From NCBI GenBank assembly GCA_965262355.1, contig OZ253534.1:3425794-3489793 (forward strand): a stretch of DNA of 64,000 nt, in the 5' to 3' direction. The notes under the pieces are model-generated. The model ran no database searches, was not told the DNA's origin, and saw only the letters and a list, made by a program, of their open reading frames with translations. Origin of the DNA: Candidatus Multivorans sp. Lineage in GTDB: Bacteria; Acidobacteriota; Thermoanaerobaculia; Multivoradales; Multivoraceae. This document shows positions 1-64,000 of the stretch, in pieces (position 1 is the stretch's first letter; each line of letters begins with the position of its first letter). A program made the position numbers and the translations under genes.

Positions 1-55
1 CGATCCGCCGGGCCTCGGCGACAACCCGACCGTCGATGGAGAGTGTGACGTTCAT
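1..55 (-). CDS. Partial CDS at window edge (N-terminal fragment, possibly an RHH/VapB-like antitoxin)
   Basis: Reverse complement of 1-55 reads ATG AAC GTC ... = MNVTLSIDGRVVAEARRIA, running off the window. It resembles the N-termini of small antitoxins. Only 18 aa are visible. Confidence 0.25.
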   Translation of the reverse strand, partial: MNVTLSIDGRVVAEARRI

Positions 56-154
56 GAACACAGAATAGGTGTACACGGGATCCGTGACCATCGGGCAGGC
101 GTCCGGGGAGCACGCTGCCCGGCTGGCCGGACTCACGCTTTCCGCAGAGCGGAA

Positions 155-178
155 CCTGACGTATGGTGACACGTCAGG
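155..178. promoter_or_regulatory. Inverted-repeat operator CCTGACGT-N8-ACGTCAGG upstream of the RHH antitoxin
   Basis: cctgacgtatggtgacacgtcagg ~35 bp upstream of the ATG at 213. It shares the TGACACGTCA half-site with the palindrome upstream of the paralog at 34038-34057. Confidence 0.45.
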
Positions 179-212
179 CTTTCGCGGATTGGATGAGACC
201 GGAGGCGAACCG

Positions 213-425
213 ATGTCGGCGATCAAGATCAGCTCGAAGGTCGAAGAGGTAGCCTGGAACAAGCTTCGCGACTTGGCAAGGGAGGACAATCGGAGCGTTT
301 CGGGACTGCTCTCCGAGGCGGTCGAGGAGTACCTGGCGCGTCGCCGGGTACGGCCGGACGTGCTCCGGCATCTGGAGGACTCGATGCGCGAGAACGAGGA
401 GTTGGGGAGGCTCCTGGCGCAGTAG
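213..425 (+). CDS. Ribbon-helix-helix (CopG/Phd-like) antitoxin, orphan paralog of the 34094-34306 gene
   Basis: Internal ATG of ORF 69-425 gives MSAIKISSKVEEVAWNKLRDLAREDNRSVSGLLSEAVEEYLARRRVRPDVLRHLEDSMRENEELGRLLAQ. It is ~85% nt-identical to the antitoxin upstream of the Doc toxin at 34094-34306. No toxin gene follows this copy. Confidence 0.6.
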   Translation: MSAIKISSKVEEVAWNKLRDLAREDNRSVSGLLSEAVEEYLARRRVRPDVLRHLEDSMRENEELGRLLAQ

Positions 426-449
426 CGTCTTCCTCGGCCGAGTTGCACA

Positions 450-1360
450 ATGCCTAGCCGTTCCATGGCAGCGTCTCTCCTTCGCCGCCGACCCCATTCC
501 CTTGGAACCGCCGTTCTCGCGATCGTGCTACTGAGTGCGTTCTCGATGCTTGCGGCGTCTCCGGCTGATGCTTGCTCCTGCTTGGGGCTGGATCATTGGG
601 GTTTTCTGGCGCCGGAGAACGGACGCTTGCCAGCAAACGCGGTTGGCGTCGCGTGGCACAGACCCGTCCGGTCGAAGTCCATCTCATTGGTCTTGGCGCA
701 GGTCTCGGTGGAGATGCAACAGGACGGTGCCTTCCACCAAGTGCCAGCGACGGCTGAGGCAGTTCCTGGCTTCCCCGGCATATTCGCCATCGGGCCGCGG
801 GACGGGTTCAGAGTTGGCACGACCTACAGGTTCGCGGATCACGGCGAGCGCATACGCAAGGCGCCTCGGCAGGTGCTCGTGACGATCGACGGCGCCAGAC
901 TGGAAGCCACGACACCGTTGTCTCTAAGAATCTGGCCGCTTTACTCCGAGACGATCAGGGTGATGGCCACGGGAGGCCCCTCAGCACCGCGCAATGGGTC
1001 GCTCAGGCTCTGACCGAAGTCACGCTGCCGGAGGTTGCCAGCGAATGGGGGGACCAACTCCTGTACCGCACGCTGGTCGACGGTGAAGTCTGGCGCGGCA
1101 AGGTTTCCGCGTGCGCCCACTATCCTCCTGGACGAACCTGGAAGGAGGTCGGCGAAGACCTCGTCTACAGCGCCTGCCCCGAACCGTCCGGTCGTAGCGA
1201 GACTGAAACAGGGGTCACTTATGGCGAGGACGGGGGCCACCGGGGGCTCAGTGCAGCCCAACACGCCGTCAAGGTGCAAGCCTTCCTACCGGGAACCGAC
1301 ATCGTGCTCGAGACGGAGACGCTCACGGTGGACCTGAGTTGCCCAGGTCATCTGGAATGA
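450..1360 (+). CDS. Hypothetical secreted protein with N-terminal CSC motif after the signal peptide; apparent frameshift near 940-1000
   Basis: ORF 450-1013 has a signal-peptide-like N-terminus (AVLAIVLLSAFSMLAASPADACSC). A protein-like reading continues in another frame to a stop near 1358-1360 (…EVWRGKVSACAHYPPGRTWKEVGEDLVYSACPEP…TLTVDLSCPGHLE) with no start codon of its own. The gene ends ~38 bp before the IS630 terminal inverted repeat. Confidence 0.3.
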
Positions 1361-1397
1361 AGCGAGCGTCCTTGACAGGGCGACACCGACCGCTCTG

Positions 1398-2540
1398 CTA
1401 GTGTAGTGTCTCCGACATGGGTTGACAGTCTCGGGCAAGTTCGTCAGTATTCCGTTCATGTGGGAACCAGCGGAACGACTTCACATCGAAGAGAGCGATC
1501 GAGCGCTTCTCAAGAAATGGGTAGAGGCGCCGACGACGACGCAACGCACCGTCCGGCGTAGCCGGATCGTGCTCGCTGCGGCGGAGGGCACGGCCAATCG
1601 GGCGATTGCGGCGAAACTCGGCGTTTCGCGGCCCACGGTGCTGCTGTGGCGTCGTCGGTTCGCGGAGGACGGACCTTCGGGGCTGACCAGGGATCGTCCC
1701 CGCGGTTGCGGAAAGCCGCCGCTCTCGGAGTCGGTCGTGCGTAAAATGATCGAAGCGACGCTGCACGAGAAGCCGCCCGGTCAGACCCACTGGAGCGTGC
1801 GTTCGATGGCTCGGGCCCAGGGCATCAGTCCGGCGGCGGTCCAGCGCATCTGGGTGGCGCACGGGCTGAAGCCCCATCTGGTCAAGACGTTCAAGCTGAG
1901 CAACGACCCCAGGTTCGTGGAAAAGCTGCGGGACGTTGTGGGCCTGTACCGGAATCCGCCCGAGAACGCGCTTGTGTTGTGCGTGGACGAGAAGAGCCAG
2001 ATCCAGGCTCTGGACCGGACCCAGCCGGGCTTGCCGCTCAAGCGCGGCCGCGCGGGAACGATGACCCACGACTACAAGCGCAACGGGACGACGACGTTGT
2101 TCGCTGCGCTGAACGTGTTGGAGGGCACGGTGATCGCGGAGTGCATGGGCCGGCAGCGCCACCAGGAGTTTCTCCGTTTCCTCAAGCGTCTCGACCGTGA
2201 GATCCCGAAGCATCTCGACCTGCACCTGATCCTGGACAACTACCAGACCCACAAACACGCCGCCGTGCGCGCATGGCTGGAGCGAAAGCCTCGCTTCCAC
2301 TTCCATTTCATTCCGACTTCGTCGCCCTGGCTCAACTTGGTCGAACGCTGGCTGGGCGGTCTGACCACGAAGGCGATCCGGCGCGGTGCATTCCAGAGCG
2401 TCAACGACCTCGTAAAGACCATCTACGACTACGTGGAGCACAGCAACGAAAACTCCCGGCCGTTCGTCTGGACGGCCACCGCCGACAGCATCATCGCAAA
2501 GGTTACACGTGGTAAAGCCATGTTGGAGACAGTACACTAG
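1398..2540 (+). mobile_element. IS630-family insertion sequence (single-ORF type) with ~23-bp imperfect terminal inverted repeats
   Basis: Left end ctagtgtagtgtctccgacatgg (1398-). The right end, reverse-complemented, reads ctagtgtactgtctccaacatgg (-2540), i.e. 21/23 matches. A transposase ORF lies inside and its TAG stop sits within the right repeat. Confidence 0.75.
1422..2540 (+). CDS. IS630-family (Tc1/mariner-like DDE) transposase
   Basis: 372 aa. The N-terminal HTH region (RSRIVLAAAEGTANRAIAAKLGVSRPTVLLWRRRF) and the C-terminal DDE region (LVLCVDEKSQIQAL … LHLILDNYQTHKH … PTSSPWLNLVERW) are typical of IS630. Confidence 0.85.
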   Translation: MTVSGKFVSIPFMWEPAERLHIEESDRALLKKWVEAPTTTQRTVRRSRIVLAAAEGTANRAIAAKLGVSRPTVLLWRRRFAEDGPSGLTRDRPRGCGKPPLSESVVRKMIEATLHEKPPGQTHWSVRSMARAQGISPAAVQRIWVAHGLKPHLVKTFKLSNDPRFVEKLRDVVGLYRNPPENALVLCVDEKSQIQALDRTQPGLPLKRGRAGTMTHDYKRNGTTTLFAALNVLEGTVIAECMGRQRHQEFLRFLKRLDREIPKHLDLHLILDNYQTHKHAAVRAWLERKPRFHFHFIPTSSPWLNLVERWLGGLTTKAIRRGAFQSVNDLVKTIYDYVEHSNENSRPFVWTATADSIIAKVTRGKAMLETVH

Positions 2541-2606
2541 CTGACTCTGCTGGAACCGCTGTTCGCTGACGGTTCATCCCCCGCCGGTGGTCGTCGGTGC
2601 CGTCCC

Positions 2607-3983
2607 CTACTTCGGCTCGCGACCGGAAGGCAGGACTCTTCCTTCCGGGTAGTCGGCGCCGGTGATGCTCGCGTCGACAGACCGGTTCCAGGCATCTAGT
2701 TCCGAGCGCATACGGGTGGCAATCTGGGTTTGCTGTTCGATCAGGTTCTGCTGTTCCTGGGGATCGCCGATCAGGTTGTAGAGCTCGTAGGCATCGGGTG
2801 TGTCGGAGGTGTAGTTCCTCATCAGCTTGTAGTCGTTGTCGAGCCAGGCGAGGCCGCCGCTGGCGCGGAAGCCGATGGGCCGATCCCTGCGGGCGGGCTC
2901 GGAGTCGAATACGTGGGCGATGGAGATGCCGTCGCCTATGGCGTTGATCGACATCGGGTCGAGCTTCGCGATCTCGATCAGCGTCGGGAAGATGTCCATG
3001 GTGCTGGCCGGAAAGTTGGAGGTCCTCGGGGCGATGCCGCGTGGCCATTCGATGATCGTCGGTACACGCAAGCCGCCCTCGTAGAAGTCCTTTTTGAAGC
3101 CGCGCAGGTGGCCGGTGGTGTCGGGACGGATGCCGGGATGCTCGGGGCCGTAGTCGATATTGGGCAAACCCCCGTTGTCGCTGGTGAACCACACCAGGGT
3201 GTTGTCGGCGATGCCGAGTTCGCGCAAGCCCTTGCGCAGAGCACCGATGGAGCGGTCCAGGGCGACGATCTCGCCGTGGTGTGCCCTAGAGGCGTCGTCG
3301 AGCGCCGCAAAGGGCTCGGCGTCTTCCGGGAAGGCGGCAAGAGGTCGGTGCGGGGAGGCGTACCAGATCACCGCGAACACAGGTTTGCCGCTTTCCGCCT
3401 GCTCCGAGATGTAGCGCAGCGCTTCGGCGACAAGGACTTCCGACGAGTCGCCCTTGAACTGCTTCGGCGCCCCGTTCTCGCTTAGTGTGGGGTCCAGGTT
3501 GAACTGGTTGGTGTGGCTCAGCCAGTAGTCGAAGCCGAGTTCGCCGGGATTGTGGGGATCGTCCTTGGGGAGCGGATTGTCGCCGCTCGGGTGGACCTGA
3601 TTCAGGTGCCACTTGCCGAAGTGCGCCGTCGCGTAGCCGGCTTGCCGGAACGCCGCGGCGAGCGTCTTCTCCTGCTTGTTGATCGAGTCGCCGACCCGGA
3701 AGACCCCGGTGCGATCGTTCGTGCGACCCGTCATGACCGATGCCCGGGTCGGGGAGCAGCTCGGCGCCCCGGCGTAGAACCGGTCCATGCGCAGGCCGGC
3801 GCGGGCCATGGCGTCGAGATGGGGCGTCTTCAGCAGGGGATGGCCGTAGTAGCCGGTCTGTGCCCAACCCATGTCATCGGCCATGAGCAGCACGACGTTC
3901 GGCGGATCGTCGGCGGCTTCGGCGTAGCAGCCGAAGGCCGCGATCAGCAGCACGGCGGAGAATCTACCGAGGGCGTTCACCAT
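2607..3983 (-). CDS. Sulfatase (arylsulfatase family) with signal peptide
   Basis: Internal start gives MVNALGRFSAVLLIAAFG…VVLLMADDMGW…CSPTRASVMTGR (formylglycine C-x-P-x-R motif) …HFGKWH. The upstream 126 codons of ORF 2607-4361 are Arg/Pro-rich junk. Confidence 0.9.
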   Translation of the reverse strand: MVNALGRFSAVLLIAAFGCYAEAADDPPNVVLLMADDMGWAQTGYYGHPLLKTPHLDAMARAGLRMDRFYAGAPSCSPTRASVMTGRTNDRTGVFRVGDSINKQEKTLAAAFRQAGYATAHFGKWHLNQVHPSGDNPLPKDDPHNPGELGFDYWLSHTNQFNLDPTLSENGAPKQFKGDSSEVLVAEALRYISEQAESGKPVFAVIWYASPHRPLAAFPEDAEPFAALDDASRAHHGEIVALDRSIGALRKGLRELGIADNTLVWFTSDNGGLPNIDYGPEHPGIRPDTTGHLRGFKKDFYEGGLRVPTIIEWPRGIAPRTSNFPASTMDIFPTLIEIAKLDPMSINAIGDGISIAHVFDSEPARRDRPIGFRASGGLAWLDNDYKLMRNYTSDTPDAYELYNLIGDPQEQQNLIEQQTQIATRMRSELDAWNRSVDASITGADYPEGRVLPSGREPK

Positions 3984-4161
3984 GCGATGTCTCCAGCACG
4001 CTCCAGAGTTGTTCCGCGGCCGGGGTGGTTTCCCCGCGAGGAGTCCGACTATCCTACGGTGGCATCGGCGCGCGAAAGCCGGGTTTGGTTGCCGGGTGAA
4101 CCCTCGGGGGTATCCGGGTAGTGTAGAAGCCGATCTAACACTCTTTAGCTGGGAGAACGAA

Positions 4162-4695
4162 ATGCACAAGTACCGAGCAACGATGCCGCTGATCTTCATG
4201 GCCCTGCTGATGACGGCGGCGCTTCCCGCCGTGGCACAGCGCGAAGACGACGCCGGCAGGGCGAGCAAGAACGGCAAGGTGGAGGGGACGATCGACGGCG
4301 TCACGGTGACGCTGGAGTACGGACGCCCCAACGTGAAGGACCGCACGATCTGGGGCGGCATAGTTCCCTACGGCAAGGTCTGGCGTACCGGCGCCGACGA
4401 GGCCACCACCATCACCTTCAGCGCCGACGTCGAGGTCGGCGGCGAGATGCTGGCCGCCGGCACCTACGGCCTCTTCACCCTGCCGGGTGAGAACGAGTGG
4501 ACCGTCATCTTCAACAAGGCCGCCAAGCAGTGGGGCGCCTTCAGGTATGACGCCGGTCAGGACGCGCTGCGGGTGACCGCCACCCCGAAAGCCGTCGACC
4601 ACGTGGAGGCAATGGACTTCGAAGTCGTGGACTCGTGGGTCGTGCTGCGCTGGGAGAAGCTCGCCGTGCCCTTCGAGGTGAAGAAGGCGGGCTGA
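4162..4695 (+). CDS. DUF2911-family secreted protein
   Basis: MHKYRATMPLIFMALLMTAALPAVAQ signal, followed by …TIWGGIVPYGKVWRTGADEATTITFSADVEVGG…GTYGLFTLPGENEWTVIFNK…, characteristic of DUF2911. Confidence 0.55.
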   Translation: MHKYRATMPLIFMALLMTAALPAVAQREDDAGRASKNGKVEGTIDGVTVTLEYGRPNVKDRTIWGGIVPYGKVWRTGADEATTITFSADVEVGGEMLAAGTYGLFTLPGENEWTVIFNKAAKQWGAFRYDAGQDALRVTATPKAVDHVEAMDFEVVDSWVVLRWEKLAVPFEVKKAG

Positions 4696-4721
4696 GTTCG
4701 GCTGGCCGGGCGCCAGGGCCG

Positions 4722-5099
4722 TCAGAAGGCGATCCGCCGGACCCCTTCCACGGCGTCGAAGTGTGCGTCGTTGCTCAGCACGGGTAGGGCGTGTTGGCGG
4801 CAGAGTGCTGCGATCCATGTGTCGTTCGAGGGAATGGGCGTGCCGGCACGCTTGAGCTTCAGCCTGATCCCAGCGTAGAGGTCGGCCGTCGCGGAAGTGA
4901 CGGTGGCCACTTCGGCGAGCGGCAGGTGACGCCGGAGCCATGATTCGTAGCGTGCTTGGTGGCGCAACTGGCGGATGCCGAAGTAGTACTCGCCGAGGAC
5001 GATACTCGGAACGACCAGCCGCTGCGCCGAACGGAGGGGCGCTTCGACCGGCGCGAGCCCCTCGGCCCAGGCCGACAGGGCGTTGGTGTCGAGAATCAC
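4722..5099 (-). CDS. vapC: PIN-domain toxin VapC
   Basis: MILDTNALSAWAEG… with PIN acidic residues. A 4-nt overlap with the upstream antitoxin gene indicates translational coupling. Confidence 0.8.
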   Translation of the reverse strand: MILDTNALSAWAEGLAPVEAPLRSAQRLVVPSIVLGEYYFGIRQLRHQARYESWLRRHLPLAEVATVTSATADLYAGIRLKLKRAGTPIPSNDTWIAALCRQHALPVLSNDAHFDAVEGVRRIAF

Positions 5100-5389
5100 G
5101 GGATGTCGCCGGGCTCGAGCTTCTCGAACTCCTCCTCGATCGCCTTGAGGACGGTTCGGTGCTCATCGCCGAGGTCGGCAAGCTCTCCGAATCCCTCCAT
5201 CCAGGGTGGCTCCGGCGGGTCGGGTGCGCTGTGGCGCGAACGGGCGTGGACTCGTGCGCCGGCAGCGTGGCGACCAAGGTGCAGCTCGACGGCGTCGGTG
5301 AAGAACCGCTTCAGGGTCATGCCGCGGCCGGCGGCGAGGGCTTTGGCGCGGCGGAAGGTCGTGTCCGGCAGTTCGATGGTGGTCTTCAT
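5096..5389 (-). CDS. vapB: VapB-type antitoxin
   Basis: MKTTIELPDTTFRRAKALAAGRGMTLKRFFTDAVELHL… It overlaps vapC by 4 nt. Direct repeats CCATATT-g-CCATATT sit just upstream (5392-5407). Confidence 0.6.
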   Translation of the reverse strand: MKTTIELPDTTFRRAKALAAGRGMTLKRFFTDAVELHLGRHAAGARVHARSRHSAPDPPEPPWMEGFGELADLGDEHRTVLKAIEEEFEKLEPGDIP

Positions 5390-5587
5390 GCCCCATATTG
5401 CCATATTTACGGGCAGGAGCACGGCTCGCGACAAGCGGTCCAGGAAAACGGAAGCCGAATCCGTCCTAGCCGTATGAAGGCAGGCTCCCTAGGCCCAAGG
5501 CAATGCGGTCGATCAAGACCGCAGGCTGACTCTGGTTGACGAAGGGTTGCGGTTGACATACGGTTGCGTCCTAAGAGGAGATGCGAC

Positions 5588-6076
5588 ATGGCCATGGAAA
5601 CGACGATCCAGAAGCTGCGTCCCGAAGAGGCGGCTGAGCAGGTCTTCGCGGCTCACAGGCGCGACAGCGCATGGCTCGATCGCTTCACCGAGTGCCTCGC
5701 CGACTACCGGGAGGGCGCGGTTGGGAGAACAAGCCCCGCTGCCCGGCAGTCGGCCTCGGAACTGGCGCGCACGATCGAGGTTTGGCATCTCAGTCAGGCG
5801 AAGGCCGCCGCGTCTTTCCGTGTCAGCCGTCAGGCGTTCAGCAAGTGGCTGCAACGCGGCGTACCGGCGGACCACGCGGTAGCCGTGGCCGACCTGAAGG
5901 CCGCCACCGATCTGTTGGAGCGCTACATCAAGCGCGACAGGATACCCGCGGTGGTGCGGCGGCCGATACCGGCGCTCGACGGAGTCTCCCTGCTGGAGCT
6001 GCTGGGCCAAGGCGACACGGGCAGGCTCTTGTCCGCATGTCGCGACATGTTCGACTTCGAGCGGGCGCACGGGTGA
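5588..6076 (+). CDS. Xre/ParS/MbcA-type antitoxin (DUF2384-like) of a RES-Xre toxin-antitoxin pair
   Basis: ~160-aa protein immediately upstream of a RES-domain gene, overlapping it by 4 nt (GTGA). Assigned by size and gene context, typical for RES-associated antitoxins. Confidence 0.6.
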   Translation: MAMETTIQKLRPEEAAEQVFAAHRRDSAWLDRFTECLADYREGAVGRTSPAARQSASELARTIEVWHLSQAKAAASFRVSRQAFSKWLQRGVPADHAVAVADLKAATDLLERYIKRDRIPAVVRRPIPALDGVSLLELLGQGDTGRLLSACRDMFDFERAHG

Positions 6077-6621
6077 CGCCGGACCTGGTCGTCGAACGAA
6101 TCCCCGACGATCACTCTTGGTGGCGCATCGCCTACCCGATCTGGGCCGATCCGCTTGACCCTGGTTTCGCGCAACGGCGCGGCGGCCGGTGGAATCCGCC
6201 GGACAGTTTCCCGACGCTCTATCTGAACGAAGACAAGGTCACGGCGCGGCAGAATCTCCGGGCCTTCATCGACGGCTGGCCGTACGAACCGGAGGAGCTT
6301 CGGGACGACAACGGCCCGGTCCTTGTGGAATGCACGTTGCCGCGCCGCCAGGTCGTCTGCGACATGCACACGCCCGAAGGTGTCCGCGCTGCGGGCATGC
6401 CCGCCACGTACCCTCTAGAGAGCGACGGAGCGGTGGTCGGACACGACCGGTGCCAACTCATCGGAAAGCGGGCCAAGGACCAGGGGCTACGAGGTGTCCG
6501 GGCCCGGTCAGCGCGGTCCCCGGACGGCGCCGGGCGCGAGTTGGCTTGGTTCCAGGCTTCCGTTCGCAGCGTCGCCCGGCGAATCGCGACGTTGGCGTTC
6601 CCGGTGTGGCTCTGGGGATAG
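6073..6621 (+). CDS. RES-domain toxin
   Basis: …GGRWNPPDSFPTLYLNEDKVTARQNLRAF…PVLVECTLP… matches the R-E-S domain architecture. GTG start overlaps the antitoxin stop. Confidence 0.75.
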   Translation: MTPDLVVERIPDDHSWWRIAYPIWADPLDPGFAQRRGGRWNPPDSFPTLYLNEDKVTARQNLRAFIDGWPYEPEELRDDNGPVLVECTLPRRQVVCDMHTPEGVRAAGMPATYPLESDGAVVGHDRCQLIGKRAKDQGLRGVRARSARSPDGAGRELAWFQASVRSVARRIATLAFPVWLWG

Positions 6622-7276
6622 AACTGCAGCATCTGGGGCAGCCATAGCCCGATGCTCCGTGGTGTTCTCCAACACCCGGTGGCGAACTTGCTCGCCGGCT
6701 GCGGGCGGCCGGATCCGCAGGTCCGCCGAGCCCTCGTGACACAGCGCGGTAAGGGTCTGCGAACCGGACGTCGCCTGCGCTCGCAACACTGGGACCCTGC
6801 CGAAGTTCGCTTCAGCCGGGAACGGGCTCTTGCGCCATCTGACCCTCAAGGACTTGGCCTTGTCCGCGACTCCGGTCGGTTGCCGGGTCATCCTGGCGCT
6901 AGTGAGCGCCGGACCAGCTGTTGGGGACCGCACCACGGCAGCCGCCAGCGCGGCGCCCGCTCAAGGTCACGTCCGGTGCTAGTCTCCGCCGAGCGACGAC
7001 TTCACTGGGTTCACAAGAGAGCCGGCGAGGTGACGTGCAAGCCTGTCCACCACGGGACCCTGGGAGAAGGAAGGAACAGTGAGGAGAGCCGCTACCGCCG
7101 TCTTGCATATGGAATCGAACTTACCGCACGGCCCTGTAGGTCGCGGGATTCCTACACTTTGGCCCTGCACGAGTTGACTGAAGTCACTCCGAAGGACGCC
7201 CTCCTCGTCACGGTGGAATAGCCGGTGCCGACGGTTCATTCCGGGGTGCCTCCTTGTCCGGTGGGAGCTGCAGATC

Positions 7277-10123
7277 ATGACCGCACCTGAGGGTCTCAGG
7301 CACCTCGTGGAGCGATTCGAGCGCAATCTGGAGTCCTACGTCTCCGGGAGATACAACGAGACACAGCTACGCCGTGAATTCGTTGATCCCCTGTTCGAGT
7401 TGCTCGGCTGGGACGTCAGCAACTCAAACGGTCAACCGGAGGCCTTCAAGGATGTGGTGCATGAAGATGCCCTGAAGATCGGTGGGAGCACGAAAGCTCC
7501 AGACTACGCGTTCCGTGTGGGAGGCGACAGGAGGTTCTTCGTCGAGACCAAGGCGCCGCACAAAAACCTCAGCCGAGACGCAGACGCGGCGTTCCAGCTC
7601 CGGCGCTATGGCTGGTCCGCTAAACTCGATCTCTGCATTCTGACGGACTTCGAAGAGTTTTCAGTATACGACACGCGGGTCCGGCCCTTGAAGACGGATA
7701 GGGCTTCAACGGCCAGGGCTCTCTACATGCGCTACACGGACTACGTCGGCCGCTGGGAAGAACTCGCTCAGGTGTTCTCGCGTGATGCGCTGGTCTCTGG
7801 TGCCTTCGACAAGTACGCTGGCGCTGCGCGATCAATGCGCGGTACGACTGAAGTTGATGAATCGTTTCTTCAAGACCTCGAAGGCTGGCGCACGGCGTTA
7901 GCGAGGAATCTTGCCCTTCGAAACCCGAAGCTCGGACTGCGTCCTCTGAACACAGCCGTCCAGAGGACCCTCGATCGTATCGTGTTCCTTCGCATCTGCG
8001 AAGATCGAGGTATCGAGTCTTACGGACGGCTGATGGCTTTGCTAAATGGCTCTAACGTGTACCGCCGGCTGGCAGAAATCTTCGTCCACGCCGATGAGCG
8101 GTACAACTCTGGCCTGTTTCATTTCCGCGCCGAGGCAGGGCGGAGCGAGCCGCCCGACAGGCAGACTCTCGGCCTCACCATCGACGATGTGGTTCTCAAG
8201 GGGATCATCTCGCGCCTCTACTACCCCGAGAGTCCCTACGAGTTCTCCGTGTTCTCTGCTGACATTCTTGGTCAGGTGTATGAACAGTTCCTGGGCAAAG
8301 TAATCCGGCTGACCGCGGGCCATAGGGCAAAGGTCGAGGAGAAACCGGAAGTACGAAAGGCCGGCGGCGTCTACTATACCCCCGTCGGCGTGGTCGAGTA
8401 TCTAGTCCGTCACACCGTAGGCACCTTGTTAGAAGAGGCGGCAGCACCGGCGAGGGCCGCGGCCCTTCGGATCCTTGATCCCGCATGTGGCTCCGGCTCG
8501 TTCTTGATAGCGGCCTATGAGTCACTACTCTACTGGCATCTCCAGTGGTACCACGAAGACTGCATCGAGAAACACGCGAAGGGTCGGATGCCGAAAGTGT
8601 ACCAGGGGCGGGGAGGCGCATGGCGGTTGACGACTGAGGAGCGGAAACGAATCCTAACGAACAGCATTTTCGGCGTCGACGTGGACCCGCATGCAGTGGA
8701 GGTGACCAAGCTCTCACTTCTCCTCAAAGTGCTCGAGGGCGAGTCGAGCGATAGACTCGAGAGTCAACTGAGACTGTTCCGCCAAAGGGCGCTACCGGAC
8801 TTGGGAAACAACATCAGGTGCGGGAATGCTCTGGTTGGCACAGACTTCTACGAGGGAAGGCAGGATCTACTCTTCGACGCGGAGGAGAGTTTCCGCATCA
8901 ACGCTTTTGACTGGCATGCGGAGTTCCCCCGAGCAATTGGCGACGGGGGCTTCAGCGCTGTCATCGGGAACCCGCCGTACTTGTCCTTTTCAGGAAGACA
9001 GGCGGTTCGACTGGAGGACGGTCTACGTGAGTACTACGACCGACACTACCCGGGCGCTGGTTGGCAAACCAGTCACGGTCTATTTGTTGCAAAGGCGCAT
9101 TCGTTAAGCCATCGTATGGTTGGCCTAATCGTGCCCGATCAGGTCGGTCATTTGGCCGGCTACGAAGCGGTCCGGGCCAGTGTGACAAGCGCCTCGTCGC
9201 TCGTGTCGGTACGCTATTGGGGAGAGAACGTGTTCCCGGGTGTAGTTACGCCGGCTTTGACCTTCATTAGTGACAGGCGCCACGTTGGTAGCACCCGAAT
9301 TGAGAGGGTTGACGGTTCCGAGGCCATGTGCGGGGTGGCTGCGGGCGGGGCGTGGCTTTCTCCCTCACGCCATTCCGCTCTGGTGGATAAGTTGCGAGCC
9401 CAGGCGGCACCTCTGGAAGCTTCTTTTGCGGATCCCGGTGTGCATACAGGGAATTGTTCGAAGAAGCTGATTCTTGCTTCGGATGGCGCCCCTCCGGATG
9501 CGGTTCCCGTTCTTGAAGGGAAGCAGGTGGGGAGGTATTCCTGCCGCCGCCCGCCGAAGGTCGTCCGCCTCGGCTACGAAGCGTCCAAGGGTGAGTACTT
9601 CAGGATCGGGCCTGTCGAACGGTACCGAAGTGCGTCATTCGTGATCCGCCAGACGGCGGGATACCCGATCGTAGGGCCGCGGCAACACGCTGAGTATTTC
9701 CGGAACACGCTACTCGCCTTGTATCCTCCGGAGGACGGCAGGGACGTTCGGTTCGTCGTTGCTGTGTTGAACTCCCGGTTGATGCGTTACGCCTACAAGG
9801 TGCTGGTGGCGGAATCTGAGCAGAAGGCGTTTCCGCAAGTCAAGGTGCGTGCCCTTCGTGGGTTGCCTATTCGGTCCATAGAGTCGTCTACAACCAAAGA
9901 CGCTCATGATATTCTGTCGAGTTTGGTGGACGAGTTGGTCGGCCTCTACGCCGCTATGGAGTCGGCGGAGACGGCCCACGATCGGCAGGTGCTGAAGCGG
10001 AGGATTCACGGTCTGGACGGCGAAGTAGACCGACAGGTCGAAGAGATGTATGGCCTGTCGGATTCCGAGGTCGGGCAGGTCGAACAGTATCTTGACGGAC
10101 TCGGGGTGCTGGATGTGGCTTGA
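7277..10123 (+). CDS. Type IIG-like restriction-modification fusion: N-terminal PD-(D/E)xK nuclease domain, gamma-class N6-adenine DNA methyltransferase, C-terminal target-recognition region
   Basis: PDYAF…FFVETKAP (PD…E-x-K) in the N-terminal 120 aa. Methyltransferase motifs: GGVYYTPVGVVEYLV (motif X), LDPACGSGSFLIAAY (motif I, FxGxG) and VIGNPPY (motif IV, NPPY). 948 aa, in lower-GC DNA. Confidence 0.8.
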   Translation: MTAPEGLRHLVERFERNLESYVSGRYNETQLRREFVDPLFELLGWDVSNSNGQPEAFKDVVHEDALKIGGSTKAPDYAFRVGGDRRFFVETKAPHKNLSRDADAAFQLRRYGWSAKLDLCILTDFEEFSVYDTRVRPLKTDRASTARALYMRYTDYVGRWEELAQVFSRDALVSGAFDKYAGAARSMRGTTEVDESFLQDLEGWRTALARNLALRNPKLGLRPLNTAVQRTLDRIVFLRICEDRGIESYGRLMALLNGSNVYRRLAEIFVHADERYNSGLFHFRAEAGRSEPPDRQTLGLTIDDVVLKGIISRLYYPESPYEFSVFSADILGQVYEQFLGKVIRLTAGHRAKVEEKPEVRKAGGVYYTPVGVVEYLVRHTVGTLLEEAAAPARAAALRILDPACGSGSFLIAAYESLLYWHLQWYHEDCIEKHAKGRMPKVYQGRGGAWRLTTEERKRILTNSIFGVDVDPHAVEVTKLSLLLKVLEGESSDRLESQLRLFRQRALPDLGNNIRCGNALVGTDFYEGRQDLLFDAEESFRINAFDWHAEFPRAIGDGGFSAVIGNPPYLSFSGRQAVRLEDGLREYYDRHYPGAGWQTSHGLFVAKAHSLSHRMVGLIVPDQVGHLAGYEAVRASVTSASSLVSVRYWGENVFPGVVTPALTFISDRRHVGSTRIERVDGSEAMCGVAAGGAWLSPSRHSALVDKLRAQAAPLEASFADPGVHTGNCSKKLILASDGAPPDAVPVLEGKQVGRYSCRRPPKVVRLGYEASKGEYFRIGPVERYRSASFVIRQTAGYPIVGPRQHAEYFRNTLLALYPPEDGRDVRFVVAVLNSRLMRYAYKVLVAESEQKAFPQVKVRALRGLPIRSIESSTTKDAHDILSSLVDELVGLYAAMESAETAHDRQVLKRRIHGLDGEVDRQVEEMYGLSDSEVGQVEQYLDGLGVLDVA

Positions 10124-10859
10124 GCCCTGCTGGCTCACGAATCAGTCCGGCACGGTCATTCGGTTTCGCACATCGCAGCTTCCTCGCCTGCCTGATGCAG
10201 ATGTTGATCTGAGGATCGAGCTTTTTGATGGACGGGTGGTACCGGGGCGATTCCACCTAAACCGGGCCAATCCATACGTAGCGGGCCCTCGGGTTCGGCA
10301 GTTCATTCAGGCGCGCGTGGAGGAGCGGTCGAAGGAGCAAGCCTTGATCAGTATCGCCGGGCGCTATTGGCGTCTTATGGAGGCTCAGCACGTAGTAGCC
10401 GGTGTAGCCGGCTACGGCGTTAGCAGGACGCGTGCGGCCGAAGGGAAACTGGTGGGCAAGGATCTGGAGGGGATTCTTGAGCGGCTCGATGCAATCAGGG
10501 AGAGCTCGGGAAGAAGAGAAGCTTACGAGCGGTTGACTAGGCCGTCAGGACTCAGAGTGTTGGTGATTGGATTAATGGGCCCGACGTGCCAGGTCGAAGG
10601 TTGCGATGCAGCTGAGGCGAGCGCCGAGAAATGGGGTGATGCCGCTGCTGCACTGGCTGTACTCGACGTTCATCACATCGAGGCGGTTGCCAAGGTGCAG
10701 GACCACAGTCCGAAGAACCTCTGTGTGATCTGTGCGAATCATCATCGGCTGATTCATGGGTTTGGTCCGTGGGCTGTACGGCACGAAGACGATGACGTTC
10801 TGTTGGTTCAGGGAGGGAAGAAGCTCCGTATGGTACGTGATCTTTCTAGCTTGGCGTAG
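10113..10859 (+). CDS. HNH endonuclease-domain protein, translationally coupled to the RM fusion (ATGTGGCTTGA overlap)
   Basis: C-terminal HNH/zinc-finger signature CQVEGC…LDVHHIEAVAKVQDHSPKNLCVICANHHRLIHG. The N-terminal ~150 aa have no recognisable domain. Confidence 0.7.
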   Translation: MWLEPCWLTNQSGTVIRFRTSQLPRLPDADVDLRIELFDGRVVPGRFHLNRANPYVAGPRVRQFIQARVEERSKEQALISIAGRYWRLMEAQHVVAGVAGYGVSRTRAAEGKLVGKDLEGILERLDAIRESSGRREAYERLTRPSGLRVLVIGLMGPTCQVEGCDAAEASAEKWGDAAAALAVLDVHHIEAVAKVQDHSPKNLCVICANHHRLIHGFGPWAVRHEDDDVLLVQGGKKLRMVRDLSSLA

Positions 10860-10967
10860 GGGGCCGAGCCTTGCTACTAGCTGCCGTGGGGCCTGCACTG
10901 GTAGGAACGGGGCGAGCTAAGGGCGGTGCTGTCTACGAGGAGTTGCACGACTCGGAAGAGAGAATCT

Positions 10968-12608
10968 CTACCGCACCAGCACGTACAGCAGCACGAGAGC
11001 CCCGGCCAGCACGGCTCCCAGCAGCCGCGGATCCCGGACCCCCGTGATCTCCGACCGGGCCAGGAACGCAAGAGGTGAATCCCACGTCAGGCCGTCGATC
11101 TGCTCCGCCTTCGGCGGCGGCGTCGCCAGGCTGATGGCCACGTAGACGACGCTCAGGATGCAGAAGGACCACCACGCCTGCAGAAGGAACGGAATGCCCA
11201 GGCCGTGGACGGGATCGGAGACGTACTGGACGCCGCCGAGGAAGGCGAAGCCCATGTCGAACAGGAAGACGATGAAGCCGGCCAGGAAGCCGAAGAGAAG
11301 GGTGAAGGTGCCGGCCTGAGCCGTTCCGCGGCGCCAGAACACGCCCCAGACGAGGACGGTCGCGATGGGGGGCGCGATGAACTGCGCCGGCATCTTGTTG
11401 ATGGCTTCGAAGATGGAGCCGAACGCGCCTCCCTGGGTGGACCAGGCGATGGCGACGGCCATGACGGCCACCGAGCTGATGCGCCCGATTCGCACTTGCG
11501 ATGCTTCGGACAGGTTGGGCCGGAAGTGCTTGGCGATGTCGACGGCGACCAGGGTGCCGGTGCTGTTGACGGCGGCGGCGATGGTGCTCATGAGCGCCGC
11601 GAGCAGCGCCGCGGCCATGATCCCGATGAGCCCCGTCGGCAGCAGCTCGGTGATCAGCGTCGGCAGGGCGTCCTTCGGCTCGGCGATGATGTCCCGGAAG
11701 AGCACATAGGCCAGCACGCCCGGCAGGACCATGAAGAACGGGGGCAGAATCTTGAGCAGGGAGGCGAAGAGCGCGCCGTGCTGCGCGTCCCGCAGGGTCC
11801 CTGCTCCCAGCACGCGTTGGACGATGGTCTGGTCAGTGCACCAGTACCACAGGCCGAGGATGGGAAAGCCCAGCAGGAAGCCGTACCAGACCGACCCGGG
11901 ATCGAATCCCTCTTCGCCCGGAACGTGGATCATGCTCAGTTGATTGGGCTTGGTCGCCTCGACGAGGTCGCCGTATGAGTGGATCCCCACCCCGGGCAGC
12001 CTGCTGATGGCGATGGCGGTGATGATGACGGCGCCGGTCAGCAGAATGACGGTCTGGAGGGTCTCCGTGACCACGACCGCCCGCAAGCCGCCGACGGCCG
12101 TGTAGATCACCGTGATGATCGAGATCGCGGCGATGGACGCCAGCGGCGGGATGCCAAAGAACTGCTCGAATACGGCGGCGCCGGCGTACAGGCTGATGCC
12201 GATGTGGATGAGCATCGCCGACATGATGAACATGAAGGAAAGCGTGGTCCGGGCGGCGGGGCTGTAGCGCCGCTCCATGAACTCGGGCAGTGTCTTGATC
12301 CGGCTGCGGAAGTAGATGGGCACGAAGACGAGGCTGAGCAGGATGATCGTGAAGCACGCCATCCACTCGAAGTTCCCCACGGCCATGCCGATGCCGAATC
12401 CGCTCTCCGCGAGCCCGACCAGGTGGATCGTGGAGATGTTCGAAGCGAAGAGAGCGGCGCCCACCACGGGCCACTTCAGGTTGCGGCCGGCGAGGAAGTA
12501 GGACTCGCTGGTATGCCGCTTGATCCCCCGAACCGACCACAGGCCGACGAACAGGATGCCCAGCAGGTAGACGACGATGATCAGAAGATCGACGGGCGCG
12601 ATGGTCAT
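10968..12608 (-). CDS. Sodium:solute symporter (SSS/SLC5 family)
   Basis: 546 aa, 13-14 predicted TM segments, with SSS-typical motifs (…AGRNLKWPVVGAALFASNISTIHLVGL… / …AAALLAALMSTIAAAVNS…). Confidence 0.9.
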   Translation of the reverse strand: MTIAPVDLLIIVVYLLGILFVGLWSVRGIKRHTSESYFLAGRNLKWPVVGAALFASNISTIHLVGLAESGFGIGMAVGNFEWMACFTIILLSLVFVPIYFRSRIKTLPEFMERRYSPAARTTLSFMFIMSAMLIHIGISLYAGAAVFEQFFGIPPLASIAAISIITVIYTAVGGLRAVVVTETLQTVILLTGAVIITAIAISRLPGVGIHSYGDLVEATKPNQLSMIHVPGEEGFDPGSVWYGFLLGFPILGLWYWCTDQTIVQRVLGAGTLRDAQHGALFASLLKILPPFFMVLPGVLAYVLFRDIIAEPKDALPTLITELLPTGLIGIMAAALLAALMSTIAAAVNSTGTLVAVDIAKHFRPNLSEASQVRIGRISSVAVMAVAIAWSTQGGAFGSIFEAINKMPAQFIAPPIATVLVWGVFWRRGTAQAGTFTLLFGFLAGFIVFLFDMGFAFLGGVQYVSDPVHGLGIPFLLQAWWSFCILSVVYVAISLATPPPKAEQIDGLTWDSPLAFLARSEITGVRDPRLLGAVLAGALVLLYVLVR

Positions 12609-13464
12609 TGGGACGGGCTACAGTACACCTCAGCGTTCGGTCCGGTATGCGGCTCCGTCAACTTGGCATTCTGCCTCCATGCCGTGACCGGTCCATCACC
12701 GAAGATGACTTCGTCGAGGCCCGGGAGCAGCTCATCGCCCGCCGAGAGACCCACCTCGATCAGCTTGCGGACAAGCTGCGGGAGGACCGCGTGCGGCGTG
12801 TCGTCGAGCCCCTGCTGAGCGGGGGCGACGAAAGCGATTCCTCTGCCAGGGACATCGAGTACGTACGCGATCTGGGGCTGATCGCCCGGGATGGTCCCCT
12901 GCGCATCGCCAATCCGATCTATGCCGAGGTAGTGCCGCGCGAGCTCACATGGGCGGCCCAGGAACTACTCGTGCAGGACACGGCCTGGTACGTCGATGCC
13001 GATGGCGGCCTGGACGTCGAGAAACTGCTCGGCGCCTTTCAGGACTTCTTCCGGGAGCATTCGGAGCACTGGCTGGGGCGCTTCGACTACGCGGAGGCCG
13101 GTCCGCAGCTTTTGCTCCAGGCGCTCCTGCAGCGCGTCGTCAACAGCGGGGGCCGCATCGAACGGGAGTACGGTCTCGGCAGGGGCCGGACCGACCTACT
13201 GATCGTTTGGCCGCGCGGCGGCGAGGAAGCGCCGCCCGGCGCCGCCGTGAGCCGTTCCGTGGTCGAATGCAAGATCCTTCACAAGAGCCTGGAAAGGACG
13301 ATCGCGGACGGGTTGAGCAGACGGTCGCCTACATGGACCGCTGCGCCGGCCAAGCCGGCCATCTGGTCGTCTTTGACCGCGGCGAGGGGAAGACCTGGAG
13401 CGAGAAGATCTTCCGCCGCGAAGAACGCCAAGACGGTCGGGCCGTCACGGTGTGGGGGATGTGA
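12608..13464 (+). pseudogene. Remnant of an AAA-ATPase-like / PDDEXK_9-family gene, N-terminally truncated and frameshifted
   Basis: Two overlapping frames carry the C-terminal part of this family (…YGLGRGRTDLLIVWPRGGEE…VVECKILHKSLERTIADGL… then …TVAYMDRCAGQAGHLVVFDRGEGKTWSEKIFRRE…). The reading begins abruptly at the symporter gene boundary. Confidence 0.5.
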
Positions 13465-13638
13465 CTGCCGGCGCGGCTGCGCTTGGCGATGGGAGGATTC
13501 CGCTTTGAGAGGCCGCCGCTGCCGGCATCGATTCCACTATTCCCGAGCGCCGATCGTCACTTGATAGTGTTCAATCGTCCTTGAAGATCATGTGGTCGCA
13601 GTAGTCGCAGAAGTCGGGAGAGTTGAAGGAGAGAGATC

Positions 13639-14262
13639 ATGTCCGACAAGACACAGACCCACAAGAGCCTGATTCAGGAGATGACGGTTGGCGAGTTGCT
13701 GACTAGCCACGTCCAGATCGAAGACGCCCTGCGTGTGAGAGAGGTCCTTCGCAGCGCAAACAAGCCCTCCGGGGACTTCGCAGAGCACCTGTTCTGCACT
13801 GCCTTCAACTGGACTCGGGCGTCCAACTCCCAACGTGGCTACGACGCGCGCGGGGAGGATGGGAGCCGCTACCAGATCAAGGGAAGACGTCTTGACCGGC
13901 ACAGCACACCGTCCCGACAGCTTTCAGCTATCCGCAACCTCGCCGACAAGCCCTTCGACATCCTGGCCGCGGTTCTCTTCAGCCACTACTACGGCGTGCT
14001 AAGGGCAGCTCTCATTTCGTGGAGCGTCGTCAAGAGAAAAGCGCGTTACCAAGCCCACACCAACAGTCACATTCTGGTCCTCCGAGACGACATCTGGGAG
14101 ATCGAGGGAGTCGCCGACGTCACCGGTGAGATCAAGCGATGCCTTGATCCCGGCTACGTCGCGCAGAAGAAGGCCGAGTCCGCGTTCCAACAGCTGGTTG
14201 CAAGACTGGGCGAGGACGAGGCGAGAAGGGCGATGACCGCTCACGCCGAAAGGAACCGTTAG
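13639..14262 (+). CDS. Hypothetical protein (207 aa), lower GC; possible nuclease-like core
   Basis: Clean ORF with protein-like composition. No confident family recognised. Segment GYDARGEDGSRYQIKGRRL is loosely PD-(D/E)xK-like. Confidence 0.45.
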   Translation: MSDKTQTHKSLIQEMTVGELLTSHVQIEDALRVREVLRSANKPSGDFAEHLFCTAFNWTRASNSQRGYDARGEDGSRYQIKGRRLDRHSTPSRQLSAIRNLADKPFDILAAVLFSHYYGVLRAALISWSVVKRKARYQAHTNSHILVLRDDIWEIEGVADVTGEIKRCLDPGYVAQKKAESAFQQLVARLGEDEARRAMTAHAERNR

Positions 14263-14659
14263 ATTGGGCGGGCTTCCGCAAGAGGACTCTCCCTAGCGTG
14301 GAGCATCGACCAGACGGTTTACCAACGGCTCAGAACTCTCGAACGCAGCGCGCTGAGTACCCGCCGCAGAGCGCGCGGCGCCGCATCGACCACGTCCCGC
14401 ACCGTTGCCAGCGGCACCTCGACCACTCCCAGACTGCATCCCTTGGGAAACGCGCCGACCCGCTTCCTAGGTGGATACACGCCACCGCCCGACTGCGGGC
14501 AAGTCCAGCGTCAGGTGATTGCCGCTGAGCCCTTCCTGAACTACGGGCCCGAACTCGACGCCACAAGGGTCCGTCGCCTGTGTCGGAGCGACGGCAAACG
14601 CCAAACCGACCACAACGGCGCCCGCCGCTCGTTCCATGGGCCTCGGACTCTCTAAGTAG

Positions 14660-15505
14660 TCAGGGTAGACAGTGGGGGAAGTGCTTCTCTACAACTTCTC
14701 GGTCGCGGTCGGTAACGGGCCAGTTGAACGCTGCGTTGTCTTCGTGCTCTGCAGACCGCACGTACACGCCAAAGGTCTGTCTACTCGACATGACCATGTC
14801 GGCAGTCGGCTTGGTGGCGTTCCGACCTTGCTCCTTGACGCTCGCTCCGTCGACCCGGACCTCCAGAATCTGATCTTCACGGTCGAGGCCACCGTCCCAA
14901 TAGGCCCAGAAATCGAAATCTGCTTCTGGCCCACTGCCTTCTTGACCAACCATCAATGTCACGGAGCAGTCTCTTCCCAGCGATAGGCGCCCGAACAGAT
15001 CCCCCTGGTCACTACGCAACGCAGGAACGAAGGGCGATGTGATGTCGTCAAAGAACGGCACTTTCTCGCCCCAGTCGTTCTCACCGGATTCAAACGTCCA
15101 CCCTGTGGCTTCTTCAGCCTGACTCACCGGCCACGGGTAACCGTTGGATCCTGCGATCTCCATGGCCTCCGTCTTCAGTTCAGCCGTTGCCGAGAAAGAG
15201 CACGGGCGCGCAGGTGGCGCAGTATCGCGAGTGAAGTAGACCCTCTGCACGATGCGGTAGCCGGCACCTCCGACGTTCCCCGCAACATAGTGTGAGTAGC
15301 CTGCCGCCTGACAGGCACTCGCAGCACGAGCAGCGAGGAGTCGTAGTCGCCCCTTTCTGCCGTGAAGGGCCGTGGCAAACACCTGAATGTCGCACTCGTT
15401 CGGCGCAAAGCACTCCAGCCATTTGGGCGTGGTCTTGGCTTGGCTGTGCCCCTCTACAGGGAGTATGAACGTCAGCGCTAGCGCCGTGAACATGCAGGAC
15501 TTCAT
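14660..15505 (-). CDS. Hypothetical secreted protein
   Basis: Signal peptide MKSCMFTALALTFILPVEG, then a Cys-containing secreted-protein-like sequence. Lower GC than neighbours. Confidence 0.45.
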   Translation of the reverse strand: MKSCMFTALALTFILPVEGHSQAKTTPKWLECFAPNECDIQVFATALHGRKGRLRLLAARAASACQAAGYSHYVAGNVGGAGYRIVQRVYFTRDTAPPARPCSFSATAELKTEAMEIAGSNGYPWPVSQAEEATGWTFESGENDWGEKVPFFDDITSPFVPALRSDQGDLFGRLSLGRDCSVTLMVGQEGSGPEADFDFWAYWDGGLDREDQILEVRVDGASVKEQGRNATKPTADMVMSSRQTFGVYVRSAEHEDNAAFNWPVTDRDREVVEKHFPHCLP

Positions 15506-15580
15506 CTGCAACCTACAGGGCGTTCGGATGAGTCTGGTCATTCGGTGACTTCCTCGTAAGGGACCACTATAGCCGTCTCT

Positions 15581-17008
15581 CTATGCGATGATGCCGTCGA
15601 CGATCAGGCCCTCGACGTCCGTCAATCGGAAATCGCGCCCCTGGGAACGGTACGTGAGCCGCTCGTGATCGAGACCCAGGAGATGCAGGATCGTGGCGTG
15701 GAGATCGTGGATGTGGACCTTGTCCTCGATCGCGTAGTAGCCGTAGTCGTCGGTGCGGCCGTGGCTGTGGCCGGGCTTCACGCCGCCGCCGGCCATGAAC
15801 ATGGTGTAGCCGTGGGGGTTGTGGTCGCGGCCGTTGCGGGCCCCGGCCTCGGCGCCGGGAGTGCGCCCGAACTCGCCGCCCCAGAGAACCAGGGTCTCCT
15901 CCAGCAGTCCGCGTGACTTGAGGTCCTTGATCAGGCCCGCCACCGGCCGGTCGACCTCGGCGCAGCTCTGCGGCAGGCCCGTGATCAGGCCCGAGTGGTG
16001 GTCCCACTTCGTGTCCGGACCGTGGGTGGCCTGCACGAAGCGTACGCCCGACTCCGAGAAGCGCCGCGCGAGGAGACAGCGGAGCCCGAAGTTCCGGGTC
16101 ACCGGGTCGTCGAGTCCGTAGAGCCGCCGCGTCGTCTCGGACTCGCCCTCGATGCTCATCAGCTCGGGCGCCTCGGTCTGCATGCGGAAGGCCAGCTCGA
16201 AGGACTCGATGCGGCCCTCGAGCGCCTGGTCGGGTCCGGTCTCCTCGAGCTGTCGGCGCTGCCAGCGCTGCAGCAGATCGAGCTCGCTGCGCTGCACCGC
16301 GGGCGACACCGACTCGTTGTCGAGGAAGTCGATCGTCGCCTCCTCGGTCTTCATCCGGGCCGCGCCTATCGCCGTGCCGTTGTAGGCGGCGGGCAGGAAG
16401 GCCGACGAGTAGTTCTGCACGCCGCCGTGCTGGTACGAGGGGCAGATGGTCATGAATCCGGGCAGGTTCTCGTTCTCGGTGCCCAGTCCGTAGGCGACCC
16501 ACGAGCCCATCGACGGACGCACGAAGCGGTCGCTGCCGGTGTTCATGGCCAGGATGGCGCCGCCGTGGGCGGCGTTGGTGCCCCACATCGAGCGAATGAA
16601 GCACAGCTCGTCGACCACCGAGGCGATGTTGGGCAGCAGCTCGCTCACCCAGGCGCCGGACTGGCCGTGCTGCTTGAACTCCCAGGGGCTCTTGAACAGG
16701 TTGCCGGTCTCGTTGAACTGCACGCGGGGCTTGGCGAAGGGCAGCGGTTTGTTGTCGTCGCGCACCAGCAGCGGCTTGTACTCGAAGAGGTCGTGCTGGG
16801 ATGGCCCGCCGTGCATGTGCAGGAAGATGATCCGCTTGGCCTTCGGGGCGAAGTGCGGTGCGCGGGGCGCCAGCGGGTTCGTCGACGTTGCGGCCAGGAG
16901 GTCGCGTTGAAGCAGCGAAGAGAGCGCCAGACCGCCGAAGCCGCAGCCGCAGGTCTTGAGCATCTGGCGACGGGTGAGAGGCGGCGGCTGGTGGTGAGGG
17001 AAACGCAT
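15581..17008 (-). CDS. DUF1501-family protein (Tat signal; sulfatase-like fold) paired with a PSCyt/DUF1553 protein
   Basis: MRFPHHQPPPLTRRQMLKTCGCGFGGLALSSLL twin-arginine signal, with DUF1501 conservation throughout. Confidence 0.8.
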   Translation of the reverse strand: MRFPHHQPPPLTRRQMLKTCGCGFGGLALSSLLQRDLLAATSTNPLAPRAPHFAPKAKRIIFLHMHGGPSQHDLFEYKPLLVRDDNKPLPFAKPRVQFNETGNLFKSPWEFKQHGQSGAWVSELLPNIASVVDELCFIRSMWGTNAAHGGAILAMNTGSDRFVRPSMGSWVAYGLGTENENLPGFMTICPSYQHGGVQNYSSAFLPAAYNGTAIGAARMKTEEATIDFLDNESVSPAVQRSELDLLQRWQRRQLEETGPDQALEGRIESFELAFRMQTEAPELMSIEGESETTRRLYGLDDPVTRNFGLRCLLARRFSESGVRFVQATHGPDTKWDHHSGLITGLPQSCAEVDRPVAGLIKDLKSRGLLEETLVLWGGEFGRTPGAEAGARNGRDHNPHGYTMFMAGGGVKPGHSHGRTDDYGYYAIEDKVHIHDLHATILHLLGLDHERLTYRSQGRDFRLTDVEGLIVDGIIA

Positions 17009-17020
17009 CGTCTCTTGGTC

Positions 17021-20005
17021 CTAACTGATGTAGATGAACTCGCTCGCCGACAGGATGACGTGGCAGAGCCGTGTCCAGGCGTAGATCTCGGCTTCGTCTT
17101 CCAGCGCCTTGCTGCGCATCTCGTCGAGGAAGGAGAGGCTGTCGGCGACATCGGCGGTGCTGGCGGGCCGCCCGTAGGCGCGGAGGAAGGCGGTATCGAT
17201 GCGTTCGCTGGCGCTCGCGTCTTCGATCTCCAGGAGCCGCTCGGCGAAGCCGCGTGCCGCCTCCTCCACGAGCGGGCTGTTCATCATCACGAGCGCCTGC
17301 CGCGGCACCACCGTCGCGGATCGATTGCCGACCGAGTCGCTGGCGTCGCCGAAATCGAAGCCGGCGAAGATCCTGTAGATGGCGGTGCGCACCACCGGCA
17401 TGTAGATGGAACGCCGTGGGGCGACATAGACGTCGGTGTTGCCGGAGTTGCCGCTTTCGCCGAAGACGTATCCCTTGGGGTCGTACTCCTCCACCCGTCC
17501 GCCCATCGTCAGATCGAGGCGGCCGGCGACCTGCAGCAGGGCGTCGCGAATCGGCTCGATCTCGAGCCGTCGCCGGTTCATGCGCCAGAGGAGGAGGTTC
17601 TCCTCGTCGACGGCGGCGTTGCCGGCGTCGTAGTCGGTCGACAACTGGTAGGTGCTCGACAGCATGATGTCCCGGTGCAGGTTCTTGAGCGACCACCCGC
17701 CTTCGACGAAGCGGCGCGCCAGCCAGTCGAGGAGTTGGGGATGGGTGGGAGCGCTGCCGATGGCGCCGAAGTTGCTCGGCGTCGCGACGATGCCGCGGCC
17801 GAAGTGCCAGCGCCAGACGCGGTTGACGATGACTCGCGCGGTCAGCGGGTGCTCGGGGTGGGTGATCCAGCGCGCCAACTCGAGGCGGCCGCTGGCGTCG
17901 GCGGCCACCGGCGGTGGCGGCGCCAGGTGGTCCGTGACCTTCAGGAAGCCGCGCGGCTCGGGTTCCTCGGCGAGGTTCAGGTGGCTGCCGCGAATGTGCA
18001 CCGGCAGGTCCACGATCTCCGCTTCGTCCACCGCCATGGCGTACGGCGGTTCGGGCGGGGAGGCTTCTTTCAACCGTTCGGCGTCGGCGCGCAGCTCGGC
18101 GAGCCGCTCCAGCGCCTCCGGCGGGTAGAGCTTCTCTTCCTCGTCCTGGTCGAGGCAGAGAATGCAGAAGTAGCCGCCGTAAACCAGCCATCGCAACTCC
18201 TCCTGCTCGCGCGGCAGCATGAAGTCCGAGGGCGCAAGGTCGTCCTCGTCCTTGAGCCCGAGTCGCATGAGGTGCTCTTCCCAGGCGATCTCGATTGTCG
18301 CGAAGAGGCTTCCGTAGCGCCAGGCGACCTCCTCCAGCGTCTTCGGCGCCGGCCCGCGGACGAGGCCCCGGGTCAGGGGCGCGGTCAGCACCTTCTCCGA
18401 GGCGATCATCGCCCGTAACTCTTCGGTCACCTGCTCGTAACGATCGGATGAGGCGGCGGCGAAGGCGTTCCAGATCACGAAGACGGCGCTTGGGCTCGGG
18501 GCATCCCCCTCGACCGGCGGGCCCTCCCGGTACCGGTAGAAGGCCCTGACCCAGAGCTCGACTACCGGTGCTTCCAGCCCCCGGTCCCCGGCGACCCGGG
18601 CGATCATCTGCTGGGCCGCCTGCTGCTTCGCCTCGTCGTCGCTCCAGCTCGGGTAGGCCTCCTCGGCGGCCAGCAGATACCGGGCGATAGCAGCGCGGCG
18701 CGGGCGGCGCAGGGCGTCGTTGTGCTCGCTGACCACCTCGTCGACCTTCTCTTGCGCTTCGGCCACGAGCTTCTGCGCCGCCTCGTACCGGGCGATCGCT
18801 TCTTCCGGGGCGAGGGGCCTCTCCAGCCAGCGCATGCTGCCGGCGTCGCTCATCGTCTCGGTAGAGCGCAGGACACCGGCCAGGGCGTAGTAGTCGGCCG
18901 TGGGGATGGGGTCGAACTTGTGGTCGTGGCAGCGGGCGCAGCCGATCGGCAGGCCCAGAAAGGCGCGGCCCACCGTGTTGACCTGCTCGTCGACGATGTC
19001 GATGAGCATCTTGTCGACGTCCTGCTCGGCGAGCACCTTGGGACCGAGCATCAGAAAGCCGGTGGCGGTGATCTGCTCGAAGCGCTGGGCGTCCGTCTCG
19101 GCCGTCATCAGGTCGCCGGCGATCTGTTCGTGGACGAACCGGTCGAAGGGCTTGTCGCGATTGAAGGAGTCGACCACGTAGTCGCGGTAGCGGAACGCGT
19201 TGCGGAAGGCGATGTTCTCGTCGAGGCCGTTCGAGTCGGCATAGCGGGCGATGTCGAGCCAATGGCGGCCCCAACGCTCACCGTAGTGCGGCGATGCGAG
19301 GAGCCGGTCGACGACCCTGGCGAAGGCGCCGGGGCCCCGGTCGGCGAGGAAGTCGGCGATCTCGGCTTCCGACGGGGCCAAGCCGATGAGATCGAAGGTG
19401 GCGCGGCGGAGCAGGGTGCGTTTGTCGGCCGCGGCCACTGGCTCAAGGCCCTTCCCTTCGAGTCGCGCCAGGATGAAGCGGTCGATCGGCCGGCTGATCC
19501 ACGCCTCGTTCTCGACCTCGGGCGGTGCGGGATCTGCGATCCGGCGGTAGGCCCAATGCTCGCGGCCGGCGGTGTAGTCGAACGACTCGGCTGGCCGGCT
19601 CGCTGCGGTCACCGTCCGCTCGCCGCCGGTCCGTGGGTCGGGAGCGCCCCGGCGGATCCACAGCTCGAAGTCGGCGATCACCGGTTCCGGCAGCTTGCCG
19701 TCCGGCGGCATCTGGGTGAGACGCTCATAGTGGAGCGCCTCGATGAGCAGGCTGTCCTCGGGCGATCCCGGAACGATCACCGCGCCGCTGTCGCCGCCGG
19801 CGCGCAGCCCCTCGGCATCGAGCAGAACCAGCCCGCCGCGGATCTTCTTCGGATCGCCGCCGTGACACTCGTAGCAGCGCTCGGCCAGGACCGGCCTGAT
19901 CTTCGACTCGAAGAACTCTAGATCGGCGGGGTCGGTCTCGGCGGCGCCGGCGACCGTGCCGACTGCCGCCAGCCAGGCGAAGGCAAAGGGCGCAGGACGA
20001 ATCAT
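17021..20005 (-). CDS. PSCyt1 / DUF1549 / DUF1553 multidomain protein (planctomycete-type cytochrome c domain protein)
   Basis: CYECHGGDPKKIRGGLVLLD (PSCyt heme-binding motif) at the N-terminus. 994 aa, in the canonical DUF1553-then-DUF1501 gene-pair arrangement. Confidence 0.8.
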   Translation of the reverse strand: MIRPAPFAFAWLAAVGTVAGAAETDPADLEFFESKIRPVLAERCYECHGGDPKKIRGGLVLLDAEGLRAGGDSGAVIVPGSPEDSLLIEALHYERLTQMPPDGKLPEPVIADFELWIRRGAPDPRTGGERTVTAASRPAESFDYTAGREHWAYRRIADPAPPEVENEAWISRPIDRFILARLEGKGLEPVAAADKRTLLRRATFDLIGLAPSEAEIADFLADRGPGAFARVVDRLLASPHYGERWGRHWLDIARYADSNGLDENIAFRNAFRYRDYVVDSFNRDKPFDRFVHEQIAGDLMTAETDAQRFEQITATGFLMLGPKVLAEQDVDKMLIDIVDEQVNTVGRAFLGLPIGCARCHDHKFDPIPTADYYALAGVLRSTETMSDAGSMRWLERPLAPEEAIARYEAAQKLVAEAQEKVDEVVSEHNDALRRPRRAAIARYLLAAEEAYPSWSDDEAKQQAAQQMIARVAGDRGLEAPVVELWVRAFYRYREGPPVEGDAPSPSAVFVIWNAFAAASSDRYEQVTEELRAMIASEKVLTAPLTRGLVRGPAPKTLEEVAWRYGSLFATIEIAWEEHLMRLGLKDEDDLAPSDFMLPREQEELRWLVYGGYFCILCLDQDEEEKLYPPEALERLAELRADAERLKEASPPEPPYAMAVDEAEIVDLPVHIRGSHLNLAEEPEPRGFLKVTDHLAPPPPVAADASGRLELARWITHPEHPLTARVIVNRVWRWHFGRGIVATPSNFGAIGSAPTHPQLLDWLARRFVEGGWSLKNLHRDIMLSSTYQLSTDYDAGNAAVDEENLLLWRMNRRRLEIEPIRDALLQVAGRLDLTMGGRVEEYDPKGYVFGESGNSGNTDVYVAPRRSIYMPVVRTAIYRIFAGFDFGDASDSVGNRSATVVPRQALVMMNSPLVEEAARGFAERLLEIEDASASERIDTAFLRAYGRPASTADVADSLSFLDEMRSKALEDEAEIYAWTRLCHVILSASEFIYIS

Positions 20006-20137
20006 GGCATTTGGGAAGCTGCTGAGTGGGCTGAACAGCGCAGGCTATCCGATCGCGTTCCGGCGACAGGTGGAGGGATTGGGCTGCAGTAAACTCGTCG
20101 GACGCTCGGTGCCAGACCACAGTGAGAGGGATGTAGC

Positions 20138-21514
20138 GTGAGCGAAGCCTTGGCCAGAAGCGCCCGCTCCGCCACCACGGTCAATCGCCGGAGCACCGAC
20201 CGCTACCTCCGCGAGGACTCGGCTTCACGGTCGCTCTACGAGCGCGCCCTTCAGGTCATGCCCGGCGGCAACAGCCGCCACACCCTGGTGATGGATCCGT
20301 ACCCGATCTACGCGACCTCGGGGCAGGGCTGCATCGTCACCGATGTCGAAGGCCAGGAGCGCATCGACTTCGTCAACAACTACACCTCGCTGATCCTCGG
20401 GCACTCGCACCCTGCGGTGACCGAAGCGGTTGCTCGAGTGATCCGCAAGGGCACGGCCTTCTCCCTGCCGACCGAGACCGACATCCGGCTCGCCGAGCTA
20501 CTCGTAGACCGCATTCCGTACATCGATCAGGTGCGGTTTGCGAACTCCGGCAGCGAGGGCGTGCTTCTGGCCGTCCGGGCGGCACGCGCGGCAACCGGCC
20601 GCAGCAAGATCGCGAAGTTCGAAGGCTGCTACCACGGCATCTACGACTACGCACAAGCCAGCGACAGTTCGCGTCCCAGGAACTGGGGCGACTTGGAAAA
20701 GCCTGCAACAACGCTCGAACCGAGCATGGCGAAAAGCCTTGAGAAGGATGTCGTGACCTTGCCGCTCAACAACATCGAGGTCTGCAGCGATCTGATCGAC
20801 GAGCACCGCGACGATCTGGCGGCCGTGCTCCTGGATCCTCTGCCTGCTGCGCTCGGGCTGATCCCGCCGAGCACCCAGTTCGTGTCGGCATTGCGGGCCA
20901 GGACGAGGGAGTGCGGCGCCCTGTTGATCGCGGACGAGGTGCTCTCGTTTCGCATCGACTACCGCGGCGCCTGCCATCTCCTGGGTGTCGAGCCGGATCT
21001 CGTAGCCCTCGGCAAGATCATCGGCGGTGGCTTCCCCGTCGGTGCGGTCGCCGGAAAGGCCGAGGTGATGTCCGTCTTCGATCACCGCGACGGCGAACTC
21101 GTTCACCACGGCGGCACCTACAACGGCAATCCAGTCACGATGGTCGCAGGCTACGAAACGATGAAGCGCCTGACTCCGGAAGTCTTCGACGAGTTCGACA
21201 GGCTCGGCGACCGTGTCCGCGGCGGGCTCCAGCAAGTACTCGCCAGGCACGGCATCGAAGCCGTGGCGACGGGTCGCGGTTCACTCTTCTCCGTGGTCCC
21301 GGGGGACGAGCCGCCCAAGAACTTTCGAGAAGTCGTCACCGCACGCTCCAAGGCGCCGCAACTCCAGCGCATCGCCCTGGAGATGCTCAATCGAGGGATC
21401 CTGATGGGCGCCCGCGGTCTCTTCGGCGCCCTCTCGACGCCGATGGGAGACGCGGAGATCGATCGCTTCCTCGAGGCTGCGGACGGCGCCGCGGCGCACG
21501 TCCTCGCTGCCTGA
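20138..21514 (+). CDS. Class III (PLP-dependent) aminotransferase, glutamate-1-semialdehyde aminomutase-like
   Basis: …YERALQVMPGGNSRHTLVMDPYPIYATSGQGCIVTDVEGQERIDFVNNYTSLILGHSHPAV…IAKFEGCYHG… GTG start. Confidence 0.8.
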   Translation: MSEALARSARSATTVNRRSTDRYLREDSASRSLYERALQVMPGGNSRHTLVMDPYPIYATSGQGCIVTDVEGQERIDFVNNYTSLILGHSHPAVTEAVARVIRKGTAFSLPTETDIRLAELLVDRIPYIDQVRFANSGSEGVLLAVRAARAATGRSKIAKFEGCYHGIYDYAQASDSSRPRNWGDLEKPATTLEPSMAKSLEKDVVTLPLNNIEVCSDLIDEHRDDLAAVLLDPLPAALGLIPPSTQFVSALRARTRECGALLIADEVLSFRIDYRGACHLLGVEPDLVALGKIIGGGFPVGAVAGKAEVMSVFDHRDGELVHHGGTYNGNPVTMVAGYETMKRLTPEVFDEFDRLGDRVRGGLQQVLARHGIEAVATGRGSLFSVVPGDEPPKNFREVVTARSKAPQLQRIALEMLNRGILMGARGLFGALSTPMGDAEIDRFLEAADGAAAHVLAA

Positions 21515-21532
21515 ACCGGCCGACGAGCCGCA

Positions 21533-24118
21533 TCACGGCACGGTGCGGCCGGCGAGGATGCCGAGGTACTCCTGCACCTGCTGCCGGCTTGACCCGGCGC
21601 CGAGCGCGGCCATCAGGAAGACCCGGGCCTTGAGTCCGTCGAGGTCCTCTCCGCCCACGACTCCCATTTCGTCGAAGGGCGGATAGAGCACCACCCTTCC
21701 CGCTCCCGTGCGTGTTGTGAAGAGGACCACGACATCGTTCTCGATCGCCTCTCGCAGGGCCGGCGCCACGCGCTCCGGCACATTGCCGCGTCCGAACACC
21801 TCCACGACCAGACCCTTGGCGCCATTCTCGACGGCCGCGCGCACCAGATGGCCGTCGCTGCCCGCGACGAGCCGCAACAGGTCGACGTTGGGCTCGATCC
21901 TCGCGGCCGGAATCAGCAGGCGCCTCGTCGGCCGCCGTTTCAGATAGAAGACGCCGTCGTCGAAGCTGCCGAGCGGTCCGACACCCGGCGACACGAAAGC
22001 CTCTACCGCCACCGAGTGGGTCTTGCGCACGTCACGGGCCGCGTGGACTTCGTCGTTCAGGGTCACCACGACGCCGAGCTGTCTGGCCGCTGGTGAGCCG
22101 GCGAGAGTGACGGCGTTGAGCAGATTGCGTGGGCCGTCGGTATCCGTTCGCTGCGGAGAGCGTTGCGCCGCGGCGAACACGACCGGGCGTGGGTCCGCCA
22201 CCAGGAGATCGACGAGGAACGCGGTTTCCTCGAGTGAATCCGTGCCGTGGGTGATCACGACCCCGCTGAGCGAGGCGTCGCGCGCGAAGAGCTCGTTCAC
22301 GCGCTGCGCCAGCAAGAACTGGATCTCGGGCGTCATCTGCGAGCTGCCGATGGCGCTCCAGTCCTCGCCGGTCACCGTCGCTACCCGAGCCAGCTCGGGA
22401 ATCGCCTCGACGAGGTTGGATGCGGTCAGCTTCCCGTCCGTCGCGCTGGCGATCGTGCCGCCGGTCGCCACCACATGGACCTTCGGCAGTTCGCCGCTTC
22501 GGCGCCCCGAACCTCCTCGCCGTAGCGGGCGTCCCGGCCGGGCGCCCGTGACCTCACCGTCGAGCAGAACGAAGACACCGCCCACCAGCACATGCCGCGC
22601 GCCCTTCGCGTAGTGATGCGGGTCGCCGAATGCGGCGGGGTCGTCGATCTCGTCGACCGCGAAGACGGCAATGTCGGCCACGCCGCCTATCCCCAGACGA
22701 CCACGATCCGCGAGGCCGAGCCGATCCGCGGGAAGCGACGACATCTTGCGGATCGCCTCCGGCAGGGACAACACGCCTTCATCGCGCGCATAGTGGCCGA
22801 GGACGCGGGCGAAGGTTCCGTAGTTGCGTGGATGCGGAACTCCCTCGCCGGGCGCCACGATGCCGCCATCGGACGCGATCATCGTCTGCGGGTGCCGCAT
22901 GATCCTGATGACGTCCTGCTCCTCCATCGCGTGGAAGATGCCGCTGAAACCGCCCTTCTCCTGCAGCTCGAGCGCGAGTTCCGCGGCCGCTTCCAGGTCA
23001 TCCCGGGCCTCGCCGCGCCGGGCCAGAATGTCGGCCAGACTCATTCCGTTGAGCGACGGATCCCACTCGCACTGGGAAACGACGACGTTCTTCGGATGTC
23101 CCCCACCGCGGTCGACGCGCAGGGCCTCGACGACGCCGGCTTTGATTCGCGCTCTCGTGTCCGGGTCGCGGAGGCGCGCCAGTAGATCTTCGGGCTCGCC
23201 TTCCAGACTCCAGGCGGGGAAGAGGATCGAGAGCGAGGTGCTCGACGCGGTGTAGGGGTACTGGTCGATCGTCACGTCGACGCCCCTCGCCCGTGCCGCG
23301 TCGACGAGGGCCAGGGACTGTTCGCTGGCGCCCCACATCGGGGCGCCAACCACTTTGTGATGTGTCAACTGCGTCGGCAAGCCGCCCTCCTCGCCGATGC
23401 GGATGGTCTCCTCGACCGCGGCGAGGAGTTCGAGGCCTTCCTCGCGCATGTGACTGACGTGGAAACCGCCAAAACGTGCAGCGACCCGCGCGAGGGCGAT
23501 GACCTCTTCGGTCGTCGCGTAGGCGCCGGGCACGTACTTGAGCCCGGTCGACAGGCCGAACGCCCCTTCGCTCATCGCCTGTTCGACGAGCCGCTTCATC
23601 GCCTCGAGCTCGTCTTCCGTCGGCGCCCTGTCCTCGTTGCCCATCACCTGACCGCGGATCGTGCCGTGGCCGACGGTTAGCCCGAAGTTGATCGCCGGCG
23701 GATGGAGGTCGATGCGCGCCAGGAAGTCGCCAATCGGAAGCGGAGAACTCCCATCCGGCCCCTCGATGACCGTCGTTACGCCCTGGCGGACGTAGTTCTC
23801 GGCCAGCGGATGCCGGAACACGCCCCGCACGGCGTGGCTGTGGATGTCGATGAAACCTGGAGTGACCGCGAGTCCGCTCACGTCGAGGCGTTCGGCGGCT
23901 CGTGCGCCTTCGAGGTCACCGATCGCCGTGATCCGGTCACCCACGATGCCGACATCGGCGCGGTAGGGCTCGCCGCCACGGCCGTCGTAGATCGTCCCGC
24001 CTTCGAGCACCAGGTGATAGCGCGACCCGTCGGCGGCCTGACCGAGGCAGACAGCGGCGGATGACAGGGCGAGGACGGCAGCGGCGGCGCCCCCGGTCGC
24101 CGGCCAGTTCCGACTCAA
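21533..24118 (-). CDS. Fusion protein: N-acyl-D-amino-acid deacylase (D-aminoacylase, amidohydrolase family) plus L-asparaginase, with signal peptide
   Basis: N-terminal half: GGTIYDGRGGEPYRADVGIVGDRITAIGDL…PGFIDIHSH. C-terminal ~330 aa: KVHVVATGGTIAS…VVITHGTDSLEETAFLVDLL (asparaginase TGGTIAG and HGTDT motifs). Start assigned to a TTG giving MSRNWPATGGAAAAVLALSSAAVCLGQA. The upstream ~114 codons of the ORF are Arg-rich junk. Confidence 0.7.
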   Translation of the reverse strand: MSRNWPATGGAAAAVLALSSAAVCLGQAADGSRYHLVLEGGTIYDGRGGEPYRADVGIVGDRITAIGDLEGARAAERLDVSGLAVTPGFIDIHSHAVRGVFRHPLAENYVRQGVTTVIEGPDGSSPLPIGDFLARIDLHPPAINFGLTVGHGTIRGQVMGNEDRAPTEDELEAMKRLVEQAMSEGAFGLSTGLKYVPGAYATTEEVIALARVAARFGGFHVSHMREEGLELLAAVEETIRIGEEGGLPTQLTHHKVVGAPMWGASEQSLALVDAARARGVDVTIDQYPYTASSTSLSILFPAWSLEGEPEDLLARLRDPDTRARIKAGVVEALRVDRGGGHPKNVVVSQCEWDPSLNGMSLADILARRGEARDDLEAAAELALELQEKGGFSGIFHAMEEQDVIRIMRHPQTMIASDGGIVAPGEGVPHPRNYGTFARVLGHYARDEGVLSLPEAIRKMSSLPADRLGLADRGRLGIGGVADIAVFAVDEIDDPAAFGDPHHYAKGARHVLVGGVFVLLDGEVTGARPGRPLRRGGSGRRSGELPKVHVVATGGTIASATDGKLTASNLVEAIPELARVATVTGEDWSAIGSSQMTPEIQFLLAQRVNELFARDASLSGVVITHGTDSLEETAFLVDLLVADPRPVVFAAAQRSPQRTDTDGPRNLLNAVTLAGSPAARQLGVVVTLNDEVHAARDVRKTHSVAVEAFVSPGVGPLGSFDDGVFYLKRRPTRRLLIPAARIEPNVDLLRLVAGSDGHLVRAAVENGAKGLVVEVFGRGNVPERVAPALREAIENDVVVLFTTRTGAGRVVLYPPFDEMGVVGGEDLDGLKARVFLMAALGAGSSRQQVQEYLGILAGRTVP

Positions 24119-25317
24119 CGGTGCTCCAGGAGGAGCGCGAACAGATCGTCGCGCACGCGGTTGCGCAAGCCGCCGCCCTCGTCCTGGTTGAACTGCACGG
24201 CCACCGCAATCCCCGAGTCCCGGTGGTAGTACATCGTGGAGCGCCAACCGGGGAACCAGCCGCCATGGCCCACGAGTTCGCCGTGCGGGGTATCGGCACA
24301 GTAGACGCCGAGCCCGTAGGTCGCCTCGGCGTCTTCCCCCCGGTAGCCGGAGCCCAGCATCTCTTCCAGGTACGGCCCGTCGAGCGCTCGCCCCTCGTAG
24401 AGGATCTTGGCCCAGCGTGCCAGGTCCCGGGAGTTCGAGACGTAGCCGCCGCCTGTCCACTCCGTGCGCGGGTTGAAGGCGGTTAGGCCGTCCTCAGCCG
24501 TCTTGGCCGGTAGGGCGAAGGCATTGTCTTCGCCAAGGTGACCGGGGGCGAGATCGGTGAACGAGCGGCCCAGTTGTTCCTCCGTGCGAGGAAGGTCGTG
24601 ACGGTCGAGGACGCGGCGCCGCGCCTCTTCGTAGTAGTTGCCGCCGGATGCCGCTTCCAGGATGAGGCCCGCAACGATGAACCCGGTGTCGGTGTAGGAG
24701 TACCCCTCGCCGGGCGCGAAGAGAGGCTCCTTGTCGAGGACGAACTGAACCAGCTCGCGTGGTTCGAAGTAGAAGTCCGGGTCGGCGGCCGGACCGCCCC
24801 TTCGGGCCCTGGCTTCCCGGCGCCAGGCGTCGTCGAACACGTGGTCGGTCAAACCGCTCGAGTGACTGAGCAGATGGCGAAGGGTCATCGTCTCGTGGTT
24901 GGGAAGCCGTGTCCACCAGGGCTCGTTCCCGAGCCAGCGGGAGGCCAGGTCATCGAGGCCGAGGAGGCCTTCGTTCGCCATGCTGAGCGCGGTGGCCGCG
25001 GCAAACGTCTTGCCGATGCTGCCGGCCGGCATGCGGTGCTCGGGTGTCATCAACACGCCGCGCTCCGGGTCGGCATAGCCGGTCGCGGCAGAGCCTTCGC
25101 TGCCATCCGGAAGGACGAACGCGGCGGTTCCCCCGATGAATCCCAGCTCGTCGCGCAGTTCATCAAGTCGCTCTTGGAACAGCTCCTCGATCTCCGTCGC
25201 CACCACTGCCTCGCTCCCTTCAGTGCCTGCGATCTCGGAGCCCGTGGGCTCGGTGCACGCCGCGCCCAGGGCAAGCATCGGGAGAAGGGTGAGCCCTGTG
25301 ACCTGCCGGCGAGCCAC
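24115..25317 (-). CDS. Serine hydrolase, beta-lactamase/S12 family (D-aminopeptidase / DD-peptidase-like), probable lipoprotein
   Basis: …HRMPAGSIGKTFAAATAL (S-x-x-K)…YSYTDTGF… Start uncertain (25278-25317). LLPMLALGAAC is lipobox-like. Confidence 0.75.
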   Translation of the reverse strand: MARRQVTGLTLLPMLALGAACTEPTGSEIAGTEGSEAVVATEIEELFQERLDELRDELGFIGGTAAFVLPDGSEGSAATGYADPERGVLMTPEHRMPAGSIGKTFAAATALSMANEGLLGLDDLASRWLGNEPWWTRLPNHETMTLRHLLSHSSGLTDHVFDDAWRREARARRGGPAADPDFYFEPRELVQFVLDKEPLFAPGEGYSYTDTGFIVAGLILEAASGGNYYEEARRRVLDRHDLPRTEEQLGRSFTDLAPGHLGEDNAFALPAKTAEDGLTAFNPRTEWTGGGYVSNSRDLARWAKILYEGRALDGPYLEEMLGSGYRGEDAEATYGLGVYCADTPHGELVGHGGWFPGWRSTMYYHRDSGIAVAVQFNQDEGGGLRNRVRDDLFALLLEHR

Positions 25318-25408
25318 CCGGCAGCTAGCGCGGCAGGAACTGGGTGCGCCGGCGCCCCCGCCGGCTTCCGAGAGACACGCGCCGCGAAGCGGCGACAAAC
25401 CTGGCGCA

Positions 25409-26704
25409 CTAGTCCCACGCATATGCGGCCCGAATTCTTGCCGGCAACTCCTGAAACACGACTGGATTGGCCTCGCTGCTGTTGGCCAGGATGACATAGC
25501 CGTCGCCGCCTTCGAGCGATCCGACGAAGTTCCCGCGAAAGCCCCAGTTGCCGCCGGTATGGCCGAAGAAACGGGCCGGTTCTCCGGGCGGTGCGGGACG
25601 GTGGGGTGTGGTGGCGCCGGCGGTGAAGCCGAGCGCGTACTGACCCACGCCTCCCGGCGTCACCATCTTCCGGGCGAACTCAGCTCCAAGGACCCGGTTG
25701 GAGCGCCCTTCCAGCGAGAGCTGGACCTCGATCAGGAACTTGGCCAGATCGGTCGGAGTCGTCCAAAGCCCCGCGGCATAGAGCTCCGGATAGACGTGCC
25801 ATTTCGCGCGCGGCTCTCCCTCGTCCCCGGCCTCGCCTGTAACAGACCCGCCCGCTCGCGCCGCGTTGACTTCGAGTGCCGCAGGCAGGGGTTGGCAGAA
25901 GCAACTGCGTGTCATGTCGAGTGGATCGAGAATCGTCTCCTGGAGAATATCCGCAAACGGCTGTTCCCGAACGTCGCTCAGAGCGAGTTGCAGGATCGTC
26001 GAACCGCCTCCCGAGTACTCGTAGCGGGTGCCGGGCTGCCAGGCGACGACCACGGGCTCGGTGTTTGCGCGCGTCGTCTGACCTTCACGCCCGAGGATCT
26101 CGGGGACAGTCGGCAGCCCGGCGCCGGCCTCGTAGCCGGGGAATCCCGAGACCGTGGTGCCCGCCGTCATGCTCAGCAGCATCCGTGGAGTCACCAGCGT
26201 CTCGGCAAGCAGCTCGGCGTCATCCTCGAGCCGCCAGGAGCGAAGCAAAGAGTTGATGTCGTCGTCGAGCTCGAAGAGTCCATCCTGAACAGCTCGGAGA
26301 ACCGCCATGGCCGACAGCGGCTTGCTGATCGACGCGGCCTGGAAGAGCGTCTCGACGTCGGCAGGCGCGCCGCTTGTTTCGTCTGCTACGCCATAGGCCC
26401 TGGCCCAGGCCAGCCGGTAGTCCTCGACGACCGCGAGGCTGAGTGCCGGGATGCCGTGCGTCTCCATGAGTTCCGCGAGGCTCTTGCCGGCATCGTCGCT
26501 CGACCCCGGCTGGCGCGGCGCTTCGATCCTGGCGATCCGTTCCGCCGGCTCGTCCGGACTGGCGCCGTCCGGCTGCGCCTGGAGGGGTATGGCGAGAACC
26601 CAGACCAGCAGGAGGCCACGACCTGCCAAGGACAGTAGTCGCTGTGGTCCGATGCCTGTTGCCGAAACGACGAACGCCTGTGGCGGAATCGCCGGGCTCT
26701 TCAT
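25409..26704 (-). CDS. Serine hydrolase, beta-lactamase/S12 family, secreted
   Basis: Signal peptide, then …ETLFQAASISKPLSAMAVL (S-x-x-K)…YEYSGGG…HTGGNWGF…. Confidence 0.8.
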   Translation of the reverse strand: MKSPAIPPQAFVVSATGIGPQRLLSLAGRGLLLVWVLAIPLQAQPDGASPDEPAERIARIEAPRQPGSSDDAGKSLAELMETHGIPALSLAVVEDYRLAWARAYGVADETSGAPADVETLFQAASISKPLSAMAVLRAVQDGLFELDDDINSLLRSWRLEDDAELLAETLVTPRMLLSMTAGTTVSGFPGYEAGAGLPTVPEILGREGQTTRANTEPVVVAWQPGTRYEYSGGGSTILQLALSDVREQPFADILQETILDPLDMTRSCFCQPLPAALEVNAARAGGSVTGEAGDEGEPRAKWHVYPELYAAGLWTTPTDLAKFLIEVQLSLEGRSNRVLGAEFARKMVTPGGVGQYALGFTAGATTPHRPAPPGEPARFFGHTGGNWGFRGNFVGSLEGGDGYVILANSSEANPVVFQELPARIRAAYAWD

Positions 26705-26740
26705 CTCCCGCGGATTCTAGTCCGCGTATTCAGCAAGCCC

Positions 26741-29560
26741 CTAGAACCGCAAACTTATTCGCAGCGCCAACCGCCGAGGCAGGTAGTAGAGGCTGGGTAC
26801 GGGTTCCGTTGGATAGCGCCCCAGACTTGCGTTTGACCAGTAGTAGAAGCCGTCCTCGTCCAAGACGTTCAGGAGCTGCAGGTCGACACCGAGCTTGACG
26901 CGGTCGCCGAGCGGGAATTGTCGCGACAGAGCGAGGTCGACGAAGGTCTTGTCCGGCATCCGGCGGTCCCCGGTGTACGGCTCGAGGGGCACCGTCACCA
27001 CGCCCTGGCTCAGGCGGACGCGCGCCGCGTGCCGCCATGGGCGGCCCTGCTCATAGTTGAGGGCGCCGACCGCCTTGAGCTGCCAGGGCAGGTCGACCAT
27101 TCCCTGAGCCCTGAACACCCACGGCCGGTCACCCTGTGAGAAGCCTCCCTGGTAGAGATGATGGTTGGGGTCCCTGCCCTCCGAGCTGGTGTAGAAAGCG
27201 ACGTTCCCGTTCTGCTGGAGCGGGCGAGGCTGCACTCCCTTCGACTCCGACCAGCCCAGCGAGGAGTCCAGAGACCAGCGGCCGGTGTGGCGCTTGCGGA
27301 AGGTGAGAAAGACCCCTTTGTAGTCCTGCTCGAACTTCGTTCCCGGTGGGGCGTTGGCCGCCGAGCCGGGGTCGTTGGCCTTGCGCAGGGTCGGCTCTGT
27401 GACGACGTTCTTGAGCATGATCGTCTCGCCCGTCAAGGGATTGACGTAGGGAACATCCTCGTACTCGCCGTCGCCCTGGATCTGCCAACCGATCAGGTCC
27501 GTCGTTTCGCTGAGGACGACCTGAGCGCCGAATGCATACTCTCCGACCTGCTGCTCGTAGCCGACGGCGAATTGGTCGGTCTGCGGCCGCTTCATCCCCT
27601 TGACCGGTAGATCGAAGTCGTCGTTGTCGACCGTCCTGAAGTAGGTGAAGGGGCCGTTCCGGTTGGCGCTGTAGCCGAAGCGCGCGGACGGCCGGTTGGG
27701 GTGCGGCTGGTTCCACATCGAAACGACGTTCATCTCGTGGTATCTGCCGATGGAAGCCCGCAGGACACCTTGCCGCTCCCCCTCGCCGACCTGGTAGGCG
27801 ATGCCGAGACGCGGGTCGACGCTCGAGTAGTCGATGACATCGGGATAGTGGGGCGTGAACTCTCCGGTGGTCACGCCGCAGTTGAGCTCACTGCAAAGGT
27901 AGGACTCGAGGATCGGCTCGGAGGGAATCTCTCCCTTGTCCTGGTCGGCACGCACGCCCAGATTCAGCGTCAGCCTGTCGCTGATGCGCCACGAGTCGTC
28001 CACATAGAACCCAAGAGACTCCGTGTCGCCGCCGTAGTAGTGCGCTGCGCGGGTGTAGATGTAGTAGTTGGCCCCGAACTTGTAGTAGTACTTGCCGCCG
28101 AAGCCGGGATAGACGGCGCCGGCCTGCTCGCCGGTATTGCTGTACTGGAAACCGAACTTGAACTCGTGGCTGCCGTTCAGGTCGTCGGCGAAGTGGGTCA
28201 CCTTGGCGTGGCCGCGCTGCCACCACACGGGGTAGAGGTAAGGGTAGGTGGGGCCGCCGCTATGGGTTGGAACAGGCGTGTTGTAGTCGATGAGGGGCGG
28301 CTCCAGGCTGCCGGTCGCCGAGACGTTGCGGTCCCTGTTGATGATGTCGTAGAAGTTGGCCTCAAGCACCGTGTTGGCGCCCACCACCGACTGGAAGCCA
28401 ATCCGCCAGTAGGGGATTTCCTCGTACTCGCGGCTGAAGGCCCCCGGATTCGTCTTGAAGGTCCCGGAACCGCCGGACTGGATTTCCAGGTCCTCGAGAC
28501 GGCCGTGAGCCGTCAGCGTGTTCGAGTCATTGATCGACCAGTCGAGCTTCAGGCTGGTGTGCGTGGCCTTGTCGCTGCGGATGAACTCCGCAATCTCGCC
28601 TGGCTCTACCAGCAGGTCTTCCTTGGTCGTGGCCGCGGCGAAGAAGAACAGCTTGTCCCTCTTCAAAGGCCCGCCCGCCCATAGGCTGTTGTTCTCGAAG
28701 GTGTCTCTCACGAAGCCCTGCTCTTCACCGGCCGCGTTCTCGGCCGTGGCTCCGGTGGCAGTCGTGTCTTCGAACTCACCGGTGTGGGAAAAGCGCCCGT
28801 GGAAGGTGTTGGTTCCCGACTTGGTGACGATGTTGACCGCGGCTGAGGTCATGTTGCCGTACTCGGCTGGGGCGCCGACGCCGAGCACCTGGATTTCCGC
28901 GATGGTGTCGGGATCGGTCCAGCCACCGAAGATGTTGCCGCTGTCCGGGAAGCTGCTGTCGAGCCCATCGACGTTCCAGGCCACGGAGGCCTGATCGCGA
29001 CCGTATCCCGTGGTGTGCCCCGCATAGGCGCCGACGTTGCCGAGGCGGCCGGGCATGCTCATGCCGGGAGCCATCAGGGCGAGCTCCTGGAAGTTGCGCT
29101 GGGTTGTCGGCTTCGCGTCGATGAGCTCTTCGGAGTAGCTGACGCTGCCTGAGGAACTCGTCACGTCAAGGACCGGCGCCTCCGAGGTCACCGTGATCGC
29201 CTCTTCGACTCCTTCGACCCGCATGGAAAAGTCCACGACAGCAACGCCCGAGATCGAGACGCGGACGTCTTCCACCGACTCCGCCTCCAGCCCCTCGAGA
29301 GTCGCGGTGAGCGTCACCACACCGGGAGGAAGCCCGGCGATCAGATAGTCGCCGTTGACACCGGACATGGATGTGCGCTCGCCGCGCACGACGTCGCCCG
29401 TAGCCTCTACCAACACTCCTGGCAGCGGTTCTCCCTCCGCCGAGCGCACCGTCCCGCGTACCGTTCCGACGTTCTGGGCGTAGGCCGCCGTCGCTGCCAC
29501 GAGGACGAGGACGCCCAAGGCGAGAAGACTCGTCGCGGCGGAACTAGGAGATGACTTCAT
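26741..29560 (-). CDS. TonB-dependent outer-membrane receptor with N-terminal carboxypeptidase-regulatory-like domain
   Basis: Signal peptide, then QNVGTVRGTVRSAEGEPLPGVLVEATGDVV…GDYLIAGLPPGVVTLTA (CarbopepD_reg-like). 939 aa. The beta-barrel C-terminus ends …LALRISLRF. Confidence 0.8.
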   Translation of the reverse strand: MKSSPSSAATSLLALGVLVLVAATAAYAQNVGTVRGTVRSAEGEPLPGVLVEATGDVVRGERTSMSGVNGDYLIAGLPPGVVTLTATLEGLEAESVEDVRVSISGVAVVDFSMRVEGVEEAITVTSEAPVLDVTSSSGSVSYSEELIDAKPTTQRNFQELALMAPGMSMPGRLGNVGAYAGHTTGYGRDQASVAWNVDGLDSSFPDSGNIFGGWTDPDTIAEIQVLGVGAPAEYGNMTSAAVNIVTKSGTNTFHGRFSHTGEFEDTTATGATAENAAGEEQGFVRDTFENNSLWAGGPLKRDKLFFFAAATTKEDLLVEPGEIAEFIRSDKATHTSLKLDWSINDSNTLTAHGRLEDLEIQSGGSGTFKTNPGAFSREYEEIPYWRIGFQSVVGANTVLEANFYDIINRDRNVSATGSLEPPLIDYNTPVPTHSGGPTYPYLYPVWWQRGHAKVTHFADDLNGSHEFKFGFQYSNTGEQAGAVYPGFGGKYYYKFGANYYIYTRAAHYYGGDTESLGFYVDDSWRISDRLTLNLGVRADQDKGEIPSEPILESYLCSELNCGVTTGEFTPHYPDVIDYSSVDPRLGIAYQVGEGERQGVLRASIGRYHEMNVVSMWNQPHPNRPSARFGYSANRNGPFTYFRTVDNDDFDLPVKGMKRPQTDQFAVGYEQQVGEYAFGAQVVLSETTDLIGWQIQGDGEYEDVPYVNPLTGETIMLKNVVTEPTLRKANDPGSAANAPPGTKFEQDYKGVFLTFRKRHTGRWSLDSSLGWSESKGVQPRPLQQNGNVAFYTSSEGRDPNHHLYQGGFSQGDRPWVFRAQGMVDLPWQLKAVGALNYEQGRPWRHAARVRLSQGVVTVPLEPYTGDRRMPDKTFVDLALSRQFPLGDRVKLGVDLQLLNVLDEDGFYYWSNASLGRYPTEPVPSLYYLPRRLALRISLRF

Positions 29561-30083
29561 ACTTCCCTCTCTCTAACGATGTTGGTGGGCGGCGGTTACG
29601 TTAGGGGGGTACTCCTTGGCAGTCAAGGGACAATTCTTAGCGCATATGAGTAAATGTTAGCGGTGGTCCGTGCGGAAAGGCCGAAGTCGGCCACGTCAGG
29701 GCTCAACGCCGACGACCACGAGCGGCATCGGCTGGTCTTGAGCGGCCTGGTGAACCTCCGCTGGGGATTCACTTCGCGCCGCACCCTGACCGTTGACGCC
29801 CAGGCGGCGATATTGCGCTGTTCTGGCAATGGGTCTACGTGAGCTCGCTCTACATGGTGAGCTTCTACGTGGCCAAGGGACACGAATCCCTCGGCAGGGT
29901 GGAGCGATGGGTCTGGGTGTGGGCGCCCAACTCGGTGTGGATACTCGTCCCCCTGGTAGGGCTGTTCGTATCCGTTCGCCTGATCCCCGACGGGACCTAT
30001 GGCGTACTGGGCGACTGACGTCGCCGGGCCCGCCGCAGGCGTCGCTGAGCGCGTCGCCTCTCGCTACCTGACGGCCGACGGAA

Positions 30084-31448
30084 TCAGCGACCGCCGCTGG
30101 TCTCGGCTGCCGCTGCTCTCGCTTCGCTCTGCTTCTGCCGGAACTCGCGCAGTTGCTGCATCTGGACCTTCAGTGCATCGGGCACGATGAAGGTGGGCAT
30201 GTTGGTCTGCTGGCTGGTGTCCGTGAACGTGTAGTGGATGAAGCCGACCATCATCTCGTCGGTCGTCGCCTCGCCCCACATCACGTCCGCCGTCGGATCG
30301 GGGTTCGACAGGTTGTCGGCCGAGTTGTCGAACGTTGCGTCGACGCGAATGGTCGTGCCGGCTGGAATCACCCTGGGCTCTGTCGGCGTGTAGGTGAGCT
30401 GCCAGTTGAAGTCGTACTTCGGCACGTCGAGCAGAATGTCCTTCCCGCCGTCGGGGTACTCGGCCGTGAACCTCATCGTCTTGCCCCGCAGGTGCATGTG
30501 AGGCGTGAAGTCGAAGAGCACCGCCTCGTGCTCGGTGGTGTACGAAGACCACGACTGGTAGTTGCTGTCGCCCGCCGGAATGTTCAGCGCCGGATCCACC
30601 AGCCACAGCGTCTCCACCACGTTCTCGGGCTTCTCGTCGTGGAAGTAGAGGCCCATGGTCGTCTGGTCGGTGCCGCCGGTGCCCGCGCCCGGAGTCTTGT
30701 GGTAGTGCATCTGGAAGAACAGCGTGCTGTTCGGCGGCATGCGCATCCCGTGCCCTTCGGCAAACTGAAGCGGCGCAACACCGGGTCCCCAGCCGCTCAC
30801 GAAGGTGAGGTCCAGACTTCCCGTCCGGCTCTGCACGCCGGCGAGTGTGGCGTCGGGCGGCGCGAGGTAGGTCAACTGGTGATGCACCGCTTCGACGAAT
30901 CCGGGGTGGATCTCGATCGCCCTGATCCAGCGTTCTTCGTTGACCGGGTTGTCCACCTGGAGCCACTCGTAGTGATCCTCAACGTCATCGGAGACCTGGA
31001 ACTCCGGTCCCGTGTAGACGGCGTCCGGCGTACCGAGCTTCCAGTCCGAAGAGAAGCTGGGAGGCTCCGGCGCCCGCGCAAGGTCACCGACCGGCGCGCC
31101 CGCGGCCACCCAACGGCTCAATGTCTCGATCTCGGCGTCCGTGAGGCTCGGGTCCTCCACGAACTCCCCGTGCTCCGGGCTCGCGAACCACGGTGGCATG
31201 GAGCGCTCGGTGACGACCCGGCGGATCGACTTCGCCCAGGGGCGCGTCTCGTCGAAGGTCAACAGCGACATGGGCGCGGTCTGTCCGGGTCGATGACAGC
31301 TCGCGCAGTTCTCGTGCAGGATCGGTGCGACGTGGTCCGACCAGGTCACCTCAGCGGGGTCTGCCGCGTTGTTGGCTGCCGGCGCCGCGACGACCGCGCT
31401 CGCGAGGAGCGGGAGGCCGAGAACGAGAAGGGGGAGACGGGACTTCAT
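30084..31448 (-). CDS. Secreted mono-heme cytochrome c domain fused to a PHM/DBH-like copper monooxygenase domain (putative)
   Basis: Signal peptide MKSRLPLLVLGLPLLASAVVA. CASCH heme-c motif. His clusters HHQLTY, HYH and HMHLRGK plus Met-rich stretches recall the CuH/CuM sites of peptidylglycine/dopamine-beta-hydroxylase-type monooxygenases. Confidence 0.4.
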   Translation of the reverse strand: MKSRLPLLVLGLPLLASAVVAAPAANNAADPAEVTWSDHVAPILHENCASCHRPGQTAPMSLLTFDETRPWAKSIRRVVTERSMPPWFASPEHGEFVEDPSLTDAEIETLSRWVAAGAPVGDLARAPEPPSFSSDWKLGTPDAVYTGPEFQVSDDVEDHYEWLQVDNPVNEERWIRAIEIHPGFVEAVHHQLTYLAPPDATLAGVQSRTGSLDLTFVSGWGPGVAPLQFAEGHGMRMPPNSTLFFQMHYHKTPGAGTGGTDQTTMGLYFHDEKPENVVETLWLVDPALNIPAGDSNYQSWSSYTTEHEAVLFDFTPHMHLRGKTMRFTAEYPDGGKDILLDVPKYDFNWQLTYTPTEPRVIPAGTTIRVDATFDNSADNLSNPDPTADVMWGEATTDEMMVGFIHYTFTDTSQQTNMPTFIVPDALKVQMQQLREFRQKQSEARAAAAETSGGR

Positions 31449-31587
31449 GGGTTCTCCTTGCCGGGTGGAGTCCGTGGACTCCGACACCTGGGACGGAACT
31501 GCGTTAGACGGTGATTGTAGCCGGAGGAGCGTACGCCACAGAACATGGGGTACGCCGATCTTCCTGCCGCGCACGCTGCTAGCGCTC

Positions 31588-32559
31588 TCAGTCGAACGCC
31601 GCCAGGATCTCGTCGTCGATCTGCTGCCACGACTCCGGCTGGTTGGGGACGCCGCACAGGATGATCTCCTCGGCGCCTGCCTCGATGTACTGCTGCAGCA
31701 GGTCCTGAATGGAGGGGGCGGTACCCCAGCAGTACCAGGGCCGGCCGGGTGACTTTGCGGCTTCCTGGTCGTTGGCGAAGAGCCGGAAGGGCAGGGCGAC
31801 GGTCCTCTTGATCTCCGCCGGATCGCGTCCGGCGTCCTCGCAGTGACGGTCCAGGACCTCCTGCTTGTGCCGGAAGACATCGACGCCGCCCGGGTGCCAG
31901 AAGTCCAGGTTGCTGATGTCGCCGTAGCGGGCGCAGGTGCGGAGCGTCCGCTTTTCGCCGTTGCCGCCGATCAGGATCGGGATATGGGCCTTCCGGCTAG
32001 AACGCGGCCTGGTCGAACCCGGCGCGAGGGGCGCTTCGTCCAGCCGATAGTGGCGCCCCTCGAACGTGATCTTCTCGTCGTCCTTCTTGGTGAACAGCAG
32101 ACGGATGAGCTGAGCCGCCTCCTCCAGGCGATCGCAGCGCTCGCGAACCGAGGGGAAGTCCCAGCCGTAGGCCTGGTGCTCGCGCTCGAACCAGGCGGCG
32201 CCGATCCCCAGTTCCATGCGTCCGCCGCTGATGTGGTCGACGCTGGCGCAGATCTTCGCCAGGTGCGCGGGATTGCGGTAGGTGATGCCGCAGGCAAGCG
32301 TTCCCAGCCGCACGCGCTCGGTCAGCATCGCCGCCGCGGTGATCAGGGTCCAGACTTCGAGCGCCGACTTGTGCTCGTCGTTGGGGGCCGCGGGCGGCAG
32401 GAAGTGATCCGAGAACCAGAGGCTGCGCCAGCGTCCGTTCTCGATCGTTTGAACGGTGGCCTCGATCTGCGGCCACGGCAGGCGGTAGCTGCTGAGCTGG
32501 GCGCCGAACCCGGTTGGCGCGCTTCGCGCCAACCGTGAACCGGTCCGTGCGCCCGTCAT
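31588..32559 (-). CDS. LLM-class flavin/F420-dependent oxidoreductase (luciferase-like monooxygenase family)
   Basis: …RWRSLWFSDHF…LGTLACGITYRNPAHLAKICASVDHISGGRMELGIGAAWFEREH…. Confidence 0.8.
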   Translation of the reverse strand: MTGARTGSRLARSAPTGFGAQLSSYRLPWPQIEATVQTIENGRWRSLWFSDHFLPPAAPNDEHKSALEVWTLITAAAMLTERVRLGTLACGITYRNPAHLAKICASVDHISGGRMELGIGAAWFEREHQAYGWDFPSVRERCDRLEEAAQLIRLLFTKKDDEKITFEGRHYRLDEAPLAPGSTRPRSSRKAHIPILIGGNGEKRTLRTCARYGDISNLDFWHPGGVDVFRHKQEVLDRHCEDAGRDPAEIKRTVALPFRLFANDQEAAKSPGRPWYCWGTAPSIQDLLQQYIEAGAEEIILCGVPNQPESWQQIDDEILAAFD

Positions 32560-32648
32560 CGGGCGCTCGGCTGAACATTCCATGGGGCCGAAGCTACCTC
32601 AAGTGGTACGCTGTTCCAAGTTTGTTTCCAGCGAGTGCGGAAGTCGAG

Positions 32649-33283
32649 ATGACCCTGGAGGAGCTCAAACGAGACTTCGATCGGGACGGTTACGTCGTCC
32701 TCCGTGGCTTCCTCTCGCCTGAGGAGGTCGAGGAGTTGCGCGCCCACGCCGAGCGATGCCTGAGCCAGGTCAAGAGAGGCGAGGAATACCCGGCGTCGCC
32801 AAGAACCTGAACAAGGTCGATCCCTGGTTCGAGGATCAGCTCGTGCGCGGCAAGCAAACCGAGCTGATCTCCGCGCTGCTCGAGGACGACCTGGAGCCGG
32901 CGACGGCCGGCTGGTTCGCTCGGCTGCCCGGGGAGACGTCCGGGATCAAGCCTCATCTCGATGCCGTCGGTCACCGGCGGAAGGGTGCCACGATCTGGAT
33001 CGCCCTCGACCGGGCGGACAGGGAGAACGGCTGTCTCTACTACGCGAAGGGCACGCACCGGCAGAACCTGCCGAGTCGCATCGGCCTTCCCGGCTTCAGT
33101 GCCGAGTCCGAGGAGGCGGTGGCGGTCGAGGTCGAGCCGGGCGACGCGGTCATTCACAGCTCGCTCACGGTGCACTGGTCGGAAGCGAACCGCAGCCAGC
33201 GTCCGCGCCAGGCGATCACGTACTTCTACTGGGCGGCCTCGTCCCGGGGGGATGCGGGCGGCGCCAACTCGATACGGCGGTAG
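32649..33283 (+). CDS. Phytanoyl-CoA dioxygenase (PhyH) family protein with an apparent frameshift near 32770-32810
   Basis: N-terminus MTLEELKRDFDRDGYVVLRGFLSPEEVEELRAHAERC in one frame. The remainder (…HLDAVGHRRKGATIWIALDRADRENGCLYYAKGTH…AVIHSSLTVHWSEANRS…) is in another frame. Confidence 0.6.
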
Positions 33284-33379
33284 ATCGACGCGGGAGCCAT
33301 TCAGGCAGCAGTCACGGCGGTGGCCCGGCGCGGCTGCCGATATTGACACTGCTCGCCACGTTCCAATACTGTTCCCAAT

Positions 33380-33616
33380 ATGAAGACAATAGCCGTGACC
33401 ATCGACGAAGAGACGCTAGAGCGTATCGATGAGTTGGCCTCGATCCCTGATCGCTACTCCAGTCGTTCTGCTCTGGTGAGGGATGCTCTTGCCGGATACG
33501 TGGCTCGTGAACAGCGCCTGCTCCAGGAAGACCGAGAGCGGCGGATCATCCGGCGGCACAAGGAAACCCTGGGCGAGGAACTGGCGGCCCTCGTCGCGGA
33601 ACAGGCGCAGGATTGA
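33380..33616 (+). CDS. mazE: RHH/MazE-type antitoxin
   Basis: MKTIAVTIDEETLERIDELASIPDRYSSRSALVRDALAGYV… Overlaps the toxin gene by 4 nt (ATGA). Confidence 0.65.
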   Translation: MKTIAVTIDEETLERIDELASIPDRYSSRSALVRDALAGYVAREQRLLQEDRERRIIRRHKETLGEELAALVAEQAQD

Positions 33617-33948
33617 AGCGAGGAGCGATCTACCGAACCCGGGAGCGGACGCCGGAAAGGGGTGGCAAGCCGGGCTTCTACGTCGTCGTGTCGCGCCCCT
33701 TCATTGCCGAGAACGAAGACATCTCGACTGTTGTCTGTGCTCCGCTCTATCGGGAGCACCTGGGCCTTTCGACGGAGGTCGCTTTGGGCCCTGCCGATGG
33801 CCTGCCAATAGACTGTTCGATCCGCTGCGATTTCCTTGCTCTGATGTTCAAGTCGAAGCTCACTGGTTTCGTTACCGAGCTGCCGTCCGCCAGAATGGTC
33901 GACCTGGACGATGCGCTGGCGAGGGCCGTCGGCATCGAACGGCGCTGA
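33613..33948 (+). CDS. mazF: MazF/PemK-family mRNA interferase toxin
   Basis: MKRGAIYRT…KPGFYVVVSRPF…VVCAPL… matches the MazF/PemK core. Confidence 0.75.
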   Translation: MKRGAIYRTRERTPERGGKPGFYVVVSRPFIAENEDISTVVCAPLYREHLGLSTEVALGPADGLPIDCSIRCDFLALMFKSKLTGFVTELPSARMVDLDDALARAVGIERR

Positions 33949-34037
33949 GAGTAGCTGTCGGGCCGACGCCTCAAGCAGCCCCAAGCAACGTCTTCAGGGG
34001 CAGCCAAGGTACCCACCACCGGATCCTTGGGCTTGAC

Positions 34038-34057
34038 CTGACGTGTCATGACACGTC
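34038..34057. promoter_or_regulatory. 20-bp perfect palindrome TGACGTGTCA|TGACACGTCA, putative phd-doc operator
   Basis: tgacgtgtcatgacacgtca lies ~37 bp upstream of the antitoxin ATG. The same half-site occurs upstream of the paralog at 155-178. Confidence 0.5.
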
Positions 34058-34093
34058 ATGCTCCAGCGGATGGAGGAGACTGGAGGCGAACCG

Positions 34094-34306
34094 ATGTCGA
34101 CGATCAAGATCAGCTCGAAGGTGGACGAGGCGGCCTGGAGCGAACTCCACGACCTGGCGAAGGAAACCAGGCGGACCGTTTCGGGACTGCTGTCCGAGGC
34201 GGTGGAGGAGTACCTGGCCCGGCGCCGCGTACGGCCGGATGTGCTCCGGCATCTGGAGGACTCGCTGCGCGACAACGACGAGTTGGGCAAGCTCCTCGCG
34301 CAGTAG
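34094..34306 (+). CDS. phd: RHH (Phd-like) antitoxin
   Basis: MSTIKISSKVDEAAWSELHDLAKETRRTVSGLLSEAVEEYLARRRVRPDVLRHLEDSLRDNDELGKLLAQ. Paralog of 213-425. Confidence 0.7.
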   Translation: MSTIKISSKVDEAAWSELHDLAKETRRTVSGLLSEAVEEYLARRRVRPDVLRHLEDSLRDNDELGKLLAQ

Positions 34307-34326
34307 TGCTTCCCCGTCACTGAGCG

Positions 34327-34710
34327 ATGGATAGGGTCCAGTTCCTCACGCTCGACGAACTGTTGGCGATCCACGAACGCCTCATCGTGCGCTTCGGCGG
34401 TTCAACCGGCGCGCGCGACCTGGGTTTGGCCGAGAGTGCGCTCTTCCGGCCGCAGTCGGGCTACTACGAAGACGTCGTGGCCATGGCTGCGGCGCTGTTC
34501 GAGTCGTTGCTCATCAACCACGCCTTCGTTGACGGCAACAAGCGCGTGGCCTTCTTCGCGACGGATGTCTTCCTGCGCATGAACGGTTGGAGGCTCGTGG
34601 TCGACGATCGTGAGGCGTACATGTTCCTGATCGGTGGGCTTGAGGCGGGGACGCTGGATCGGGACGCGCTGGACGAATGGCTGCGAGCCTCGGTAACGCG
34701 CCTGGAGTGA
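34327..34710 (+). CDS. doc: Doc (death-on-curing) / Fic-family toxin
   Basis: Fic/Doc motif HAFVDGNKRVAFFA in a 127-aa protein, directly downstream of the RHH antitoxin. Confidence 0.85.
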   Translation: MDRVQFLTLDELLAIHERLIVRFGGSTGARDLGLAESALFRPQSGYYEDVVAMAAALFESLLINHAFVDGNKRVAFFATDVFLRMNGWRLVVDDREAYMFLIGGLEAGTLDRDALDEWLRASVTRLE

Positions 34711-35836
34711 GTGCGGCAGTGGCGAAGCCCGAGTCCGACTACCCCTCCGTGGGCGCCGCCAACTACGGGGTCGTGCTCCTGTTCCTCGCCTACGTGCTGT
34801 CGTTCCTCGACCGCAACATCCTTTCGCTGCTGGTCGGTCCGATCCGGGAGCAGTTCGGGATCACCGACTTCCAGTACAGCCTGCTGGCCGGCGCCGCGTT
34901 CGCGCTTGTGTACAGCTTCGCCAGTCTGCCCCTGGGCCTGCTCGCCGATCGCTACTCGCGCAAGCTGATCGTCGCCGCCAGCGTCGCCTTCTGGAGCCTG
35001 GCGACGGCGGCGGGCGGCCTGGCGAACGGCGTGGGGCAACTCTTCGCCTCGCGAATGGCGGTCGGCGCGGGCGAGGCGGGGCTTGCGCCGCCCGCCTACT
35101 CGATCATCACCGACAGCTACCGTCCGGCCCACTTCGGCTACGCGATGTCCTTCTACAAGACGGGGGTGCGGGTCGGCGGCGGTTTCGCCCTGGTCATCGG
35201 CGGCCTGCCCATCGACTACTACACCCGCATCGGTCCGGTCGATCTGCCGCTCATCGGCACGCTGCAACCCTGGCAGGCGACGTTGGTCACGGTCGGTTTG
35301 CCCGGGGTTCTGCTCGCGCTTCTGCTGCAGACGATGGTCGAGCCGAAGCGCAAGGAGCTGGCAGTCTCGCGGAGCGGAAGGGAGCGTTTGCCGGTCGGCG
35401 AGTTCGTCAAGTTCATATGGGAGCGCAAGCGCGTCTATCTGCCGCTGTTCATCGGCTCGTCGATGCTGGCGATGGCCGGCTACGGCTCCTCCGCGTGGTA
35501 CCCCGAGTTCCTGATCCGCAACTACGGCCTGAGCCGCGGGGCCGCCGGAACGAGCTACGGGACGATCACGATCATCACGGGGGTGGTCGGCATCATGGTG
35601 GCGCCCTGGATCGCGAACCGCCTCGCGGCGCGCGGCTACAAGGACGCCTATGGCCCTTGGCACCAGCACCCTGGCCGCGTTCACCGACTTCCTGTTCCAG
35701 GACGACGCCAAGGTCCACTACTCGCTCGCCACCATGCAGGCGATCTTCAAGCCGGCCGGGGCGATCCTGTTCTGGTACTGCCTGTCGGCGTACCGGAAGG
35801 CGATGGCGGAGGCGGGGAAGTGGGAGGTGGACTGAG
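34707..35836 (+). CDS. MFS transporter with an apparent single-nt frameshift near 35640-35660
   Basis: …YVLSFLDRNILSLLVGPIREQFGITDFQYSLLAGAAFALVY… (MFS signature region). After …ARGYKDAY the frame degenerates. The true C-terminus (LGTSTLAAFTDFLFQDDAKVHYSLATMQAIFKPAGAILFWYCLS…) is in the frame of ORF 35650-35835. Confidence 0.65.
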
Positions 35837-35848
35837 GGGAGCGCCGCG

Positions 35849-36184
35849 TCAGGTCAGCACCCGCAGCGCGGCCTCGGGAGCCTTGTCGAGTACTCGCAGC
35901 AGGGCGCGCGCCGCGCCGGTCTGGCAGCGCTTCCCCTGTTCCCAGTTGCGGATCGTCTCGTGCGGCACGTCGATGCGCCGCGCAAACTCCATCTGACTGA
36001 GCCCCAGCCGCCGGCGGACCCGGCGCGCGTACCGCGCCACGTCTTGCATCGCCTCGGCGTCATCCTCGCGCTGCTGCAAGCCGATCTCCGCCTCTGTGGT
36101 GCTGTCCACCTTCGCAGCGTCGATCCTCCCTTCGGGAAAGGTCGCCGGATCGTCGGGATCAATCCTGACGCGCGTTGTGCTCAT
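35849..36184 (-). CDS. HTH (XRE-family) antitoxin partner of a BrnT-like toxin
   Basis: …EAMQDVARYARRVRRRLGLSQMEFARRIDVPHETIRNWEQGKR… HTH. Overlaps the toxin gene by 26 nt. Confidence 0.6.
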   Translation of the reverse strand: MSTTRVRIDPDDPATFPEGRIDAAKVDSTTEAEIGLQQREDDAEAMQDVARYARRVRRRLGLSQMEFARRIDVPHETIRNWEQGKRCQTGAARALLRVLDKAPEAALRVLT

Positions 36185-36455
36185 AGTTCGCGACCTCCTT
36201 CCTGTTGGCCTTGCGGGCCGAGATAATGCGGGTTGCCGAACCCCGTATCGTGTAGACGACGTAGGTCCGCCCGTCGATCATGCCGAGCAGCCTGTACCGA
36301 TCCTCGCCATAGTCCCGTCGCCGATCCTGGGCGACGATTCGGTGCGGATCGAAAAAGGCGCGGACGGCATAGGCGAAGTCGAAGCCGCGACGCTCGAAGC
36401 AGGCATCGTTCTTCGCCTCGTCCCACTCGAACTCCATCCCGATCGTATAGGCCAT
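36159..36455 (-). CDS. brnT: BrnT-family (DUF497) ribonuclease toxin
   Basis: MEFEWDEAKNDACFERRGFDFAYAVRAFFDPHRIV…RIISARKANRKEV. Confidence 0.75.
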   Translation of the reverse strand: MAYTIGMEFEWDEAKNDACFERRGFDFAYAVRAFFDPHRIVAQDRRRDYGEDRYRLLGMIDGRTYVVYTIRGSATRIISARKANRKEVANYEHNARQD

Positions 36456-36602
36456 TGGCCTACCCCTGTCAAGCACGTGTCAGAAGATCGCGCGTCCAGC
36501 TCCGCAGTCAGGCAAGGGCGCTCGGTATCGAACTGCGGTGACTGGATAGCAGGGCCAGCGCCCGTCCGCGTCGGTCAGAGCACCTCCCAGCGGGCGGCTT
36601 TT

Positions 36603-36663
36603 CGGGTAGTCGGAGCCGAGTTATGGGTAGCCTTCTGGGTAGTTGCCCTCGTCTCTTGGGTAG
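36603..36663. repeat. Four direct repeats of TGGGTAG(T/C) with 21/12/21-bp spacing, adjacent to the integrase remnant
   Basis: cGGGTAGTcgg … tGGGTAGCctt … tGGGTAGTtgc … tGGGTAGTttc within 61 bp of non-coding DNA. Confidence 0.45.
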
Positions 36664-36889
36664 TTTCTCTCCGGCGGCTAGATCCTCAGTACAAAGCCTG
36701 AGCCGACATCGAACTCACCCAGTTCCGAAGGCCGCCGCCGGCGTTCCCTCGGGCAGCGGGAACTGCCGGGCGCGTTGGGCGATGCGGATGAAGCGGGAAC
36801 ATCGCTTCGGGGTCCAGGTCGTCCATCGTGGCGCCGACACACTCCTCAGCCTCGAATAGTCTGGATCCGGGCATTGTCGCTGCTTGAGG

Positions 36890-37372
36890 TCAGAGGAAGG
36901 CGGCGCCCGCGTGGTCCTCGAACGCCTCCACCTGACGAATGTAGCGGAGGACCATTTCGGCGCTGGAATGTCTCGTGACCTCCATGATCTTGTCGAGCCG
37001 CGCACCGTGAACGGCGGCGCTGGTGACGAAACCGGCGCGCAGGGAATGCCCCGAGTACTCGGCCGGGTCGAGCCCGATCGCCTGGACGTAGTGCTTGACT
37101 AGGCGCGGGATGTCCGAATGGTGCAAGCGGCGGCCGCGAAGTCGCCCGCCGCGCCATAGGGACTGGAACAGCGGCCCCTCTGCAGCCCGGACGAGCGCCA
37201 GCCATCGTCGCAGGCGCGACACGGCGTTCAGTCCCTTTCCCGCCGGTATCGCGATGCGCTGCCCCTTCGCGGTCTGGTCGGTCTTCGACCTCCGGATGGT
37301 CAGAAACAGGCCGTTGTCTTCACCGGGCTGGCCGATGAAGTCGACGTCTTCGACGTTCCTTGAGGTGCGCTT
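36890..37372 (-). pseudogene. Tyrosine recombinase/integrase fragment (C-terminal catalytic domain only)
   Basis: …FLTIRRSKTDQTAKGQRIAIPAGKG… and …HSLRAGFVTSAAVHGARLDKIMEVTRHSSAEMVLRYIR (integrase H-x-x-R…Y box). The frame is closed by a stop ~160 codons upstream with no N-terminal domains. Confidence 0.65.
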
Positions 37373-37605
37373 TCAGGAAGTCTCCGGCCGCGCCGCGGGA
37401 GCGGTTGTCGAGGATGCCGACAGGGGGCGCAACGAGTCCAGGGGCGTCATGCATCGCCGCGGATGCTAGCCGTAGAAGGGTTCGCTGGGCTTGACTGCCT
37501 GCTGGCTTACCGGGAGGCGATGGAGGAAGCGGGGTAGTGGGAGGTAGATTGAGAGAGCGGGCGAAACGCTGCGCCGTCGCCTGACCGCCGCACCGTAACG
37601 GTCCC

Positions 37606-37911
37606 TCAGCCGTCGAGGGCACGCACGACCGCCTCCGGTTCCCGGTCGATGACAGTCAGCAGGACGCGAGCCGCACGGTCCGGGACTCGTCGACCCTGTT
37701 CCCAGTCCTGCACGGCGCGGGCATCCAGTCCGAACCGGTCCGCGAAGCTCTGGCGACTGAGCTGCATGCGCTTACGGAGCGCAACGATGCGCTCCGCCGC
37801 CGGATCGTCGACGATTCGGCAAGGCAGTCGCGTTTCGCCGCGCACGTGAGCGAGCACTTCTCCGAGGGCAGCTTCCACCTCGCGGCCCGTTTTCGTTCGC
37901 TGAGTCGTCAC
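37606..37911 (-). CDS. higA: HigA-type HTH antitoxin
   Basis: GTG start overlapping the higB stop (GTGA). …LRKRMQLSRQSFADRFGLDARAVQDWEQGRRVPD… HTH. Confidence 0.65.
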   Translation of the reverse strand: MTTQRTKTGREVEAALGEVLAHVRGETRLPCRIVDDPAAERIVALRKRMQLSRQSFADRFGLDARAVQDWEQGRRVPDRAARVLLTVIDREPEAVVRALDG

Positions 37912-38237
37912 GAATCCTCCTCCTTCTTGATTGTGCCCACGAGGCGGGAGAGCGCCCTTCTGTCTGCAGGACTCAGATCGGCCCGATCCGCCTTCGCGTA
38001 GGCGGTCAGCAGGTAGACAGCGCCAGGACCGGCGTGCCAAAAGTAGATCGTGCGGACGCCGCCTCGTTTACCTCGTCCAGACCCAGCCCACCGCTGTTTC
38101 CGAATTCCTCCGGTCCCGCGGATCACGGGCGCAGCGCTCGGGTCGGCAGCAATGGCAGCCTCCATCGCTCGTCGATCTGCTTCAGACATGAGCTTGCGGA
38201 TGGCCCGCTCATAGGTCCTGGTGAAGAAAACGCGCAC
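37908..38237 (-). CDS. higB: HigB/RelE-family toxin
   Basis: …GGIRKQRWAGSGRGKRGGVRTIYFWHAGPGAVYLLTAYAKADRADL… (HigB GK.GG.R.IY motif). Toxin-first gene order. Confidence 0.7.
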   Translation of the reverse strand: MRVFFTRTYERAIRKLMSEADRRAMEAAIAADPSAAPVIRGTGGIRKQRWAGSGRGKRGGVRTIYFWHAGPGAVYLLTAYAKADRADLSPADRRALSRLVGTIKKEEDS

Positions 38238-38284
38238 GGCCGACTATGCGGCAGTGCCGCAGCCCTGTCAAATGGCAGGTCGTA

Positions 38285-39510
38285 CTAGTGTCAAGTCACA
38301 CGTCCTATGTCGCATGAATCGTAGTAGGCTCCTTGCCGTTCGACGACGGCAAGGAGTCTGGCATGAAGCGGTATGTGGTGGAGTTGGAGGAGCAGGAGCG
38401 CGAGGCGTTGGCGACGATTGCGCGCAAGGGTTCGCATCGGTCGCAGAAGGTGATCAACGCGTTGGTTCTGCTCAACTGCGACGAGGGCGAGTTCAACGGG
38501 CGTCGGCCGACCGGCGAGACGATCGCCGGGGTCTTGCGGATCAGTGCGCGCAGGGTGGATCGTGTGAAGAAGCGGTTTGTGGAGGACGGTCTGGAGGCGG
38601 CGCTCGGCAGTCGGCAGGGGCGTCGTCCGAAGTACCTGCGCAAGGCGGATGGCGAGTTCGAGGCGCGGCTGGTCGCGCTCAGTTGCGGAGAGCCGCCCGA
38701 AGGGCGTTCGCAGTGGTCTCTGCGTCTGTTGGCCGACCGTGCGGTGGAGCTCGGCTATATCGACAGCGTCTCGCACGAGACGGTGCGGCGGGTGCTAAAA
38801 AAAACGCTCTCAAACCGTGGCGCCGCGTCGGCTGGGTGATTCCGCCGCAATGCAACGCCGACTTCGCGGCGAACATGGAGCGGGTGCTCGACGTCTATCG
38901 GCGTCCCTACGACGCGAGCTTCCCGGTGGTGTGCATGGACGAGACGCCGCGGCAGTTGATCGCCGAGACACGGGCGCCCATCCCGCCGGCCCCTGGACGG
39001 GAGGTCCGCGAAGACTACGAGTACCGACGCTGCGGCGCCTGCAACGTGTTCATGGCGACCGAACCGCTGGCCGGGCGGCGTCTGACCAAGGTCACCGAGC
39101 GCAGGACCAAGACCGACTGGGCGCGTTTCCTGGAAGACATCGCCGGGCAGTATCCCGACGCCACCCGAATCACGCTGGTGATGGACAACCTCAACACCCA
39201 CCGCCCCGGCGCGCTCTACGAGACCTTCGACCCGGCCCGGGCCAAGGCGCTGTGGGACCGCTTCGAGTTCGTCTACACCCCCAAGCACGGCAGTTGGCTG
39301 AACGTCGCCGAGGTCGAACTCAGCGTGATGATCCGACAGTGCCTCAACCGCCGCATCGACTCCATCGACACCCTACGCGCCGAAGTCGGCGCCTGGCAGG
39401 CCGCCAGAGACCGGATCCAAGCCAAGGTCAACTGGCACTTCACCACCGACGACGCTCGCGTCAAACTCAAGCGCCTCTATCCGACTTTTGACGAGTGACA
39501 CGACACTAGA
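38285..39510 (+). mobile_element. IS630-family insertion sequence (two-frame type) with short imperfect terminal inverted repeats (approximate bounds)
   Basis: Left ctagtgtcaagtcac…; right …gtgacacgacactag, reverse-complemented ctagtgtcgtgtcac. orfA and orfB lie inside. Confidence 0.6.
38363..39498 (+). CDS. IS630-family transposase produced by a programmed -1 frameshift (orfA 38363-38839; orfB continues to 39498) at an A8 slippery run
   Basis: orfA HTH region (…LATIARKGSHRSQKVINALVLLN…). Slippery site gtgctAAAAAAAAcgc at 38797-38804. orfB DDE region (…VVCMDETPRQ…LVMDNLNTHRP…TPKHGSWLNVAEVE…). orfB is in the -1 frame relative to orfA. Confidence 0.8.
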
Positions 39511-39697
39511 GCGCCGGCGAACTCAAGGCCCGACCACCGCTACGCCGACGCGAGCAGGGGACGCCGGTTGCCCAAACGACTTCGCTCGTCACTACTCTTC
39601 GAACCCGGAAGAATCGCCGTGAGCGATGGCGATCGCCAGCTCCTCGAGGAGCTTGTTCTCCGGGAGTTGCCGCAGTCTCAGCTTCTCGAGATCGTGG

Positions 39698-40576
39698 TCA
39701 TGGCTGTTGGCCGTCGTCTACGCGGTAGCGTTCGGCCTCGGCGTCGTAGTCGTCGAACCCGAGGATGTTGCGAAGACGGTCGAAGTCCACACTGTTTGCA
39801 GGTTGGCCGCCGTTGCCCAGTGCCTGTAGCGCCTCGAACATCGCCGCGGTGGCGGCGGATAGCAGCGTCAGCGGGTAGGCCGCGATCCTGTAGCCGATCT
39901 CCTCGAGGCGCGCCGGGGACAGAAGCGGCGTGTCGCCGCCCTCGACCAGGTTCGCCATCTTCGGACCGGGGATCGCTTCGCAGAGCTCGAGCATCTCGCT
40001 CTCCGACTGCGGGGCCTCGAGGAACGTGATGTCCGCGCCGATGTCGGCGAAGGCCTGGCAGCGGGCTACGGCCTCGTCGAACCCGTCGGTGGCGCGGGCG
40101 TCGGTGCGTGCCACGATCACAATGTCGGCGCCCTCCTCGCGTGCGTCCACCGCGGCGTGCACCCGCGACAGGGCCTCGGCACGGGAAACGACACTCTTCC
40201 CCCTCGTGTGCCCGCAGCGCTTGGGCGCCTCCTGATCCTCGATCATCACGCCGGCGAAGCCCGCGTTCGCGTAGCTCCGCACCGTGCGCTTGACGTTCAG
40301 GGCGTTGCCGTAGCCGGTGTCACCGTCGCCGATCACGGGCAGCCGGGTGGCGGAGCAGATGTTGCGTCCCTGGTCGAGCATCTCGCCGAAGGAAATCAGG
40401 CCGGTGTCCGGCATCCCGAGCCGGCTGGCGGACACGGCGAAGCCGCTCATGAAGGTCAGCTCGAACCCCGCCTGCTCGATGAGCCGGGCGGAGAGCGCAT
40501 CGAAGCAGCAGGGCATGACCCGAAGCCCCGGAGCGTCGAGAAGGCCGCGAAGACGCGCCGCGGGGGAGGAACTCAT
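39698..40576 (-). CDS. PEP mutase / isocitrate lyase superfamily enzyme (methylisocitrate lyase or carboxyvinyl-carboxyphosphonate phosphorylmutase-like)
   Basis: …GLRVMPCCFDALSARLIEQAGFELTFMSGFAVSASRLGMPDTGLISFGEML…PVIGDGDTGYGNALNVKRTVRSYANAGFAGVMIEDQ…KRCGH…. Confidence 0.8.
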   Translation of the reverse strand: MSSSPAARLRGLLDAPGLRVMPCCFDALSARLIEQAGFELTFMSGFAVSASRLGMPDTGLISFGEMLDQGRNICSATRLPVIGDGDTGYGNALNVKRTVRSYANAGFAGVMIEDQEAPKRCGHTRGKSVVSRAEALSRVHAAVDAREEGADIVIVARTDARATDGFDEAVARCQAFADIGADITFLEAPQSESEMLELCEAIPGPKMANLVEGGDTPLLSPARLEEIGYRIAAYPLTLLSAATAAMFEALQALGNGGQPANSVDFDRLRNILGFDDYDAEAERYRVDDGQQP

Positions 40577-41358
40577 GCGGTTCGCGATTGGCTGGACAAT
40601 CTCGGAAGCGGGGCCGGGACGTAGCGGATCGGATCACGGTCCTTGTAGCAGACCCAACACTGGCCGGTCTCGCGGCCCGCCGCTGCCAGAATGACAGCAT
40701 CCGCAACCTGAGAGGGCGGCATGAGTCGAAGGTCGGCCTCCCTCACGAAGTCCTCGGCCTCGGGGCCGAAGATCCTGGTGGCGACGGCGGCCGGGCAGAT
40801 CGCGTTGAGCGTGATTCCGCGCTGGGCGAGAGACGGTGCGAGAGCGCGAACCAGGCCGACCACGGCGTGCTTGGTCATCGTGTAGACGGGGTCCACTTCC
40901 CAGGTTGCGAGGCCGGCAACCGAGGCCGTCACGACGATCGCTCCGCCGCCGCGGTTCTCCAGCGCCTGCACGGTCGCACTCACGCCGAAGACGACTCCGT
41001 CGATGTTGGCCCCCATGGCGCGGCGGTAGGCGTCCGCCGGCATGGCTGCGATGTCGAAGGCAGGAAAGTCACCCCCGGCCGCCGGATAGGTCGTCACGCC
41101 GGCGTTGAGATGGACCAGATCGAGCCCGCCGTGGGTCCTGACGATCTCCGAAACAACGCGCGTCCAGGCGTCCCGGTCGCTTACGTCGAGGCGTGCGAAC
41201 TCGCCGCTGACCGCGTCCGCGGCTTCCTGCCCCGCGGCTTCGTCGATGTCCGTGACGACGACATGGGCGCCCTGGGCGGCAAGCGCCTCGCAGGTGGCTC
41301 TGCCGATTCCGGAGGCGCCGCCCGTGACGAGGCAGGTCTTGTTGTCGAAGTGAGCCAT
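40573..41358 (-). CDS. SDR-family oxidoreductase
   Basis: …KTCLVTGGASGIGRATCEALAAQGAHVVVTD… (TGxxxGxG Rossmann motif). Confidence 0.85.
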   Translation of the reverse strand: MAHFDNKTCLVTGGASGIGRATCEALAAQGAHVVVTDIDEAAGQEAADAVSGEFARLDVSDRDAWTRVVSEIVRTHGGLDLVHLNAGVTTYPAAGGDFPAFDIAAMPADAYRRAMGANIDGVVFGVSATVQALENRGGGAIVVTASVAGLATWEVDPVYTMTKHAVVGLVRALAPSLAQRGITLNAICPAAVATRIFGPEAEDFVREADLRLMPPSQVADAVILAAAGRETGQCWVCYKDRDPIRYVPAPLPRLSSQSRTA

Positions 41359-41476
41359 TGGGCGCGTCCTCACGAGCCCGACCATATGAGACTCGGATCG
41401 TCATCGCCCAGGACCCGACCCGGGGTGCCACCGAAGAAGACTCCGGACACGAACACGTTGGTGTCGAGTACGACCT

Positions 41477-41737
41477 TCACCGGCAGCGAACGGCCGCGAT
41501 CGCCGAGGCCACGTCCGATCGCTTCATGCCCGCGCGACGGGCCGCTTCGCGTGCTCGCTCCATGACCTCGTCGAACTCGCGCATCGAGGGCACGGCGATC
41601 GGCTTGAGCACGATCGTGTCTCCTTCGCCTATGACGACGAACTGGACGCCCGGCTCGAGCCCCAACCTCGTCCGGATGGCATCGGGTATGACCACCTGGC
41701 CCTTGGAGGACATCCTGGTCGTCCGGATCTCAGCCAT
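41477..41737 (-). CDS. AbrB/MazE/SpoVT-family DNA-binding protein (orphan antitoxin-like)
   Basis: MAEIRTTRMSSKGQVVIPDAIRTRLGLEPGVQFVVIGEGDTIVLKPI… No adjacent toxin. Confidence 0.6.
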   Translation of the reverse strand: MAEIRTTRMSSKGQVVIPDAIRTRLGLEPGVQFVVIGEGDTIVLKPIAVPSMREFDEVMERAREAARRAGMKRSDVASAIAAVRCR

Positions 41738-41795
41738 GGCGAGAATCTTACCAGTAAGACCGCGAAGTTGCCGTTCTTGACGTCTCCGCGGACCG

Positions 41796-42959
41796 TCAGG
41801 GCCAGAGCGCTCCCGCCGCAAGGGCCTCGGCGAAGCGTGCTATCGGCCAGACCTCGATGCCGTCAGTGGTGGCGAACGACCTCTCCCCGCCGTACAGCAA
41901 GAACCTTCTGGTCAGGCCGGGTAGCTCCTGGATGGCCCGGAGTCCCTTCAACAGGGTGGTGTCGTAGCGTGCTGCGGACTTGACTTCGATCGCCACGTAC
42001 TCGCGCTGACGTTCCAGCAGGAAGTCCACCTCGATGGTCCGCGCCTGCGACGGCGCCCAGTAGGAGATCCGGTCGAAGAGGTCCGAGGTTTCGTTGTAGG
42101 CGCGCAACAGGCCGAGGACGAAACCCTCGAGCAGCGCCCCCCGTTCTTCGGCATGGAGCGATCCGCGCCGTCTCTGGACTTGCCGAGCGAGTCCGGGATC
42201 CACCCAGTAGAGCTTTGGGTGTTTCCGTTCCCGGGTCCTGAGCCTCGCTTCGAAGCCGTCGAGTCTGGTGGCCAGGAGAGTGTCTTCGAGGATGTCCAGA
42301 TAGCCGTCGACGGTGCTTCGGGCGGTGCCGGAGTCCCGGGCCAGCGAGGAGACGTTGACGACCTGACCGTGGTACAGGCCGGCCAGGGGCAGGAACCGAG
42401 CGAAGCCGCCGAGATTCCTCACCAGGGCTTCCGCGCGGATCTCCTCCCGCAGGTACATCTCGACGTAGGCGGCCAGTGTTGCCTCCGGATCTTCCGCGGT
42501 CGCGATGACCGGTATCGAGCCGAGCCGCAGCGTGTCTTCGAGGACAAAGTCGTCACCGAGTTCCTCGGGAACGAAGGGGAACATCAGCTTGCGTACGGCT
42601 CGGCCCGCGAGGAGGTTGGTGCCGGCCGTCTTCAGCTTGCGGGCGCTTGAGCCCAGGAGGGCGAAGCGCAGTCCTTTCTCCTCGATCCTGCGCTGGACCT
42701 CGTTGAGAAGTGCCGGAATCCGCTGGACCTCGTCGACCACCACCCAGGACTCGGGTTCGATCGCTTCGAGCTCGGCTCCGAAGAGGCCGGGATTGGCCAG
42801 CAGATCCTGGTAGAGAGCCTCGTCGAGGAGGTCGAAGCGGTGCGCTTCCGGAAACCGGGAACGCATCCATGTGCTCTTCCCGACGCCGCGAGGGCCGAGC
42901 AGGAAGAAGCTCCGCTTCGGGGCCTGCAGGATGCGCCGATACGTCGACGGTTTGCCCAT
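41796..42959 (-). CDS. AAA+ ATPase with DUF4143 domain
   Basis: …SFFLLGPRGVGKST (Walker A)…VVVDEVQRIP (Walker B)… plus C-terminal DUF4143-like region. Confidence 0.8.
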   Translation of the reverse strand: MGKPSTYRRILQAPKRSFFLLGPRGVGKSTWMRSRFPEAHRFDLLDEALYQDLLANPGLFGAELEAIEPESWVVVDEVQRIPALLNEVQRRIEEKGLRFALLGSSARKLKTAGTNLLAGRAVRKLMFPFVPEELGDDFVLEDTLRLGSIPVIATAEDPEATLAAYVEMYLREEIRAEALVRNLGGFARFLPLAGLYHGQVVNVSSLARDSGTARSTVDGYLDILEDTLLATRLDGFEARLRTRERKHPKLYWVDPGLARQVQRRRGSLHAEERGALLEGFVLGLLRAYNETSDLFDRISYWAPSQARTIEVDFLLERQREYVAIEVKSAARYDTTLLKGLRAIQELPGLTRRFLLYGGERSFATTDGIEVWPIARFAEALAAGALWP

Positions 42960-43098
42960 GAGGCCGTCACTTTACCATGAAAACTGACGGAGACCTGTGC
43001 AGATCGACGGCAAGAGCGGAGCGGTGCAAGCTAGGCTGCGTCAAGATACGGGGCCGTAGAAGCGCACGCCTTGTCGCCCCAATGGAGAGAGGAACGCG

Positions 43099-43422
43099 AT
43101 GTTCAGCACGAATCGGCTGGTGCTCGGCGCCGGCACACTGCTCGTTCTCATCGGAGGGCTGGCGTGTCAGCCCGAGGAGCGAACCGCCGATTCGGAGTTC
43201 TTCGTCAATATCGCCGACAACCCGGCGCTCGATACCGGCAACACGATGCGCCAGCCTGACGGTCAGGGCTACGCGACCTTCGGGCACGTGGTGCGCGGGA
43301 TGGAGATCCTCGAGGAGATTCAGAGCCGCCCGACGCTCACGGAAGCCGGGTCGGAAGTGACACGCGGCCAGATGCTGGAGCAGCCGGTGCCGATCCTGCA
43401 GGCGCGGGTCGTGCGCGACTAG
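43099..43422 (+). CDS. Truncated cyclophilin-type peptidyl-prolyl isomerase (C-terminal half only) behind a lipoprotein-like signal
   Basis: …EFFVNIADNPALDTGN…QPDGQGYATFGHVVRGMEILEEI matches the C-terminal half of cyclophilins. The N-terminal catalytic half is absent. Confidence 0.5.
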   Translation: MFSTNRLVLGAGTLLVLIGGLACQPEERTADSEFFVNIADNPALDTGNTMRQPDGQGYATFGHVVRGMEILEEIQSRPTLTEAGSEVTRGQMLEQPVPILQARVVRD

Positions 43423-43519
43423 GAGCAATCGCCGCGCACCGATCGCCGAAGCCAACGCTGGCCCTGCGGCCGCGTTAGGTAGAAGATGAGCAGCATCCGC
43501 ACCAACCGGGAGCACTGAC

Positions 43520-44269
43520 ATGGCAGAGAAAGTCGCAATCGTGACCGGCGGCGGCAGCGGGATCGGTCGGGCCGTAACGCACGGGCTGGTCGACGATGGT
43601 TACTGCGTGCTCATTGCCGGCCGCCGCGAGGATCGGCTGGCTCAAACGAGGAGCGGCGCGCGCGATCCCGAGAAGATCTCGCTGGTAGCCGCAGACATCA
43701 GCACCGTGGAGGGCGTCCAGGCGGTGTTCGACAAGCTGACGAGCACGTTCGACCGGCTGGACCTGCTGTTCAACAACGCCGGCACCGGCGCGCCGCCCGT
43801 GCCGATGGAAGAGCTGACCCTCGAACAATGGAACCGGGTGGTCGGGGTCAATCTGACGGGTGTCTTTCTCTGCACACAAAGGGCGGTCAAGCTCATGAAG
43901 GAGCAGGATCCCCAGGGCGGACGCATCATCAACAACGGTTCCATCTCCGCACACGTGCCGCGCCCAAACTCCGCCCCTTACACGGCGACGAAGCACGCGG
44001 TCACCGGGCTTACGCGGTCGACGTCGCTCGACGGTCGCAGGTTCAACATCGCCTGCGGACAGATCGACATCGGCAACGCCTACACGAGAATGACGGCGCG
44101 GATGTCCGAGGGCGTGCAGCAACCAGACGGCACTACGAAGCCTGAGCCCACGATGGACGTGCGCGCGGTCGTCGACGCGGTGCGCTACATGGCCGCGCTC
44201 CCGCTCGACGCAAACGTCCCTTTCCTGACGGTGATGGCAAACGAAATGCCGTTCATGGGGCGCGGTTAG
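43520..44269 (+). CDS. SDR-family oxidoreductase
   Basis: [19 protein letters not shown]…[11 protein letters not shown] (catalytic Y-x-x-x-K). Confidence 0.85.
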
Positions 44270-44850
44270 CCCCGGTCCGCCGTGTCCGCCAAACCAGGAA
44301 TCAACCGGCTCATGAGATAGCCGACGGAGACGCCGGTACCGATACCGATCATCGGGTACACGTAGAGGTTGATGTCGGTCCAGAAGGTCGCCCAGGCGAG
44401 GGCGCCGGTGCTTGCCGCCGCGCCGAGCAGCGCACCGGTCTGGTGGGCGCGCCGGGTGAACACTCCGAGCAGGAAGATCGCCACCACGCCGCTGCTGAGC
44501 AGGCCGAGCAGGCTCTGGAAGAAGAAGAACAGCGAGCGCACGTCGAAGCTGGCCAGAACCAGTGCGGTGACGGTGGCCACGGTGCCGGCCAGGACCACCA
44601 CGGTGCGCGCGAAGCCCAGCTCGGCCGATTCGGTGCGCAGACTGCCGAAGCGTTTGAGGAAGTCGTGGCTGAGCGCGGTCGAGATGCTGTGGATGCTGCT
44701 GTCGAGGCTCGACATCGAGGCCGCCAGGATGCCCGCGATCAGCAGACCGGCCGCACCCTCCGGCAGGCGCCCGACGAGTCGCGCGTCGAAACTCCCTGGG
44801 GGTCCGCCGATCTGTATCAGTCCGGGTTCTTCCGACTGCGCCCGCGCCTG
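44266..44850 (-). pseudogene. C-terminal fragment of a sodium:solute symporter (5' end missing)
   Basis: …LLIAGILAASMSSLDSSIHSISTALSHDFLKRF… plus 4-5 TM segments. The N-terminal ~2/3 of an SSS transporter is absent. The upstream part of ORF 44266-45063 is non-homologous. Confidence 0.55.
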
Positions 44851-44869
44851 CTGCAAATGCATCCTCTTC

Positions 44870-47206
44870 TGGACGACTTCATGGGCCCCGGGAATCCCTG
44901 GGGCGTTGCGTTCAGTGAATGGGGCCAGATGTACAGCGTCGATGGTGCGGGCGGCGTAACGCATCTTTCCCTCGGCCAGATCCCGACCACCAACCGGCGC
45001 CGCCTCGACACGATCGGCGAGCCCGGTGGATACGCTGGCATCACGCATCTCGACGGCCGTCACCTGCCAGCGGAATACCGGGGCCAGTTCGCGATCGGCG
45101 ATTTCCAGGCGAATCGCGTGAAGCGGTTTTCGGTTGCGGCCGACGGCTCAGGGGCAGCTCTGAGGTGGGAAGAGCCGCTCATCCATTCGAGTCACCGGAA
45201 CTTCCGCCCGGTGGACGTGAAGGTCGGCCCCGACGGCGCCGTCTATGTCGTCGACTGGTACAACCCGATCATCTGCCACCAGGACGACGAGTATCGCGAT
45301 CCAACGCGCGACAAGGCGTACGGTCGGATTTGGCGGATTAGCTCTGTCTCGGCGCCTCTGGTGAAGCCTCCGAAGCATCCTGGATGCGCCGCTGGAGGAG
45401 GTTGTGGCCGCCCTCGAAGCGCCCGAGCGGTGGACGCGCTATCAGGCGAAGCGCGAGCTCACCCGCCGCGACACGGAGAAGGTCGCAGCCGCCCTCGGAA
45501 GGTGGGTCGCGAGCCTGGATCCGGAGGGCGCAGCGTACGAGCGCCACCTCTACGAAGCGGTCGGCGCCTACGCGACCATCGAGGTTCCCGCACCGGCAGT
45601 CCTGGAGAAGTTGCTGGAAGCGAAGGCGCCGGGCGGACGTGCCTTCGCTTCGCGCATCGTGGGCCGATGGCACGATCGCCTCGAGGATCCGCTGGCACTC
45701 CTCGCCAGGCGCGTGGAAGACGACGACGCGCAGGTGCGTATGGAGGCCGTTGCCGCGGCGGCTGCGATTCCCCAACCGGAGTCCATCACCGTGGTCGCGC
45801 GTGCGGTGGACCGCCCCATGGATGACTCGATGGAGTACGTCTTTTCGCAGGCGATCCAGCACCTCAAACCGCACTGGGAAGCGGCGCACGAGCGCGGAGC
45901 CCTCCAGTTCGCCGAGTCGGCCCATCTCGCCGAGGTGCTCAACCGCGCGGGGGGAAGGGAGCGAATCGCGGACCTTCGCACGATCGCCTTGTCCTACCAC
46001 CTCGACGAAGACACGCGCCTGAGCGCGATCGAGAACCTGCTTGCGATTGGGGGAGAAGACGAGATTGTAGAGTTCGTCTTGACTCTGGATCGCTATGTGA
46101 GTGGCGGCAAGTACGACGCCGATTCCCATGCGCGGGTCCTGGCCGCCGCTGCCAGGGCGACGCGTTCCGGAAGTCTCGAGCCGCATGATCATCCCTGGGG
46201 CCTGGCGAAGATGCTGGAGCACCCGAATCTCCAGCTCCGCGCCAATGCCGCCGTCCTGGCCGGGGTCTGGAGGGCCGGCGAAGCGGAGGAGCGTCTTCTC
46301 GCGATGGCCGGGGATGAGTCGCTTCCCGAGTTCGTGCGGAGCGCCGCTTTCGGCGCCATGGCAAGCCTCGGGGCCGAAGGCGCAAAAGAGCTGCTCGCGG
46401 CCCATGCCGATGCGCCGCATGCACCGACACTGCGCGCCTCAGCGATTGAAGCACTCGTTGTCCTCGACTCGAAAGAGGCGGCGAAGTTGGCGGTCAGACT
46501 GTTCGGGGAACCCGGGTTGGACGACGCCACGGCCACTCGGGCACTTGTCGCATTCCTCAACCGCGAAGGGGGCGTGCCGGCTCTGACTGCGGCGATCGAG
46601 TCTGGCGGACTCGAGCACGATGCCGCGAAGTCGCTGCTCCGTTCCTTCTACGCGAGTGGTCGTTCAGACAACGTCCTCCTGGCTGCGCTCGATACCGCGA
46701 GTGGAGCGGATTCGCTAGAGCTGGACTACGATGCCGGCTTTGTGAAGAGCCTCGCCGAAATTGCGGCAGAGCAGGGTGATGCCGCGCGGGGCGCCGTGCT
46801 CTTCGTCGACCTCGGCTGCGACGCCTGTCACCAGGTCGGCGACCAGGGAGGCCTCATCGGGCCGAGCCTGACGGCGGTGGGTACGACGCTCTCCGCCGAA
46901 CGCATCGTCGAAGAGACGCTGTGGCCGAATCGTCAGATCAAGGTAGGATTCACCGCACTGGAAATCACGACCTCCGATTTCATGATCTACCAGGGCTACA
47001 AGCGCTCGACGAGGGGAAGCGAAGCGACTGGCGATCTCGTGATTCAGGATCTCGCCACAGGGGAGCTGGTCACGATCAAGGCGGAAGACATCCAGGAAGT
47101 TCGTGAGACGGGAAGCCCGATGCCCACGGGCTTGACGTCGTTGCTGTCACAAGCCCAGCTTCTCGACCTTTTCAAGCACGTCACGACCCTGGGCACCAGG
47201 AACTAG
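44870..47206 (+). pseudogene. PVC-type heme-binding CxxCH protein (dehydrogenase beta-propeller tail, HEAT repeats, C-terminal cytochrome c), N-terminally truncated and frameshifted near 45340-45400
   Basis: Frame 1: …NPWGVAFSEWGQMYSVDGAGG…AVYVVDWYNPIICHQDD…AYGRIWRIS. It switches to frame 2: LDAPLEEVVAALEAPERWTRYQAKREL…HEAT-like repeats…FVDLGCDACHQVGDQGGLIGPSL (CxxCH). Only the last ~150 aa of the usual ~400-aa propeller are present. Confidence 0.6.
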
Positions 47207-47314
47207 GAGCTTGCGGGGCAGAACGATCTGACCTGGGAACGCGGGCATCCTGCCCGCATCCGGCGCGAAGCGCCGGCCTCTGGGAGTTCCGTCGCGCTAG
47301 AAGAAGAAGCAGGG

Positions 47315-48070
47315 GTGAAGAAGATGTGGAAGTCCGTCATTGCTGTGCTTGCCCTCGTACCCGCCACCGTGTGGGCTGCAACGGCGCAACAGCAGGACGC
47401 CGAGTTCGTCGCCATATTCGATGGCGAGATGCTGGATGGCTGGCATGCGGTACCGGCCGACTCCATTACGGACTGGTCCGTCGAAGACGGCATGATCGTC
47501 GGACAGGGCAGCGTGGACCGGCTCGTGTACCTCGTCTACGACGACGTCGAGCTGACCGATTTCGAGTTGGAAGTGAGCTACCGCTTTCCCGGGAACGGCA
47601 ATAGTGGAATTCAGATCCACGCCGTGAAGGACCTGAGCGGCAAGCGTCCGTTCGTGGGCTACCACGCGGATCTGGGTCACCTGGGCATTGGACCGCAGGT
47701 GCTCGGCGCATGGGACTTCCACTTCGCCACGCGCGAAGAGTACGCCTGTTTTCGCGGAACGAGCCTCGTGATCGATCCGGACGGAACTACGCACACCAGC
47801 GACGTCGAAGATGGCGTGACGGAAAGCGACATCAATCGTCGTGGCTGGAACGAGGTCCGCGTTGTCGCCAGGGGACGCCACTACCAGTTCTTCATCAACG
47901 GGAAGCTCGCCTCGGAGTTCACCGACAACGCGAAAGAAGAACGTTTTGACAAGGGCGCAATCGGCCTGCAGATTCACGATGCGGGGATGCGCGTGGAGTT
48001 CAGGGACCTGCGGCTGAAGAAGACCGCTTACGGACTCCATCCGGACGTTTCCGTACACGAAGGAGCATGA
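47315..48070 (+). CDS. DUF1080 (3-keto-disaccharide hydrolase-like) domain protein, secreted
   Basis: Signal peptide, then …FDGEMLDGWH…GNSGIQIH…GWNEVRVVARGRHYQFFINGKL…GLQIHD… typical of DUF1080. Confidence 0.75.
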   Translation: MKKMWKSVIAVLALVPATVWAATAQQQDAEFVAIFDGEMLDGWHAVPADSITDWSVEDGMIVGQGSVDRLVYLVYDDVELTDFELEVSYRFPGNGNSGIQIHAVKDLSGKRPFVGYHADLGHLGIGPQVLGAWDFHFATREEYACFRGTSLVIDPDGTTHTSDVEDGVTESDINRRGWNEVRVVARGRHYQFFINGKLASEFTDNAKEERFDKGAIGLQIHDAGMRVEFRDLRLKKTAYGLHPDVSVHEGA

Positions 48071-48981
48071 CGATGACTAGAGTGCATTCGAGCCGTCGGA
48101 CTGCAGCAGTATTCCTGGCGTTCGTGATTTGCCTGACTGGCGCACACGCTCAGCCCGGCGCCGACGAAGGCCCGAGCTTCGGCCAGATCAATCCGGCGCA
48201 GATGGCTCGGATGCTGAATCCTGCCGAGGACGGGCCCTTCTACATGATCAACCTGATCCAGTTCCGGGAGAAGGCGGTCTATCCCGACGGGCGCGAGACC
48301 GACCTCACCGGCCAGGAAGCCAACAATCTCTACAGGCCGATCGACATCCTGGAGGAGATCGGCGCCGAGGTCGTCTTCACGGCCCAGGTCGAGAAGATGC
48401 GGCTGGGCGACGGCACGCAGTGGGACCAGGTGGCCATCGCTCGTTATCCGAGTCGCCGGGCGTTCCTGCAGATGACGCAACGACCGGACTTTCGGGCCCG
48501 ATCGATCCACAAGGACGCCGGCGTCGGTAAGTCGATCGCGATGGTGTCGCATCTCGTTGATCTCCCGACGCCCGAAGGCTTCACTCCGCCGCAACCGGCT
48601 TATCCGGCGACTGCCGACGACCGCCCCTTCGAGATGATCCACGTGCTTCGCTATCGCGCCGCGGCTCGGTACGAGGAAGGCTCCACCGAGCCGGCGATCT
48701 CCGGCCGCGAGGCGATGGAGAAGTACGGCGCTGCCGCCGGCTCGGTCGCCGGGCCGATGGGCGTCTACCCCACGGCGTGGTTCAAGATCGAAGGAGTCTT
48801 CATCGGCGACGGTCGGCCGTGGGACGAGGTGCGGATCAACCACTTCCCGAGCCACGCGACCCTGGCGAAGCACGCGGAGAGCGAAGTTCGGGCGGAAGCT
48901 CAGCGTCACCGGGCCGCAGCCCTCGAGGACAGGTACGCGATCCAGGCGCGCCCGCTGATCAACCGGCTCGGCAGGAAGTAG
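48067..48981 (+). CDS. Secreted protein with tandem DUF1330-like (dimeric alpha/beta-barrel) domains
   Basis: Two internal repeats: FYMINLIQFREKAVYPDGRETDLTGQEANNLY…VAIARYPSRRAFLQM and FEMIHVLRYRAAARYEEGSTEPAISGREAMEKY…VRINHFPSHATLAKH. Paralog at 52791-53801. Confidence 0.55.
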   Translation: MTMTRVHSSRRTAAVFLAFVICLTGAHAQPGADEGPSFGQINPAQMARMLNPAEDGPFYMINLIQFREKAVYPDGRETDLTGQEANNLYRPIDILEEIGAEVVFTAQVEKMRLGDGTQWDQVAIARYPSRRAFLQMTQRPDFRARSIHKDAGVGKSIAMVSHLVDLPTPEGFTPPQPAYPATADDRPFEMIHVLRYRAAARYEEGSTEPAISGREAMEKYGAAAGSVAGPMGVYPTAWFKIEGVFIGDGRPWDEVRINHFPSHATLAKHAESEVRAEAQRHRAAALEDRYAIQARPLINRLGRK

Positions 48982-49024
48982 CGTCCGGATCGATCAACGC
49001 GGAGAAGCCTGCCGAGGAGGAAAG

Positions 49025-49924
49025 CTAAGCGACCGGCCGGTCACCCACGATCGAGACCCGCTCGCCGAAGCGCGACTGCGGGTAGTAGTCCCACACGGCA
49101 TGATGCTGCGTGCAGCGGTTGTCCCAGAGGGTGAGTGTGTTGGGCTCCCAGCGCACGCGACAGGTCAGTGAGACCGTGGTGGCAATGTGCCTGAAGAGCA
49201 TGTCGAGCAGACCCCGGCTCTCCCATCGACGCAGACCGCGGATGTGCGAGGTGAAGCCGCTGTTGACGAACAGGGCCTTGCGGCCCGTCTCGGGATGGCG
49301 GACCACCACCGGGTGCTCGGTCTTCGGGTACTGCTTTCCATCGGGAGCGGCGTAGCCGTACTTTCCGATGTAGGGCAGGGCACCGTCATGGACCGCCACC
49401 AGACCTTCGAGAAACTGCTGCATCCGCTCCGATAGCGTCTCGTAAGCGCGGTACATGTCGGCGAATAGTGTGTCGCCTCCCGAGCCGCACTCGGGAATCT
49501 CCTTGATGTAGAGCATCGACGCCATCGGCGGTTGCTCGTCGCACGACACGTCGGTGTGCCAGCCGTCGCCCGCCGTGTACCTGGACTTCTGCGTGGTCTT
49601 GACGACAAGGATTTCCGGGTCGTGCCCGCCCTTGTACTCGGAGCTCTTGTGCAGCGGGTGGACGTGCAGCGGGCCGAAGGACTGGCCGAAGTCCTTGTGC
49701 TGCTCGCGGGTGAGTTCCTGGTCACGGAAGACCAGCACCTGCCAGTCCAGCCAGGCTTGCCTGATGTCGTCCTTCTGGGACTGGGAGAGCGGCTGGGACA
49801 GGTCGACTCCCTCGATCTCCGCGCCGATATGGGGCGTCAGAGGTCGGATTTCGATGGGGGCTGCGGCGGGCGTCCAGTCAGGGCGCGTTTCGGAAGCGGC
49901 TTGTACGGTCGTGGTGCCGGTCAT
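49025..49924 (-). CDS. TauD/TfdA-family Fe(II)/2-oxoglutarate dioxygenase (copy 1)
   Basis: …HIGAEIEGVDLSQPLS…GWHTDVSCDE…(H-x-D)…HHAVWDYYPQSR… Near-identical paralog at 55259-56158. Confidence 0.8.
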   Translation of the reverse strand: MTGTTTVQAASETRPDWTPAAAPIEIRPLTPHIGAEIEGVDLSQPLSQSQKDDIRQAWLDWQVLVFRDQELTREQHKDFGQSFGPLHVHPLHKSSEYKGGHDPEILVVKTTQKSRYTAGDGWHTDVSCDEQPPMASMLYIKEIPECGSGGDTLFADMYRAYETLSERMQQFLEGLVAVHDGALPYIGKYGYAAPDGKQYPKTEHPVVVRHPETGRKALFVNSGFTSHIRGLRRWESRGLLDMLFRHIATTVSLTCRVRWEPNTLTLWDNRCTQHHAVWDYYPQSRFGERVSIVGDRPVA

Positions 49925-49961
49925 CCTGTCATACGCTCCGCTGTCCACTAATGGAGGAAGG

Positions 49962-50723
49962 ATGATGAAACCAGTTTGCTTTGTCATGGGCGCGGGCGCC
50001 GGGATCGGCGGTACCGCCGGCAAGAGGTTTGCTCGCGAGGGGTACCACGCGGTTCTCTGTCGCCGGAGCGACGAAGACGGGCTGAACGCTCTGGTCGCCG
50101 GCATTCACGAGGAGGGAGGGGATGCGTCCGGCTTTCTCCTGAACGCCGTCAAGGAGAACGCCATCGAGGATCAGATTGCCCAGGTGGAGGAGGAGATCGG
50201 GCCGATCGAAGTGATGATCTACAACCTCGGCGCCCAGATCGGCGATCGGGCGCTCGCCGATACCAGCTACAAGGCCTTCGAGCTCGGCTGGCGCATGGCC
50301 ACGTTCGGCCTCTTCCGGACAGCCTCCGCGGTCTGCCCCCGCATGGCTGAGCGTGGCCATGGAACGCTGATCGTTACCTCAGCCACAGCCGCGGCGCGCG
50401 GCAATGCAGGACAGCACTCCCACGCGGCCGCGATGGGGGGACGCCGCATGCTCTGCCAGACGCTGAACGCCGAGTTCGCCGCAAAGGGAATTCACGTGGC
50501 TCATGTGCTCGTGGATGGATCGGTCGATGCACCGGACACGCTAGGCAAGATGCTTGGGGCAGAGCGGTTCGAGGCTCTCCGGAACACGAAGGGAGCGGCC
50601 GACGGCCTCATCCTGCCCGAGCAGGTGGCGGAGACCTACGTCCATCTCGTGCAACAGCATCGGTCCACCTGGACCTTCGAGTTGGACGTGCGTGCGTACT
50701 CCGACAAGGCCTGGTGGAACTGA
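49962..50723 (+). CDS. SDR-family oxidoreductase, divergent from TauD copy 1
   Basis: MMKPVCFVMGAGAGIGGTAGKRFAREGYHAVLCRRS…. Confidence 0.8.
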   Translation: MMKPVCFVMGAGAGIGGTAGKRFAREGYHAVLCRRSDEDGLNALVAGIHEEGGDASGFLLNAVKENAIEDQIAQVEEEIGPIEVMIYNLGAQIGDRALADTSYKAFELGWRMATFGLFRTASAVCPRMAERGHGTLIVTSATAAARGNAGQHSHAAAMGGRRMLCQTLNAEFAAKGIHVAHVLVDGSVDAPDTLGKMLGAERFEALRNTKGAADGLILPEQVAETYVHLVQQHRSTWTFELDVRAYSDKAWWN

Positions 50724-50841
50724 CGTACCGACGGGTGCTGTTCCCGTCGCGCTGTACAGTGTGCGAGTGGACATCAAGGTAGATACGCGAGGCCGTGAGG
50801 CCGGCCCCCCCGGCTACTTCGACGACGCCGACGGCTTCCTC

Positions 50842-52689
50842 ATGCCGTTGGCTCCCAACACGAGATCCCGCCGCATTCCCCTCGGTGACTTTCCGACCGG
50901 TCCCGAGGTCGGCACGCGACTACCCGAGGTGGTCGCGATCGACCAATACGGTCGCTCGGTCGACCTGCATGCGGACCGCCGTGGCCAACCGGCGGTCCTG
51001 GTCTTCTCCCGATCAGCGGTGTGGTGACCCCCCTGTCGAACCCAGCTGGTCGAGCTGGAGCGAGGAATGGCCGCTTTCGATGCCGCCGGGGTCAAGCTCT
51101 ACACCCTGACCTATGACGAGGTCGATGCGCTCGCCGACTACTCCAATGCCATGGGGGTCACTTTCACCATGCTGTCGGACCCGAACAGCGAGGTGATTCG
51201 AGCGTTCGGGATCCTCAACACGCTCATCCCGCCGGACGAGCACCCCTGGTACGGGATCCCCTTTCCCGGGGCCTACGCGATCGATGCCGACGGCATCATC
51301 GTCGCCAAGTTCTTCGACCGCAACTTTGGTGCGAGATTCGGACCCGAGCAGCTCCTCAACGCTGCTCTCGGCCGGAGGTTCGAGGTGGAGCCCGCGGCAA
51401 GCCCGGCGGAGCAGGTGAGTGTCGACGTGATCCTCGACGCCGACCGGCTGCTCTCGGGCGTCATTCACGAGATCGTCGCGACCTTCCGGGTACCGGAAGG
51501 GCAGCATCTCTACGGCGAGCCGGTACCGGACGGCCTGGTGGCTGCCACGATCGAAGTCGACGACGCTCCCGGCATCATCAGCCGCACTCTGGTCGCACCG
51601 CCTACTTCCAGGTTGACCCTCGCCGGGTCCGGCGACACCCTCGAAGTCTACGAGGGCGACGTGGTGCTGCGGCTACCGATCGCACAAAACGGCAGAGCCA
51701 TGCAGAAGGCCGACGGCAAGCGCTATGTCGACATCAGCGGCAGGGTCCGTTGGCAAGCGTGCGACGACGTGGAGTGCGGTCTACCTCGGTCGCAGAGCTT
51801 CGACTTCCGGGTCGAAGCCGGTTTCCCGGTCCTCCCGGACATGGGCCCAGGGGTGGGACGAGTACCGGAAATGAACGGTGCTGCCCACTTCAAGAAGATG
51901 ATGGAGCGGAAGTCCATGTGGTCCATGCTCAACTGGGGCACGGTGATGGGGATCGACGCCTTCTGCGACGCTCTGGAGTTCCCGCTGCTTCCGCTCCCGG
52001 AGGTGCGGGCCGGTGAACCTACCCGCTACCGACCCGCGGAGGCCGTCGACGATGGCGCCTGGGTTCCCATGATCCCCAACGATGGCGAGGGTGAGAACGA
52101 AGCCGACGTCTACGATCGGCTTCCCGCTTCCCGTCGCTTCGTGCCGAACGTGATTCGGGCCATGTCCCTCGTGCCCGATGCCCTGCGTAATCTGCTCGAC
52201 CTTCTGTTTCCCTTCTACCTGGCGGGTCACAACCCAAAGTCTGGCAGCCTGGACCGCAGGCAGACGGAGTTGGTCGCCGGCCGGTTATCCGCCCTCAACG
52301 AGTGCTTCTACTGAACGACCGCACACGCACAGATGCTCCGGGCGAGCAGTCAGGGCAGCGATGTGGACTTCGAGGCGATCACTAGGGGTGCCAGCGATCA
52401 AGTGACCGGGGTGGCGTATGGCGCAGAGTTGATCGCCTACGCGGATGCGGTAGTTGCCCGGTCACCGGAGGCGACACAGGCCCGCGACGCCGTCCAGAAG
52501 TCGTTGGGAGATGCAGCGGTCGTCGACGTCGCCGCCGTCATCGCGAACTTTCAGCGCATGGTTCGCATCGCCGACGGAATCGGGATCCCCCTCGGCGAAG
52601 AGCTCGATCTTCGCTCGGCGGACCTTCGACACGAGATCAGGATCAACGAATTCGCCAGTGCCGCAGGGCGCAGGATCAGCGCGACGTGA
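50842..52689 (+). CDS. Candidate two-selenocysteine redox protein: TlpA-like thioredoxin-fold domain (W-U-P-P-C), DsbD-alpha-like domain, AhpD-like domain (C-F-Y-U-x3-H). TGA codons at 51025-51027 and 52312-52314 are read as Sec
   Basis: Three consecutive ORFs (50554-51027, 51067-52314, 52333-52689) share one frame and are separated only by TGA codons. TGA 1 replaces the first Cys of …AVLVFSRSAVW[TGA]PPCRTQL… TGA 2 replaces the second Cys of …RLSALNECFY[TGA]TTAHAQ… (AhpD CxxCxxxH). Domain homology is continuous across both TGAs. Hairpins sit 15-20 nt downstream of each TGA. The middle domain carries a DsbD-alpha-like WQACDDVECGLP motif. Start codon uncertain (ATG 50842 or GTG 50761/50767). 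Confidence 0.6.
51042..51058 (+). ncRNA. Putative bacterial SECIS-like hairpin after the first in-frame UGA
   Basis: CCAGC-UGGUCGA-GCUGG (5-bp stem, G-containing 7-nt loop), starting ~15 nt 3' of the UGA at 51025-51027. Confidence 0.35.
52334..52348 (+). ncRNA. Putative bacterial SECIS-like hairpin after the second in-frame UGA
   Basis: UGCUC-CGGGC-GAGCA (5-6-bp stem, GGG apical loop), starting ~20 nt 3' of the UGA at 52312-52314. Confidence 0.35.
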
Positions 52690-52790
52690 GCTGCGGCCCT
52701 CCGCGATCTCGTCGCTACACCCCCCCACCACGCGGTCACCGGTCGGCGGCGGGTGCCAGCTCACGATCCATCACCAAGAGGAGAATCATC

Positions 52791-53801
52791 ATGACTGACG
52801 ACCGCTCCAGCGTTATCAACTTTCTTTCGATCTTTGGGATGTTCATCGTGGCGATCGGGACCGCGGTGTTCTCTCCGCCCGTGTTTGCGCAGTCGTCTCA
52901 GCAGGTCTTCGAAGCTAGCGACGCCGACAGCGACGGCGCGATCAGCAAGGCCCAAACTCCCGATCCCAGCTTCGGGACCCTGAACCCGAACGCGGCAAGT
53001 TTCATGATCGTTCCGCCGGATCAGGACGGAATGTTGTACATCCTCAACCTCATGAAGTACCGGGACAAGGCCGAATATCCCGACGGGCGCGAGACGAACC
53101 TGACGGGCGAAGAAGCCGACAGGCTGTACAACCCGTTACCGGAAGTTGAGAAAGTGGGCGGCGGGCTAGTTTACGCCGGCAGCGTCGAAGCGCAGCTCGT
53201 AGGCAAAGATCCGACGTGGGATCGGGTCGGAATCGTCATGTATCCGAGTCGGGCGAAGATCGCGCAAATGAGGGCGAGCGCGGGTTTCCAAGAGACCGTC
53301 GTTCACAAAGGCCCAAGCCTCGCCGCGTCCCAGATCATCGTCACGATACCCGAAGAAGATTGGACGTATTCGGATAAGCCTCCGGTCACCGCGGCCGACG
53401 TTCCCCATCCGGCGTCCGCCGACGACCCGTCCTTTACTCTCTTTCATCTGGTGAAGTATCGCGCCGTCGCCGAGTACCCCGAAGGCAGCAGCGAACCCCA
53501 ACGGAGTGGACGCGAAGCGATGGACGTGTTTTGGAAATCTCTGGAGGGAAGTCTTCACGAGGCCGGCGTGGAGCCGATGCTCAAAGCGGAAGTCGCCGGT
53601 GTTCTGGTCGGCGACGGGCGAGATTGGGACGACTATCGCATCCTGAGGTTCCCGAGCCGTCGCGCCTACGAGGCCGTACTCGCGAGAATTGAGTCGAGCG
53701 ATTCTGCCATTCACTTTGCCGCTGCCGTCGAGGACGAGTACCGTTTGCAACTGGTGGACCTGATGGACAGGACGGCCAATCCCCCAACGCCTCCGAAGTA
53801 G
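52791..53801 (+). CDS. Secreted protein with tandem DUF1330-like domains (paralog of 48067-48981)
   Basis: N-terminal TM/signal (FLSIFGMFIVAIGTAVFS), then LYILNLMKYRDKAEYPDGRETNLTGEEADRLY…VMYPSRAKIAQM and FTLFHLVKYRAVAEYPEGSSEPQRSGREAMDVF…ILRFPSRRAYEAV. Confidence 0.55.
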   Translation: MTDDRSSVINFLSIFGMFIVAIGTAVFSPPVFAQSSQQVFEASDADSDGAISKAQTPDPSFGTLNPNAASFMIVPPDQDGMLYILNLMKYRDKAEYPDGRETNLTGEEADRLYNPLPEVEKVGGGLVYAGSVEAQLVGKDPTWDRVGIVMYPSRAKIAQMRASAGFQETVVHKGPSLAASQIIVTIPEEDWTYSDKPPVTAADVPHPASADDPSFTLFHLVKYRAVAEYPEGSSEPQRSGREAMDVFWKSLEGSLHEAGVEPMLKAEVAGVLVGDGRDWDDYRILRFPSRRAYEAVLARIESSDSAIHFAAAVEDEYRLQLVDLMDRTANPPTPPK

Positions 53802-53840
53802 GTGCGGGTTCTGTACCGGCCTGACGCCGAGAGACTCAGC

Positions 53841-53935
53841 CGGCGGGCGCGATGGCGTTCCCAACGGGATACGACCCAGCGCTCCGAGCCGTAGGCGAGG
53901 CGCGCCGACCGAATCCCGCTGGGGCCAGCATCGTG
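53841..53935 (-). repeat. Degenerate tandem copy of the tRNA-Glu 3' region (pseudo-tRNA / att-like direct repeat)
   Basis: gcgggcgcgatggcgttcccaacgggatacgaccc (53843-) versus gcaggcgcgatggtgtccccaacgggattcgaaccc at the tRNA 3' end (53939-), ~30/36 identical with a ~96-bp period. It does not fold into a complete tRNA. Confidence 0.5.
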
Positions 53936-53948
53936 CCGGCAGGCGCGA

Positions 53949-54025
53949 TGGTGTCCCCAACGGGATTCGAACCCGTGTTGCCAGCTTGAAAGGCTGGAGT
54001 CCTGACCTGGCTAGACGATGGGGAC
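53949..54025 (-). tRNA. tRNA-Glu: tRNA-Glu (anticodon UUC)
   Basis: Reverse complement folds as acceptor GTCCCCA/TGGGGAC, D-arm GTCT/GGAC, anticodon stem CCAGC/GCTGG with loop CTTTCAA (anticodon TTC), T-arm ACGGG-TTCGAAT-CCCGT, discriminator A plus CCA. Coordinates ±2. Confidence 0.8.
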
Positions 54026-54201
54026 GCGGATTCGGGCCGCGGCTTCGGTGCCGACCGCTGTCGAGCGGCGGAGTATACCGGCAGCGGCCGAAGCCGTGTT
54101 GCAGGAGTCTGACCCGGACATCGGTCTGGGCCGTTTCCTGTTTGGTTGCGGCCGCTGTTGACGATCGGCATACAATCGGCGACAATCAGCTCCGATCAAG
54201 T

Positions 54202-54477
54202 ATGAGCCGTTGTCTCTGGGATCCTGCGAAGAACAGACGCTTGATCGCGGAGCGGGGCGTCAGTTTCGAGGAGGTGGCGACACTGATCGAATCGGGTGCG
54301 CTGGTCGACATCTACGACCATCCGGATCCGAAACGGCCACACCAGCGGATTGCCGTGATCGAGATCGGGGAGTACGCCTACCTGGTTCCTTACGTGGAGA
54401 CGGAAGCAGGCGACTTCTTCCTCAAGACGATCATCCCGAGCCGGAAGGCGACGAAGAAGTACCTGAGGGCGAGGTGA
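54202..54477 (+). CDS. brnT: BrnT-family (DUF497) toxin
   Basis: MSRCLWDPAKNRRLIAERGVSFEEVATLIESGALVDIYDHPDPKRPHQRIAVIEIGEYAYLVPYVETEAGDFFLKTIIPSRKATKKY. Confidence 0.7.
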   Translation: MSRCLWDPAKNRRLIAERGVSFEEVATLIESGALVDIYDHPDPKRPHQRIAVIEIGEYAYLVPYVETEAGDFFLKTIIPSRKATKKYLRAR

Positions 54478-54483
54478 CGAGCC

Positions 54484-54774
54484 ATGACCGAACGCACGAC
54501 GAAGCCCGATTCAGCAGCACTCGACCCTGAGGAGCGCGAGATCCTGAGAGCCTACGAGCAAGGACGTCTCCGAAGAGCCTCGGGCTCTTCTCGGGACGTC
54601 GCCAGGCTGGAGTCCGCGGCCCGCGAGACGCTTCGAAAGGACAAGCGAATCAACATCCGCCTGCCGAGTCACGACCTGGTGGAGATCAAGCGGTTGGCGG
54701 CCCGCGAAGGAGTGCCGTACCAGACTCTCATTTCCAGCATCCTTCACAAGTACGCCACGGGCGAGCTTGGTTGA
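54484..54774 (+). CDS. brnA: BrnA-type antitoxin
   Basis: …RKDKRINIRLPSHDLVEIKRLAAREGVPYQTLISSILHKYATGEL (BrnA C-terminal signature). Confidence 0.7.
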   Translation: MTERTTKPDSAALDPEEREILRAYEQGRLRRASGSSRDVARLESAARETLRKDKRINIRLPSHDLVEIKRLAAREGVPYQTLISSILHKYATGELG

Positions 54775-54787
54775 GCCGCGACGAGTC

Positions 54788-55250
54788 CTAAGCCCTCCGT
54801 CGCAGCAACTCTGCCGAATCCGGTGCGCCGCACTCCACCGCCCACTCCAGGGGTGTGGCGTCGTAAGCGGCGTCGACGATCGACGGGTCGGCGCCGAGAT
54901 CGAGCAGGCAGGCGGCGGCTTCCACCTTGTCGCTGTAACAGGCCCAGAGCAGCGGCGTGCCCCGGAACGGATTCGCGTTCACGTTGGCGCCCAGCTCGAC
55001 GAGAGCTTCGATTGAGCCGCACTGGTTGTTGCGGGCGGCCCAGGACAAGGCCTCGTCGAGCACTTCCTGGCGGGAGAGCGTCCGCTTCCACGACGGGAAG
55101 AAAACCGGGGCGTAGAAGCCGAGCCCCTCGCGGCCCGGCAAGCCAGGTCGAGGAGCGTGCGTCCCTCCTCGTCCCGGTCCGTGAGAACGGCGGGCGAACG
55201 GGCGAGGATGCGGCCGAGCGCCTTGAGATCGCCCTTGGTCGCTGCCTTGG
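54788..55250 (-). pseudogene. Ankyrin-repeat protein gene, N-terminally truncated by the duplicated TauD segment and internally frameshifted (~55100)
   Basis: Ankyrin repeats in two frames (…DEEGRTLLDLACRAA… / …GTPLLWACYSDKVEAAACLLDLGADPSIVDAAYDATPLEWAVECGAPDSAELL). The reading loses homology exactly where the duplicated segment begins (~55252). Confidence 0.55.
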
Positions 55251-55258
55251 CGGTCCTG

Positions 55259-56158
55259 TTAAGCGACCGGCCGATCACCCACGATCGAGACCCGCTCGCC
55301 GAAGCGCGACTGCGGGTAGTAGTCCCACACGGCATGATGCTGCGTGCAGCGGTTGTCCCAGAGGGTGAGCGTGTTGGGCTCCCAGCGCACGCGACAGGTC
55401 AGTGAGACCGTGGTGGCAATGTGCCTGAAGAGCATGTCGAGTAGACCCCGGCTCTCCCATCGTCGCAGACCGCGGATGTGCGAGGTGAAGCCGCTGTTGA
55501 CGAACAGGGCCTTGCGGCCCGTCTCGGGATGGCGGACCACCACCGGGTGCTCGGTCTTCGGGTACGCCTTTCCATCGGGAGCCGCGTAGCCGTACTTGCC
55601 GATGTAGGGCAGCGCACCGTCATGCACCGCCACCAGACCTTCGAGAAACTGCTGCATCCGCTCCGATAGCGTCTCGTAAGCGCGGTACATGTCGGCGAAT
55701 AGTGTGTCGCCTCCCGAGCCGCACTCGGGAATCTCCTTGATGTAGAGCATCGACGCCATCGGCGGCTTCTCGTCGCACGACACGTCGGTGTGCCAGCCGT
55801 CGCCCGCCGTGTACCTGGACTTCTGGGTGGTCTTGACGACGAGGATCTCCGGGTCGTGCCCGCCCTTGTACTCGGAACTCTTGTGCAGCGGGTGGACGTG
55901 CAGCGGGCCGAAGGACCGGCCGAAGTCCTTGTGCTGCTCGCGGGTGAGCTCCTGGTTACGAAAAACCAGCACCTGCCAGTCCAGCCAGGCCCGCATGATG
56001 TCGTCCTTCTGCGACTGGGAGAGCGGCTGGGACAGGTCGACTCCCTCGATCTCCGCGCCGATATGAGGGGTCAGAGGTCGGATCTCGATGGGGGCTGTGG
56101 TGGGCGTCCAATCAGGGCGCGATTCGGAAGCGGCTTGCACGGTCATGATGCCGGTCAT
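55259..56158 (-). CDS. TauD/TfdA-family dioxygenase (copy 2, ~97% aa identity to copy 1)
   Basis: 299-aa product differing from copy 1 at only ~8 positions (e.g. MTGIMTV vs MTGTTTV; IMRAWL vs IRQAWL). Confidence 0.8.
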   Translation of the reverse strand: MTGIMTVQAASESRPDWTPTTAPIEIRPLTPHIGAEIEGVDLSQPLSQSQKDDIMRAWLDWQVLVFRNQELTREQHKDFGRSFGPLHVHPLHKSSEYKGGHDPEILVVKTTQKSRYTAGDGWHTDVSCDEKPPMASMLYIKEIPECGSGGDTLFADMYRAYETLSERMQQFLEGLVAVHDGALPYIGKYGYAAPDGKAYPKTEHPVVVRHPETGRKALFVNSGFTSHIRGLRRWESRGLLDMLFRHIATTVSLTCRVRWEPNTLTLWDNRCTQHHAVWDYYPQSRFGERVSIVGDRPVA

Positions 56159-56208
56159 CCTGTCACACGCTCCGTCGTTGTGGCCGAACTGAAAAGGACG
56201 CGCGTTGT

Positions 56209-56646
56209 CTACTTACGCGGGGAGTAGATGACCCAGATCTTCGTGTAGCCGTCCGTTTCGAAGACTCCGGTCCACTCTTTCGGGACCGTCACTGCCTCCC
56301 CGGCGTTGATCACGAGCTCCGTTCCGTCAGATGACGTCAGAGTGACGCCGCCCTCGAGGAAGTACATGAACTCGTCGACACCGTACGGCTGGGTGATCTC
56401 GATCCGTGTCTGCCCAGACTTATACATGCCGGAAGAGAAGCTCTTGTCGCTCGAGACCAGCGACGTGGCCGTCTGCGTCACGTGCCCGTCGGCGTGGGTC
56501 TTCTCGACCACGTCCGGGCGCTCGAAGATCTTGCCGGCTAGATCTGGCTTGCTGATCTTCGCCGGCCGAACGGTTTCATCACTTGCAGCCATCATGGAAC
56601 TCCCAAGGACTGTTGCACAGAGGATGATCAAGACTCTTCTCTTCAT
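56209..56646 (-). CDS. Cupin-domain protein, secreted
   Basis: Signal peptide MKRRVLIILCATVLGSSMMAAS, then …GVDEFMYFLEGGVTLTSSDGTELVINAGEAVTVPKEWTGVFETDGYTKIWVIY (cupin beta-barrel). Confidence 0.65.
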   Translation of the reverse strand: MKRRVLIILCATVLGSSMMAASDETVRPAKISKPDLAGKIFERPDVVEKTHADGHVTQTATSLVSSDKSFSSGMYKSGQTRIEITQPYGVDEFMYFLEGGVTLTSSDGTELVINAGEAVTVPKEWTGVFETDGYTKIWVIYSPRK

Positions 56647-58667
56647 GGGTGGACTCCTGGGTGAGGTGATCGCCCGAGTGGACGGGCTCGGTCGAGCGAC
56701 AGGCCAAACGCTACGAACTCTGCCGGGGACTCCTTGCCGCCGATCGCGACGACGATGAACTGGCGACCATTGTGTAAGTAGGTCATCGGCGCACCGGTGG
56801 TGCCGGATGGCAGCTCCGTCTCCCACACCACCTCGCCCGTGGCCTTGTCGTAAGCGCGGAACTTCTTGCCCCAGTAGCGGCCTTCTTCCCCCTGGATGCC
56901 GGGGATGGCATCGCTGCCTTCACCGATGAACAGCAGCGTCTTCGTCACTAGCGGTGCCGGTCGCCCAGCGACCCCCAGGGGTGGCACGTCGAGGCCATCG
57001 AGCAGGGGATGGTCTCGAGGCCCATCGCCGTTGGCCGCCATCCACACGTGCTCGCCGCGATGCAGATCGATTGCAGTGATCCGACCATAGGGTGGCTTCA
57101 CAATCGGGAGTCCGTCGAGGGTCGGTACATCGGGACCATCGTAGGCGATCACGTAGCCGAGCGTCGCGTCGCTGTCTTCCGGCTGTTTCAAGGAGTACAC
57201 GCCCGGCCAGGTGTGGGACACGGCGTAGTAGACGCCGGTCTCGGGATCGAAGGCGCCGGTGTGCCAGTTCCCTGTTCCCCACGCTCCCGGATTCGTCAGA
57301 GTGCCAATCTTCCCTTGCTCGTCGTCCATCAGGCCGGGCGGCGTGAAGATCGGCCCGAGACGGAAGGGCTTGACGAGCTCCAGGGCCCGTGCCCGGAGCT
57401 CCGGTGTGAAGTCGATCAGGTCGTCCTCCACGAATCCCTGTCGGTCGAAGGGCGGCGGCTTCGTCGGGAATGGCTGGGTCGGCGACAGTCGCTCCCCGGG
57501 GACCCGTGAGCCAGGCACGGCCCTCTCCTCGATCGGCCACACCGGCTCCCCGGTACGGCGATCGAAGACGTAGAGGAAGCCGGTCTTCGAGGGCTGCATG
57601 ACGGCGTCGATACGCCTCCCATCGACCGTGATCTCACCGAGGGTCGCCGGACCGGCCGTGTCCCACTCCCAGACGTCGTGGTGCACCATCTGAAAGTGCC
57701 AGATTCGCTCGCCCGTCTTGGCGTTCAGTGCCACGAGTGAGTTGGAGTACAGGTTGTCGCCGGGCCGGTGGCCACCGTAGTACGCCGCGGTTGGGGCCGA
57801 GAGCTGGACGTAGACGTAGCCGAGCTCCTCGTCGGCCGATAGGCAGCACCACGACCCGAGGTCACCCGAGTACTCCCACGAGCCGTCGCCCCAGGCCTCA
57901 TTGCCCGACTCGCCCGGCCGCGGCACGACGTGGAACGTCCACAGCCGGCGGCCCGTGCGGACGTCGTAGCCGCGCACATCCTCCGGCGTCGCCTCCTTCT
58001 TGTTGCCGCTGTCGCCGGCGCCTCCGGTGAATCCGGCCACCACGACGACGTCGCCCACGACGAGCGGCCCGGCAGTCCAGGTGAAATCGCCGGCAAGCGG
58101 TCCCGAGAGGCGGAGGCTGACGCGTCCCTGGTCGCCGAAGTCGCCGTCGAACTCGCCACTTGAGGCGTCGACCGAGTACAGGTAGTTGCCGCGTGCGAGG
58201 AACACTCGTTGCTGCTGGCCGCCGGTCCAGAGGTCGACGCCTCGTGGGCTCAAGCCGCGTGCCTCTTCGATCGTCGGCTCGAACGGCGCCTGAGACCACA
58301 AGGTCTTGCCGCTCGCCGGGTCGACGGCGCGCAGCAGGCCAACGAGGTTGGTCAGGAAAAGGCGACCTTCGACCATGATGGGCGTCGATCGCAGGTTGTT
58401 GCCCGGACGCAGCCCGGGGAACTCCTCCTTGAGCTCCGGTTCCAGACCCGGCCGTCGCCAGACGATGCGTAGATCGCCGACGTTCGAGGCGTCAATCTGG
58501 TCGAGCGGCGAGTAGCGCTTGAAGGTGCGGTCGCCGCCGAAGTACGGCCACTCGCCTTCCTGCGCCGCCAAGGTCGACCCCAGCACCAGCACACCGGCCC
58601 ACGCGACCAAGGTTCGGCCCCTGGCGCGAGGCCGAACATCTGAGTTCGCGATCACCTTCCGCACCAC
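56643..58667 (-). CDS. PQQ-dependent dehydrogenase (quinoprotein alcohol/sugar dehydrogenase family, 8-bladed propeller)
   Basis: …EWPYFGGDRTFKRYSPLDQI…RIVWRRPG… W-motif propeller repeats throughout. 674 aa with signal peptide. Confidence 0.8.
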   Translation of the reverse strand: MVRKVIANSDVRPRARGRTLVAWAGVLVLGSTLAAQEGEWPYFGGDRTFKRYSPLDQIDASNVGDLRIVWRRPGLEPELKEEFPGLRPGNNLRSTPIMVEGRLFLTNLVGLLRAVDPASGKTLWSQAPFEPTIEEARGLSPRGVDLWTGGQQQRVFLARGNYLYSVDASSGEFDGDFGDQGRVSLRLSGPLAGDFTWTAGPLVVGDVVVVAGFTGGAGDSGNKKEATPEDVRGYDVRTGRRLWTFHVVPRPGESGNEAWGDGSWEYSGDLGSWCCLSADEELGYVYVQLSAPTAAYYGGHRPGDNLYSNSLVALNAKTGERIWHFQMVHHDVWEWDTAGPATLGEITVDGRRIDAVMQPSKTGFLYVFDRRTGEPVWPIEERAVPGSRVPGERLSPTQPFPTKPPPFDRQGFVEDDLIDFTPELRARALELVKPFRLGPIFTPPGLMDDEQGKIGTLTNPGAWGTGNWHTGAFDPETGVYYAVSHTWPGVYSLKQPEDSDATLGYVIAYDGPDVPTLDGLPIVKPPYGRITAIDLHRGEHVWMAANGDGPRDHPLLDGLDVPPLGVAGRPAPLVTKTLLFIGEGSDAIPGIQGEEGRYWGKKFRAYDKATGEVVWETELPSGTTGAPMTYLHNGRQFIVVAIGGKESPAEFVAFGLSLDRARPLGRSPHPGVHP

Positions 58668-58678
58668 GCGGTCCCGAC

Positions 58679-61135
58679 TCAGAACCAGAACCGGGCCGAC
58701 AGCGTGATGTCACGCCCGGGGAGCGGCGCGAACGTCTTGAGGAAGGACGTATGCACCCTGGCTTCTTCGTCGGTCAGGTTGCGGCCCCGCAGCAGCATGT
58801 CGAGGATCTGGTTCTTCAGCACGAACCGGCGCCCGACATGGGCGTTGAGCATGGTGTAGCCGTCGGTCGGCGCCTCCAGCTCGGCGACGTCGTGCTGGTC
58901 GTCGACGAAGCGCCACTCTACCGCGGCTCGCCAGTCGTGGCCGTGGTAGTGCAGGCCGGCGCCCAGGCTCATTGGCGGAATCCGCGGCAGGTTGCCGCCC
59001 TGGTCCAGCTCGGCGTCGACCGTGTCGCCAAGCAGCTCCAGGTGGAGGTGATTGTCTTCCCATTCCACGACCTCGATCCGGGCTCGGAACTCGGCGCCGG
59101 TCAGCGTCGCGTCGGCCTGGCTGTAGCGGACGACGGCAATGTCCACGACCTTGGCGCCCGTGAACGCCTGGTAGATGAAGTCCTGGAAGTCCTGCCGGAA
59201 CAAGGTCAGTTCGCCTTGGAGGCGGCCCTCGTTCTTGCGCAGGGAGAGATCCAGGCCGTTGCCGACCTCGCGATCCAGGTTCGGATTGCCGATCTCATAG
59301 GTCAGTGTGGCGACATGGACGCCGTCCGCGAACAGTTCCTCGGGGCTCGGCAGGCGGACGGAGCGGGAGGCGGACAGGCCGAGCGTCCACGACTCGTCGG
59401 CCTTCCAGACCAGGCCGGCTGAAGTGGATACCGCGTCGCCCGACCAGGTCGGGCCTCCGGCCGGATCGTGATCGGACTGTTCGAAGCGGGCGCCGAACTG
59501 CCAGCGGATGGCGCCCTTCTCGATCTCCTGGGACGTGAACACCGCCCAACTGTTCGATGCCGTTGGCGGCACGTAGGCCTCTGCACCCACCGCGGCGATG
59601 TCGCGGTCCGAGTACTGGAGTCCGACGGAACCCCGGCTGGCGCCGCGAACCCGCTGGAACATCTCGACCCGGGTCTCGAAGTAGTCGTTCGTGAACACGG
59701 TGCCGGCCTCGTCCCCCTCGAACTCGATGTGTTCGTAGTCCGTGCCGCCCATCCGCACCTCGAGCTTCTCGAAGGCGCCGGAGCGCAGGTGGATGTCGCT
59801 GCGCAGATCGACACGCTGCTGCTTCATGTCGACGCGAACGGGCAGTTCCTCGTCGGCGTGAGCGTCCTCGCCCTCGTGGTCGTCGTCGCCGTCGTCGTGA
59901 TCCTCGTCGCCGTGGTCATCGTCCTCGTCTTCGTCGTGGTGATCGTCCTCGTGATCGAGCCCCTGGTGGCTGTGGGCGCCCGGCGGAATGCCGTAGTTCG
60001 TGTTGAAGCCGCTGACCGACACGCCGAGGAAGCCGCGGTCGCCGAAGAACCGGGTGATGCCGACGCGTCCGCTCTCGGTGTGCAGGTCGGTGTTCGGGAC
60101 GACACCGAACGGGTTCTCGAGGTGTACCTCGCTGTCGTCGTGGTGGTCGTCTTCCTCGTCGTCATGGTCGTCGACTTCGTCGTCGTGGTCGTCCTCAAGA
60201 CGGGAGTGCCCCGGGATCTCGTAGGGGTCCGTTTCCCGGTTGACCGCGGCGATGGCCCAGGCCCATTCGCCGCTGCCGCCGCCCAACTCCAGGGCGCCCA
60301 TTCGTTCGTCTGCAACCGAACCCCCGACGAGGTCGACCGTGCCGCTCAGGGACTTGGCCGCGCGGGTCGTAGGAATGCGTCCGTCGATGATGTTGACGGC
60401 GCCGCCGATGGCGCCCGATCCGTAGCGGAGCGTTGCCGGGCCGCGCAGCACTTCGATCTGCTCGGCGTGAGCCGGCTCGGAGGTCACGGCATGGTCGGCG
60501 CTGACGGCGGAGGCGTCGCCGGTGCCGATGCCGCCGGTCAGCACGCGGACCCGCGCCCCGGACAGGCCGCGGATGATCGGCCGGCCTGCGCCGGGGACGA
60601 AGGATGTCGACGACACGCCCGGCTCTCCTTCGAGGGTTTCGCCGAGTGTCGCGCCCATCCGCAGTTGCAGGTCGGCCCCGCTGAGGACGGAGACCGCGTT
60701 GGACAGCTCGGATTCGCTGCGGAGATCGCCGGTCGCGGTGACCACGATCTCGTCGGAGTGGGCGATGTGATCGATTTCCAGTTCAACGGCCGTCTCCTCG
60801 CCGGCCGCGACGGTGACCGACTGGCTGCTCTGGCCGACGGAGGGAATCTCGACGATCAGGAGGTAGGTGCCGGGCGGTACGGCATCGAAGCGGAACGAGC
60901 CGTCCGTTGCCACCGAGGCGCTGAGGGCGAGTTCAGGGAGCGTGGCGGTGGCGAGTGTGACTCCGCCATCGCCGTGGGTGTGCAGTTCACCGGCGATCGA
61001 GCCGGTTTCCTGGGCGTCGGCCGCCCCAGGAATGAGAAGCAGGGCCAGGGTGCAGAGCAGGGTGCCGACCGGCGGTCGTCGGCTCGGCGGGTCAGGTCTT
61101 TCGGTCCGGGGAGGGTCGGTGCGTGTTGCGAGCAT
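58679..61135 (-). CDS. TonB-dependent receptor (CarbopepD_reg-like N-terminus) with a ~120-aa His/Asp/Glu-rich insert
   Basis: Signal peptide. …GTYLLIVEIPSVGQSSQSVTVAAGEETAVELEI… plug/barrel motifs. Insert DDHDDEVDDHDDEEDDHHDD…HEDDHHDEDEDDDHGDEDHDDGDDDHEGEDAHADEE. C-terminal …LSARFWF. Confidence 0.8.
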   Translation of the reverse strand: MLATRTDPPRTERPDPPSRRPPVGTLLCTLALLLIPGAADAQETGSIAGELHTHGDGGVTLATATLPELALSASVATDGSFRFDAVPPGTYLLIVEIPSVGQSSQSVTVAAGEETAVELEIDHIAHSDEIVVTATGDLRSESELSNAVSVLSGADLQLRMGATLGETLEGEPGVSSTSFVPGAGRPIIRGLSGARVRVLTGGIGTGDASAVSADHAVTSEPAHAEQIEVLRGPATLRYGSGAIGGAVNIIDGRIPTTRAAKSLSGTVDLVGGSVADERMGALELGGGSGEWAWAIAAVNRETDPYEIPGHSRLEDDHDDEVDDHDDEEDDHHDDSEVHLENPFGVVPNTDLHTESGRVGITRFFGDRGFLGVSVSGFNTNYGIPPGAHSHQGLDHEDDHHDEDEDDDHGDEDHDDGDDDHEGEDAHADEELPVRVDMKQQRVDLRSDIHLRSGAFEKLEVRMGGTDYEHIEFEGDEAGTVFTNDYFETRVEMFQRVRGASRGSVGLQYSDRDIAAVGAEAYVPPTASNSWAVFTSQEIEKGAIRWQFGARFEQSDHDPAGGPTWSGDAVSTSAGLVWKADESWTLGLSASRSVRLPSPEELFADGVHVATLTYEIGNPNLDREVGNGLDLSLRKNEGRLQGELTLFRQDFQDFIYQAFTGAKVVDIAVVRYSQADATLTGAEFRARIEVVEWEDNHLHLELLGDTVDAELDQGGNLPRIPPMSLGAGLHYHGHDWRAAVEWRFVDDQHDVAELEAPTDGYTMLNAHVGRRFVLKNQILDMLLRGRNLTDEEARVHTSFLKTFAPLPGRDITLSARFWF

Positions 61136-61363
61136 GGTGGAAAAGCTCCGGGTCCTTGAGTGCCAATCGATTCGATGCGATGGTCGTTGCAGCGAAGGCT
61201 GCCGGGGGGCCTGCCGCGCCGTTCCATGCGGCTGGGGACGACGGGCCAAGGGGCTGACGGGTCCGGGTCGGGACCGATGGCAGAGACTCGGCTCGTCGAG
61301 GCGGAAATGATCCGTTTGCCCCGGCACTGTCTGACGGCGCGGAGGGTTGGGGCCGAGTTCGAC

Positions 61364-61741
61364 TTAGCTTGTTGGGGGGCCGCGGGCGGTGCGCTGCGAG
61401 AAGTCGCCGCTCGTTGGGCGGTTTGCGTCCCAGGGACCGACAGCGGCGGCAAGCCGATAGGGACTCCCGACCGTCGACTTCTTGCGTTCGGCTGCGGTTT
61501 GCGACCGGCCCAGTTTGCAGGCGACACAGGAGTGCCCGTGAGCCGATGTGGCTTCACCGACCGTGGCACGAACGCCGGCCGGAGCGACCTCGTTGTCGTG
61601 GTCGGCGGCGCAGTACGCCGCGTTGGCTGCAGCCGGGTCGTGGCCGTGGCCGCTCGACTCCCAGGCTCCGGTGAGCACCGTGGCGATCGTCAGCGCGATG
61701 GCGTTGACGACGGCAACTGGCGAACCGGGGGTGCGGCGCAT
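61364..61741 (-). CDS. Small secreted His/Cys-containing hypothetical protein upstream of the His-rich TonB receptor
   Basis: MRRTPGSPVAVVNAIALTIATVLTGAWESSGHGHD…CAADHDNE…HGHSCVACKLG… Assigned from signal peptide and codon composition only. Confidence 0.3.
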   Translation of the reverse strand: MRRTPGSPVAVVNAIALTIATVLTGAWESSGHGHDPAAANAAYCAADHDNEVAPAGVRATVGEATSAHGHSCVACKLGRSQTAAERKKSTVGSPYRLAAAVGPWDANRPTSGDFSQRTARGPPTS

Positions 61742-61974
61742 CGGCGGGAATCGTAGCAGAGGACCTCGCAGCGGACCTGTGGAGCCGGCGACCAGGCGAA
61801 CCTCGACGTCGAGGTCGCGTCCTTCCCGGCGTTCAGCAGCCAGCGCACCCGGGAGGTTGGTCGCCAGTTGCGTAGCCGGTGCCGCAGGCGAGCCCGAGGG
61901 CGGCAAGCAGTACCACGCTGATGGGTGCGCTACGCTTCATCGGTTTCCCACCAAATCACGGCCGAGGACTGGAT

Positions 61975-62838
61975 ATGGCAGCAGAAGAGGTTCGCTACGA
62001 ACGGCGCGGCCCGGTCGCGGTTCTCACCCTGGACCGGGCCCGCTACCACAACGCCCAGAGCTGGAAGCTGCTCGACGACCTGGACCGCCAGCTCGACCGG
62101 GCGATGGCCGACGACGATGTCCGCGTCGTCGTGCTGAAGGGCGCCGGCAAGCACTTCTCGTCCGGCCACGACCTGGGCACGCCGGAACAGGAGGCGGACA
62201 TCGAGGCCCGGGGCCTCACCCAGTGGGTTGGCATGGAATGGTACGAGGCGTTCCGTTGGTACAACCTGGACAACACGGTCAAGTGGCGCAACCTGCCGAA
62301 GCCCACGATCGCCATGGTGCATGGCTACTGCATCTTCGGCGGCTGGATGATCGCCGCGTCGATGGACCTGATCTTCGCCGCGCCGAGCGCCCGGTTCCTC
62401 GCCAGCCTGTTCGAGACCTTCACCGTGCCCTGGGACGTCCATCCCCGCAAGGCCAAGGAGCTGCTGTTCGAGAGCCGCTTCATCGACGGGGAGGAAGCCC
62501 GCGAACTGGGCCTGGTCAACCGCGTTTACGCCGAGGACGAACTCGAACGCGAGACCCTGGCCTACGCGGAACGGATCGCCGAGAACGATCCTGCCGTGCT
62601 GCGGCTGGGCAAGCTGGCGGTCAACAAGGCCCAGGACGCGATGGGCTACAGCGCCAACGTCGAGGCTTCCTTCGCCGACTACCTGGTGGTGCGCGAGATC
62701 CGCGGCAGCTCCAGCAGGGTCGACGGCGACCGGCGCCTGGTGGGCGTCGACCTGGCGCTCCGCGGCCAGCGCGGCGGACGGGCCGGGCAGACGCCGGCAG
62801 GCGAAACGGACGCTTCGGAAGCAGGGGAGGACGCATGA
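61975..62838 (+). CDS. Enoyl-CoA hydratase/isomerase (crotonase) family protein
   Basis: …VRYERRGPVAVLTLDRARYHNAQ…VVVLKGAGKHFSSGHDLG…. Confidence 0.8.
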   Translation: MAAEEVRYERRGPVAVLTLDRARYHNAQSWKLLDDLDRQLDRAMADDDVRVVVLKGAGKHFSSGHDLGTPEQEADIEARGLTQWVGMEWYEAFRWYNLDNTVKWRNLPKPTIAMVHGYCIFGGWMIAASMDLIFAAPSARFLASLFETFTVPWDVHPRKAKELLFESRFIDGEEARELGLVNRVYAEDELERETLAYAERIAENDPAVLRLGKLAVNKAQDAMGYSANVEASFADYLVVREIRGSSSRVDGDRRLVGVDLALRGQRGGRAGQTPAGETDASEAGEDA

Positions 62839-63686
62839 GACGCATGAGAACGCCTCGACTTGCCATTGCGATAGCCGTCAGCCTGAGTCTCGCGGCCATT
62901 GCCGCCGCCCAGGAAGACGGCGCGCGGATGTACAACACGGCCAAGCAGAAGCTGATGGCCGGCGAGGGCATCGTCGGCGTCAGCGTCTCCTCGCCGGATC
63001 CCGACAGCTACTGCGCCGCCGCCAACGCCGGCTTCGATTTCACCTGGATCGAGATGCAGCACAGCCCGCTCTCCTACCAGGACGTGGCCCGGATGATCTG
63101 GGCTTGCCGCGGCGCGTCCGCCATCCCCTTCATCCGCGTGCCCGACGCGACGGAGGGCGCCATCCAGAAGGCGGTCGACCTCGGGGCGCTCGGCATCGTC
63201 GTGCCCATGGTGCGCACGGCCGAGAAGATGGAGGCCGCCGTCCGCTTCGCCAAGTTCCCGCCGGAGGGCAGGCGGAGCCTCGGCGGCGGCCAGTACGGCG
63301 CGCTCTGGGGCCGCGACTACCGCGCCACCGCGAACGACAACATCCTCGTCATCGCGATGATCGAGTCGCCGGCCGGAGTCGACGCGGTGGAGGAGATCGT
63401 CGCCGTCCCCGGCGTCGATGTCGTGTTCGCGGCCTCCACCGACCTCTACAGCTTCTCCGGCAAGCGGCAGGGCGAGCCGGAGTACGAGGCGATGGTTGAC
63501 CGCATCCGCGAAGCCGTGCTTGGCGCCGGCCTCAAGCTGGGCGGCCCGCTCGCCTGGCGCGACCGCGACGGCTTCAGCTTCTTCCAAGCTCCCGGCGTCG
63601 GCAGCCTGATCCGCCGCGGCGCCCAGGCGCTGCTCGAGGAGACGGCGTCAGGCGTAGCCGAGATCGAGGGGTCGGAGAACCAGTAG
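62835..63686 (+). CDS. HpcH/HpaI aldolase / citrate lyase beta-like family protein with signal peptide
   Basis: …GIVGVSVSSPDPDSYCAAANAGFDFTWIEMQHSPLSYQDVARMIWAC…IPFIRVPDATEGAIQKAVDLGALGIVVPMVRTAE… ATGA overlap with the upstream gene. Confidence 0.75.
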   Translation: MRRMRTPRLAIAIAVSLSLAAIAAAQEDGARMYNTAKQKLMAGEGIVGVSVSSPDPDSYCAAANAGFDFTWIEMQHSPLSYQDVARMIWACRGASAIPFIRVPDATEGAIQKAVDLGALGIVVPMVRTAEKMEAAVRFAKFPPEGRRSLGGGQYGALWGRDYRATANDNILVIAMIESPAGVDAVEEIVAVPGVDVVFAASTDLYSFSGKRQGEPEYEAMVDRIREAVLGAGLKLGGPLAWRDRDGFSFFQAPGVGSLIRRGAQALLEETASGVAEIEGSENQ

Positions 63687-63751
63687 CGGACGGTGCCCTC
63701 GGGCGCTCCACGGGCCTTGCTGGTGGGAGGCGCTGCCCGTCTGCCAGCTAT

Positions 63752-63780
63752 TTGACCATGGTCATAGACCATGGTCAAAT
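63752..63780. promoter_or_regulatory. Perfect inverted repeat TTTGACCATGGTC-ata-GACCATGGTCAAA, putative operator of the downstream Phd/YefM antitoxin
   Basis: 13-bp arms with a 3-nt spacer, ending ~30 bp upstream of the antitoxin ATG. Confidence 0.5.
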
Positions 63781-63811
63781 GTGCGTGCCCCGAGTCGCGG
63801 AGGAAGAGCCT

Positions 63812-64000
63812 ATGGAAGAGATCGCTGTTTCGAAGTTCAAGGCGACGTGCTTGGCCGTGCTGCAGCGGGTCAACCGAACTGGGGAGTCGGTGCTAGTCAC
63901 GCGTTTCGGCAAGCCTGTCGCCGAGATCGTTCCGCCCGCGCCGGCCGTTCAGCCACGCCGGGTTCTCGGCCAGATGCGGGGTACGGCGAGTATCGTGGGT
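63812..64000 (+). CDS. Phd/YefM-family antitoxin (partial, runs off window end)
   Basis: MEEIAVSKFKATCLAVLQRVNRTGESVLVTRFGKPVAEIVPPAP… (YefM signature). Coordinates ±1. Confidence 0.6.
   Translation, partial: MEEIAVSKFKATCLAVLQRVNRTGESVLVTRFGKPVAEIVPPAPAVQPRRVLGQMRGTASIVG

What the first reader, a model, noticed from the sequence alone, without database searches (positions are those of the whole stretch)
52312..52350. SECIS-like hairpin ~20 nt downstream of the second in-frame UGA
UGCUC-CGGGC-GAGCA (extendable to 6 bp with a GGG loop) follows the UGA in the AhpD-like CxxU motif. A second independent hairpin supports reading both UGAs as Sec rather than as coincidental stops.
Basis: seen in the sequence. 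Interest (0 to 1): 0.55.

Follow-up and report, generated by a model that had tools for sequence, protein, structure and literature searches.

The report
Selenocysteine insertion hairpin in AhpD-related gene
The small hairpin after the second in-frame UGA is the conserved bacterial signal for reading that UGA as selenocysteine in a known family of AhpD-related selenoproteins, so it is real but ordinary; only the two-selenocysteine gene fusion that carries it is unusual.

Summary
The 5-bp hairpin UGCUC-CGGGC-GAGCA exists at 52334-52348. It starts 19 nt after the UGA at 52312-52314. The claimed 6-bp/GGG-loop extension is wrong, because both candidate extra pairs are mismatches.

In the window alone the hairpin is unconvincing. 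It has -5.7 kcal/mol, 9% ensemble probability and a fold z-score of -0.3. About 12% of all window positions are followed by an equally good hairpin.

Comparison with relatives settles it. The UGA lies in the CFYUTxAH motif of NCBIfam NF041238, "alkylhydroperoxidase-related (seleno)protein". This family was first reported in 2005 as Sargasso Sea "hypothetical protein 1", with a predicted SECIS.

- All 82 distinct family sequences I collected carry TGA at this codon.
- All 82 carry the same hairpin in the same register, and RNAalifold predicts it independently.
- Synonymous sites inside it are nearly frozen: Leu is always CUC, Arg only CGU/CGG.
- The sixth pair covaries (C-G 53, A-U 11, G-C 2).
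- Cys-containing homologues have a changed loop, and one of the two has lost the stem.

It fits three of the four published bacterial SECIS rules, and most relatives fit all four. This is a new member of a known kind.

Here a roughly 370-nt deletion has fused the upstream Prx-like selenoprotein gene to this one, giving one ORF with two Sec codons.

The parts
50767..52689 (+). Fused ORF of 640 codons with two in-frame UGA codons (Sec87 and Sec516). Domain order: Prx-like (AhpC/TSA), DsbD_N, then a truncated AhpD-related domain. It ends with a TGA stop at 52687-52689.
   Evidence: Translation is. The GTG start at 50767 is inferred from the conserved M-[ED]-I-K-V-D-T-R-G N-terminus in homologous loci. 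Pfam domains are and NCBIfam.
50908..51306 (+). AhpC/TSA (Prx-like) domain carrying the W-U-P-P-C redox motif.
   Evidence: Pfam PF00578, 85 bits, residues 23-155 of the 615-aa translation that starts at 50842.
51025..51027 (+). First in-frame UGA (Sec87), in a UxxC motif.
   Evidence: W*PPC with TGA is seen in every one of the 31 genome loci whose translation was visible in the printout (its middle was cut off), and in all 24 distinct sequences, window included.
51042..51058 (+). Hairpin after UGA1: CCAGCU-GGUCG-AGCUGG. It has 6 bp, a 14-nt spacer, and 20 nt between UGA and loop.
   Evidence: 100% of cells are paired in 24 distinct sequences. The outer pair is C-G in 20 and G-C in 4. The stem also appears in the single-sequence fold.
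51466..51804 (+). DsbD_N-like domain.
   Evidence: Pfam PF11412, 33.6 bits.
51910..51939 (+). Fusion junction, peptide KSMWSMLNWG. Close relatives have here the stop of the Prx-like gene and the first ~125 codons of a separate AhpD-related gene.
   Evidence: DNA alignment of the window with L003, L004 and L005. The NF041238 profile matches only positions 111-357 in the window but 1-356 in L003.
51940..52659 (+). AhpD-related (NF041238, CFYUT) domain, lacking its N-terminal part.
   Evidence: NCBIfam NF041238 at 265.5 bits, residues 367-606, profile 111-357 of 357. Pfam CMD matches residues 467-502.
52303..52326 (+). Active-site motif C-F-Y-U-T-T-A-H, the CxxU form of CxxCxxxH.
52312..52314 (+). 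Second in-frame UGA (Sec516).
   Evidence: TGA at this codon in 82 of 82 distinct family sequences. The codon is TGT/TGC in Microbulbifer homologues.
52334..52348 (+). The hairpin of the finding, read as a bacterial SECIS upper stem and apical loop. 5' arm UGCUC 52334-52338, loop CGGGC 52339-52343, 3' arm GAGCA 52344-52348.
   Evidence: RNAalifold consensus over 82 sequences, pair counts, and a covariance model built without the window clade that hits 52312-52356 at 51.7 bits.

Best explanation
The hairpin at 52334-52348 is the core of a bacterial selenocysteine insertion sequence (bSECIS): the upper stem plus a G-containing apical loop. It lies inside the coding region, 19 nt after the UGA at 52312.

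Inferred mechanism, from the established E. coli pathway: the elongation factor SelB, loaded with GTP and Sec-tRNA(Sec), binds the apical loop and upper stem through its C-terminal domain as the ribosome approaches. It then delivers Sec-tRNA(Sec) to the UGA in the A site. The codon is read as selenocysteine instead of stop, and the active site becomes C-F-Y-U of an AhpD-related thiol/selenol oxidoreductase domain.

Shown here:
- The UGA sits in a curated selenoprotein family.
- The hairpin is conserved at nucleotide level across the family, in a fixed register.
- It fits the published bSECIS geometry.

Inferred, not shown:
- SelB binding.
- Actual Sec insertion in this organism.
- Presence of selA, selB, selC and selD elsewhere in its genome.
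For: 1. **Family.** NF041238 'AhpD_rel_CFYUT' scores 265 bits (cutoff 175), and the alignment spans the UGA. A 2026 review lists NF041238 as the AhpD-related selenoprotein first called 'hypothetical protein 1' of the Sargasso Sea, with a CxxU motif. The 2005 paper shows a predicted SECIS for that family in its Figure 3.
2. **Conserved TGA.** 82 of 82 distinct sequences from 80 metagenome loci plus the window clade have TGA at this codon. The loci are 41-57% identical to the window protein. Protein databases hold the family mostly as ~245-aa fragments ending in ...CFY and ~137-aa C-terminal fragments, which is the signature of gene callers stopping at a Sec codon.
3. **Independent structure prediction.** RNAalifold predicts exactly this hairpin, alignment columns 28-33 with 39-44. 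The five core pairs are standard pairs in 409 of 410 cells; pair 29-43 has one G·A.
4. **Constraint beyond the protein.** Mean entropy at third codon positions is 0.29 bits inside the hairpin and 1.45 bits in flanking codons. Leu is CUC in 82 of 82 (38% of Leu codons elsewhere in these genes). Arg is only CGU or CGG, in 81 of 82 (37% elsewhere).
5. **Covariation at the sixth pair.** C-G 53, A-U 11, U-G 4, G-C 2. U at column 44 occurs only with A at column 28 (Fisher p = 5e-8, not corrected for phylogeny). Pair 30-42 is G-C 75, G-U 5, A-U 2.
6. **Cys control.** Cys-form homologues (Microbulbifer, TGT/TGC) read MLLQVS instead of MLRAS. The loop CGK becomes CAG in both. In one of the two the stem codons also change to UUG UUG ... 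GUU AGU, so that copy has lost the hairpin; the other keeps a GCUC/GAGU stem.
7. **bSECIS rules as quoted.** The loop is 5 nt (allowed 3-9). The stem is 5 bp (allowed 4-16). G is the second loop nucleotide and is followed by G or U. The UGA-to-loop distance is 24 nt (allowed 16-37).
8. **Covariance model.** A model built from 77 members, without the window clade, finds one strong hit in the 64-kb window, at 52312-52356: 51.7 bits, against 11.2 bits for the next best.
Against: - The window's own copy is the weakest in the family. It has 5 bp with an A·G mismatch at the sixth pair, -5.7 kcal/mol, and -6.6 with a bulged two-pair extension. It therefore misses the -7.5 kcal/mol rule, has 9% ensemble probability, and folds no better than shuffles.
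- No tRNA-Sec or Sec-machinery gene was found in the window. The rest of the genome could not be searched.
- No Rfam family matches.
- Most of the support is sequence invariance rather than covariation. Only two pairs show double changes, and the sequences are phylogenetically related.
- The covariance-model hit is not independent of coding homology.
- The domain here lacks the first ~110 profile positions of the family, including its first CxxC motif, so function in this genome is not assured.
Confidence: 0.85

Rival explanations
1. Relic element. The family hairpin is a true SECIS, but in this genome the fused and truncated gene is decaying. UGA2 then mostly or always terminates translation, giving a 515-residue Prx-like/DsbD_N product with a non-functional tail.
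For: - The ~370-nt deletion removed profile positions 1-110 of NF041238, including the first CxxC motif.
- The window-clade hairpin is the weakest version: 5 bp, an A·G mismatch, -5.7 kcal/mol and 9% ensemble probability.
Against: - The fusion is exactly in frame.
- Both UGAs, the hairpin and the 125-codon reading frame after UGA2 are intact in the window and in two other assemblies that also carry the fusion (L001, L002).
- The unfused relatives L003, L004, L005 and L024 carry the same 5-bp, A·G version of the hairpin, so it is a clade trait and not a consequence of the fusion.
- The C-terminal part still scores well above the family cutoff.
Confidence: 0.1
2. Coding artefact. The hairpin is a by-product of a conserved peptide (L-L/M-R-A-S) plus codon bias in G+C-rich genomes. 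Sec insertion, if it occurs, relies on some other signal.
For: - The stem and loop overlap conserved residues.
- Most pairs never vary, and invariant pairs say nothing for or against a structure.
- The MFE fold of the window sequence uses a different pairing.
Against: - Codon choice is fixed far beyond usage: CUC 82 of 82 against 38% elsewhere, CGU/CGG 81 of 82 against 37%, and the third base of the next codon is G in 82 of 82 even though the amino acid varies among A, V, E and G.
- Ser is always AGY and never UCN.
- The Arg is not needed by the protein, since Cys homologues have Gln there.
- Changes in residues at the sixth pair are coordinated so that pairing is kept.
Confidence: 0.04
3. Pure chance. 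The stem-loop means nothing, and UGA2 is an ordinary stop between two genes, with the second starting at ATG 52333.
For: - 12% of positions in the window are followed by such a hairpin.
- The fold z-score is -0.3.
- Mechanical ORF calling does give 51067-52314 and 52333-52689 as separate ORFs.
Against: - The CxxCxxxH active-site motif and the NF041238 profile run straight across the UGA.
- Homologues have Cys codons at that exact position.
- 82 of 82 family sequences keep the TGA and the hairpin.
Confidence: 0.01

Closest known systems
Bacterial SECIS consensus (Zhang and Gladyshev bSECISearch model, as summarised in PMC13188914)
   Same: - A stem-loop inside the coding region, directly after the Sec-UGA.
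- A small apical loop (5 nt) with G in the second position, followed by G or U.
- 24 nt from UGA to loop, within the allowed 16-37.
- An upper stem of 5 bp in the window and 6-9 bp in 84% of relatives.
   Different: The window copy does not reach the -7.5 kcal/mol threshold on its own. The first and last loop nucleotides (C...C) do not form the closing pair that is described as common in the consensus pattern.
SECIS of 'hypothetical protein 1' of the Sargasso Sea, now NCBIfam NF041238 AhpD_rel_CFYUT (PMC1088965 Figure 3; PMC13188914 table)
   Same: Same protein family, same CxxU (CFYU) Sec position, and a predicted hairpin directly downstream.
   Different: - I could not see the published figure, so identity of the drawn structure with this hairpin is inferred, not checked.
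- Here the domain lacks its N-terminal ~110 positions and is fused to another selenoprotein.
E. coli fdhF / fdnG SECIS (from my own knowledge of the classical system, not checked against a source here)
   Same: Position directly 3' of the UGA, a hairpin with G/U-containing apical loop that SelB binds, and a dual role as coding sequence and RNA signal.
   Different: - The E. coli element is about 40 nt long, with a longer stem and a bulged U that is needed for SelB binding.
- This one has a short continuous stem and a CGKGN loop.
- The hairpin after UGA1 in this same gene (loop GGUCG) resembles the fdhF loop more closely.
[quoted passage not shown]
   Same: A UxxC Prx-like selenoprotein gene directly followed by a CxxU AhpD-like selenoprotein gene, as in L003, L004, L005 and L024. 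In mycobacteria AhpD re-reduces AhpC (own knowledge), which suggests a redox partnership.
   Different: - In the window the two genes are one ORF.
- Whether the GOS pair belongs to the same two families was not checked.
- A DsbD_N domain lies between the two redox centres here.

Membership tests
Bacterial SECIS (bSECIS consensus model) | Apical loop of 3-9 nt on an upper stem of 4-16 bp | tested here: met
   The loop CGGGC is 5 nt and the stem is 5 bp in the window. Stem lengths in the 82 family sequences: 8 bp in 38, 6 bp in 15, 7 bp in 12, 5 bp in 12, 9 bp in 4, 4 bp in 1. The rule is quoted.
Bacterial SECIS (bSECIS consensus model) | At least one G in the first two loop positions, usually followed by G or U | tested here: met
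   The loop is C-G-G in the window. Family loops: CGUGN 59, CGGGN 22, GGGGC 1. The G at loop position 2 and the G at position 4 are invariant.
Bacterial SECIS (bSECIS consensus model) | [quoted passage not shown] | tested here: met
   24 nt (52315-52338), identical in all 82 sequences, whose alignment has no gaps.
Bacterial SECIS (bSECIS consensus model) | Minimum free energy of -7.5 kcal/mol or lower | tested here: inconclusive
   - Window hairpin: -4.9 kcal/mol alone and -5.7 in context, or -6.6 with a bulged 2-bp extension. This misses the threshold.
- A 60-nt fold constrained to keep the hairpin reaches -15.1.
- 83% of family members pass with the hairpin alone, median -10.0.
- Which span the published rule applies to is not stated in the text I read.
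Bacterial SECIS (bSECIS consensus model) | Binds SelB and directs Sec insertion at the upstream UGA | not testable with these tools
   Needs a binding assay, a reporter, 75Se labelling or proteomics.
Bacterial SECIS (bSECIS consensus model) | The host genome encodes selA, selB, selC (tRNA-Sec) and selD | not tested
   - No tRNA-Sec is found in the 64-kb window.
- The neighbouring genes examined are unrelated to Sec synthesis.
NCBIfam NF041238 AhpD_rel_CFYUT, alkylhydroperoxidase-related (seleno)protein | Score above the curated cutoff (175 bits) | tested here: met
   265.5 bits for the window fusion and 432.9 bits for the stand-alone gene of L003.
NCBIfam NF041238 AhpD_rel_CFYUT, alkylhydroperoxidase-related (seleno)protein | C-F-Y-U/C-T motif at the active site (CxxU followed by xxxH) | tested here: met
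   ECFY-U-TTAH at 52300-52326.
NCBIfam NF041238 AhpD_rel_CFYUT, alkylhydroperoxidase-related (seleno)protein | Full-length architecture (profile positions 1-357, including the N-terminal half with its own CxxC) | tested here: not met
   Only profile positions 111-357 are matched in the window. Positions 1-110 were lost in the deletion that made the fusion. It is therefore a truncated, fused member.
Rfam SECIS families | Match to a curated covariance model | tested here: not met
   No hit at gathering thresholds over the whole window. No SECIS hit up to E = 10 over 50950-52450.

The most novel reading that the evidence does not exclude
The in-frame deletion did not cripple the gene. It instead created a single 640-residue protein with two selenocysteines. 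In it the truncated AhpD-related CxxU domain acts as a built-in reductant for the Prx-like UxxC centre, possibly through the DsbD_N domain. This would be a self-contained, selenium-based version of the AhpC/AhpD relay, and it would need two different SECIS hairpins to be read in one mRNA.
Probability: 0.25. Interest if true: 0.45.

Novelty: new member of a known kind. Interest (0 to 1): 0.27.

Why it matters
**Annotation.** Reading this UGA as Sec turns two apparent ORFs (51067-52314 and 52333-52689) into one redox protein. With UGA1 included, three apparent pieces become one protein. The protein database searched here holds the family mostly as fragments cut at this codon, so the nucleotide signature found here is a practical flag for rescuing them. 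That signature is TGA, then 20 nt, then GCUC-CGKGN-GAGY.

**Biology.** It adds a sponge-symbiont Acidobacteriota lineage (Ca. Multivorans) to the users of this selenoprotein family. It also documents a natural fusion of two selenoprotein genes that were already known to occur as neighbours.

**Limits.** It does not change the understanding of Sec decoding.

Tried and rejected
- **Single-sequence folding** of the 60 nt after each UGA gave z = -0.32 and -0.58, which is uninformative in 65% G+C DNA.
- **Rfam**, at gathering thresholds and at E up to 10, gave no SECIS family. The only hit was a sub-threshold aspS RNA match at 51633-51706 (E = 1.3), which I take as noise.
- **First protein search with the whole 615-aa fusion** returned one hit only, because the candidate list was saturated. 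Searching again with the AhpD-related part alone worked.
- **Sec machinery nearby.** One tRNA only (tRNA-Glu). The neighbours are HEAT-repeat, 3-keto-disaccharide hydrolase, SDR, TauD, PQQ dehydrogenase and TonB-receptor genes.
- **W-U/C-P-x-C Prx-like gene next to the AhpD-related gene in the 80 metagenome loci.** None was found. The flanks were too short to reach that motif, so this is inconclusive.
- **Literature on Ca. Poriferisodalis.** No paper in the library.
- **Second-best covariance-model hit** (24580-24590, 11.2 bits). It lies antisense to a 460-aa ORF whose sequence looks like a beta-lactamase-family protein by eye, and no ORF of 80 aa or more ends at the TGA at 24558. I rejected it as chance.
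C·C and A·G are not pairs.
Full report
**1. What is in the window**

Frame +1 holds one long reading frame from a GTG at 50767 to a TGA stop at 52687-52689. It is interrupted by two in-frame TGA codons, at 51025-51027 and 52312-52314. The GTG start is inferred from the conserved N-terminus of homologues.

With U replaced by C, Pfam finds three domains:
- AhpC/TSA, 85 bits.
- DsbD_N, 34 bits.
- A CMD/AhpD core around the second UGA.

The first UGA gives the motif W-U-P-P-C (UxxC). The second gives E-C-F-Y-U-T-T-A-H, which is the CxxCxxxH active-site pattern of AhpD-type proteins with Sec as the second redox residue.

**2. The observation itself**

The stem UGCUC/GAGCA with loop CGGGC is at 52334-52348. 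It lies 19 nt after the UGA, and 24 nt separate the UGA from the loop.

Taken alone the hairpin is weak:
- Its energy is -4.9 kcal/mol in isolation and -5.7 in context.
- Its ensemble pairing probability is 0.09.
- The MFE fold of the 60 nt after the UGA uses another pairing and is no better than shuffles, z = -0.32.
- In this 65% G+C window, 11.7% of all positions and 11.9% of all TGA triplets are followed by a hairpin of at least 5 bp with SECIS-like geometry.

**3. Which protein family the UGA sits in**

NCBIfam NF041238 'AhpD_rel_CFYUT, alkylhydroperoxidase-related (seleno)protein' matches at 265 bits (cutoff 175), and the match runs across the UGA. The model's name spells out the motif found here.

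[quoted passage not shown] The 2005 Sargasso Sea paper defined that family, noted its CXXU motif, and showed a predicted bacterial SECIS for it in Figure 3.

A protein search with the AhpD-related part returned 1020 hits:
- Most are ~245-aa proteins ending in ...CFY, or ~137-aa C-terminal pieces. These are genes cut at this codon by gene callers.
- A few are full-length Cys forms (CFYC) from Microbulbifer.

**4. Comparative test of the hairpin**

A genome scan placed the window in Ca. Multivorans (Acidobacteriota, Thermoanaerobaculia; sponge-associated MAGs) and gave close relatives. A metagenome scan with a family alignment gave 80 further loci, 41-57% identical to the window protein.

Every locus has TGA at the Sec position, and two loci carry two paralogues. 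This yields 82 distinct 69-nt segments that align without gaps. The pattern after the UGA is:

UGA ACN NNN NCN CAY NNN NNN NUG CUC CGK GNG AGC

RNAalifold, given no hint, predicts columns 28-33 paired with 39-44.

Pair counts:

| Pair (alignment columns) | Counts |
|---|---|
| 31-41, 32-40, 33-39 (inner three) | standard pairs in all 82 sequences |
| 29-43 | U-A 43, U-G 38, G·A 1 |
| 30-42 | G-C 75, G-U 5, A-U 2 |
| 28-44 | C-G 53, A-U 11, U-G 4, G-C 2, broken 12 |

U at column 44 occurs only with A at column 28 (Fisher p = 5e-8, uncorrected for phylogeny). The window is one of nine sequences with A·G at pair 28-44.

In the family the hairpin is typically 8 bp, -10 kcal/mol, with 0.91 ensemble probability.

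**5. Is this only protein conservation?**

No. Three lines of evidence argue against it.
- Third codon positions inside the hairpin have a mean entropy of 0.29 bits, against 1.45 bits in the flanking codons.
- Codon choice is fixed. Leu is CUC in 82 of 82, although CUC is 38% of Leu codons elsewhere in these genes. Arg is CGU or CGG in 81 of 82 (37% elsewhere) and never CGC. The next codon always ends in G while its amino acid varies among A, V, E and G. Ser is AGY and never UCN.
- The two Cys-form homologues whose DNA I fetched read M-L-L-Q-V-S. The loop triplet becomes CAG in both. One copy keeps a GCUC/GAGU stem, and in the other the stem codons are UUG UUG ... GUU AGU, so that copy has lost the hairpin. 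This is what would be expected once a SECIS is no longer needed, though two sequences are a small sample.

A covariance model built from 77 family members, excluding the window and its close relatives, finds one strong hit in the 64-kb window. It is at 52312-52356 and scores 51.7 bits, against 11.2 bits for the runner-up. This test is not independent of coding homology.

**6. Fit to the published bSECIS rules (quoted)**

- Loop of 3-9 nt: met (5 nt).
- Upper stem of 4-16 bp: met (5 bp).
- G within the first two loop positions, followed by G or U: met (C-G-G here, C-G-U in most relatives).
- UGA-to-loop distance of 16-37 nt: met (24 nt).
- Energy of -7.5 kcal/mol or lower: missed by the window hairpin on its own (-5.7, or -6.6 with a bulged extension), but met by 83% of relatives.

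Rfam has no matching family.

**7. Mechanism**

The best-supported reading is a bacterial SECIS. SelB·GTP·Sec-tRNA(Sec) binds the apical loop and upper stem and decodes the UGA 19 nt upstream as Sec. The steps involving SelB are inferred from the E. coli paradigm and were not shown here. I also could not check that the genome carries selA, selB, selC and selD, because none lies in the window.

**8. The companion hairpin**

After UGA1, the hairpin CCAGCU-GGUCG-AGCUGG (51042-51058) is fully paired in 24 distinct sequences from Acidobacteriota and Acidimicrobiia MAGs. Its outer pair is swapped from C-G to G-C in four of them.

**9. What is unusual here**

In the close relatives L003, L004, L005 and L024, the Prx-like/DsbD_N gene ends with ...KKMIERRK-stop. 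A separate 372-codon AhpD-related gene starts just downstream (L004) or overlaps that stop (L003, L005).

In the window, and in L001 and L002, about 370 nt are missing. A 10-residue junction (51910-51939) joins the two genes in frame and removes the first ~110 profile positions of the AhpD-related protein. The product is a predicted 640-residue protein with Sec87 and Sec516.

Neighbouring Prx-like and AhpD-like selenoprotein genes have been reported before. I found no report of their fusion, but I did not search the literature specifically for one. Whether the fusion works or is on the way to decay is open.

**10. Verdict**

The hairpin is real and is most likely the SECIS of a known selenoprotein family. 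This is a new member of a known kind. Interest is low to moderate and rests mainly on the two-Sec fusion.

Noticed in passing
window 51910-51939 (junction); compare L003 1245-1720 and L004/L005 3835-4310: A deletion of about 370 nt relative to close relatives fuses the Prx-like/DsbD_N selenoprotein gene in frame to the AhpD-related selenoprotein gene. It removes the stop codon of the first gene and the first ~125 codons of the second, including its CRLC motif. The fusion is shared by the window, L001 and L002.
   Followed up: partly
window 51025-51058; L001-L031: The first UGA (W-U-P-P-C) and its hairpin CCAGCU-GGUCG-AGCUGG are conserved in MAGs of two phyla: Ca. Multivorans (Acidobacteriota) and Ca. 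Poriferisodalis and other Acidimicrobiia (Actinomycetota). Protein identity between them is about 70%, which is high for a cross-phylum comparison and may point to gene transfer between these lineages (the Multivorans MAGs are sponge-associated).
   Followed up: partly
L113, L114, L115 (protein P0041), codon at the Sec position: One family member has CGA (Arg) instead of UGA, while the downstream hairpin GCUGCUC-GGGGC-GAGCAGC is intact. This looks like a recent UGA-to-CGA change that replaces the catalytic Sec with Arg. The same protein sequence is found in several marine metagenome assemblies.
   Followed up: partly
L112 and L116 (Microbulbifer, proteins P0049 and P0055): Full-length Cys forms (CFYC) of the family. 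L112 still has a residual GCUC...GAGU stem with a CAGGU loop, while L116 has lost it. This looks like stages of SECIS decay after a Sec-to-Cys replacement.
   Followed up: partly
L078 (TGA at 747 and 1876) and L088 (TGA at 543 and 1672): Two contigs each carry two tandem paralogues of the AhpD-related selenoprotein gene, each with its own TGA and hairpin.
   Followed up: no
window 24558-24595, + strand: A look-alike: TGA, then 19 nt, then UUCCUC-CGUGC-GAGGAA, with the same core CUCCGUGCGAG and the same spacing as the family SECIS. It lies antisense to a 460-aa ORF (24115-25497, - strand) whose sequence looks like a beta-lactamase-family protein by eye (not checked against Pfam). No ORF of 80 aa or more ends at that TGA. 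It scores 11.2 bits and I take it as chance.
   Followed up: yes
protein database hits: In the protein database searched, the family is represented mostly by fragments: ~245-aa N-terminal pieces ending in CFY and ~137-aa C-terminal pieces. Gene callers stop at the Sec codon, so most copies of the family are mis-annotated.
   Followed up: no
window 53949-54025, - strand: tRNA-Glu (UUC), the only tRNA in the window. It lies about 1.3 kb downstream of the selenoprotein gene, and there is no tRNA-Sec.
   Followed up: yes
window 52797-53798, + strand: The next gene downstream (334 aa, with a probable N-terminal signal or membrane segment) has no Pfam match. It follows the selenoprotein ORF by about 100 nt on the same strand, so it might be co-transcribed.
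   Followed up: no
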